Origin: Lachnospiraceae bacterium UBA1066 | GTDB lineage: Bacteria > Bacillota > Clostridia > Lachnospirales > Lachnospiraceae | Direction of reading: 5' to 3' | Length of the DNA: 41,357 nt | Assembly: GCA_002316215.1 (NCBI GenBank) | Contig: DCDB01000107.1 | Coordinates: 1 to 41,357 of the forward strand | Shown: piece after piece, positions 1 to 41,357 of the stretch | How positions within the stretch are numbered: the stretch's first letter is position 1 | Layout: the number at the start of each line of letters is the position of its first letter | Notes under the pieces: generated by a model | The model's input: the letters and a program-made list of their open reading frames with translations, nothing else | Told to the model about the DNA's origin: nothing | The model's database searches: none | Translations under genes and position numbers: made by a program

Positions 1-56
1 CAACTGAAATAAACAACTGAAACAGGCAACGGAAAAGTCAAAATGAAAGAAGCGAA

Positions 57-737
57 ATGAATCAGGAACTGAAAAATATAGAAGATAAAATAAATTATTC
101 CTTCAAGGATAAAGGGCTTCTGAAGCTGGCGGTAACGCATACGTCCTATGCGAACGAGCATAAGAAGGAAAGAATCCGCCATAACGAAAGGCTGGAGTTT
201 CTTGGCGATGCCGTCCTTGAGACAGTCTGTTCCGAGTATCTTTACCGGAGATATCCCGAAAAAGAAGAAGGGGAGCTTTCAAAGCTTCGCGCCAGTCTTG
301 TCTGCGAATCTTCGCTGGCAATCTGTGCCCGCGATCTCGGACTTCCTGAATATCTGCGCCTGGGAAACGGTGAAGAACTGATGGGAGGACGCCAGAAAGA
401 ATCTATTATTTCGGATGCGACGGAGTCACTGATCGGTGCTATTTATCTTGACGGAGGCTTTGAAAAAGCCAGAGAATTCGTCCTGACTTTTATTCTGGCT
501 GACCTTAAGACAAAAGATCTTTATGTCGATAATAAAACAAGACTGCAGGAAATCCTGCAGGATAAAGATAAAAAAGTGGAGTATATCGTGACGGAAGAGA
601 CCGGCCCTGCGCACGATAAGAATTTTGAGATAACGGCCTTCATCGGAGGCGAAGCTTTCAGCAAGGGAACAGGGCATACAAAGAAAGCCGCTGCCCAGAG
701 CGCGGCGAGAGAAGCGATACGGAAGCTGACGGAATAA
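57..737 (+). CDS. rnc: Ribonuclease III
   Basis: RNase III signature HNERLEFLGDAVL, C-terminal dsRNA-binding domain (KTRLQE...GPAH...KKAAAQSAA), position upstream of smc. Confidence 0.97.
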   Translation: MNQELKNIEDKINYSFKDKGLLKLAVTHTSYANEHKKERIRHNERLEFLGDAVLETVCSEYLYRRYPEKEEGELSKLRASLVCESSLAICARDLGLPEYLRLGNGEELMGGRQKESIISDATESLIGAIYLDGGFEKAREFVLTFILADLKTKDLYVDNKTRLQEILQDKDKKVEYIVTEETGPAHDKNFEITAFIGGEAFSKGTGHTKKAAAQSAAREAIRKLTE

Positions 738-801
738 TATACCCTGCCCGCAGGAAATTCATTTTCATAATAAAATATTTAACAGGGAACGGAAATTTTT
801 T

Positions 802-3800
802 ATGTATCTTAAAATGATTGAAATGCAGGGATTTAAATCCTTTGCACATAGGATGACCTTTGAATTCCAGGAGGGCATCACCGGGATTGTGGGGCCGAAC
901 GGAAGCGGAAAGTCCAACGTGGCCGATGCTGTCCGCTGGGTCTTAGGCGAACAGAGCGCAAAACAGCTCCGCGGCGGAAATATGCAGGATGTTATTTTCG
1001 CAGGAACAGAGCTCCGTAAGCCTCAGAGTTTTGCATCCGTCGCCATTACCTTCGATAACAGTGACCATGCTCTTGATATCGATTATCATGAAGTCACCGT
1101 GACGAGGAGACTCTATCGTTCCGGAGAGAGCGAATACCTGATTAATAATGCTCCGGTTCGTCTTAAGGACATTAATGAACTGTTTTATGATACCGGCATT
1201 GGAAAAGAAGGCTACTCCATCATCGGTCAGGGACAGATCGACCGGATTATTTCAGGAAGACCTGAAGAGCGCCGTGAACTTTTTGACGAGGCGGCCGGTA
1301 TCGTCAAATTCAAGAGGAGAAAAGCGGCTGCGCTGAAAAAACTGGACGAGGAGCAGCAGAATCTTCTTCGCGTCAACGACATCTTAAGCGAGCTTGGCGC
1401 ACAGATTGAGCCACTGAAGAAACAATCGGCGATTGCCAAAATTTATCTGGAAAAAAAGGAAGTCTTAAAGCAGCTGGATATCAATCTTTTTCTTCTGGAC
1501 GATGAACGCGTTGAAAAACAGCTTGCGGAAATCGCCGAGAAAACGGCTATTACGGATGCCGATATTAAAGAGACAGAAGAAAAGTTCGAGAAGACCAAGG
1601 CGGAATACGAGAAGCTGGAAAATGACATAAACGCCATCGACAGCGACATTGCTGCCGTACGGGATAAAGCTGCGAAGAATGAGCTTCTGCGCCAGCAACT
1701 GCATGCCCAGATCGATCTTTTAAATGAACAGATCAACACCGTCCGTCAGAACAGTGAACATTTTAAGAGCCGCAGACAGTCCATCGCCTCTGAGATTGAA
1801 AAACGCACAGAAGAAAAAAACAGCCACCTAAAAGAACAGGATTTGCTCGATGCCTCCATAAAAAAGGCTGCCGATGAGCAGAAAACGGAAAATGAAAAAC
1901 TCCGTGCCTGCGAGCAGGAACTTGAAAAGATTAATAGCGATATCAACCGTTCCAAAAGTTCTGTCATAGCCATGCTGAACAGCCGTGCTTCTGTAAAAGG
2001 AAAGCTGCAGCGCTATGATGCCATGCTGGAGCAGATTGACATACGCAAATCCGAAATCAGCGGACGTATGCTGCGTTTCCGGGAAGAAGAAAACGATGCC
2101 AGCGCTGCCATTTCACAAGCGGATGAAGCGCTTAAAACCGCACAGTCCGCGATTGCCGCGCTGAAAGAAAAAACCGGAAAAGATGAAGAGAAGGTTGCCG
2201 CTTATCAAAAGCAGATAGCAGAATCCAACCGGACGCTCGATGCAGGCCAGACGGCTTATCACCGGGAAGCTTCGAAGCTGGAATCCCTGAAGACACTGAC
2301 GGAGAATTACGACGGCTACGGAAACGGCATAAAAAAGGTAATGGAACAAAAGGGCCGCAATCCCGGGATTCTGGGGGTCGTTGCCGATGTTATAAGTGTC
2401 GGAAAAAAGTACGAACTGGCGGTTGAAACGGCCTTAGGCGGCAGTATCCGGAACATTGTAACGGATAATGAAAATACAGCCAAATATCTTATCGAGTATC
2501 TTAAGACAAATAAATTCGGACGTGCCACCTTCCTTCCCCTGACAAATATCCGCGGCAGGAAGCGCTACGATCATGAAGAGGCTCTGAGAGAAGAAGGCGT
2601 GATCGGTCTTGCCAGCAGCCTGGTTAAAGTAGAAGAACGTTTTTCCGCCCTGAATGAGCATCTCCTCGGACGCACTCTCGTCGTGGACAATATTGACCAT
2701 GCCATCAGCATCGGCCGCAAATACAGCCACAGCCTTTATATGGTCACGCTTCAGGGAGAATCCTTTTCACCGGGCGGCTCGATTACAGGCGGTGCCTTCC
2801 GAAATCAGGAAAATCTGCTCGGCCGCCGGCGTGAAATAGAAGAGCTTACGCAGAATGTAAAGACACTGAAAAATGAGATGGATGAAATGCAGAAGTCCAT
2901 CGAGGAGATACGTGCAAAGAGGAATGCCCTGAGGGACGAAATCGTCGAAATCAGCGGAAAACTCCAGGATCAGCTTATCCGTCAGAATACAGCCCAGCTT
3001 TCTAAAAAACAGGCTGAGGAGCAGATCAGGGGCAACCATATCAACCGTTCCTCACTGGAAAAGGAAAATGCGGAAATCGAAAAGCAGATTTCCCAGATTC
3101 GGGGTTTAAAAGCAGGAATCGAGAAAGAACTCAAAGCTTCAGAAGCTGACGAGCAGAAGATTAATGCGGAAGCGGGGGAACTTGAAAAAAAGGCAGAGGA
3201 GCTTCAGAAACAGAAGGACCGGCAGAGTTATCTGCTTGAAAGCGTTCATGTAAAATACGCCGGTTTGACCCAGCAGAGCGGCTTCCTTGCTACGAATGTA
3301 GAGCGCCTTGACCGGGAAATTGCAGGTCTTAAGGAAGAAGATATTTCCGTCGTACAGGGAATGGACAGCGGAGCCGGAGAAATAAAAGAGAAACTGGACA
3401 GCATTTCCAAAGTCGAACTTACGATCAAAGCGGCTGAAGAGGAAGTCAGCCTTAACGACGCTGATGAGAAGAAACTGACGGAGGAGAAAGACAGGCTTTC
3501 GGAAAGCCACAAGAGCTTTTTCGCGAAGCGCGACGAGCTGCAGGAACGTCTGAATAAGCTTGATAAAGAAAGTTACCGACTGTCTTCGCAAAAAGACAGG
3601 ATCAGCGAGGCCATGGAAGGTTCCATTTCCTATCTCTGGGAAGAATACGAGCTGACGCCGAATCAGGCGAAACCGCTCCGTAATCCGGAATATACGGACC
3701 GGGCGGCCATTCGAAAAGACATTTCACACCTGAAAGATGAAATCAAGCAGCTCGGGAATGTCAATGTCAATGCAATTGAAGACTATAAGAGCATATTGGA

Positions 3801-4362
3801 GCGTCATACGTTTCTTTCTGCGCAGCATGAGGATCTTGTACAGTCTGCCGCAACCCTGCAGGGTATTATTGAAGAACTGGACAAGGGAATGCGCAAACAG
3901 TTTAATGAAAAGTTCGCGGAAATAAACAGGGAATTCGACAAAGCCTTTAAGGAACTTTTCGGCGGCGGAAAAGGCACCCTGGAGATTGAAAATGACGTTG
4001 ATATTCTTGAAGCGGGCATTGCCATTATTTCCCAGCCGCCCGGCAAGAAGCTTCAGAACATGATGCAGCTTTCCGGAGGTGAGAAATCGCTGACTGCAAT
4101 TGCACTTCTTTTTGCCATCCAGAACCTGAAGCCGTCTCCGTTCTGTCTCCTCGATGAAATAGAAGCTGCTCTCGATGACAACAATGTGGCGCGCTTTGCG
4201 AATTATCTTCATAAGTTGACAAAGAATACACAATTCATTATTATAACGCATAGACGCGGAACGATGGCAGCTGCAGACCGTCTGTACGGTATCACCATGC
4301 AGGAGAAAGGTGTTTCAGCGCTTGTCTCTGTCAGCCTGATTGAAGACAAGCTGCAGGCATAA
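802..4362 (+). CDS. smc: Chromosome segregation protein SMC
   Basis: 1186 aa with Walker A GPNGSGKSN, long coiled coils, hinge (GRATFLPL), signature LSGGEK and Walker B LLDEIEAALD. Confidence 0.98.
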   Translation: MYLKMIEMQGFKSFAHRMTFEFQEGITGIVGPNGSGKSNVADAVRWVLGEQSAKQLRGGNMQDVIFAGTELRKPQSFASVAITFDNSDHALDIDYHEVTVTRRLYRSGESEYLINNAPVRLKDINELFYDTGIGKEGYSIIGQGQIDRIISGRPEERRELFDEAAGIVKFKRRKAAALKKLDEEQQNLLRVNDILSELGAQIEPLKKQSAIAKIYLEKKEVLKQLDINLFLLDDERVEKQLAEIAEKTAITDADIKETEEKFEKTKAEYEKLENDINAIDSDIAAVRDKAAKNELLRQQLHAQIDLLNEQINTVRQNSEHFKSRRQSIASEIEKRTEEKNSHLKEQDLLDASIKKAADEQKTENEKLRACEQELEKINSDINRSKSSVIAMLNSRASVKGKLQRYDAMLEQIDIRKSEISGRMLRFREEENDASAAISQADEALKTAQSAIAALKEKTGKDEEKVAAYQKQIAESNRTLDAGQTAYHREASKLESLKTLTENYDGYGNGIKKVMEQKGRNPGILGVVADVISVGKKYELAVETALGGSIRNIVTDNENTAKYLIEYLKTNKFGRATFLPLTNIRGRKRYDHEEALREEGVIGLASSLVKVEERFSALNEHLLGRTLVVDNIDHAISIGRKYSHSLYMVTLQGESFSPGGSITGGAFRNQENLLGRRREIEELTQNVKTLKNEMDEMQKSIEEIRAKRNALRDEIVEISGKLQDQLIRQNTAQLSKKQAEEQIRGNHINRSSLEKENAEIEKQISQIRGLKAGIEKELKASEADEQKINAEAGELEKKAEELQKQKDRQSYLLESVHVKYAGLTQQSGFLATNVERLDREIAGLKEEDISVVQGMDSGAGEIKEKLDSISKVELTIKAAEEEVSLNDADEKKLTEEKDRLSESHKSFFAKRDELQERLNKLDKESYRLSSQKDRISEAMEGSISYLWEEYELTPNQAKPLRNPEYTDRAAIRKDISHLKDEIKQLGNVNVNAIEDYKSILERHTFLSAQHEDLVQSAATLQGIIEELDKGMRKQFNEKFAEINREFDKAFKELFGGGKGTLEIENDVDILEAGIAIISQPPGKKLQNMMQLSGGEKSLTAIALLFAIQNLKPSPFCLLDEIEAALDDNNVARFANYLHKLTKNTQFIIITHRRGTMAAADRLYGITMQEKGVSALVSVSLIEDKLQA

Positions 4363-4479
4363 GCCGAAAAACAACATCTGGCATAAGCCGAAAAGCGAGC
4401 GGAAGGCATAAGCCGAAAAGCGAACGGAAGGCATGAGCCGAAGAGTGAACATCAGGCATGAACCGAAAAACGGACGGCT
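4356..4479 (+). repeat. Imperfect 24-25 bp tandem repeat, 5 units (core GGCATAAGCCGAAAA)
   Basis: Units start at 4356, 4380, 4405, 4430 and 4455. The first unit contains the smc stop codon. Degenerate continuation to about 4512. Confidence 0.9.
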
Positions 4480-4564
4480 GCGATAAACGATAAACGGGCT
4501 GCCGGCATAAAAAAGTTTCCGGAATTAATGAAGCGGGACGGTTCGCGCAGCAGGAGGAGGAATT

Positions 4565-5497
4565 TTGGGATTCTTTAACAGATTATTCAAAGGCCTTTCC
4601 AAGACAAGATCCGGCATGTCCCTGGATGAGGACGGGGTCTTTGAAACACACAAAAAGATTGACAGTGATTTCTATGAAGAGCTTGAAGAAATCCTGGTCA
4701 CGGGAGATGTCGGAATAAAGACGACGGATAAGGTTCTGGAGGACCTTAAAGCAAAAGTCGCAGTGCAGAAGATCAAAGATCCGCTGGAGTGCCGCAGGCT
4801 TCTTATGGACAGCCTGAAAGATCAGCTGCACGTTAACAGCGCTTATTATGAGTTTGAGAATAAAAAGTCTGTGCTTCTGATCATCGGCGTCAATGGCGTC
4901 GGGAAAACCACCTCCGTCGGCAAGCTGGCCTGCATTTTCAAAGAGCAGGGGAAAAAAGTCATCATGGCTGCAGCCGATACCTTCCGTGCAGCGGCCTCCG
5001 AGCAGCTGGAGGAATGGGCAAGAAGAGCCGGCGTGCAGATTATTACCGGACAGGAAGGCGCGGATCCGGCTTCGGTTGTTTATGACGCTGTTGCGGCGGC
5101 AAAGGCCAGAAATGCGGATATGCTCCTGATTGACACGGCCGGCAGGCTCCACAATAAAAAGAATCTGATGCAGGAACTGGGGAAGATTTATAAAATTCTT
5201 GAAAAAGAATATTCGCAGGCTTATCTCGAAACACTCATGGTGCTGGACGGGACAACCGGGCAGAATGCCATGGCGCAGGCAAAGGAATTTGCCGAGTGCG
5301 CGGATGTGACAGGGATTATCCTTACAAAACTCGACGGAACGGCAAAGGGAGGCATCGCCGTAGCCATTCAGTCGGAACTCGGAATACCGGTGAAATACAT
5401 CGGCGTGGGGGAGACTTTAGAGGATATGCAGAAATTTAACTCAGATGAATTTGTTGACGCACTTTTCGGCGTAAAACCGAACGGAAAAGAGGACTAA
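4565..5497 (+). CDS. ftsY: Signal recognition particle receptor FtsY
   Basis: SRP GTPase motifs GVNGVGKTT, DTFRAAA, DTAGR, TKLDGTAKGG. TTG start after GGAGGAGG SD. Confidence 0.97.
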   Translation: MGFFNRLFKGLSKTRSGMSLDEDGVFETHKKIDSDFYEELEEILVTGDVGIKTTDKVLEDLKAKVAVQKIKDPLECRRLLMDSLKDQLHVNSAYYEFENKKSVLLIIGVNGVGKTTSVGKLACIFKEQGKKVIMAAADTFRAAASEQLEEWARRAGVQIITGQEGADPASVVYDAVAAAKARNADMLLIDTAGRLHNKKNLMQELGKIYKILEKEYSQAYLETLMVLDGTTGQNAMAQAKEFAECADVTGIILTKLDGTAKGGIAVAIQSELGIPVKYIGVGETLEDMQKFNSDEFVDALFGVKPNGKED

Positions 5498-6709
5498 ATG
5501 CTGACACTTGATAAGTTTGAAGAAGCATCGGAAAAAGTTAAAGAAGTGACACTGGAAACACCGCTGCAGTACAGCGAATATTTCAGTGCCCAGACGGGTA
5601 ATAAAGTATATCTCAAGCCTGAAAATATGCAGCGCACAGGCGCTTATAAGGTGCGCGGAGCTTATTACAAAATCAGTACGCTGACGCAGGAAGAAAAGGA
5701 CAAGGGCCTCATTACGGCATCGGCCGGCAACCATGCACAGGGCGTGGCCTACGCAGCTTCCAGGTGCGGTGCGAAATCCGTGGTCGTCATGCCGACGGTC
5801 ACACCTTTGATTAAGGTCGAACGCACGAAGAAATTCGGGGCGGAGGTCATGCTTTACGGCGACGTTTATGACGAAAGCTGCGGGAAGGCACTTGAGCTGG
5901 CGGCTGAAGAAGGCTACACTTTCATCCATCCTTTCAATGACCTGACCGTAGCTACAGGCCAGGGGACAATTGCTATGGAAATTATCAAAGAGCTTCCGAC
6001 CGTTGACTATATTCTTGCTCCTGTCGGAGGCGGAGGACTCGCCACAGGCGTTTCTGTTCTTGCGAAACTTCTTAATCCGCATATTAAGGTTATCGGCGTG
6101 GAACCGGCAGGCGCAGCCTGCCTGACTGCTTCTTTTAAGGCAGGAAAAGTGGTGACGCTGCCTTCGGCATCCACTATTGCAGACGGCACCGCCGTTCTGA
6201 CGCCCGGAGACCTGCTTTTTCCGTATCTTCAGAAAAATCTTGATGACGTTATTACCGTCGAAGACGATGAACTTATAACGGCTTTCCTTGATATGGTCGA
6301 AAACCATAAGATGATTGTTGAGAATTCCGGACTTTTGACTGTAGCTGCTCTGAAACATCTGGATGTAAAAGATAAGAAAATCGTCAGCATTCTTTCGGGC
6401 GGGAATATGGATGTGATTACAATGGCTTCTGTCGTTCAGAATGGTCTCATTTTCCGGGACCGTATCTTTACGGTCTCAGTTCTGCTTCCGGACAAGCCGG
6501 GCATGCTCGTCAAAGTAGCAACCTCTATCGCTGAGAACCAGGGCAATGTTATCAAACTTGACCACAACCAGTTCTATTCCACGAACCGCAATGAGGCCGT
6601 CGAGCTCCGCGTGACTATCGAAGCCTTCGGAACAGATCACAAGCAAAAAATCATGGATGCGCTGGAAAAAGCCGGCTTCCGCCCAAAACTGGTTCATACG
6701 AACCTGTAA
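5498..6709 (+). CDS. ilvA: Threonine ammonia-lyase (threonine dehydratase) with C-terminal ACT domain
   Basis: PLP-lysine motif QRTGAYKVRGA, ASAGNHAQG, PVGGGGL, SGGN. ACT-like LPDKPG at the C-terminus. Confidence 0.92.
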   Translation: MLTLDKFEEASEKVKEVTLETPLQYSEYFSAQTGNKVYLKPENMQRTGAYKVRGAYYKISTLTQEEKDKGLITASAGNHAQGVAYAASRCGAKSVVVMPTVTPLIKVERTKKFGAEVMLYGDVYDESCGKALELAAEEGYTFIHPFNDLTVATGQGTIAMEIIKELPTVDYILAPVGGGGLATGVSVLAKLLNPHIKVIGVEPAGAACLTASFKAGKVVTLPSASTIADGTAVLTPGDLLFPYLQKNLDDVITVEDDELITAFLDMVENHKMIVENSGLLTVAALKHLDVKDKKIVSILSGGNMDVITMASVVQNGLIFRDRIFTVSVLLPDKPGMLVKVATSIAENQGNVIKLDHNQFYSTNRNEAVELRVTIEAFGTDHKQKIMDALEKAGFRPKLVHTNL

Positions 6710-6777
6710 GACAACAGCAAAAATGTTTTGCTTTATTTTTAAATTGTTCTTTTCTTGCAAAATGAATAAAATGTGTA

Positions 6778-6835
6778 AAAAAATGTGTGAATTGTACATT
6801 AGCTGCGAAAGCCTCATACAATTCACACATTTTTT
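6778..6835. terminator. Bidirectional intrinsic terminator candidate
   Basis: Perfect 19-bp inverted repeat AAAAAATGTGTGAATTGTA / TACAATTCACACATTTTTT between convergent ilvA and activase genes, giving a U-tract on either strand. Confidence 0.8.
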
Positions 6836-6839
6836 ATCC

Positions 6840-9800
6840 TTATAGCTTCCCGTTTGCCGCAAGCTTCTTCTCGGCGGTCGTCAGCATGAGCTTGATACGG
6901 TTAAGCTGGTTGACCTCCGACGCTCCGGGATCGTAGTCGATCGCGGCGATATTCGCTTCGGGATAGCGGCGCCGGATTTCTTTTATGACGCCTTTTCCGA
7001 CAATATGGTTCGGGAGGCAGGCAAAGGGCTGGATGCATACGATGTTCGGAACACCCTCTTTGATGAGCTCCAGCATTTCACCTGTCAGGAACCAGCCTTC
7101 TCCTGTCTGATTTCCGTTTGAAGCAATCGGAGAAGCCCATTTCGCAAGATCTGCGATCTTAGCCGGCGGATTAAAATGCCGGCTCTTTTTGTACTCATCG
7201 GAAGCTGCGCCGCGGGCTTTTTCCAGCAACTTGATGCCGATATTTCCGAAAAAGGCGGAGGATTTCTTGAATCCGAGATTTTCGGACTTAAAGTTCAGGT
7301 TGTAAAAACTGTAGTTGAAGAAATCAAGAAGATCCGGTACAACCGCCTCGGCGCCTTCCTTTTCAAGAAGTTCCACCAGATGGTTATTGGCAGCCGGCGA
7401 AAACTTGACCAGGATTTCGCCGACGATACCGACGCGGGGCTTTACTTCATCCGTGATCGGCAGATTGTCGAAATCATGAATGATGCTCTTGCAGATCTGT
7501 TTGAATTTACGATAGCTCAGGTTGTTACCGCTGACAAAATTCGTGCAGTACCGTTCCCATTTCCGATGCATCCTGTCCGCCGAGCCCTTCACCTTTTCAT
7601 AAGGACGCATCCGGTACAGGCATTTCATAAGGATGTCGCCGAAAATGACGGCATAGGAACCCCGGATGGCCAGTTTCGGCGTAATCTTGAAGCCGGGCTG
7701 CTTTTCAGTTCCCTGAAGATTGAGGGAAAGAATCGGGATATAGGCCATGTCAGCCTTTTTAAGGGCACGCTTGATAAAGGCGATATAGTTGGAGGCCCGG
7801 CATCCGCCTCCGGTCTGCGTCATGATGACGGCTGTCTTATGAAGATCATATTTACCGGATTTCAGGGCCTGCATCAGCTGTCCGACAACTAATAACGAAG
7901 GATAGCAGGCATCGTTATTGACATATTTTAGACCCATATCGACGGCACTCTTGTCCGGATTCGGGAGGATGACAAAGTTGTAGCCTTCCGCCGTGAAAGC
8001 AGCGTTTACGATATTGAAATGTATCGGCGACATATTCGGCGAAAGAATCGTATAATTCTTTTTCATTTCCTCAGTGAATACCGGTCTTTCAAAAGAGGAA
8101 GGCTGAACATCACGTTTTATGGCTTTCATCTGGCGGACGCGGATCGCGGCGATAAGAGAACGTACGCGGATACGCGCAGCTCCCAGGTTGTTGACTTCGT
8201 CGATTTTGAGGCAGGTGTAAATTTTCCCGCTTTTTGTCAGTATTTCCTGAACCTGGTCGGTCGTAACGGCATCGAGGCCGCAGCCGAAGGAATTGAGCTG
8301 GATAATATCCAGATCGTCTGTCGTTTTAATGTAATTTGCCGCAGCATAAAGGCGCGTATGGTACATCCACTGGTCATTGACGCGGAGCGGACGCTCGATC
8401 TCTCCCAGGTGAGAGATCGAATCTTCTGTAAGCACGGCCATTCCGTAGGAATTGATAAGCTCAGGGATGCCGTGATTTATTTCGGGATCGATATGGTAAG
8501 GACGTCCTGCAAGAACGATGCCGTGTCTTCCGGTATCTTTCAGGTATTGTAAGGTTTCTTCGCCTTTCTTTTCGATATCCTTCCGGACGTTTCCGAGCTC
8601 TTCCCAGGCGCAGAGAACTGCATTTTCCACTTCGACCTTCGGGAGATCGGAGAAAACGGTGACCAGACGGTCGCTCAGGATTTTTTCATTTGTAAATGCA
8701 AGGAACGGATTCATGAAGGTAATAGAAGGATCCCTCAGTTCTTCGACATTATTTTTCAGGTTTTCCGCATAAGACGTAACGATGGGGCAGTTGTAATGAT
8801 TGACGGATCCCTCGAATTCATTGCGTTCATAAGGAACACAGGGATAGAAAATGAATTTCACACCCTGCTTGATGAGCCATGTGACATGGCCGTGTGCAAG
8901 CTTTGCCGGATAGCATTCGGATTCACTCGGAATGGATTCAATTCCCAGCTCGTAAATCTTTCTTGTCGAAGACGGGGAGAGAACGACTTCGTATCCGAGT
9001 TTCGTGAAAAAGGTGAACCAGAACGGATAGTTCTCAAACATATTCAGGACACGCGGAATACCGACACGCCCTCTTACGGCTTTGTCAGGCGTAAGGGGAG
9101 TATAGCCGAAAATGCGTTTATATTTATATTCGCAGAGGTTCGGCAGGTTGTCCTTGTTTTTCTGCTTCCCGATGCCTCTTTCACAGCGGTTGCCGGAGAT
9201 ATACTGACGTCCGCCGGAAAATTTATTCACCGTAAGCCTGCAGCTGTTGGTGCAGCCATGGCAGTTAGCCATCGCGGTGGAATACTTGAAAGCATTAATC
9301 TTTTCAAGAGAAAGCATTGTTGTTTTCTTTTCCGGGCTAAAGCGTTCCCGGGCGATCAGGGCAGCGCCGAAGGCGCCCATGATGCCTGCGATGTCGGGAC
9401 GGATCACTTCGCAGTCGGCGATACGCTCAAAGCTGCGGAGGACTGCATCGTTATAAAAAGTGCCGCCCTGGACTACGATGTTTTTCCCCAGTTCAGAAGC
9501 ATCGGAAACTTTAATGACTTTATAGAGTGCATTCTTTATGACAGAATAGGCAAGCCCGGCGGAAATATCCGCGACAGTCGCGCCTTCCTTCTGCGCCTGT
9601 TTCACCTTGGAATTCATGAAAACTGTGCACCGCGTTCCGAGGTCGATCGGATTTTCGGCAAAAAGAGCCGCTTTGGCAAAATCCTGCACGGAATAATTCA
9701 GCGTCTTGGCAAAGTTTTCAATAAAAGATCCGCAGCCTGAGGAGCAGGCTTCGTTCAGCATGACATCATCCACGGCATGGTTTTTAATCCGGATGCACTT

Positions 9801-11237
9801 CATGTCCTGTCCGCCGATGTCCAGAATGCAGTCAACGTCGGGATTGAAGAACTGCGCGGCATAATAATGCGAGATTGTCTCAACCTCGCCTTCGTCCAGG
9901 AGAAGCGCGGATTTGATGAGTGCTTCGCCGTAGCCGGTGGAACAGGAAGCTGCGATCTCGACATCCGATGGCATGTGCGCATAGGTTTCTTTAATCGCGC
10001 GGATCGAGGTTGCAAGAGGATTCCCGTGATTATTGTCGTAGAAGGAATACAAAAGCTTTCCGTCTTCGGAGATGAGTGCCGTCTTCGTGGTTGTGCTGCC
10101 GGCGTCAATTCCGAGAAAAGCCTTTCCGTGATAAGTGGAAAGGTCTTCTTTTGCCACCTGGTATTTATCCTGACGGGCTCTAAAGGCTTCGTAATCTTCA
10201 CGGTTTTTAAAAAGAGGCTCCATGCGGGAAACCTCGAATTCCATTTTTATACCGCTTGTAAGCCGGTCGCACATGGCCTTTAGGGATGTCTTTTCTTCCC
10301 CTTCGTGATATTCTCTTTCAGCCGTACGGGCCTCGGAGCGGGCTGCATTCACCGCCTCCATAGCGGCTCCGGATGCGGCGAAAAGATGCGAATTCGCAGG
10401 TACAAGCGCATGTTCGCTGTCCAGTTTCAGCGTATCGATAAAGCGGGCCCGCAGCTGATCCAGGAAATGCAGCGGCCCTCCTAGAAATGCGACGTGTCCA
10501 CGGATAGGTTTTCCGCACGCAAGTCCGGAAATCGTCTGGTTGACAACTGCCTGAAAGATAGAAGCGGCCAGATCTTCCTTTGTAGCCCCGTCGTTGATCA
10601 GCGGCTGGATGTCTGTTTTGGCAAATACGCCGCAGCGGGCGGCAATCGGATAGATAGCTTTATATCCTGCAGCATAAGCATTTAAGCCCGAGGCGTCCGT
10701 CTGGAGAAGATCCGCCATCTGGTCAATAAAGGAACCTGTGCCGCCGGCGCAGATGCCGTTCATACGCTGCTCGATATTGCCTTTATCAAAATAGATGATT
10801 TTTGCGTCTTCTCCTCCGAGTTCAATGGCAACATCGGTTTTAGGACAGTATTGCTTGAGGGCTGTTGAGACGGCGATAACTTCCTGGACAAAAGGAACGC
10901 CCAGATGCTTCGCCAGCGTAAGTCCGCCGGAACCTGTGATAGCCGGTGAAACAGACAAATCCCCGGTCTTATCCAGGGCCTCTTTTATCAGCTTGGCTGT
11001 TGTATCCTGTATTTCGGCGAAATGGCGCCGATAATCAGAAAAGAGAAGAGCGCCGTTTTCGTCCAGAACGGCAATTTTAACGGTTGTTGAACCGATATCT
11101 ATTCCTAATGTATAATGGCCGCCTGCTGCATTGCTGTTATCTTTAGCATTGCGGCTGTCTTTTATATTGCTGCTATCTTTAATGCTGCTCTTATTTATTG
11201 TATTACTGATATTATTTGTATGGCTGTTATCTGTCAT
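6840..11237 (-). CDS. 2-hydroxyacyl-CoA dehydratase activase-like fusion protein (two BadF/BcrAD-type ATPase domains plus C-terminal DUF2229/dehydratase-like part)
   Basis: Two ASKHA ATPase motif sets ([10 protein letters not shown] / [10 protein letters not shown]; ELGGEDAK / DIGGQDMK), Fe-S Cys motifs CAGGTG and CSSGCG, and later [29 protein letters not shown]. Confidence 0.88.
11131..11237 (-). repeat. Degenerate 18-bp coding repeat (about 6 units) forming an N-terminal extension
   Basis: Protein starts [36 protein letters not shown]; 18-nt periodicity visible in the DNA. Confidence 0.7.
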
Positions 11238-11293
11238 ATGTCTTCCTTATGATCTTTATGATCAAATTAATTTAGTGTTTCCGGATTCGATGT

Positions 11294-11322
11294 ATTATAC
11301 GTCCGGCAACCGTAAAAAACAA
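11294..11322 (-). promoter_or_regulatory. Sigma-A type promoter for the activase gene
   Basis: Minus strand TTGTTT-17 nt-TATAAT. Confidence 0.55.
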
Positions 11323-11353
11323 GAAACACATTTCCGATGATGTCATCAGGTAT

Positions 11354-11382
11354 TTGACCTTTTGCCTTTGAGCCGATATAAT
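11354..11382 (+). promoter_or_regulatory. Sigma-A type promoter for tgt
   Basis: TTGACC-17 nt-TATAAT. Confidence 0.7.
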
Positions 11383-11395
11383 AAGGCACAGGCTA

Positions 11396-11445
11396 GTCAG
11401 ACGGTTTTTCCTGCTGGGAGGAAACTTTTTGAACTTTTACGCCTG
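11396..11445 (+). repeat. Diverged copy of the 50-bp palindromic dispersed repeat
   Basis: GTCAGACGGTTTTTCCTGCTGGGAGGAAACTTTTTGAACTTTTACGCCTG matches 41138-41187 at 42 of 51 columns by hand. Confidence 0.8.
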
Positions 11446-11545
11446 CACAATAAAATATTTTGAAATGTACTGATGACGGGGCGCCGCGAAAGATACTATT
11501 AACGTATGATAAAAAGACAGTACAATTCAGAAAGACGGAGAGTGT

Positions 11546-12682
11546 ATGTACGAGGTATTAAAGAGGGAGGGCAGGGCAAAAAGAGCCAGGCTTACGACAG
11601 TTCACGGAGTGATTGAAACTCCGGTTTTTATGAATGTCGGAACGGTCGCTGCAATAAAAGGAGGAATCTCTTCGCCTGAGCTGCATGATCTGAAGACTCA
11701 GGTGGAATTATGCAATACGTATCATCTGCATGTGCGTCCGGGCGATGATGTTGTCCGGAAGATGGGCGGTCTCAGGGAATTTATGCGCTGGGACGGACCG
11801 GTACTTACGGATTCAGGCGGTTTTCAGGTCTTTTCCCTTGCAGAGCTGCGGAAGATTAAAGAAGAGGGGGTGACGTTCCGCTCGCATATTGACGGACATG
11901 AAATCTTCATGGGGCCGGAAGAGAGCATGCAGATCCAGTCGAATCTCGCCTCTACAATTGCTATGGCCTTTGACGAGTGCCCGAATGCACTCTCCGAACG
12001 TTCTTATATAGAAGCTTCTGCGGCACGCACCACACGCTGGCTTGCAAGATGTAAGCAGGAGATGAAACGGCTGAATGAACTTCCCCGGACCCTGAATAAA
12101 AACCAGCTTCTTTTTGGTATCAACCAGGGAGCGATTTTTGACGACATAAGAAAAAGCCAGGCCAGAGACATTGCGGAGATGGATCTGGACGGTTATGCCG
12201 TCGGGGGCCTTGCTGTAGGTGAAACCCATGAGCAGATGTATCATGTTCTCGAAGAGGTTGTACCGGTTCTTCCTTCCGATAAGCCGACTTATCTTATGGG
12301 AGTCGGTACGCCTGCCAATATTCTGGAAGGCGTCGAACGCGGCATCGATTTTTTCGACTGCGTTTATCCAAGCCGGAACGGAAGGCACGGCCATGTCTAC
12401 ACAAATCACGGGCATTTAAACCTGTTCAATGCGGCTTATGAGCTTGACGGGCGTCCGATCGATGAAGACTGCGGCTGTCCCGTTTGCAGAAATTTTTCCA
12501 GGGCCTATTTGAGGCATCTCCTGAAAGCGAAGGAAATACTGGGCCTAAGGCTCTGCGTCATGCACAATCTCTGGTTCTATAACACCATGATGGAAGAAAT
12601 CAGGGCTGCTCTGGAAGCCGGTAATTTTACCGCTTATAAAGCAGAAAAGCTTGAAATGCTCAGGGAAAATGAAAAACTGTGA
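11546..12682 (+). CDS. tgt: tRNA-guanine(34) transglycosylase
   Basis: TPVFMNVGT, LTDSGGFQ, FDEC, GGLAVGE, YLMGVG, DFFDCV, zinc motif CGCPVC...H. Confidence 0.97.
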   Translation: MYEVLKREGRAKRARLTTVHGVIETPVFMNVGTVAAIKGGISSPELHDLKTQVELCNTYHLHVRPGDDVVRKMGGLREFMRWDGPVLTDSGGFQVFSLAELRKIKEEGVTFRSHIDGHEIFMGPEESMQIQSNLASTIAMAFDECPNALSERSYIEASAARTTRWLARCKQEMKRLNELPRTLNKNQLLFGINQGAIFDDIRKSQARDIAEMDLDGYAVGGLAVGETHEQMYHVLEEVVPVLPSDKPTYLMGVGTPANILEGVERGIDFFDCVYPSRNGRHGHVYTNHGHLNLFNAAYELDGRPIDEDCGCPVCRNFSRAYLRHLLKAKEILGLRLCVMHNLWFYNTMMEEIRAALEAGNFTAYKAEKLEMLRENEKL

Positions 12683-12766
12683 ATTTCACTTGCGCATAAA
12701 GATGAAAGTGTGTATCATGTCATTATTGACGTTTCAGAAATAATTCGGCAATACGGGAGGTAAAAT

Positions 12767-13156
12767 ATGAATTTAATGTTTGCAACATCTACTGCATCGT
12801 CATCTTCTTCAGGTCTCGGCATGGGAACAATGATTATCTGGATCGCAGCAATGGTCCTCTTAATGTATTTTCTTATGATCCGTCCGCAGAAAAAAGAACA
12901 GAAGAGAGTTACCGCCATGCTTTCTGATATGGCTGTAGGAGACAGCGTTGTAACGACCGGGGGCTTTTACGGCGTCATTCTGGACATTACGGATGACGAT
13001 GTTATTGTGGAGTTCGGAAACAATAAAAACTGCAGGATTCCAATGAGAAAGAGCGCTATCGCCGAAGTTGAAAAAGCTCAGACGGCGGCTTCTGCGCCTG
13101 CAGCCGCGGAAGATGATAAGGGAACCGATTCCAAGGATAAAAAAGCGTCAAAATAA
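12767..13156 (+). CDS. yajC: Preprotein translocase subunit YajC
   Basis: Single TM then YFLMIRPQKK, GDSVVTTGG. Downstream of tgt with GGAGG SD. Confidence 0.93.
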   Translation: MNLMFATSTASSSSSGLGMGTMIIWIAAMVLLMYFLMIRPQKKEQKRVTAMLSDMAVGDSVVTTGGFYGVILDITDDDVIVEFGNNKNCRIPMRKSAIAEVEKAQTAASAPAAAEDDKGTDSKDKKASK

Positions 13157-13182
13157 AATGCGCGGAGGCTTGTACTCCGTAT

Positions 13183-13213
13183 GGAAGACGGTCAATCGGC
13201 CGTCTTCCTTTTT
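13183..13213 (+). terminator. Intrinsic terminator after yajC
   Basis: GGAAGACGGTC-AATC-GGCCGTCTTCC followed by TTTTT. Confidence 0.85.
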
Positions 13214-13230
13214 ATAAGACGTCCTGACTG

Positions 13231-13259
13231 TTGAAAAAACACAGTTTTTGCGTTATATT
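13231..13259 (+). promoter_or_regulatory. Sigma-A type promoter for leuB-ilvD-ilvB
   Basis: TTGAAA-17 nt-TATATT directly after the yajC terminator. Confidence 0.55.
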
Positions 13260-13309
13260 ATTTCTATTGTGTTTAAATAAAGCGGTAAAGTACTAAAGTG
13301 AGGTGTATT

Positions 13310-14392
13310 ATGGAGTACAAAATAGCATTGATAGCGGGAGACGGCATCGGCCCTGAGATCGTTAAAGAAGCGCAAAAAGTGCTGGATGCCTGTGCGGAAA
13401 AATACGGCTATAAATTTCTTTATACCAAAGTTCTTCTCGGCGGAGCATCTATCGATGCCTGCGGGGTACCGCTTACGGAAGAAGCCATACAAAAGTGCAA
13501 GGCATCGGATGCTGTCCTCATGGGCTCAATCGGCGGCGATGCAGAAACATCACCGTGGTATCGCCTTCCGCCCGAAAAGCGTCCGGAAGCGGGACTTCTC
13601 GGTATCCGGAAAGCTCTCGGCCTTTTTGCAAATCTCCGGCCCGCATATTTATATCAGGAGCTGAAAGATGCTTCCCCTTTAAAAACTTCCATTATTAAAG
13701 ACGGTTTTGATATCATGATGGTAAGGGAACTGACCGGCGGTCTGTATTTTGGCGAAAGAAAGACATTTGAAAAAGACGGGCTGAAGACTGCGGTCGATAC
13801 CCTGACTTATAATGAAAATGAAATACGCCGCGTTTCCGTTAAAGCTTTTGACATAGCCATGAAACGAAAAAAACATCTGACCCTGGTTGATAAAGCCAAT
13901 GTCCTGGATTCTTCAAGGCTCTGGCGCAGCATCGTCACCGAAGTCGCTGAAAACTATCCTGAGGTACGGTTTGACACAATGCTGGTGGACAACACAGCCA
14001 TGCAGCTCGTAAAGGATCCGGGACAATTCGATGTCATTCTGACGGAAAATATGTTCGGGGATATCCTTTCAGACGAGGCCAGCATGATTACAGGTTCCAT
14101 AGGAATGCTTTCGTCGGCCTCGTTAAACGAAACTAAATTCGGGCTCTATGAACCGAGCGGCGGATCCGCTCCGGATATTGCGGGAAAAGGAATCGCCAAT
14201 CCGATTGCAACAATCCTTTCGGCCGCTATGCTTCTCCGTTACAGCCTTGATCTTGACGAAGCGGCGGATGCTATTGAAAATGCAGTACGAAAAACACTTG
14301 CCGACGGTTTCCGTACCGGGGACATCATGTCGGATGGATGCATCAAAGTCAATACCTCCGAAATGGGCGACAGGATTGCAGAACGCCTTTAA
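13310..14392 (+). CDS. leuB: 3-isopropylmalate dehydrogenase
   Basis: GDGIGPE, ANLRP, VRELTGGLYFG, VDKANVL, NMFGDILSDEAS, GSAPDIAG. Start set to ATG 13310 behind GAGGTG SD. Confidence 0.95.
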   Translation: MEYKIALIAGDGIGPEIVKEAQKVLDACAEKYGYKFLYTKVLLGGASIDACGVPLTEEAIQKCKASDAVLMGSIGGDAETSPWYRLPPEKRPEAGLLGIRKALGLFANLRPAYLYQELKDASPLKTSIIKDGFDIMMVRELTGGLYFGERKTFEKDGLKTAVDTLTYNENEIRRVSVKAFDIAMKRKKHLTLVDKANVLDSSRLWRSIVTEVAENYPEVRFDTMLVDNTAMQLVKDPGQFDVILTENMFGDILSDEASMITGSIGMLSSASLNETKFGLYEPSGGSAPDIAGKGIANPIATILSAAMLLRYSLDLDEAADAIENAVRKTLADGFRTGDIMSDGCIKVNTSEMGDRIAERL

Positions 14393-14543
14393 AACAAGCT
14401 GAACAAATACAGGCCTTTTGGATGGATTAAGCAGAATCAGTCGGGCCGAACAGAGCAATCCGGATGAAACGAGCCGAAAACAAGACGGATTTAGCAAGCA
14501 AATCAAAAGCCTTAAAATCGTAAAAGAGGAGGATCAGATTATT

Positions 14544-16226
14544 ATGAGAAGCGATAATGCAAAAAAAGGTCTGCAGCAGGCGCCCCACAGATCTTTGTGG
14601 AATGCACTGGGCGTGACAAAGGAAGAACTTGACAAACCCCTTGTCGCTGTTGTCAGCAGCTGGAATGAAATCGTTCCCGGCCATATGAACCTGGACAAAA
14701 TAGCGGAGGCTGTAAAACTCGGCGTTGCTGAAGCCGGTGGTTTTCCTGTCATTTTTCCGGCCATTGCCGTATGCGACGGCATCGCGATGGGACATACCGG
14801 GATGAAGTACAGCCTGGTAACGCGCGATCTGATTGCAGATTCAACAGAAGCCATGATTATGGCGCATCAGTTTGACGCCATGGTCTGCATCCCGAACTGC
14901 GACAAAAATGTCCCGGGGCTTCTTATGGCTGCTGCAAGGCTGAACATCCCGACGGTTTTCGTCAGCGGCGGACCGATGCTTCCGGGTCACGTAGGCGGAA
15001 AGAGAACCAGTCTTTCCAGCATTTTTGAGGCAGTCGGCAAATATGAGGCCGGTACAATCGATGATGCAGGACTTGAAGAATTTGAAGAATACGGATGTCC
15101 CACCTGCGGTTCCTGCTCGGGCATGTATACGGCAAACAGCATGAACTGCCTGACGGAAGCCATCGGCATGGGCCTTAGGGGCAACGGCACAATCCCGGCT
15201 GTTTACTCCGCGAGGATACGTCTTGCAAAGCATGCAGGAAATCAGGTCATGGAGCTTTACCGTAAGAATATTCGGCCGAGGGATATCATAACCGAAGCTT
15301 CAATAAAAAATGCCCTGACAGTCGATATGGCACTCGGCTGTTCCACGAATACCATGCTCCATCTTCCGGCTATTGCCCATGAAATCGGCATGGAACTCGA
15401 TATGCGCATGGCTAACGAATATTCGGCAAAGACACCGAATCTCTGCCATCTGGCTCCTGCAGGGCCGACTTATATGGACGAACTCAATGAAGCAGGCGGT
15501 GTCTATGCCGTTATGAATGAGCTTTCCAAGAAGAATCTTCTTGATCTTTCCTGCATGACGGCCACCGGAAAGACCGTAGGCGAGAATATAAAGAATGCCG
15601 TCGATATGAATCCTGAAGTCATCCGTCCCGTCACAAACCCATATTCCGAAAGCGGCGGACTTGCCGTTCTTTCCGGGAATATTGCGCCTGAAGGAGGCGT
15701 AGTGAAGCAAAGCGCCGTGGCACCGGAGATGCTGGTTCATGAAGGACCGGCCCGCGTTTTCGATTCAGAGGACGACGCGATAAAGGCCATACTCGGGAAA
15801 GAGATCCATGAAGGAGATGTCGTCGTCATCCGCTATGAAGGTCCTAAAGGAGGACCGGGTATGCGCGAAATGCTGAATCCGACATCAGCCATTGCCGGAA
15901 TGGGACTTGGCTCAAGCGTCGCGCTTATTACAGACGGCAGGTTCAGCGGAGCCTCCAGAGGAGCTTCCATAGGTCATATATCGCCTGAAGCGGCTGTCGG
16001 AGGACCGATTGCGCTTATAGAAGAAGGAGATCAGATAAAAATCGATATACCGGCAAAATCCATAAACCTTCTTGTAAGCGACGAGACGCTTGAAAAGAGA
16101 AAGGCTGCCTGGAAACCCAGAGAGCCTAAAATAACGAACGGCTATCTTGCGCGCTATGCGTCAATGGTTACGTCAGGAAGCCGCGGAGCAGTGCTCAAGG
16201 TTCCCGGAAAACCGGAACTATCTTAA
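14544..16226 (+). CDS. ilvD: Dihydroxy-acid dehydratase
   Basis: [47 protein letters not shown]. Start set to ATG 14544 behind GAGGAGG. Confidence 0.96.
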
Positions 16227-16246
16227 ATGCCACGAGGAGAAAAATT

Positions 16247-17920
16247 ATGAAAATGAACGGTTCAGAAATCGTTATTGCCTGTCTTAAGGAGCAGGGCGTC
16301 GACACGGTGTTCGGCTATCCCGGCGGAACAATTCTAAATATTTACGATGCACTCTATAAGCACAAGGAAATAAAGCATATTCTCACATCGCATGAGCAGG
16401 GCGCGGCGCATGCGGCAGACGGATATGCGCGTGCTACCGGCAAAGTAGGCGTCTGCATGGCCACCTCGGGTCCCGGGGCTACCAACCTTGTCACGGGGAT
16501 AGCGACAGCCTACATGGACTCTGTTCCGATTGTTGCTTTTACCTGCAATGTCGGCATTTCACTTCTCGGGAAAGACAGTTTCCAGGAAGTTGATATTGCC
16601 GGAATTACAATGCCGATCACAAAATACAGCGTCATCGTTAAGGATGTAAATGATCTTGCCGATACGATCCGGAAAGCGTTCAGAGTCGCAAAAAGCGGAC
16701 GTCCGGGTCCCGTCCTTGTTGATATCACCAAAGATGTTACGTCGAATGAGGCTGAATTTACGCCCGAAGTGCCGGAAGCAATCCTGCCGCGTACAGATAC
16801 CATCAAAGAAGAAGATCTTAAGAAAGCTGCCGGGATGATCAACGCTGCCAGGAAGCCGGTGCTTTTCGTCGGAGGAGGTGCCGTCATAGCCGGTGCTTCG
16901 AAACTCATTTATGAACTGGCTCACAAGGCAGGCATCCCTGTCTGCGATACACTCATGGGAAAGGGAGCTTTCCCCGGAACAGACAGCCTTTATATGGGCA
17001 TGCTCGGAATGCACGGCACGAAAACAAGCAACCGTGCTGTCAGTAAATGCGATCTTTTAATTGCCGCAGGGACGCGCTTTTCGGACCGTGATACAGGAAA
17101 AACCAGTACCTTTGCATCTAATGCAAAGAAAGTCCAGTTTGATATCGATCCTGCCGAGATAAATAAAAATGTAATTGTCGACTGCAGCGTTGTCGGAGAT
17201 CTTTCCGAAAGCCTGAAGCGCATCCTTCCGATGATAAATGAAGAGAAGCATACGGAATGGAACAGTGAAGTCGAGGCTTCGAAGGAAAAATTCCCTCTGA
17301 AATATGACGGGGATGCCCTGACCGGTCCGTATATCATCGAAGAACTTTATAAGGCCACAAACGGCGATGCCATTATCGTAACCGATGTCGGCCAGCATCA
17401 GATGTGGGCCGCTCAATATTACAAGTATAAGAATCCAAGGACGTTCCTTACCTCCGGCGGCCTCGGAACAATGGGCTACGGGCTTGGCGCTGCGATCGGG
17501 GCAAAAACGGCGTTCCCGGATAAAACCGTTGTCAACATCGGCGGTGACGGCTGTTTCCGTATGAATATGAATGAAATCATCACAGCGGTACGGAGCGGGA
17601 CCAATGTCATTGAAATCGTGATGAATAACCATGTTCTCGGAATGGTGAGGCAGTGGCAGCATCTTTTCTACGGGGAAAGATATTCACATACAATCCTGGA
17701 CGACGGCCTTGATTTTGTCAAGCTGGCAGAGGCCATGGGAGCTCTGGGACTTAGGATAACGAAGAAAGAGGAAACGGACGAAGTCCTGAAAAAGGCACTT
17801 GCTGCCGGACGTCCGGTCGTGATTGACTGCCAGATTGATAAAGACGAGATGGTTTTCCCGATGTCACCTGCAGGAAAACCGATTGAAGACGCATTTGACC
17901 AGGATGATATTCAGCTTTAA
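16247..17920 (+). CDS. ilvB: Acetolactate synthase large subunit
   Basis: FGYPGG, HEQGAAHAADGYAR, TSGPGATN, DVGQHQMW, ThDP motif GDGCFRMN...NN. Confidence 0.95.
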   Translation: MKMNGSEIVIACLKEQGVDTVFGYPGGTILNIYDALYKHKEIKHILTSHEQGAAHAADGYARATGKVGVCMATSGPGATNLVTGIATAYMDSVPIVAFTCNVGISLLGKDSFQEVDIAGITMPITKYSVIVKDVNDLADTIRKAFRVAKSGRPGPVLVDITKDVTSNEAEFTPEVPEAILPRTDTIKEEDLKKAAGMINAARKPVLFVGGGAVIAGASKLIYELAHKAGIPVCDTLMGKGAFPGTDSLYMGMLGMHGTKTSNRAVSKCDLLIAAGTRFSDRDTGKTSTFASNAKKVQFDIDPAEINKNVIVDCSVVGDLSESLKRILPMINEEKHTEWNSEVEASKEKFPLKYDGDALTGPYIIEELYKATNGDAIIVTDVGQHQMWAAQYYKYKNPRTFLTSGGLGTMGYGLGAAIGAKTAFPDKTVVNIGGDGCFRMNMNEIITAVRSGTNVIEIVMNNHVLGMVRQWQHLFYGERYSHTILDDGLDFVKLAEAMGALGLRITKKEETDEVLKKALAAGRPVVIDCQIDKDEMVFPMSPAGKPIEDAFDQDDIQL

Positions 17921-17985
17921 TGGCGGTACTGATCTGCTTTCATTTGAGGCGGATCTGAAAAAATATAAAATACGAGGAGAAAAAA

Positions 17986-19146
17986 ATGTTTACTTACAGC
18001 TGCTTAAATCCAATTGCATCAGTCGGAACAGAGAATTTTACAGAGAATTATAAAAAGATTGATACAAATGACGCGGATGCCATTCTCGTCCGGAGCGCAT
18101 CAATGAAGGAGATGGAATTTTCCGAAAATCTCAAAACGATTGCCAGAGCCGGTGCAGGCGTCAATAATATTCCTCTTGATAAATGTTCGGAACAGGGAAT
18201 TGTTGTTTTCAATACGCCGGGCGCCAATGCAAACGGAGTAAAAGAGCTGGTAATCGCCGGCATGCTTCTGGCCTCCCGCGACATTGTCGGAGGAATTGAG
18301 TGGCTTGAACGCCAGGAAAATACGGCGGATCTTGCAAAAGTAGTTGAAAAGCAGAAGAAGCAGTTTGCCGGAAATGAAATCAGCGGCAAGAAACTCGGTA
18401 TCATCGGACTTGGCGCCATCGGCGTCATGGTTGCCAATGCCGCAACACATCTTGGAATGGAAGTTTACGGCTATGATCCGTATATTTCCGTTAATGCAGC
18501 CTGGAACCTTTCAAGGACAATTAAGCACGTAACAGATCTTAATGAAATTTATCAGGACTGTGATTACATTACCGTCCATGTTCCCCTTACAGATGAGACA
18601 CGGGGAATGATCGGTAAAGAAGCTATTGGGAAAATGAAAGACGGGGTCGTGATTCTCAATTTCGCAAGAGATCCGCTTGTCGATGAAAAGGCTCTGATTG
18701 ACGGACTGGAATCCGGTAAGATAAAGAAATATGTTACCGACTTCGTAACTCCGGCTGTAGCAAATGCAAAGAATACACTGGTAACGCCGCATCTTGGCGC
18801 CTCCACCGAAGAGTCCGAAGATAATTGCGCCGTTATGGCGGTCAAAGAAGTCATGGATTTTCTTGAAAACGGCAATATTAAGAATTCCGTCAATTATCCG
18901 GCCTGCGATATGGGCGAATGCCAGTCGGAAGGCAGGATTGCCATCAACCATAAGAATGTCCCGAATATGATTGCCCAGTTTACGAAAGTACTCGGCGATG
19001 CCAACGTGAACATTACAGACTTTGCAAATAAGAGCCGCGGAAATTATGCCTACAGCATCATGGATACCGATACCAATGTAAGTGAAGACGTTGCCAGACA
19101 GCTTATGGCCATCGACGGCGTCCTCAAAGTAAGAATTATAAAGTGA
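17986..19146 (+). CDS. serA: D-3-phosphoglycerate dehydrogenase (short ACT-containing type)
   Basis: ARAGAGVNNI, NTPGANAN, Rossmann GLGAIG, LNFAR, TPHLGAST, C-terminal ACT domain. Confidence 0.9.
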   Translation: MFTYSCLNPIASVGTENFTENYKKIDTNDADAILVRSASMKEMEFSENLKTIARAGAGVNNIPLDKCSEQGIVVFNTPGANANGVKELVIAGMLLASRDIVGGIEWLERQENTADLAKVVEKQKKQFAGNEISGKKLGIIGLGAIGVMVANAATHLGMEVYGYDPYISVNAAWNLSRTIKHVTDLNEIYQDCDYITVHVPLTDETRGMIGKEAIGKMKDGVVILNFARDPLVDEKALIDGLESGKIKKYVTDFVTPAVANAKNTLVTPHLGASTEESEDNCAVMAVKEVMDFLENGNIKNSVNYPACDMGECQSEGRIAINHKNVPNMIAQFTKVLGDANVNITDFANKSRGNYAYSIMDTDTNVSEDVARQLMAIDGVLKVRIIK

Positions 19147-19154
19147 CATAATGT

Positions 19155-19224
19155 AAGCGTCAAAAGTCAAAAGTTATTCCTGAAGGCAGGTGACTTTTGA
19201 CTTTTGGCGTACGAAGACATGAGG
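19155..19224 (-). repeat. Inverted-orientation copy of the dispersed palindromic element; long hairpin between serA and glgB-like gene
   Basis: AAGCGTCAAAAGTCAAAA is identical to the reverse complement of the end of the 50-bp unit, and similarity runs on to ACATGAGG. Forms a 20-bp stem 19157-19176 / 19191-19210 with G-T pairs plus inner CCTG/CAGG. Confidence 0.85.
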
Positions 19225-19257
19225 TGGTTTTCTTCATCTTAAGAAACGGAGGGTCAG

Positions 19258-21369
19258 ATGAAAGACAAAGCATATGATTACATGGATTGGCCCGGAATAG
19301 AGGGCATATTGTATTCGGATGAAAAAAATCCGAAAAAAGTGCTTTCCCCCAGGCAGGTCAAAGAGGGCGTTATCTACCAATGCTTTGTGCCGGGAGCAAA
19401 AAAAGCAGTCCTGAAGCTTAAGGAAACAAACAGGGAATATCCTATGCAGGCGGAAGATGCTGCAGGATATTTTGCCTGTCTGGTTCCGGGGAAGAAGGTT
19501 CTGCCCCATACTTTTATTGTTGACGAGGCTGAAACAGGCGATCCTTACGCTTTTGCCAATCAGATCACTCAGGAAGAAGAAAGCCGCTTTGATGCAGGAA
19601 TCTGCTATGACATTTACAAAAAGCTCGGCGCGCATCCGGAGGAAATAGACGGTGAAAAGGGTATCTTTTTTGCTCTGTGGGCACCGAATGCTATCCGGGC
19701 CAGCGTGGTGGGTGATTTTAATTCCTGGGACGGCCGGCGCTATCCTATGGAATACCATGAAGATTCCGGTATTTATGAACTTTTTATACCGGAACTAACT
19801 GCCGGTATTAAGTACAAATTTGAAATGAAACTTGCGACCGGACTTACCTATACCCGTCCGGATCCCTATGGAAACCAGTTCCTCCCGGAAGAAAACTGCG
19901 CTTCCTGCGCTGCGGATCTTTCTTATCACTGGCATGACCGTCCTTATTTGACAGAACGGAGGAAGAATACAGATTTTTCGGATAAACCGATGTCAATATT
20001 CGAATGCAGCCTTTCTGCTTTCGGGACTTTTTCCGAAGGCGAGGTAAGAGACTACCGGACACTGGCGGATAAAATCACGGCTTATGCCTCCGAAATGGGA
20101 TATACGCATATTGAACTTATGCCGGTCATGGAGTATCCGGACGAGAAATCGAACGGCTACCAGACCGCCGGCTATTTTGCGCCTACGTCGCGTTTTGGGA
20201 AACCGGCGGATTTCAAATATTTTATTGATCATGCCCATATGGCGGGACTGGGCGTTCTGCTTGACTGGACGCCTGCACAGTTTTCATCCGATCCGGACTG
20301 GCTTGCTTTCTTTGACGGCACCTGTCTTTATGAGCACCTCGATCCCAGGCAGGGAATCCATCCTATGTGGGGCAGCCGGCTGTATAATTACGGAAGGCCT
20401 CAGGTACGGAATTTTCTCATTTCAAATGCGATTTTCTGGATGAAGGAATACCATGCAGACGGGCTTCGGATGGACGGCTGCTCTTCGATGCTGCGCCTCG
20501 ATTACGGACGTGCAAACGGAGAATGGATACCGAATATTTACGGTTCTTATGAAAACCTGGACGGAATTGAATTTTTGAAGCATCTGAATTCTGTATTTAA
20601 GAAGAATTTTCCGGAAGGCATTCTTATAATGGAAGAGGATGTCGACTGGCCGGATACGACCGGGGCGCTGGATGACGGTCACCTGGGCTTCGACTTTAAA
20701 TGGAATCTTCATTTTACGCAGGATATGCTGCATTATCTTTCGATGACTCCGGAGGAACGGGTTAAGAGTCATGAAATTCTTATGCTCGGCATGCTTCACC
20801 ATTATCTGGAGCATTACATTATCAGCCTTTCCCGCGGCATCGGAATGTTTGACGGCGAAAAACTGAGAGCAGATGTTTACGGAAGCAAGCCTGAGAAAGA
20901 TGCTTCTTTAAGATGCGCCTATGCCTACCTTTTTGCGCATCCCGGAAAAAAGCTGCTTACGGACCGTGAAACTTTTTCTGACGGCTTTTTCAGTGTCCTT
21001 TTGGGACTTTATAAAAATGAAAAAGCTTTTTATGAGCTTGACTACGATGAATCAGGATTCGAATGGATTAATATGACGGATGACGTCAACTGTGTCCTGA
21101 CTTTTATGAGAAAAGCAGGCGATCCGAAAGATATTATCATCGCCGCCTGCAATTTTTCCGAAAAAAAGTTTGACCGCTATTGCATCGGAGTCCCTTTTGA
21201 GGGAAAATATAAAGAGATTTTTAATACGGATGGAGCGGGATACGGCGGAAGCGGTTTTGTTAATCCGCGCGCCAGGATTTCCGCAAAGCAGGAATGCGAT
21301 GAGCGGGAAAACAGCATTGCAATCAGGCTTGCTCCGCTGTCTGTCTCGTTTTTTAAGTATCAGCATTAA
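19258..21369 (+). CDS. GH13 1,4-alpha-glucan branching enzyme-like protein (divergent, possibly non-catalytic)
   Basis: GlgB architecture (FALWAPNA..SVVGDFNSWDG, GYTHIELMPV, DGLRMDG, HPGKKL), but region I His and region IV His-Asp are replaced. Confidence 0.85.
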   Translation: MKDKAYDYMDWPGIEGILYSDEKNPKKVLSPRQVKEGVIYQCFVPGAKKAVLKLKETNREYPMQAEDAAGYFACLVPGKKVLPHTFIVDEAETGDPYAFANQITQEEESRFDAGICYDIYKKLGAHPEEIDGEKGIFFALWAPNAIRASVVGDFNSWDGRRYPMEYHEDSGIYELFIPELTAGIKYKFEMKLATGLTYTRPDPYGNQFLPEENCASCAADLSYHWHDRPYLTERRKNTDFSDKPMSIFECSLSAFGTFSEGEVRDYRTLADKITAYASEMGYTHIELMPVMEYPDEKSNGYQTAGYFAPTSRFGKPADFKYFIDHAHMAGLGVLLDWTPAQFSSDPDWLAFFDGTCLYEHLDPRQGIHPMWGSRLYNYGRPQVRNFLISNAIFWMKEYHADGLRMDGCSSMLRLDYGRANGEWIPNIYGSYENLDGIEFLKHLNSVFKKNFPEGILIMEEDVDWPDTTGALDDGHLGFDFKWNLHFTQDMLHYLSMTPEERVKSHEILMLGMLHHYLEHYIISLSRGIGMFDGEKLRADVYGSKPEKDASLRCAYAYLFAHPGKKLLTDRETFSDGFFSVLLGLYKNEKAFYELDYDESGFEWINMTDDVNCVLTFMRKAGDPKDIIIAACNFSEKKFDRYCIGVPFEGKYKEIFNTDGAGYGGSGFVNPRARISAKQECDERENSIAIRLAPLSVSFFKYQH

Positions 21370-21389
21370 GTTCTTGACACGGGAGAAGA

Positions 21390-22253
21390 ATGAACGCAGC
21401 CGAACATTTAAGTAACTATTTCAGCACCAGCCTGCCGCAGATATCAAAGTTCATGATAAACGCGGGCATCGCCGCACTGGTTTTTTTTATAGGCTGCAAA
21501 GTCATTAACAGCCTGACAAAATTTTTTACCGGACGGCTGCAGAAACGCGGAGCCGATATCGGAACGACAGCTTATCTTGCGTCCTTTGTGCGCGTGATCG
21601 GCAAGATCCTTCTTGCGGTTGTGCTTTTAGGACAGCTGGGCGTCAAGGATGCGACGATTGTCGCTGCTTTGGGCTCCGTCGGTGTAGGGCTGGGTCTGGC
21701 GCTTCAGGGCGGAATGGCCAATTTTGCCGGCGGCCTCATTATTCTGCTTCTCAAGCCTTTCGCAGTAGGTGACTATATTATTGAAGTCAGTGAGAAGAAC
21801 GAAGGCACGGTTAAAAAGATTGATATGTTCTATACGACTCTCAGAACCGTTGACAACCGCAAAATCGTTATTCCGAACAAACAGCTGACAGATGCTTCGG
21901 TCATCAACGTTACGGCTACCGGAAAAAGAATGCTGGCTGTCAATATAGGCATTTCCTATACGGATGATATTGATAAAGCCAGGAATATCCTGGAAGAGAT
22001 ATGCAAAAATGATCCGAAAGTCATCCAGGACCGGAACATTAATATCCATGTAGACGAGCTTGCCGACAGCAGTGTTAAACTCGGCATACAGGTGTGGACG
22101 GATACGGATAATTATTTTCCGCTGAAATGGAGCCTGAATGAGAGCATTAAAAAGGCATTTGATCAGGCGGGTATTTCCATACCTTACAGCCAGATGGATG
22201 TTCATCTTTTCGAAAATGGAAAAAGAAGTGCAGTAAAGGGATATGAAGAATGA
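21390..22253 (+). CDS. mscS: Small-conductance mechanosensitive channel (MscS family)
   Basis: Three TM segments, GLGLALQGGMANFAGG, KPFAVGDYI, IVIPN, GISIPY. Confidence 0.92.
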   Translation: MNAAEHLSNYFSTSLPQISKFMINAGIAALVFFIGCKVINSLTKFFTGRLQKRGADIGTTAYLASFVRVIGKILLAVVLLGQLGVKDATIVAALGSVGVGLGLALQGGMANFAGGLIILLLKPFAVGDYIIEVSEKNEGTVKKIDMFYTTLRTVDNRKIVIPNKQLTDASVINVTATGKRMLAVNIGISYTDDIDKARNILEEICKNDPKVIQDRNINIHVDELADSSVKLGIQVWTDTDNYFPLKWSLNESIKKAFDQAGISIPYSQMDVHLFENGKRSAVKGYEE

Positions 22254-23299
22254 AAAAGATCTTGCTGTCAGCTGCTGTAGCTGCAATGCTGGCTTTAATG
22301 GCTGTAGGCTGCGGTGTACGGCATGTGACGAAAGAAAACACGGAATCCGGGGAATCTGTTTCTGCTTCTGCAGCAAAGTATGCCATCATAACCAAGCAGA
22401 AGGATAATGCCTACAATGAGAAAATTATCTCGGGTTTTCAATCCGTTATGGAAAGCACGGGGAATACCTGCGTTGTCGGGGAACCTTCAAAGGGAACAGC
22501 TGCAGAACAGATCAAGATGGTCAATGATTTTATAAGTGAGAAGGTTTCCTGCATCGCTATTGCACCGGAAGATGCAGATGCTCTTTCGGATTGTTTAAAA
22601 AGTGCGATGAAAAGCGGTATCGATGTCTGTTCTTTCGATACACCGGCGCTTTCGGACAGCAGGGAGCTTTTCATCAACCAGGCCGGAACGAATCAGATCG
22701 CCCTGACGCTCATGGATGCCGTCCTGGATATTTCAGGCGGAAAAGGTTCCTGGGCTATTTTGTCTGCATCATCGACAGCCTCCAATCAGAATGAATGGAT
22801 CAGCAGCATGAAACAGACTATGAAGGATGCGAAGTATAAGGATCTGCAGCTTGTTGAAATTGCTTACGGGGACGATGCCTATCAGAAGTCATATAATCAG
22901 ACAAAGTCTCTCCTTCAGTCATACCCGGATCTCAAGGTGATCTGCGCGCCCACAACGGTCGGCATGAAAGCTGCCGCTAATGCGATAACGGACACCGGAT
23001 CGAAAGTTAAGCTTACAGGGCTCGGTCTCCCCTCGGAAATGGCTGATTTTATCGGCAGCGGCAAATGCTGCCCCTATATGTATTTGTGGAATCCGCTGAA
23101 TCTGGGGCGTGTTACGGCTTATGTTTCCGTAGCGCTGGACGAAGGCAGTATCACAGGAGATGTAGGGGAGGAATTCAAGGCAGGCGATATGGGAGCTTTC
23201 AAGGTCACCAAAGCATCGGACGGCGGAACGGAAGTCATTGTCGGCTATCCATTTAAATTTTCAGCGGATAACATTGATGACTGGAAGGAAATATATTAA
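22250..23299 (+). CDS. Sugar ABC transporter substrate-binding lipoprotein, RhaS/LsrB-like
   Basis: Lipoprotein signal ending MAVGC. Motifs NQNEWI, AYGDD, APTTVG, LTGLGLPSEM, YLWNP recalled as typical of rhamnose-binding RhaS. ATGA overlap with the mscS stop. Confidence 0.8.
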   Translation: MKKILLSAAVAAMLALMAVGCGVRHVTKENTESGESVSASAAKYAIITKQKDNAYNEKIISGFQSVMESTGNTCVVGEPSKGTAAEQIKMVNDFISEKVSCIAIAPEDADALSDCLKSAMKSGIDVCSFDTPALSDSRELFINQAGTNQIALTLMDAVLDISGGKGSWAILSASSTASNQNEWISSMKQTMKDAKYKDLQLVEIAYGDDAYQKSYNQTKSLLQSYPDLKVICAPTTVGMKAAANAITDTGSKVKLTGLGLPSEMADFIGSGKCCPYMYLWNPLNLGRVTAYVSVALDEGSITGDVGEEFKAGDMGAFKVTKASDGGTEVIVGYPFKFSADNIDDWKEIY

Positions 23300-23404
23300 A
23301 GGTGTAGAATATAAAGCATACCGGATTGAAAAAATGATATGGCGATCCGTATGGGTTATTTGTGCATGGCGTAAAATTATCTTGCATAGCAAGGGGGAAG
23401 AACT

Positions 23405-24277
23405 ATGAGCAGCTCAAATGAAAAAGAACAGGCGCCGGTAGATGAAAGTTTGATTAAAAAGGTCAGGAACCTTACGATTCTTGCATCAGCGGTTTATTTT
23501 ATCCTGGGACTTACGATGTATCTCTGGCCGGATGAGATGTGGAGCCTTATAGCTATCATCCTCGGTATTATATCCCTGGTTCTTGGGATTGTGCGCCTGA
23601 TACTTTATTTTACGAAGGATCGTTTTGCGGCGATGATCGCCTATGATCTTGTGATCGGGATCCTTTTTACGGTTCTCGGTGTCCTGATTCTGATTTTCCA
23701 CGGCCAGGTCATGGATTATATAGCCGTTGTCTTCGGTATCTTCCTTTTGCTCGGAAGTATTATTAAAGTCCAGAATGCCATTGATCTTAACCGGATCGGC
23801 ATGAAGAAGTGGTGGATTGTCCTGATTTTTGCCGGCATGTCTATTGTTTTTGCAATTCTTCTAATCGTTAAACCGGATTTCATTAAGTCAATGCTGATGA
23901 AGATAACAGGCATTTTCCTTATGATTGACGGTCTGACAGGAATTGTGACGATTATTATCTATGCTTTCCGTTTCAGGAAATATAAAAAAGAACTGAAGCA
24001 GGCTTCGATGGAAGTCGTTGATGAAGCCCCGGAAGCGGTCGGTACAGAAGCCCAGAATTCCGGAACGGCGGAAGCTTCTTCGGATAATGAAGGCGCCGGC
24101 AGCACCGCGGAAGAAGAGACGGATGTCCCCTCTTCCGATATAACAGCAGCAGATGCCGCAGAAGATACAGCTGCCGCTGCCGACAGTATGCAGGCGGCAG
24201 GGCAGATGGCGGTTCCGCCGACTGCACCGATGGGAAATAATTTTGATCCGAATACCGGGCTCCCGATCAAAAAATAA
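23405..24277 (+). CDS. HdeD/DUF308-like six-TM membrane protein with acidic disordered C-terminal tail
   Basis: Six hydrophobic segments in two repeated triplets followed by about 90 aa rich in E/D/A/S/T. Confidence 0.7.
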   Translation: MSSSNEKEQAPVDESLIKKVRNLTILASAVYFILGLTMYLWPDEMWSLIAIILGIISLVLGIVRLILYFTKDRFAAMIAYDLVIGILFTVLGVLILIFHGQVMDYIAVVFGIFLLLGSIIKVQNAIDLNRIGMKKWWIVLIFAGMSIVFAILLIVKPDFIKSMLMKITGIFLMIDGLTGIVTIIIYAFRFRKYKKELKQASMEVVDEAPEAVGTEAQNSGTAEASSDNEGAGSTAEEETDVPSSDITAADAAEDTAAAADSMQAAGQMAVPPTAPMGNNFDPNTGLPIKK

Positions 24278-24281
24278 TACA

Positions 24282-24355
24282 TTCCTCATGTTTTCGTGCG
24301 CCGAAGTTAAAAAGGCTTTTCCGAAGGAAGGGTACGTTTGGTCTTCTGGCGCTTG
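24282..24355 (+). repeat. Decayed copy of the dispersed palindromic element
   Basis: TTCCTCATGTTTTCGTGCG...GTTAAAAAG...TCTTCTGGCGCTTG matches 41283-41357 at about 54 of 75 columns by hand. Confidence 0.7.
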
Positions 24356-24400
24356 CATCACAGCAACGAATATAAAAAAATCAGATTGGAGTTAAACAAC

Positions 24401-25216
24401 ATGGCTGAAGAATGTACGCATGACTGCAAAACCTGCAGCGAGAATTGTGAGAGCAGGGATCCAAAAAGTATGATTGAAGCTCCGAATGCCAACTCGGAGA
24501 TCGGAAAGGTAATAGGGATAGTAAGCGGAAAAGGGGGTGTCGGGAAATCCCTTATGACATCTCTGCTGGCCGTTGCCGCAGTAAGAAACGGAAAGAAAGC
24601 AGGTATCCTGGATGCTGATATCACGGGACCGTCGATTCCGCGTATGTTCGGTATTGACGAGATGGTGAAGGGTACTTCTTTCGGAATTATACCGGCAGAA
24701 ACAAAAACCGGGATTGCTGTCATGTCCACAAATCTTATTCTGGACAGCAAAGAAGATCCCGTTATCTGGAGAGGCCCCATTATTGCAGGAGCCGTTAAAC
24801 AGTTCTGGACGGATGTCTGCTGGGGAAAACTCGATTATCTCTTTGTCGATATGCCTCCGGGAACTGGTGATGTACCGCTTACGGTGTTCCAGTCGCTTCC
24901 TGTAGACGGCATTATTATTGTCACGTCACCGCAGGAGCTTGTTTCCATGATTGTCGAAAAAGCTGTCCGCATGGCAGAAAAGATGAATATCCCGGTACTG
25001 GGTGTTGCAGAAAACATGAGTTATGTTACCTGCCCGGACTGCGGAAAGAAGATTTATCTGTTCGGAGAGGGAAAGACATCTGAGATTGCGGGTAAGCACG
25101 GAATTCCAAAAACTATTTCCATGCCGGTGATGCCTGATCTGGCGCAGCTTTGCGATGACGGAAAAATCGAAGATGCGTCGGACGAAGTAGTGAAGAATGT
25201 TGAGGGCCTGCTGTAA
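24401..25216 (+). CDS. Mrp/NBP35 (ApbC) family Fe-S cluster carrier ATPase
   Basis: N-terminal CxxxCxxCxxxC, deviant Walker A SGKGGVGKS, DADITGPS, DMPPGTGD, ENMS, CPDC. Start set to ATG 24401 after GGAG. Confidence 0.92.
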   Translation: MAEECTHDCKTCSENCESRDPKSMIEAPNANSEIGKVIGIVSGKGGVGKSLMTSLLAVAAVRNGKKAGILDADITGPSIPRMFGIDEMVKGTSFGIIPAETKTGIAVMSTNLILDSKEDPVIWRGPIIAGAVKQFWTDVCWGKLDYLFVDMPPGTGDVPLTVFQSLPVDGIIIVTSPQELVSMIVEKAVRMAEKMNIPVLGVAENMSYVTCPDCGKKIYLFGEGKTSEIAGKHGIPKTISMPVMPDLAQLCDDGKIEDASDEVVKNVEGLL

Positions 25217-25262
25217 ATATATTCCGGCGGCTGCAGGAATGCCGTAAGCAAGGGGAAAAGTA

Positions 25263-26453
25263 ATGGTTGCTGCTTTTATTTCACCGCTGTATGCGCTTCT
25301 GGTTTTTTATCTTATACGGAAAAGCCTCCGCTGGCTGAAAACGCTTTTTTCTGTCTGCGGGCAGAAGTGGTTTACAGCGGTATACAGCATCCTGTGCATC
25401 GTATTTGCCGCCTCGTCTGTCATTGCATTTTTCCTGACGGACGGCGGCTTTCAGAGAGTCTGGAAATCCATTGGGAACTTTTCTCTTGGTTTTCTTGTAT
25501 ATGTTCTGCTTGCTGTCGGTGTCCAGGAGCTTGTTAAGCTGATCCTTATAAAGACGAAAGCCATGAACCGGAAGCAGGCCGGTTCAAAAAAGGCAGCTGC
25601 AGCGGCCGGTACGGTGATGCTGATTTTTATTTTCGGAATGTGTGCCTACGGTCTTGTCAATGCGCAGGATATTAAGATCCGGAACTATGACATAAAGGTG
25701 GATAAATCCGCAGGAAACCTGAAAGAACTGAACATAGCCCTGATTGCAGATCTTCATCTGGGATATAATGCCGATTCTGCCCTGATGCAGCAGATGGTGG
25801 ACAAGGTCAATGCTTTGAATCCGGATATTGTCCTTTGCGCCGGAGATTTTTTTGATAACGAATATGAAGCCCTTGCCGATCCGGAAAAGACTGAAAAAAT
25901 CCTGGCCGAAATGAAGAGTACGTTCGGATCCTATACGGTTTTCGGAAACCACGATATCGAGGAACCGATTCTCGGGGGTTTTACTTTTCCATCCAAAAGT
26001 GCGAAAGTGACGGATCCGAGATTCGTTGATTTCGTAAAAAAATCGAATATGACGATTCTGAGCGATGAATCCGTCCTTATTGACAATTCTTTTTATGTTG
26101 TCGGACGCCGTGACAGAGAAGAGCCGGGAAATGAAGATAAATCGCGGCTTACACCGGAAGAACTGATCAGCGGCCTCAATACCTCTAAACCGATCATTGA
26201 TCTTGAACATGAACCGGCCGGCCTTAAAGAGGTATCGGATGCGGGTTTCGATCTTGATCTCTGCGGCCATACCCATGCAGGACAGATTTTCCCCGGAACC
26301 CTGATTATCCATTTATTCTGGGAAAATCCGTGGGGATATGAAAAGGTCGGCAATATGCAGAATATTGTGACCTCCGGTGTCGGCTCCTTCGGCCCGTATA
26401 TGAGGACTTTATGCGATTCGGAAATATGCAATATACACGTTACCTTTAATTAG
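25263..26453 (+). CDS. Membrane-anchored calcineurin-like metallophosphoesterase
   Basis: Four N-terminal hydrophobic segments, then DLHLG, AGDFFD, GNHD, HEP, GHTHAGQ. Confidence 0.9.
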   Translation: MVAAFISPLYALLVFYLIRKSLRWLKTLFSVCGQKWFTAVYSILCIVFAASSVIAFFLTDGGFQRVWKSIGNFSLGFLVYVLLAVGVQELVKLILIKTKAMNRKQAGSKKAAAAAGTVMLIFIFGMCAYGLVNAQDIKIRNYDIKVDKSAGNLKELNIALIADLHLGYNADSALMQQMVDKVNALNPDIVLCAGDFFDNEYEALADPEKTEKILAEMKSTFGSYTVFGNHDIEEPILGGFTFPSKSAKVTDPRFVDFVKKSNMTILSDESVLIDNSFYVVGRRDREEPGNEDKSRLTPEELISGLNTSKPIIDLEHEPAGLKEVSDAGFDLDLCGHTHAGQIFPGTLIIHLFWENPWGYEKVGNMQNIVTSGVGSFGPYMRTLCDSEICNIHVTFN

Positions 26454-26480
26454 AAACAGATTTGTTATAAGAGGACAGAT

Positions 26481-27281
26481 ATGCCGGACACAACAAAAAT
26501 GGATCTTCATCTCCATACAAAAGAAGGATCTCTGGACGGACGTGCGGACGTAATATCCTGTGCGCTTGAACTTAATAATCACGGGTTTACGGGTATGATG
26601 GTATCGGATCATAATTCTTACAAAGGTTATATCGCTTATCAGCAGCAGAAAGACAAGTATCCTGAACTAAAAGATTTTACGGTCTTAAAGGGACTTGAAT
26701 ACGATACCCGCGACGGCGGTCACGTGCTTATTATTTTACCGGATGCAGTTGAAACCGCGATCTTTACCGTGCGGGGCATGACAATCCGAAGACTGCAGCT
26801 TCTTGTGCATTCCATGGGCGGGATCTGCGGTATGTCGCATCCATACGGCAACGGCTATTTTGCAGCCATGCATACCAACCACGTCAAAAAGAACAGCAGG
26901 CTTCAGAAAGGCTTTGATTTTATCGAGGTCTTTAATAACCATATCTCTGATGAAGCGAACAAAATGGCTGTGGAACTTGCAGAAAGGCTCAAGAAGCCCG
27001 GGACTGCAGGCTCGGATTCTCACTCTATGCGTTTTGTAGGAACGGCTGAAACAACTTTTGATGTGCCGGTCAGGAGCAGGGACGAGCTTATTGCGGCAAT
27101 CATGGGCGGCCATATTACAGGAGCGCATAAAGTTGAAGGCACGAATATATATCCGCTTTCAAAGGGCATTATTAAATGGAGCGGAATCTTCGGCTACTGG
27201 GTATGGAATAAAGGCGCTTCCGTTCGGAATATCCGCCGCAGAAAAAAAGTTTTCCGCAATTGGAAGGATGAGAAAAAATAA
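26481..27281 (+). CDS. PHP domain-containing protein
   Basis: DLHLHT, SDHN, GLEY...GH, HP, IEVFN, GSDSH motifs. Confidence 0.88.
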   Translation: MPDTTKMDLHLHTKEGSLDGRADVISCALELNNHGFTGMMVSDHNSYKGYIAYQQQKDKYPELKDFTVLKGLEYDTRDGGHVLIILPDAVETAIFTVRGMTIRRLQLLVHSMGGICGMSHPYGNGYFAAMHTNHVKKNSRLQKGFDFIEVFNNHISDEANKMAVELAERLKKPGTAGSDSHSMRFVGTAETTFDVPVRSRDELIAAIMGGHITGAHKVEGTNIYPLSKGIIKWSGIFGYWVWNKGASVRNIRRRKKVFRNWKDEKK

Positions 27282-27326
27282 TTGTTGAATTTTTTCTCAC
27301 TTCGTGTATAATAGCTTAAGTAGCCC

Positions 27327-27399
<73 letters not shown>

Positions 27400-27401
27400 G
27401 C

Positions 27402-27435
27402 AGGAACCGTTCATAAAGAACGGTTCCTTTTTTTT
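27402..27435 (+). terminator. Intrinsic terminator after tRNA-Thr
   Basis: AGGAACCGTTC-ATAAA-GAACGGTTCCT followed by a T run. Confidence 0.92.
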
Positions 27436-27465
27436 ACTGATTTTGTACAACCTGCTTAACTTTGA

Positions 27466-27494
27466 TTGACATGTAATGGAATTTTCCATATAAT
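27466..27494 (+). promoter_or_regulatory. Consensus sigma-A promoter of xdhABC with palindrome in spacer
   Basis: Exact TTGACA-17 nt-TATAAT, with ATGGAA-TT-TTCCAT at 27476-27489. Confidence 0.8.
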
Positions 27495-27567
27495 TTTATA
27501 CAAGATTACAAATCTTTAATGAACCTAAAAGAATTTTCATGTATATCTTAAGAAAGGTCGTGATGCC

Positions 27568-29862
27568 ATGGTTATCGGAAAAAGCCTGCCAAGAGTAGAC
27601 GCCTTAGATAAGGCGACAGGCAGAACGAAATACACAGATGATCTGTGTGACAGAGGCGCCCTGATCGCAAAAATCGTCCACTCGGATAAGGCGCATGCCT
27701 ATGTAAAGTCAGTGGATATTAAAGAAGCATTAAAAGTTCCGGGAGTTGTCAAAATTCTCACCTGTTTTGATGTCCCCGAACAGCCCTTCCCGACGGCAGG
27801 CCATCCCTGGTCGACAGATCCTCATCACCAGGACGTGGCGGACCGGCATCTTTTAACCCGCCACGTGCGTTATTACGGCGATGATGTTGCGGCTGTCGTT
27901 GCGGAAGATGAAGTATCCGCTGTTCAGGCAGCCAGGGCAGTAAAAGTGGAATATGATGTCCTGCCGATCGTTCTGGATGCCCAGGAGGCGATGAAGGACG
28001 GCGCACCTCTTCTGCACAAAAAATATGCAAATAATGTACTGGCGCATACGGATATAAGAAGAGGCAACTACGAAGAAGCAATTAAGGAGCCGGGTCTCGT
28101 TAAAGTTGAAGGATGGTATGATACACCGACCGTTCAGCACTGCCACATAGAAAATGCTGTATGTTATGCTTACGAAGAAGCCGGTAAAGTTGTCGTTGTC
28201 GCTTCCACGCAGATTCCGCATATCGTAAGAAGGTGCGTAGGGCAGGCGCTGGGGATTGACTGGGGACGAGTGCGTATCATAAAGCCTTATATCGGCGGGG
28301 GCTTCGGAGATAAGCAGGATGCTCTCTATGAGCCGCTCTGCGCCTGGCTGTCCATGCAGGTAGGCGGACGGCTTGTAAAGCTTGAGTGCACCAGGGAAGA
28401 AACCTTTGTAAACTGCCGTGTTCGCCACGCCATCCGCAGCCACATTATCTCTTATGTGAGAGCGGACGGAACCATGGTGGGGAGAAAACTGGAATGCTGG
28501 TCTAATCAGGGAGCCTATGCTTCTCATGGGCACGGCATCTGTGCAAAGGGAATGAACGCTTTCCCGCAGCTTTATCCCTGCCCGAATCTGGAAGCTGATT
28601 CGTGGACCGTCTTTACGAACCGCTCTGTTGCCGGTGCCATGCGCGCTTACGGGATGCCGCAGGCGATTTTTGCAGTGGAATGCCATACGGATGACATCTG
28701 CCGGAAACTGGGCCTTGATCCGATTGAATACCGCCGCCGCGCCGTGATGCCGAAAGGCTATGTGGATCAATTTTCAAAAAATGAACTTTATTCGGATTCT
28801 TTCAATCAGACGATTGATGTCGGCATGAAGTACATGGATTTTGAACGAAAATACAAAGAATACCAAAACCAGACAGGAGATATCCGCAGGGGAATCGGTA
28901 TGTCGGTCTTTTGGTATAATACAGCCGTCTGGCCTATTTCGCTTGAAACTTCTTCCTGCCGCATGGTCATGAATCAGGACGGTTCCGTCCAGGTCCAGGT
29001 AGGAGAAACCGAAATCGGACAGGGAGCCGACACTGCTTTCGCACAGATGGCAGCGGATACCTTAGGCGTGCCGTTTGAAAAGGTACATGTCGTATCCTGC
29101 CAGGATACGGATGTCACGCCTTACGGCACCGGAGCTTATGCTTCACGCCAGACTTATACTGCAGGTATGGCAATCCGCACCTGTGCAGAGGATTTCAAGG
29201 CTCATATTTTAAAGGTCGCTTTTGACTATACCAGGATGCAGCCGTATCTGTGCGATATTGTCGACGGTAATATCGTAAGGATTACGGACGGGCGCGTACT
29301 GATGAGCCTGGCTGATCTTTCCGCCTCTGTGCTTTACAGCCTTGACAGCAGTGAACATCTGACAATGGAAAAAACCACGCAGATTAAGACCAATGCCTAC
29401 AGCTTCGGCTGCGGTTTTGCAGAAGTGGAAGTCGATATCCCGATGTGTAAAATAAAACTGCTGAAAATCATCAACGTCCACGATGCCGGTATCCTTATTA
29501 ATCCGGCGCTTGCAAAAGCCCAGGTAGAAGGCGGCATGAGCATGGGAATCGGCTATGCCCTGTCAGAAAAGCTCATTTATGATGAGAAGACCGGAAAAGC
29601 TCTGAATAACAATCTTCTTGATTATAAGCTTTCGACCTTTATGGATCATCCGCATCTGGAAGTGGCATTTGTGGAAAATCCGGAACCTACGTCGGCCTAC
29701 GGAACAAAGGCGCTCGGAGAACCGCCGGTTATCCCGGTAGCACCTGCTATCCGAAATGCCGTATTGAATGCTACAGGCGTGGCGCTTTATGAACTTCCTA
29801 TGGATCCGCACCTGCTTTTCCGTAAATTCCAGGAAGCGCACCTTTTTGCGAAGGAGGAATAA
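27568..29862 (+). CDS. xdhA: Xanthine dehydrogenase family molybdenum-binding subunit
   Basis: STQIPH, IGGGFG, AGAMRAYG, EIGQG, YASRQT, QVEGG, KALGEPP motifs. Confidence 0.9.
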   Translation: MVIGKSLPRVDALDKATGRTKYTDDLCDRGALIAKIVHSDKAHAYVKSVDIKEALKVPGVVKILTCFDVPEQPFPTAGHPWSTDPHHQDVADRHLLTRHVRYYGDDVAAVVAEDEVSAVQAARAVKVEYDVLPIVLDAQEAMKDGAPLLHKKYANNVLAHTDIRRGNYEEAIKEPGLVKVEGWYDTPTVQHCHIENAVCYAYEEAGKVVVVASTQIPHIVRRCVGQALGIDWGRVRIIKPYIGGGFGDKQDALYEPLCAWLSMQVGGRLVKLECTREETFVNCRVRHAIRSHIISYVRADGTMVGRKLECWSNQGAYASHGHGICAKGMNAFPQLYPCPNLEADSWTVFTNRSVAGAMRAYGMPQAIFAVECHTDDICRKLGLDPIEYRRRAVMPKGYVDQFSKNELYSDSFNQTIDVGMKYMDFERKYKEYQNQTGDIRRGIGMSVFWYNTAVWPISLETSSCRMVMNQDGSVQVQVGETEIGQGADTAFAQMAADTLGVPFEKVHVVSCQDTDVTPYGTGAYASRQTYTAGMAIRTCAEDFKAHILKVAFDYTRMQPYLCDIVDGNIVRITDGRVLMSLADLSASVLYSLDSSEHLTMEKTTQIKTNAYSFGCGFAEVEVDIPMCKIKLLKIINVHDAGILINPALAKAQVEGGMSMGIGYALSEKLIYDEKTGKALNNNLLDYKLSTFMDHPHLEVAFVENPEPTSAYGTKALGEPPVIPVAPAIRNAVLNATGVALYELPMDPHLLFRKFQEAHLFAKEE

Positions 29863-29864
29863 AA

Positions 29865-30749
29865 ATGTACGATATAAAGGCACTTTATGAAGCAAAAAGC
29901 GTGGAAGATGCCGTGCGCCTTCTGACAGATCATCCGGATGCCCAGATTATTGCAGGCGGTTCGGACGTTCTGGTACAGATTCGTTCAGGTAAGAGAGCCG
30001 GCAAGGAACTTGTGAGCATTTACGGCCTGGATGAGATGCGCGGCGTAAAAATGGAAGAGGACGGGACGATCCGGATCGGCTCGCTGACTTCATTTTCCCA
30101 TATTACGCAGGATCCGTTAATCCAGAAACATATTAATGTGCTGGGAGAAGCCGTCGACATGGTCGGCGGACCGCAGATCCGCGCCATCGGCACTATCGGC
30201 GGGAATACCTGCAACGGCGTGACGTCGGCAGATTCCGCTTCGACTCTTTTTGCGCTGGATGCCATTATCGAAATCACAGGACCAAACGGGGTCAGGACAG
30301 AGCCGATCAGCAGCTTCTATCTCAGCGCCGGAAAAGTAGATCTTGCGCATAACGAAGTACAAACGGCAATTTTAATTCCGAAAAAATCGTATTCCGGATA
30401 CAAGGGACATTACATTAAATACGGCATGCGGAATGCCATGGAAATCGCTACGACCGGCTGCTCCGTGAATGTCAGGCTCTCGGGCGATAAAAAGACGATT
30501 AAAGATGTCCGCATCGCTTATGGAGTTGCAGGCCCGATTCCGATGCGGGCGCATACTGCGGAAAAAGCAGCTGCAGGACAGCCTGTCTGCGCGGAAACCG
30601 TCGACCGATTTGCCGCAGCAGTCCTTGAGGACGTAAAGCCGCGGGACAGCTGGCGCGCGGCGAAGGATTTCCGCCTTCATCTGTGCACGACGATGGCGAA
30701 AAGGGCTCTTATTGAAGCGATTAAAAAGTGCGGAGGTGAGGTCTTATGA
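29865..30749 (+). CDS. xdhB: Xanthine dehydrogenase family FAD-binding subunit
   Basis: IAGGSDV, PQIRAIGTIGGN..N...SAD motifs. Confidence 0.9.
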   Translation: MYDIKALYEAKSVEDAVRLLTDHPDAQIIAGGSDVLVQIRSGKRAGKELVSIYGLDEMRGVKMEEDGTIRIGSLTSFSHITQDPLIQKHINVLGEAVDMVGGPQIRAIGTIGGNTCNGVTSADSASTLFALDAIIEITGPNGVRTEPISSFYLSAGKVDLAHNEVQTAILIPKKSYSGYKGHYIKYGMRNAMEIATTGCSVNVRLSGDKKTIKDVRIAYGVAGPIPMRAHTAEKAAAGQPVCAETVDRFAAAVLEDVKPRDSWRAAKDFRLHLCTTMAKRALIEAIKKCGGEVL

Positions 30750-31252
30750 GTGAACAACAGTATAAAATGATACATTGCTGGATCAACGGCTGTGAGCGTT
30801 CTGCTATGATAGATGTCCGCGCTTCACTGACCGATATGCTGAGAAATGATTACCGTCTGACCTCTGTGAAAAAAGGCTGTGAGGTGGGGGAATGCGGAGC
30901 CTGCAATGTCATTATCGACGGCGAATGTTTTAATTCCTGCATTTACCTTGCCGTATGGGCAGAAGGGAAACACATTACGACGCTTGAGGGACTCATGGGA
31001 CCGAACGGCGAGCTTTCGGACATTCAGCAGGCATTTGTCGATGAAACAGCAATACAGTGCGGCTTCTGCTCTCCGGGCTTTATTCTTACGGCAGAGGAAA
31101 TCCTCGAAAGAGGCAAAATTTATACGGACGACGAACTGAGAAAGCTCCTGTCCGGCCATCTCTGCCGCTGCACCGGTTACGAGAATATCCTCCGTGCCGT
31201 GAAAAAAACGATGTATGCCCGGAACGGCAAAAAGATGCCGAAGGAACAGTGA
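30746..31252 (+). CDS. xdhC: Xanthine dehydrogenase family 2x[2Fe-2S] subunit
   Basis: GCEVGECGAC...C, QCGFC, CRCTGY. ATGA overlap with xdhB. Confidence 0.9.
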   Translation: MSEQQYKMIHCWINGCERSAMIDVRASLTDMLRNDYRLTSVKKGCEVGECGACNVIIDGECFNSCIYLAVWAEGKHITTLEGLMGPNGELSDIQQAFVDETAIQCGFCSPGFILTAEEILERGKIYTDDELRKLLSGHLCRCTGYENILRAVKKTMYARNGKKMPKEQ

Positions 31253-31303
31253 AATGCAGAATAAGGAAGTTCTTTGCAGGGGCGCAGGGCGTTTTTAAAA
31301 GGG

Positions 31304-31348
31304 TGTAAAGAAGTTTTACTTGACAGCCTGCCGTTTATAAGTTATATT
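31304..31348 (+). promoter_or_regulatory. ylxM-ffh promoter with overlapping inverted repeat
   Basis: TTGACA (31320)-17 nt-TATATT (31343). TGTAAAG-N8-CTTGACA near-palindrome covers the -35. Confidence 0.7.
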
Positions 31349-31355
31349 AATCGTC

Positions 31356-31670
31356 ATGGATAAGCTTTATGAGCAGACGCTGCTTTATGATTTCTACGGC
31401 GAACTGCTGACAGAACATCAAAAGAAAATATTTCAGGAAGTCATTTTTGATGACTGTTCACTGGGTGAAGTGGCAAAGGAACACGGCATCAGCAGGCAGG
31501 GCGTCCATGACATGATAAAAAGAAGCAGCCTGATTCTTGAAGAATATGAAGAAAAGCTCGGGCTGGTGCGTAAATTCCTTGATATTAAAGAAAAAGTAAA
31601 CAGAATTAAAGAGCTGGCGGACGATGAACAAGTCCGCCGCCTTTCAGAAGAAATATTGGAGGAACTCTGA
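31356..31670 (+). CDS. ylxM: YlxM family SRP-associated HTH protein
   Basis: LLYDFYGELLTEHQ, SLGEVA...ISRQGVHD, YEEKLGL; directly upstream of ffh. Confidence 0.93.
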   Translation: MDKLYEQTLLYDFYGELLTEHQKKIFQEVIFDDCSLGEVAKEHGISRQGVHDMIKRSSLILEEYEEKLGLVRKFLDIKEKVNRIKELADDEQVRRLSEEILEEL

Positions 31671-31672
31671 AT

Positions 31673-33019
31673 ATGGCATTTGAAAGCCTGACCGAGAAAC
31701 TGCAGAACGTCTTTAAAAAGCTGCGGTCAAAAGGAAGACTGACGGAAGCGGATGTCCATGAATCCATGAAGGAAGTAAAGATGGCGCTTCTGGAAGCAGA
31801 CGTCAACTTTAAAGTCGTCAAGCAGTTCACGAAGGACGTAGAAGAAAAGTCAGTGGGTTCGGATGTCATGAACGGCCTGAATCCGGGACAGACGGTCATC
31901 AAAATCGTACACGATGAACTGACACGCCTGATGGGCTCCGAAACAACTGAAATCCCGCTTAATACGAATGGGATGACCGTCATCATGATGGCCGGCCTGC
32001 AGGGCGCAGGTAAAACAACAACAGCAGCCAAGCTGGCCGGGAAGTATAAGGCCAAAGGAAAAAGGCCTCTTCTGGCAGCGGCGGATGTCTACCGTCCGGC
32101 AGCAATCAGGCAGCTGGAAGTAAACGGAGAGAAACAGGGCGTTCCTGTATTTTCCATGGGAGACCGTTTAAGCCCCGTGGATATCGCAAAAGCTGCGATT
32201 GCGCATGCAGCTGAAAATAACAATAATATTGTTTTGATCGATACGGCCGGAAGGCTTCAGATCGATGAAGACATGATGAAAGAACTCTGCGATATTAAAG
32301 AGGCCGTCCATGTCGATTCTACGATTCTCGTCGTGGATGCCATGACAGGGCAGGAAGCCGTGAACGTCGCAAAAACATTTTCGGATAAAGTCGGTATCGA
32401 CGGTGTCATCCTTACAAAGTGCGATGGAGACACCAGAGGCGGCGCCGCTCTTTCCATCAAAGCTGTGACAGGAAAGCCTCTTCTCTATGTAGGTATGGGA
32501 GAGAAGCTTTCGGATCTGGAACAGTTCTATCCGGACCGCATGGCCAACAGAATCCTCGGAATGGGGGATGTCATGAGCCTTATTGAGAAAGCCCAGGCCG
32601 GAATTGATGATAAGAAAGCTGCTGAAATGCAGAAAAAGCTGAAAAAAGCATCTTTCGGCTTCGACGATTATCTTGACAGCATGAACCAGATGAAGAATAT
32701 GGGCGGGCTTGAAAGTGTCCTTTCCATGCTTCCGGGCGTCGGCGGAAAAGTGAAGGACATTTCCTCGATGGTAGATGAAAAAGCCATGGGAAAGACGGAA
32801 GCCATTATCCTTTCTATGACTCCGGAAGAAAGGGCTAACCCCGACATCCTCAATGTTTCCCGGAAAAACCGGATAGCAAAAGGCTCTGGCTGCGATATTT
32901 CAGATGTTAACCGGCTGGTCAAACAGTTCGAACAGGCAAAAAAGATGATGAAACAGATGCCGGGTCTTATGAACGGCAAAGGCGTTGGTAAAAAAGGCGG
33001 TTTCAGACTTCCTTTTTAA
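31673..33019 (+). CDS. ffh: Signal recognition particle protein Ffh
   Basis: ALLEADVN, GLQGAGKTT, DTAGR, RILGMGD, Met-rich M domain (SMTPEER). Confidence 0.98.
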   Translation: MAFESLTEKLQNVFKKLRSKGRLTEADVHESMKEVKMALLEADVNFKVVKQFTKDVEEKSVGSDVMNGLNPGQTVIKIVHDELTRLMGSETTEIPLNTNGMTVIMMAGLQGAGKTTTAAKLAGKYKAKGKRPLLAAADVYRPAAIRQLEVNGEKQGVPVFSMGDRLSPVDIAKAAIAHAAENNNNIVLIDTAGRLQIDEDMMKELCDIKEAVHVDSTILVVDAMTGQEAVNVAKTFSDKVGIDGVILTKCDGDTRGGAALSIKAVTGKPLLYVGMGEKLSDLEQFYPDRMANRILGMGDVMSLIEKAQAGIDDKKAAEMQKKLKKASFGFDDYLDSMNQMKNMGGLESVLSMLPGVGGKVKDISSMVDEKAMGKTEAIILSMTPEERANPDILNVSRKNRIAKGSGCDISDVNRLVKQFEQAKKMMKQMPGLMNGKGVGKKGGFRLPF

Positions 33020-33064
33020 CATAAAAATAATTTATAATGATTTATCCAAGGAGGATACAAAAGA

Positions 33065-33307
33065 ATGGTTAAGATCAGGCTGACAAGAATCGGACAGAAA
33101 AAAGCACCTCTGTACAGAGTTATCGTTGCGGATTCCAGGGCACCGAGAGACGGAAGATTTATTGAAGAAATCGGAACTTATGATCCGTCTAAAGATCCGA
33201 GTGAATTCCATATCGATGAAGAAGCTGCTAAGAAATGGCTTGCAAACGGCGCTCAGCCGACTGCTGAAGTCGAAAAGCTTCTTAAGATCATGGGCGTAGT
33301 AAAGTAA
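33065..33307 (+). CDS. rpsP: 30S ribosomal protein S16
   Basis: MVKIRL...[25 protein letters not shown]...GAQPT. Confidence 0.98.
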
Positions 33308-33347
33308 GTAAACGGCGGTTTTTTCAGGATAATAACGGAGGTGAATC

Positions 33348-33578
33348 ATGAAAGAGTTAGTGGAAGTGATAGCAAAAGCTCTGGTTGATCATCCCGATGA
33401 AGTTGTCGTTACCGAAAAAGACGACGGGGACTGCCTCGTTGTCGAGCTCAAGGTTGCTGAGACAGATATGGGAAAAGTTATAGGCAGACAGGGACGGATA
33501 GCAAAAGCAATCCGCTCCGTTGTGAAAGCTGCATCAACCAAGTCAGATAAAAAGGTCGTTGTTGACATCGTTCAGTGA
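33348..33578 (+). CDS. khpA: KH-domain RNA-binding protein KhpA (YlqC)
   Basis: DMGKVIGRQGRIAKAIR; between rpsP and rimM. Confidence 0.93.
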   Translation: MKELVEVIAKALVDHPDEVVVTEKDDGDCLVVELKVAETDMGKVIGRQGRIAKAIRSVVKAASTKSDKKVVVDIVQ

Positions 33579-33590
33579 CGGTGAATATTT

Positions 33591-34097
33591 ATGTGCGATA
33601 AACTTGAAGTCGGTTTCATTTCAACCACTCACGGTTTAAAAGGTGAGGTAAAGGCCGTAAATATAACCGATGATGTCAGACGCTTTGAAAAGCTGAAAAG
33701 AATATATATCGGGATCGGCGGTGAGGAGAAAGGTCCTTACGGCGTAGAGTATGTCAAATACTTCAATGGCAGGCCGATCCTGAAACTTAAAGGCCTTGAC
33801 CGTATAGAAGATGTTGAGAAAATGAAAGGCGGAAGACTTCTGATCGAAAGAAAAGATGCCGTAACGCTTAAACAGGGAGAATATTTTATCGGAGACCTTA
33901 TTGGTTACGCCATATATTCTGAAGATGAAAAAAAACTCGGGATCCTGAGCGGAGTCATGAAGACAGGGGCCAATGACGTCTATGAAATGACTGCAGACGA
34001 CGGAAAAGAAACTCTTATACCCGCCATCAGCGACTGTATCATCGGCATCGAACCCGAAAACCGCCGGATGACGGTACGTCTTCTCCCCGAAATATAA
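33591..34097 (+). CDS. rimM: 16S rRNA processing protein RimM
   Basis: THGLKGEVK, EYFIGDLIG, TGANDVY, LIPAI; synteny. Confidence 0.94.
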   Translation: MCDKLEVGFISTTHGLKGEVKAVNITDDVRRFEKLKRIYIGIGGEEKGPYGVEYVKYFNGRPILKLKGLDRIEDVEKMKGGRLLIERKDAVTLKQGEYFIGDLIGYAIYSEDEKKLGILSGVMKTGANDVYEMTADDGKETLIPAISDCIIGIEPENRRMTVRLLPEI

Positions 34098-34121
34098 GCT
34101 TTGAAACTGGAGGAGGTTCTT

Positions 34122-34865
34122 TTGGATTACCACGTATTAACCCTTTTTCCGGATATGATCCTTCAGGGACTGAAGACCAGCATCATCGGAAGAGCCATCG
34201 AAGAGGGAACCATTTCCCTGGATGCCGTCAATATCCGGGATTTTACCATAGATAAGCACGGCAGGACGGATGATTATCCGTATGGCGGCGGAGCCGGAAT
34301 GGTCATGCAGGCACAGCCGATCTATGATGCTTATCAATCCATAAGAAAGAAACTGGACTACGTCCCGCGTGTCATTTACCTGACACCGCAGGGAAGGGTT
34401 TTCAGCCAGCAGGATGCGAAGGAGCTTTCTGTTGAAAAGGGACTTATTTTTTTATGCGGACATTATGAAGGCGTTGATGAAAGGGTTCTCGAAGAAATCG
34501 TGACGGATAATATTTCGATCGGCGATTTTGTCGTAACAGGCGGGGAACTCCCCGCAATGATTATGATTGATGCCATTTCCAGGATGATTCCCGGGGTTCT
34601 TCATAACGGAGAATCCGCAGAAGATGATTCGTTCGGTGACGGGCTTCTGGAATTCCCGCAGTATTCGCGGCCGGAGATATGGAACGGAAAACAGGTTCCG
34701 ATGATATTATTGTCCGGCGACCATGCCAAAGTCGATGCCTGGCGCAGGGAGCAGTCGCTTCTTAGAACCGCGATGCGACGTCCGGATCTTTTGTCTTCGG
34801 CGCAGATCAGTCCCGCTGAAAAAATCTATATTGAAAAAATTCTTGCAAAGAAAAATGACCTATAG
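34122..34865 (+). CDS. trmD: tRNA (guanine37-N1)-methyltransferase
   Basis: DDYPYGGGAGM, CGHYEGVDERV, SIGDFVVTGGE, LLSGDHA. Start set to TTG 34122 after GGAGG. Confidence 0.96.
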   Translation: MDYHVLTLFPDMILQGLKTSIIGRAIEEGTISLDAVNIRDFTIDKHGRTDDYPYGGGAGMVMQAQPIYDAYQSIRKKLDYVPRVIYLTPQGRVFSQQDAKELSVEKGLIFLCGHYEGVDERVLEEIVTDNISIGDFVVTGGELPAMIMIDAISRMIPGVLHNGESAEDDSFGDGLLEFPQYSRPEIWNGKQVPMILLSGDHAKVDAWRREQSLLRTAMRRPDLLSSAQISPAEKIYIEKILAKKNDL

Positions 34866-34871
34866 TATAAT
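34843..34871 (+). promoter_or_regulatory. Internal promoter for rplS overlapping the trmD 3' end
   Basis: TTGCAA-17 nt-TATAAT. Confidence 0.7.
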
Positions 34872-34892
34872 ATTTTACGTTGCGAAAAAAGA

Positions 34893-34929
34893 AGATGGTC
34901 CTCTGTTACCCTGTGTATTACGAACATCC
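34893..34929 (+). ncRNA. Ribosomal protein L19 leader (cis-regulatory RNA) candidate
   Basis: GATGGTCCTCTG...ACGAACATC hairpin just upstream of the rplS SD, resembling from memory the Firmicute L19 leader (GAUGUUCCGCUG...GAGCAUC). Confidence 0.65.
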
Positions 34930-34950
34930 CGTTAAAAGGAGAAAGATAAA

Positions 34951-35298
34951 ATGAATGAAATTATCAAAAAGATCGAAGATGCGGAACTGAAAAAAGAGGT
35001 TCCGGAATTCCGTGAAGGCGATACCGTTCGTGTCCATGGGAAGATTAAAGAAGGAAACCGCGAAAGAATCCAGATTTTTGAAGGCGTTGTCCTTAAGAAG
35101 CAGGGCGGCGGAGACCGTGCCACCTTTACGGTCCGCAAGTCTTCAAGCGGTGTCGGAGTTGAAAAAACCTGGCCCCTTCATTCACCCAATGTTGCCGATG
35201 TTGAAGTTGTCCGCAAAGGCAAGGTAAGAAGGGCAAAGCTCACATATTTAAGAAAACGTTCCGGAAAGAGCGCAAAGATCAAGGAAGTAATAAAATAA
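34951..35298 (+). CDS. rplS: 50S ribosomal protein L19
   Basis: [38 protein letters not shown]. Confidence 0.98.
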
Positions 35299-35308
35299 AC
35301 GACGTAAG

Positions 35309-35345
35309 AAAGGACAAATACATTGAATGTATCTTGTCCTTTTTT
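35309..35345 (+). terminator. Intrinsic terminator after rplS
   Basis: AAGGACAA-ATACAT-TGA-ATGTAT-C-TTGTCCTT then a T run. Confidence 0.82.
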
Positions 35346-35361
35346 GTAAAGGGATAAACTA

Positions 35362-35940
35362 GTGAAGGTTAAAGTTGAGCAGAAGCCGGTAAAACAGAGC
35401 TTCTGGTATCATAAGAATACAAAAAGCGTCACCGTGTGGGTCGTTGAGATCCTGCTTGTACTTGCGCTGGCCGCAGGTGTTTCATTTGCCTTCGGGACAT
35501 CCGTGACAATACAGGAAGGCTCCATGGATCCGACGCTGCAGGCAGGCGACAGCGCGCTGATCAATAAGATTGCGTATGCCTTCGGAGGAATCGGAAGGGG
35601 AGATCTGATTGCCTATAAAAATCCCGATCAGACGGATGCTTCGATTCATGTAAAACGCGTTATCGGACTTCCGGGCGAGAGCATCCAGATAAAAGACGGC
35701 CTTATCCTGATTAACGGGAAAACCTATATAGAAGACAAGGAGCTCCCTGGAATCAACAATGCCGGACTTGCAGAAAACGGGATAAAGCTTGGAAGCAATG
35801 AATATTTTGTCCTTGGTGATAATCGCAACAACAGCGAAGACAGCCGTTTTGCTGACGTTGGAAATATTTCCCGCGTTTCGATAATCGGAAAAGTCTGGTT
35901 TATAACTTCACCTTTAAGTGAATTTGGTTTTGTAAATTAG
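35362..35940 (+). CDS. lepB: Signal peptidase I
   Basis: One TM, catalytic Ser (GSMDPTL) and Lys (VKRVIGLPG), GDNRNNSEDSR. Confidence 0.93.
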   Translation: MKVKVEQKPVKQSFWYHKNTKSVTVWVVEILLVLALAAGVSFAFGTSVTIQEGSMDPTLQAGDSALINKIAYAFGGIGRGDLIAYKNPDQTDASIHVKRVIGLPGESIQIKDGLILINGKTYIEDKELPGINNAGLAENGIKLGSNEYFVLGDNRNNSEDSRFADVGNISRVSIIGKVWFITSPLSEFGFVN

Positions 35941-35949
35941 GAGGTTCTT

Positions 35950-36885
35950 TTGGATATTCAATGGTATCCCGGGCACATGACCAAATCGATCCGCATAATG
36001 CAGGAGGATATCCGTCTTGTTGATCTCGTAATTGAACTGGTCGATGCCCGTATTCCTCTTTCAAGCAGGAACCCTGATATTGACAGGCTGGCAGGAACAA
36101 AAAGCCGGCTGCTGATCCTTAATAAATCCGATCTGTCCGATGAAAATTGCTGCAGGCTCTGGATTTCTTATTTTAAAGGTCTTTCAATTAATGCTATCCT
36201 GCTTGATTCCAGGAAAACAGGAAATAAAAAGAGACTTCTTTCTGCTATGCAGTCGGCATGCAGCGAGCGGATTCAACGCGACCGTGAACGCGGAATGAAG
36301 GAGCGCCCGATCCGTGCCATGGTTGCCGGTATTCCGAACGTCGGGAAATCGACCTTCATCAATTCATTTTCCGGAAAAGCCATGGCTAAGACCGGGAATA
36401 AACCCGGAGTCACAAAAGGAAAGCAGTGGATACACCTTGAGGGTGTGGATCTTCTGGATACACCAGGACTGCTCTGGCCAAAGTTTGATGATCCGGAGAT
36501 TGGTCTTAAGCTTGCGCTCATAGGCGCGATCAACGATGAAATCCTGAGCGAGGAGACTTTGGCACTTCAGCTTATCAGAAAGATTATGGTGTTATACCCG
36601 GAGGCTCTTGAAAAACGATACAGTATCTCAGAGGCTGAAGTTCCCGAAACGCTTCTGGCTGGTATTGGGAAGAAAAGAGGCTGCCTTGTAAAAGGCGGAG
36701 AAATTGATCTTTCCCGTACATCGGACATTCTTCTTGACGATTTCAGGCAGGGGCGGCTGGGAAGAATCTCCCTGGAAGTACCCGCGGATTTTACTTTGGG
36801 AGCACGGAAGGGCTATATGAATGAAGCTGCGGCTCAGCCGGACAGCGCCGACTCTTCTACAGAACAAAAGAGCAGTGACAATTAA
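35950..36885 (+). CDS. ylqF: Ribosome biogenesis GTPase YlqF/RbgA
   Basis: IQWYPGHM, DARIP, LNKSDL, GIPNVGKST, DTPG. C-terminal tail comes from the adjoining repeat. Confidence 0.96.
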   Translation: MDIQWYPGHMTKSIRIMQEDIRLVDLVIELVDARIPLSSRNPDIDRLAGTKSRLLILNKSDLSDENCCRLWISYFKGLSINAILLDSRKTGNKKRLLSAMQSACSERIQRDRERGMKERPIRAMVAGIPNVGKSTFINSFSGKAMAKTGNKPGVTKGKQWIHLEGVDLLDTPGLLWPKFDDPEIGLKLALIGAINDEILSEETLALQLIRKIMVLYPEALEKRYSISEAEVPETLLAGIGKKRGCLVKGGEIDLSRTSDILLDDFRQGRLGRISLEVPADFTLGARKGYMNEAAAQPDSADSSTEQKSSDN

Positions 36886-37011
36886 TCTTCGGCTCAGCCC
36901 GGACAGCGCCGACTCTTCTGCAGCACAAAAGAACAGTGACAATTAATCTTCGGCAAAGCCCGGACAGCGCCGACTCTTCTGCAGCACAAAAGAACAGTGA
37001 CAATTAATCTT
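36830..37011 (+). repeat. 60-61 bp tandem repeat, 3 units
   Basis: Units at 36830, 36890, 36951 (CGGCTCAGCCCGGACAGCGCCGACTCTTCTGCAGCACAAAAGAACAGTGACAATTAATCTT). Unit 1 includes the ylqF stop. Confidence 0.95.
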
Positions 37012-37132
37012 TGGCAAATCCGGCAGGACGAACGGGCTGTAAACCGGACCGTGCCGCAGACACAAGCTGCATCATAAAAATACAGTCTCACGGAAGCGGC
37101 ATTAAAGAAAAAAGCAACAGGCGGATACGGAA

Positions 37133-37810
37133 ATGACGGATAAACAGCTGGCGAAGCAAAAGGAAAAAGAAGCGCGGGAAAAAGCAAAGCTTGATAAAGA
37201 GCTGGAACGCACGGAAAAACTCATGTTTTATGAGCGAAAATACGCTGAAAAAGCTCCCCTGTGCGGAATCGATGAGGTGGGACGGGGTCCTCTTGCAGGG
37301 CCTGTCGTAGCCTGTGCACTTATTCTGCCGACAGATCATAATATCCTCTATATTAATGATTCCAAGAAACTTACCGCTAATAAAAGAGAAGAATTATATG
37401 AAATCCTGACAGAAGAGGCTGTAGCTTTCGGCATCGGCATGGTTACGCCTATGCGAATTGACGAAATAAATATTCTTCAGGCCACCTATGAAGCCATGAG
37501 AGAGGCCATTTCGAAGCTTACTGTCCGTCCGGGGCTTCTTTTAAATGATGCGGTACATATCCCGCAGGTCGAGATCCCACAGGTTTCCATAGTCGGCGGC
37601 GACGGAAAAAGTGTTTCCATAGGTGCAGCCAGCATCGTTGCTAAAGTGACCAGGGATCGTATGATGGAAGAATATGAACGTATGTTTCCGGGTTACGGTT
37701 TTGCCCGGAACAAGGGCTACGGAACAGCAGATCATATTGCGGCTTTGAAAAGCTTAGGCCCCTGTCCGATACATCGCAGGACATTTATCACACATTTTGT
37801 AAATGGGTAG
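37133..37810 (+). CDS. rnhB: Ribonuclease HII
   Basis: GIDEVGRGPLAGPV, DSKKL, AASIVAKVTRD, NKGYGT, IHRRTF. Confidence 0.96.
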   Translation: MTDKQLAKQKEKEAREKAKLDKELERTEKLMFYERKYAEKAPLCGIDEVGRGPLAGPVVACALILPTDHNILYINDSKKLTANKREELYEILTEEAVAFGIGMVTPMRIDEINILQATYEAMREAISKLTVRPGLLLNDAVHIPQVEIPQVSIVGGDGKSVSIGAASIVAKVTRDRMMEEYERMFPGYGFARNKGYGTADHIAALKSLGPCPIHRRTFITHFVNG

Positions 37811-37825
37811 TTTTACCGGAATAAT

Positions 37826-37949
37826 ATTTTGCAGCGCCAGATTTATGAGGGATGATACTTTGCAGCGTCAGATTTATGAGGGACGATATTTTGCAGCGCC
37901 AGATTTATGAGAGACGACATTTTGCAGCGCCAGATTTATGAGGGATAAA
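37826..37949 (+). repeat. 31-bp tandem repeat, 4 units
   Basis: Units at 37826, 37857, 37888, 37919 (ATTTTGCAGCGCCAGATTTATGAGGGAYGAT). Confidence 0.95.
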
Positions 37950-37951
37950 GT

Positions 37952-38308
37952 TTGAATAAACGGGCTGTAGGCAGCGGCCGTGAGGCAGAAGCTGCCGATT
38001 TTCTTAAGAATCGGGGATTTGAAATTGCAGAAATGAACTTCCGGTGCCGGATCGGTGAAATCGACATCATTGCAAAAGACGGGAAATATCTGGTCTTTGT
38101 CGAGGTAAAGTACCGTGCTTCAGCGGCAAAAGGCAGCCCACTTGAAGCCGTCGGCTTCAGGAAACAGTGGACAATATCACGAGTTGCATCATATTACTTA
38201 CTGAAAAACCATCTGCCTGAGACTACAGCCTGCCGTTTCGATGTCGTCGGCATGACGCCCACGGAAACGGTACTTCTTAAGAATGCTTTCAATTTTATTC
38301 CTTATTAA
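37952..38308 (+). CDS. yraN: YraN family (UPF0102) putative endonuclease
   Basis: NFRCRIGEIDIIA, LVFVEVKYR, CRFDVV; follows rnhB. Confidence 0.92.
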   Translation: MNKRAVGSGREAEAADFLKNRGFEIAEMNFRCRIGEIDIIAKDGKYLVFVEVKYRASAAKGSPLEAVGFRKQWTISRVASYYLLKNHLPETTACRFDVVGMTPTETVLLKNAFNFIPY

Positions 38309-38351
38309 CATGGTTCAGGTGCAAAAGTGTTTTTGAGCCTGTGCCAAAAAA

Positions 38352-38390
38352 GCTTCGTCGTTTCGCGATTACTGCGATTTTTACAATATT
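38352..38390 (+). repeat. Decayed copy of the internal hairpin of the terminal element
   Basis: GCTTCGTCGTTTCGCGATTACTGCGATTTTTACAATATT vs 41211-41249: 28 of 39 identical without gaps, mostly transitions. Confidence 0.6.
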
Positions 38391-38426
38391 TTATATTCAA
38401 ACAAATATGAAAGGCGGTTTACAGAC

Positions 38427-39260
38427 TTGGATATAAAGTGGCATGATGAACATGAAGAAAAGCCGATACTGCACAGAAAAGACAGTGTGTTATGGCTTTC
38501 TTTCCCGTTGCTGGACCGCGAAAACTGGCTCACGGATGCTTTCTCAACCAGATTCGGAGGGGTAAGCCGGGGCTGTCTTTCTTCCATGAATCTCTCATTT
38601 GCAAGAGAACCGTCAAACGGGAATGTCCTGAAGAATTTCCGGATCCTTTCCGATGCTGTCGGTTTTTCATCCGACAATATCATCTCCACGCACCAGACGC
38701 ATACGGCAAATGTACGGCATGTCGGAGCTGCAGACCGCGGTTCGGGAATCTCAAAGCCCCTGCCATGGAAAAATGTGGACGGACTTATTACAGATGAGCC
38801 GGACTGCGTCCTTTCCGTTTTTTCGGCAGACTGCGTTCCTCTTTTCTTTGCGGATCCTGTACGTCATGCCATCGGGCTTTCTCACTCAGGATGGCGCGGA
38901 ACTGCCGGACGCATAGGCTCTGTCACCGTTAAGGCAATGGAAAAGGACTTTGGAACAAACCCAAAGGATCTTCTTGCTGTCATCGGGCCTTCGATCTGTA
39001 TGGAATCGTATGAGGTAGGAGAGGAAACCGCACAATTTTTTGATGGCCGTTTTCTCAGGAAAAAGGAAAATGGAAAATATCTGCTGGATCTGTGGGGCGC
39101 CAACCGTTCCGTTCTTATAGAAGCCGGGATTCCTGAGGAAAATATCGAAATGCCGAATCTCTGTACCGCGTGCAATCCCGATTTTCTGTTTTCACATCGT
39201 GCTTCGCACGGACAGCGCGGCAACATGGGCTCCTTTTTAAGTATCCGGTCTAAATATTAG
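38427..39260 (+). CDS. pgeF: PgeF/YfiH (LACC1-like) family protein
   Basis: FSTRFGGVS, QTH, DGLIT, SADCVP, HSGWRGT, IGPSIC, FSHR. Confidence 0.92.
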   Translation: MDIKWHDEHEEKPILHRKDSVLWLSFPLLDRENWLTDAFSTRFGGVSRGCLSSMNLSFAREPSNGNVLKNFRILSDAVGFSSDNIISTHQTHTANVRHVGAADRGSGISKPLPWKNVDGLITDEPDCVLSVFSADCVPLFFADPVRHAIGLSHSGWRGTAGRIGSVTVKAMEKDFGTNPKDLLAVIGPSICMESYEVGEETAQFFDGRFLRKKENGKYLLDLWGANRSVLIEAGIPEENIEMPNLCTACNPDFLFSHRASHGQRGNMGSFLSIRSKY

Positions 39261-39345
39261 CAGACGTCCTGCTCAGGAGGCCCGCCCATCTGTCTTCTGA
39301 GCCGTAAGACTGTGCCGCCCATGCCTCTTGGGGCCGGAGACCATA

Positions 39346-41094
39346 CTAAATCAATGTTTCCCTGCGGATCCCGGATATGTCGGGCACGGCCATCAGGGAA
39401 TAGTTTGTATGATAAATGACAAATCCCGGCTTTCCGCCGTTAGTTTTCTTTAAATTTCTTCTTAAAGTATAATCAATTTCAACCTTTGGCGCCTTGCGCC
39501 CCTTTGAAAACCATGCTGCGAGAGCGCCGGCCTCCTCAAAGGTTCTGTCAGGCACTTCCTTTCCTCCGCAGCGGACAATAACATGGCTGCCGGGAATGCC
39601 CTTTGCGTGGAACCACCAGTCATTTCCCGAAGCATATTTAAAGGTGAGTTCTTCATTTTGAAAATTGTTTTTTCCGACATACATATGGAAACCGTCGGAA
39701 GAAATAAAGGAAAGAGGCCGCGACTTCTCTTCACGGACCTTCCCTTTTTGAATTCCCTTTCTCTGAACGAAACCATATTCCGTCAGCTCGCGGCGGATCT
39801 CTGAAAGATCAGCTTCATTTTCCGCAAGGTCAATAGCCGTAAGGCACGCTTCCAGCTGATCGCGGTCGGCTTTAGAGGCTTCCAGCTGCACACGCGCAGC
39901 TTCTGACGTACGTTTCATTTTATTATAGCGTTCAAAGTAGTGCTGGGCATTCTGGCTGGCCGTAAGCGTGGGATCAAGAGGGATTTCAAGCGGTTCATTT
40001 GTATAATAATTTATTACGGATAGCTTTTTAGCCCCCTCTTCAGCTTCATAGCCATAGGTGTTGAGCATTTCTCCGTATATCCTGTATTTCTCTTTCTTTT
40101 CGGAATCCTGCAGCTGCTTTTCCTGCAATGCGCATTTTTTATTCGTGCGGTCAAGGGCTGTTGCCGTAACATGACGCAAATCCGAAGATTTCTGGCGGAT
40201 GCGAGTCACGGCTTCCTTCTCGGCATAATAGTTCTCGAGGAGAAGGCTCATAGAACTAAAGGGCTTAGAATCCAGGGAACTGTATATTTTAAGCGGATAA
40301 GCCGCATATTCACAGGGCTCGCCTTCTTCATAAACAACGTTCGGTAAAAATCTCCCGTTTTTGATATCATCCATATGGGACGAAAAGACACGGAAAAGAG
40401 CCGCTCTTTCGCTTTGCGTAAGTTCCCTTGCCGTTTTGCGGGGCTCAACTTCTGCTTCGTAAATGAATTCCTGCGAAGCTGCAGGAGACAGCCCCGTGAA
40501 AATGCTGTACAGTGCTTTTACGATATCATAGCTTACGGTATCAATTCTCTCAGAAAAAACATCTTCCTCACACGTAAGGGGATTGACCTTCTCATCCGCA
40601 CCGGGTATAAAGTAAGGACGGCCCGGAAGAACTTCACGCACAGAGCTCATGGACGATGGAACACGCTTGATGCTGTCTAGAATGACATCTTTTTCATCCG
40701 TCAGGATAATATTGCTGTATTTTCCCATAAGTTCTATAATCAGCTTCTTTTCGCACAGGTCGCCGAGCTCGTCATGATGCTGGATACGGAAAATAATGAC
40801 ACGTTCCAGCGAAGGCTGGGTAACGGAAAGAATCTGACCTCCCTGAAGATGTTTCCTAAGGAACATGCAGAAATTCGGTGCGGAAAGGGGAGCCTGTTTA
40901 TTCTCAGACGAAAGATAAATAAGAGGAAGAGAAGCAGAGGCGCTCATAAGGAGGCGGTAAGCCGTCTTATTGCTTTTAATTGTCAGAAGAAGTTCGTCTT
41001 TCTCCGACTGGACAATACGGCTGATTCCTCCGCCGGTGAGTGTTTTATTCAGTTCATATACGACGGCTGCCGTCGTTATTCCGTCAAATGCCAT
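39346..41094 (-). CDS. rqcH: Ribosome quality control factor RqcH (NFACT/FbpA family)
   Basis: MAFDG start after GGAGG SD, FCMFLRKHL, ELMGKYSNIIL, VGKNNFQNE, WFHAKGIPGSHV, KPGFVIY. Confidence 0.93.
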   Translation of the reverse strand: MAFDGITTAAVVYELNKTLTGGGISRIVQSEKDELLLTIKSNKTAYRLLMSASASLPLIYLSSENKQAPLSAPNFCMFLRKHLQGGQILSVTQPSLERVIIFRIQHHDELGDLCEKKLIIELMGKYSNIILTDEKDVILDSIKRVPSSMSSVREVLPGRPYFIPGADEKVNPLTCEEDVFSERIDTVSYDIVKALYSIFTGLSPAASQEFIYEAEVEPRKTARELTQSERAALFRVFSSHMDDIKNGRFLPNVVYEEGEPCEYAAYPLKIYSSLDSKPFSSMSLLLENYYAEKEAVTRIRQKSSDLRHVTATALDRTNKKCALQEKQLQDSEKKEKYRIYGEMLNTYGYEAEEGAKKLSVINYYTNEPLEIPLDPTLTASQNAQHYFERYNKMKRTSEAARVQLEASKADRDQLEACLTAIDLAENEADLSEIRRELTEYGFVQRKGIQKGKVREEKSRPLSFISSDGFHMYVGKNNFQNEELTFKYASGNDWWFHAKGIPGSHVIVRCGGKEVPDRTFEEAGALAAWFSKGRKAPKVEIDYTLRRNLKKTNGGKPGFVIYHTNYSLMAVPDISGIRRETLI

Positions 41095-41137
41095 AAGGGG
41101 AACCTCCGTAAATGTTTTCGGCGTGAATGATGCAGAT

Positions 41138-41187
41138 GTCAAAAAGTTTTTCCTGCAAGCAGGAAACTTTTTGACTTTTGACGCTTG
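41138..41187. repeat. 50-bp palindromic direct repeat, copy 1
   Basis: GTCAAAAAGTTTTTCCTGCAAGCAGGAAACTTTTTGACTTTTGACGCTTG, identical to 41308-41357. Confidence 0.95.
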
Positions 41188-41205
41188 TTCTTTCCATGAT
41201 GCCAC

Positions 41206-41296
41206 GGATTGCTCCATCGCTTCGCGATTCCCGCAATCCTAAAAACATTCGGAATCCGCTCATTTACTTCGCAAATGGCTTCTTCCTCATGTTTTT
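41206..41296 (-). other. Two adjacent long hairpins with GAA terminal loops and purine-only internal loops (minus strand)
   Basis: Hairpin A 41206-41239 GGATTGC-tcc-ATCGC-ttc-GCGAT-tccc-GCAATCC. Hairpin B 41241-41296 AAAAACAT-tc-GGAA-tcc-GC-t-CATTTAC-ttc-GCAAATG-GC-ttc-TTCC-tc-ATGTTTTT. Confidence 0.8.
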
Positions 41297-41307
41297 GCGC
41301 GTCCAGG

Positions 41308-41357
41308 GTCAAAAAGTTTTTCCTGCAAGCAGGAAACTTTTTGACTTTTGACGCTTG
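41308..41357. repeat. 50-bp palindromic direct repeat, copy 2 (runs to window end)
   Basis: Identical to 41138-41187, offset 170 bp. Confidence 0.95.

What the first reader, a model, noticed from the sequence alone, without database searches (positions are those of the whole stretch)
41138..41357. Composite structured non-coding element: two identical 50-bp palindromes around a 120-bp double-hairpin core
Seen: upstream of rqcH, an exact 50-bp direct repeat recurs at 170-bp spacing. Each copy folds (GTCAAAAAG/CTTTTTGAC outer stem, TTTCCTGC/GCAGGAAA inner stem), and most of the 120 bp between is also base-paired. The second copy ends at the window edge, so the unit may be longer or continue as an array. 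Established: REP/BIME modules and palindrome-associated non-autonomous elements are mobilised by HUH (Y1) transposases of the IS200/IS605 and RAYT families that recognise ssDNA hairpins. Inference: this is the most intact local member of a non-autonomous repeat family, or a structured ncRNA array; I do not recognise it as a named element.
Basis: partly seen in the sequence, partly recalled or inferred. Interest (0 to 1): 0.72.

Follow-up and report, generated by a model that had tools for sequence, protein, structure and literature searches.

The report
Orphan RNA motif is a mini-transposon
The folded repeat upstream of rqcH is a copy of a catalogued but unexplained "RNA" (Clostridiales-1) that sits inside a small gene-less jumping element, likely moved by a borrowed IS1182-like transposase and likely folding as single-stranded DNA rather than RNA.

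Summary
The 50-bp repeat is real and not an assembly artefact, but it is not a new element: 41197-41357 (-) is Rfam Clostridiales-1 (RF01699, 115.6 bits), and the left palindrome is a duplicate of its first hairpin. About 70 intergenic pieces lie in this genome; strong copies occur patchily in 40 of 120 same-family genomes. New here: many copies are bounded by 17-bp terminal inverted repeats with 7-bp target duplications (perfect in 11 of 26 and 11 of 29 two-ended copies; swapped controls 1-2%). The same ends and duplication length bound 1.86-kb insertion sequences encoding a divergent IS1182-like DDE transposase. So the motif is most likely the interior of a MITE, not a REP/HUH element; Y1 transposases do not track it. 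C(GNA)G triloops in 75 of 88 copies suggest a single-stranded DNA fold. Against: this 87%-complete genome shows no such transposase, the window's own duplication is cut off, and 83 of 128 sampled copies lack these ends. The scan noted Clostridiales-1 as mobile before on other DNA (IS66-type ends in one note); the IS1182-like partner was in neither note.

The parts
41197..41357 (-). Clostridiales-1 motif (Rfam RF01699), four-way junction, model positions 6-166, 5' end cut by the contig end
   Evidence: 115.6 bits, gathering score 48, E 8.5e-26
41129..41145 (+). Terminal inverted repeat, rqcH-side end of the element; 13 of 17 identical to the left end of the autonomous IS; contains an outward TTGACA on the - strand (41142-41137)
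   Evidence: function as an end inferred
41345..41357 (-). Other terminal inverted repeat, last 13 of 17 bases; predicted to end at 41361, giving a 233-bp element
   Evidence: complete in the copies on C17, C224, C107; truncation seen directly
41122..41128 (+). 7-bp flank, candidate target-site duplication
   Evidence: untested: the partner flank lies beyond the contig; it matched none of 5 contig-end flanks inspected
41138..41187 (-). Left 50-bp palindrome: duplicate of hairpin P2; with 41129-41137 it resembles a 63-bp mini form found alone elsewhere (C272, C313, C365)
41188..41195 (-). 8-nt linker between the unit and the duplicated hairpin; similar linker on C224, C251, C317
41206..41239 (-). 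Hairpin P4 with C(GAA)G triloop at 41221-41223
   Evidence: alignment; sequence
41241..41296 (-). Hairpin P3 with internal loops and C(GAA)G triloop at 41268-41270
   Evidence: alignment; sequence
41299..41354 (-). Hairpin P2 with C(TT)G apex; contains the right 50-bp palindrome (41308-41357); inner stem scores as terminator-like on both strands
39346..41097 (-).
11396..11453 (+). Decayed hairpin-only copy of the same family
   Evidence: nhmmer E 9e-6
19147..19224 (-). Decayed one-ended copy of the same family
   Evidence: nhmmer E 3e-6; end motif at 19150
24280..24361 (+). Decayed one-ended copy of the same family
   Evidence: nhmmer E 4e-9; end motif at 24359

Best explanation
[quoted passage not shown] Shown: the Rfam match, the many intergenic copies, the 17-bp inverted ends, the 7-bp duplications in related copies, and transposase-encoding elements with the same ends and duplication length. 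Inferred mechanism: the transposase binds the two ends, cuts an AT-rich target with a 7-nt stagger and inserts the element; repair makes the duplication. When the duplex is opened (replication, transcription) one strand folds into a four-way junction capped by GNA mini-hairpins. That fold would promote polymerase slippage and template switching, which would explain the duplicated hairpin here, the tandem partial copies, the one-ended fragments and the 36-63-bp minis. No role for the host is needed; an effect on rqcH transcription is possible but untested.
For: RF01699 at 115.6 bits. 15 covariance-model matches in this genome, 7 over the cut-off; five full units 89-96% identical; 64 of 72 loci lie mostly outside long ORFs against 83% coding background. 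Patchy: 25 of 52 other genus genomes, 40 of 120 family genomes. Orthologous intergenic regions without the element in relatives. Two-ended copies: perfect 7-bp duplication in 11 of 26, at most 1 of 26 for lengths 4-6 and 8-10, swapped flanks 1.2%; in a second set 11 of 29, swapped 1.6%, and 35 of 40 top family hits carry the IS-like left end. In this genome a 63-bp mini on C365 has a 7/7 duplication and the C126 and C17 contig ends share one (join inferred). Autonomous elements of 1855-1867 bp with the same ends; perfect 7-bp duplication in 6 of 11 distinct two-ended transposase elements. The IS left end is identical (17 of 17) to one MITE end at 4 loci of this genome (C148, C274, C287, C313). 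The protein has DUF772, DDE_Tnp_1 and DDE_Tnp_1_6 domains and invariant D158, D351, E479 in 8 of 8 (assignment as catalytic triad inferred). All 3 genomes of the first-found IS copies hold 5-20 motif matches. Loops: C(GNA)G in 75 of 88 units on the motif strand with all four N (63 GAA, 12 GCA, 10 GGA, 7 GTA), no UNCG; 27 of 40 in the family set; GCGNAGC is a very stable DNA mini-hairpin (PMC13037366, passages).
Against: No transposase of this group was found in this genome (87% complete, 377 contigs). Co-occurrence is weak: of 5 genus genomes with a near full-length transposase only 1 has strong motif matches; in the family 4 of 6 IS-bearing against 36 of 114 other genomes (my hand calculation p about 0.09, kin not independent); 2 of 5 MITE-bearing genomes held the transposase. 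83 of 128 units in the first set (118 from this genus plus 10 picked by the IS-like end) lack the IS-like ends. The window's own duplication cannot be tested and its rqcH-side end is a rearranged one (13 of 17). Three other young copies here (C224, C302, C376) have no recognisable second end. No empty site was seen at C224 in 4 runs. The IS interiors do not contain the motif, so its origin is unexplained. A DDE enzyme needs no single-stranded fold, so the conserved fold is not explained by transposition alone. Copies are related, so loop counts are not independent events.
Confidence: 0.75

Rival explanations
1. The motif is a functional structured RNA (as Rfam files it), transcribed from AT-rich flanks or with neighbouring genes, and the fold is kept by selection on the transcript (stability, termination); mobility is secondary.
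For: Pairing is kept across very divergent subfamilies. A TAnnnT hexamer lies within 14 nt before 32 of 58 ends against 12 of 58 in control flank. The motif strand is the more stable in 25 of 25 units with RNA parameters. bcr1 of Bacillus is a transcribed repeat with compensatory changes (PMC3184786, passages). The P2 inner stem looks terminator-like.
Against: Triloops of DNA type and no UNCG; the same strand preference holds with DNA parameters; positions are not conserved between species and about half of the genus lacks strong copies; the hexamer excess is equally explained by the AT-rich target consensus. Expression was not tested.
Confidence: 0.12
2. The core is an independent single-stranded DNA element moved by an unidentified structure-specific enzyme (HUH or other); the IS1182-like ends were acquired by some lineages only.
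For: 83 of 128 units in the first set have no IS-like ends and no excess of flanking direct repeats; 28 of 83 follow a run of 5 or more T against 0 of 36 of the others, and 30 of 83 carry a partial direct copy of their 5' end against 4 of 36; in 5 of 6 such subfamilies the outer stem is locus-specific (permutation p from under 0.0002 to 0.035). DNA-type loops. An unchecked scan note reports IS66-type ends round the same motif.
Against: No recurring enzyme gene beside 130 copies; the shared neighbours look like housekeeping and transport genes (singletons not scanned against Pfam). Y1 transposases do not track the motif. The pooled outer-stem test was negative (own 2.94 against swapped 2.93); the positive test used anchors chosen afterwards. 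IS1272, described as inserting into inverted repeats without duplication (PMC5678879, abstract), shows that a DDE enzyme could also explain these forms. The window copy itself has the IS-like end.
Confidence: 0.1
3. A REP/BIME or PATE-type element served by a Y1/RAYT transposase.
For: Direct-repeat hairpins, tandem partial copies and single-strand polarity resemble such elements (recalled). In G005 one subfamily has a recurring TTTACT at both boundaries.
Against: Target duplications of one fixed length and inverted ends shared with DDE elements; Y1 genes with unrelated ends here and none found in three motif-bearing genomes.
Confidence: 0.03

Closest known systems
Clostridiales-1 RNA motif (Rfam RF01699; Weinberg et al. 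2010, PMC2864571)
   Same: Same sequence and structure family, 115.6 bits over model positions 6-166.
   Different: The paper's table lists it as a probable RNA, not cis-regulatory, not a riboswitch (passages). The model stops short of the element: it omits the second inverted end and the target duplication. The paper's per-motif comments (S1.DOC) could not be read.
IS1182 family of insertion sequences (NCBIfam NF033551) and their MITEs
   Same: Partner transposase has DUF772 + DDE_Tnp_1_6 and scores best on the IS1182 model over nearly its whole length; short inverted ends.
   Different: 129-136 bits against a cut-off of 270, so a divergent subgroup, not a member by that test; fixed 7-bp AT-rich duplication rather than the inverted-repeat targeting without duplication reported for IS1272 (PMC5678879, abstract).
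bcr1 repeat of the Bacillus cereus group
   Same: About 155-bp dispersed repeat, non-conserved positions, flanking direct repeats, fold kept by compensatory changes (PMC3184786, passages).
   Different: 5-bp repeats, cruciform of two stem-loops, shown to be transcribed; the passages read name no partner transposase; no sequence comparison was made.
REP/BIME/REPIN and PATE elements of HUH (Y1, RAYT) transposases
   Same: Intergenic, palindromic, one-strand fold, partial tandem copies (recalled).
   Different: Here inverted ends and 7-bp duplications, and no linked Y1 gene.

Membership tests
Rfam RF01699 Clostridiales-1 | Covariance-model score above 48 bits | tested here: met
   115.6 bits
Rfam RF01699 Clostridiales-1 | Functions as an RNA | not tested
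MITE | Short, no transposase, many dispersed copies | tested here: met
MITE | Terminal inverted repeats | tested here: met
   41129-41145 and 41345-41357 (second cut by the contig end); complete in related copies
MITE | Target-site duplication of fixed length | tested here: met
   Family level: 11 of 26 and 11 of 29 perfect 7-mers. For the window copy itself not testable.
MITE | Autonomous element with matching ends | tested here: met
   L274, L284, L367, L370, L381
MITE | Partner present in the same genome | tested here: inconclusive
   Not found in this incomplete genome; found with the motif in G069-G071, G076 and 4 of 6 IS-bearing family genomes
MITE | Mobilisation in trans | not testable with these tools
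   needs an assay
IS1182 family (partner transposase) | NF033551 score above 270 bits | tested here: not met
   129 and 136 bits; hence 'IS1182-like'
IS1182 family (partner transposase) | DUF772 and DDE_Tnp_1_6 domains, conserved acidic triad | tested here: met
   domain set as typical of the family is recalled
REP/RAYT or IS200/IS605 PATE | Linked Y1 transposase with the same end hairpins | tested here: not met
REP/RAYT or IS200/IS605 PATE | No target-site duplication | tested here: not met
   7-bp duplications
IS66-type MITE (earlier scan note) | GTAA...TTAC termini with 8-bp duplication | tested here: not met
   0 of 40 family copies; not the termini of this genome's copies

The most novel reading that the evidence does not exclude
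Probability: 0.2. Interest if true: 0.75.

Novelty: new variant of a known kind. Interest (0 to 1): 0.45.

Why it matters
It gives a 2010 orphan Rfam 'sRNA' a concrete identity, ends, target duplication and candidate enzyme, which makes it testable in one transposition assay. Strong copies occur in a third of the family genomes sampled, so annotation pipelines and microbiome studies that count it as a regulatory RNA (for example a 2026 preprint correlating it with LDL cholesterol; 10.64898/2026.05.24.727482, passages) may be counting transposon copies. It also defines a divergent IS1182-like group that falls below the family model's cut-off. The open puzzle is why a DDE-moved element keeps a DNA-type single-strand fold.

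Tried and rejected
Assembly artefact: rejected. Single-copy: rejected. Y1/RAYT partner: ends unrelated, distribution does not match. Enzyme gene next to copies: none recurring among neighbours of 130 units; the 228 neighbour ORFs listed were not scanned against Pfam, so a single adjacent enzyme is not excluded. Base-level empty site at rqcH: impossible, the closest relatives are at most 75% identical in the gene; no motif match lies on the rqcH contigs of the genus genomes, and my profile found none in 29 rqcH loci (insensitive to diverged copies). Finding the contig that continues C140 by synteny or by duplication match: failed. Strain-level empty site at C224: none in 4 runs. Viral collection: 2 core matches and 4 end matches, no transposase relative. 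Duplication lengths other than 7: no signal, though four G172 copies show a 6-bp duplication by eye. Long terminator duplications round end-less copies: none of 12 nt or more in 79. Outward hybrid promoter from the TTGACA in the ends: 8 of 58 against 2-6 of 58 at control offsets, not convincing. IS1182-type partners for end-less subfamilies: 2 matches in 1 of 5 genomes, ends not matching. Literature: 'Clostridiales-1' 5 papers, 'RF01699' 5 papers, MITE + Lachnospiraceae 1 unrelated, IS1182 + MITE 5, GNA triloop search 0; most seen as listings only, none of the listings or passages describes the motif as a transposon; the library lacks most subscription papers and three supplements of PMC2864571 were unreadable.

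Full report
Observation. The exact 50-bp repeat is at 41138-41187 and 41308-41357 and the region folds far better than shuffles. The window is the whole contig C140 of an 87%-complete, 377-contig genome. In four runs from four studies, contigs run from the neighbouring NFACT-family gene into the left hairpin and on into the core, so the arrangement is real and the contig simply breaks in a repeat.

Identity. 41197-41357 on the minus strand is Rfam Clostridiales-1, RF01699, at 115.6 bits. It is a four-way junction: P1 closes P2 (the right palindrome), P3 and P4. The left palindrome is a second copy of P2 behind an 8-nt linker. A similar junction recurs on C224, C251 and C317, so the composite is a small sub-form, not a one-off. 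The genome has 15 model matches, 7 over the cut-off, and 72 merged loci by a profile of its own copies, 64 of them mostly outside long ORFs. Five full units are 89-96% identical. Copies are patchy: 13 of 24 and 25 of 52 other genus genomes (the sets overlap and thresholds differ) and 40 of 120 family genomes (at most 21 candidates scored per genome). In two cross-species comparisons the orthologous intergenic region lacks the element.

The element is larger than the Rfam model. Flanks of 130 units show a 17-bp inverted end starting GAT at the 5' edge of the model and a second one just past its 3' edge. Among them are gene-less two-ended elements of 34-236 bp and two of 1859 and 1867 bp, both with perfect 7-bp duplications and one long ORF. 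Ten of 18 loci scanned carry RF01699 next to the end motif, the two IS loci do not, nor do seven further IS loci. For the statistic I took 140 units, dropped 10 truncated and 2 duplicate, and classed 128: 26 two-ended, 19 with the left end only, 83 without. Of the 26, 11 have a perfect 7-bp duplication and 13 have at least 6 of 7; other lengths give at most 1; swapped flanks give 1.2% (10 of the 26 were selected by one exact end, which does not select the duplication). An independent set of 40 top-scoring family hits from 28 genomes gave 29 two-ended, 6 one-ended, 5 without; 11 of 29 perfect, swapped 1.6% (top scores favour the consensus type). In this genome a 63-bp mini has a perfect duplication but most of the 21 end pairs listed do not.

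The partner. The ORF has DUF772, DDE_Tnp_1 and DDE_Tnp_1_6 domains, scores best on IS1182 but at half the cut-off, and has an invariant D, D, E pattern and four cysteines in 8 homologues. Six of 11 distinct two-ended transposase elements have perfect 7-bp duplications. Its left end equals one MITE end exactly at four loci of this genome. Its nearest named plasmid relatives are haloarchaeal 'transposases' at 27%. The enzyme was not found in this genome. Co-occurrence is suggestive only: 3 of 3 first-found IS genomes hold the motif, 2 of 5 MITE genomes hold the enzyme, 4 of 6 against 36 of 114 in the family, 1 of 5 in the genus. Multi-copy elements are often lost from such assemblies, and elements outlive their partners (established knowledge).

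RNA or DNA. On the motif strand 75 of 88 units carry a C(GNA)G triloop on a stem of 4 or more pairs, with all four middle bases; UNCG is absent; 27 of 40 in the family set. The window copy has two, at 41221-41223 and 41268-41270. GCGNAGC is an extraordinarily stable DNA mini-hairpin, the related RNA hairpin is much weaker, and such hairpins occur in single-strand origins (PMC13037366, passages). Folding energies do not separate RNA from DNA. The copies are kin, so this is a strong hint and not a count of independent events. Transcription was not tested.

Mechanism. Shown: family, copy number, ends, duplications, matching autonomous elements. Inferred: transposition in trans with a 7-nt staggered cut at AT-rich sites; folding of one strand when the duplex opens; slippage or template switching at that fold producing the duplicated P2 here and partial tandems elsewhere. 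I put this at 0.75. What it leaves open is the majority class in this genus that lacks the IS-like ends. These often follow a T run (28 of 83 against 0 of 36), often carry a partial 5' copy downstream (30 of 83 against 4 of 36), show no excess of direct repeats, and in 5 of 6 subfamilies have a locus-specific outer stem, although the pooled test was negative. They may use another transposase that targets inverted repeats, as reported for IS1272 (PMC5678879, abstract), or another route altogether.

The HUH/RAYT idea fails: this genome's two Y1 genes have other ends, three motif-bearing genomes gave no Y1 match, and no enzyme recurs beside the copies.

Novelty. The motif is known (PMC2864571; table row and supplement hits seen, S1.DOC, S3.PDF and S7.STO unreadable). 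My searches showed no paper calling it a transposon, but I saw mostly listings. Two unchecked scan notes already treat it as mobile, one with IS66-type ends, and several describe other IS1182-type MITEs. The addition here is the 17-bp/7-bp shell with a named candidate enzyme and a controlled count. MITEs are ordinary; the de-orphaning and the DNA-type fold lift it to moderate interest, 0.45.

Noticed in passing
window 37793-37976: 31-bp tandem repeat, about 4-5 copies, between the RNase HII gene and a UPF0102 gene.
   Followed up: no
window 36838-37020: Three 61-bp tandem copies (89-100% alike) starting inside the end of the ORF 35950-36885.
   Followed up: no
window 4349-4479: About five 25-bp tandem copies directly after the stop of the 1186-aa ORF.
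   Followed up: no
window 41097-41217 (-): An ATG inside the element is in frame with rqcH and open, so a 40-aa N-terminal extension is possible on paper; probably chance.
   Followed up: no
L019:370-600 (G020), many copies in G011 and G050: A second structured repeat family with a GCTTGC-capped long hairpin and GAA triloops, ending in GTTAC; in some loci fused to Clostridiales-1 units.
   Followed up: no
L281, L307, L327, L352 (about 235 bp): Another MITE family with the same 17-bp ends and 7-bp duplications but a different interior; L281 and L307 give no Rfam match inside the element, the other two were not scanned.
   Followed up: partly
L436, L441-L443 (G172); L386: Near-identical recent copies whose ends start GG and whose duplication is 6 bp by eye; an IS end starting GG occurs in L386. 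Suggests end sequence and duplication length vary together in this IS group.
   Followed up: partly
G005 loci L100, L103, L105, L108: Two subfamilies without inverted ends but with a 7-bp direct repeat at a fixed distance (34-35 nt) past the unit.
   Followed up: partly
L274, L284, L367, L368, L376, L379 ends: The autonomous IS carries a second, internal inverted repeat of about 20 bp some 35-55 nt inside each end, not seen in the Clostridiales-1 MITEs.
   Followed up: no
G004, G022, G024 rqcH loci (L068, L069, L071): rqcH matches in two pieces split near residue 270-280 in three genomes: shared frameshift or insertion.
   Followed up: no
G000:C283:9212-10603 (L017): Divergent Y1-family gene opposite a 289-aa ORF, with a hairpin downstream: IS200/IS605-like remnant unrelated to the finding.
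   Followed up: partly
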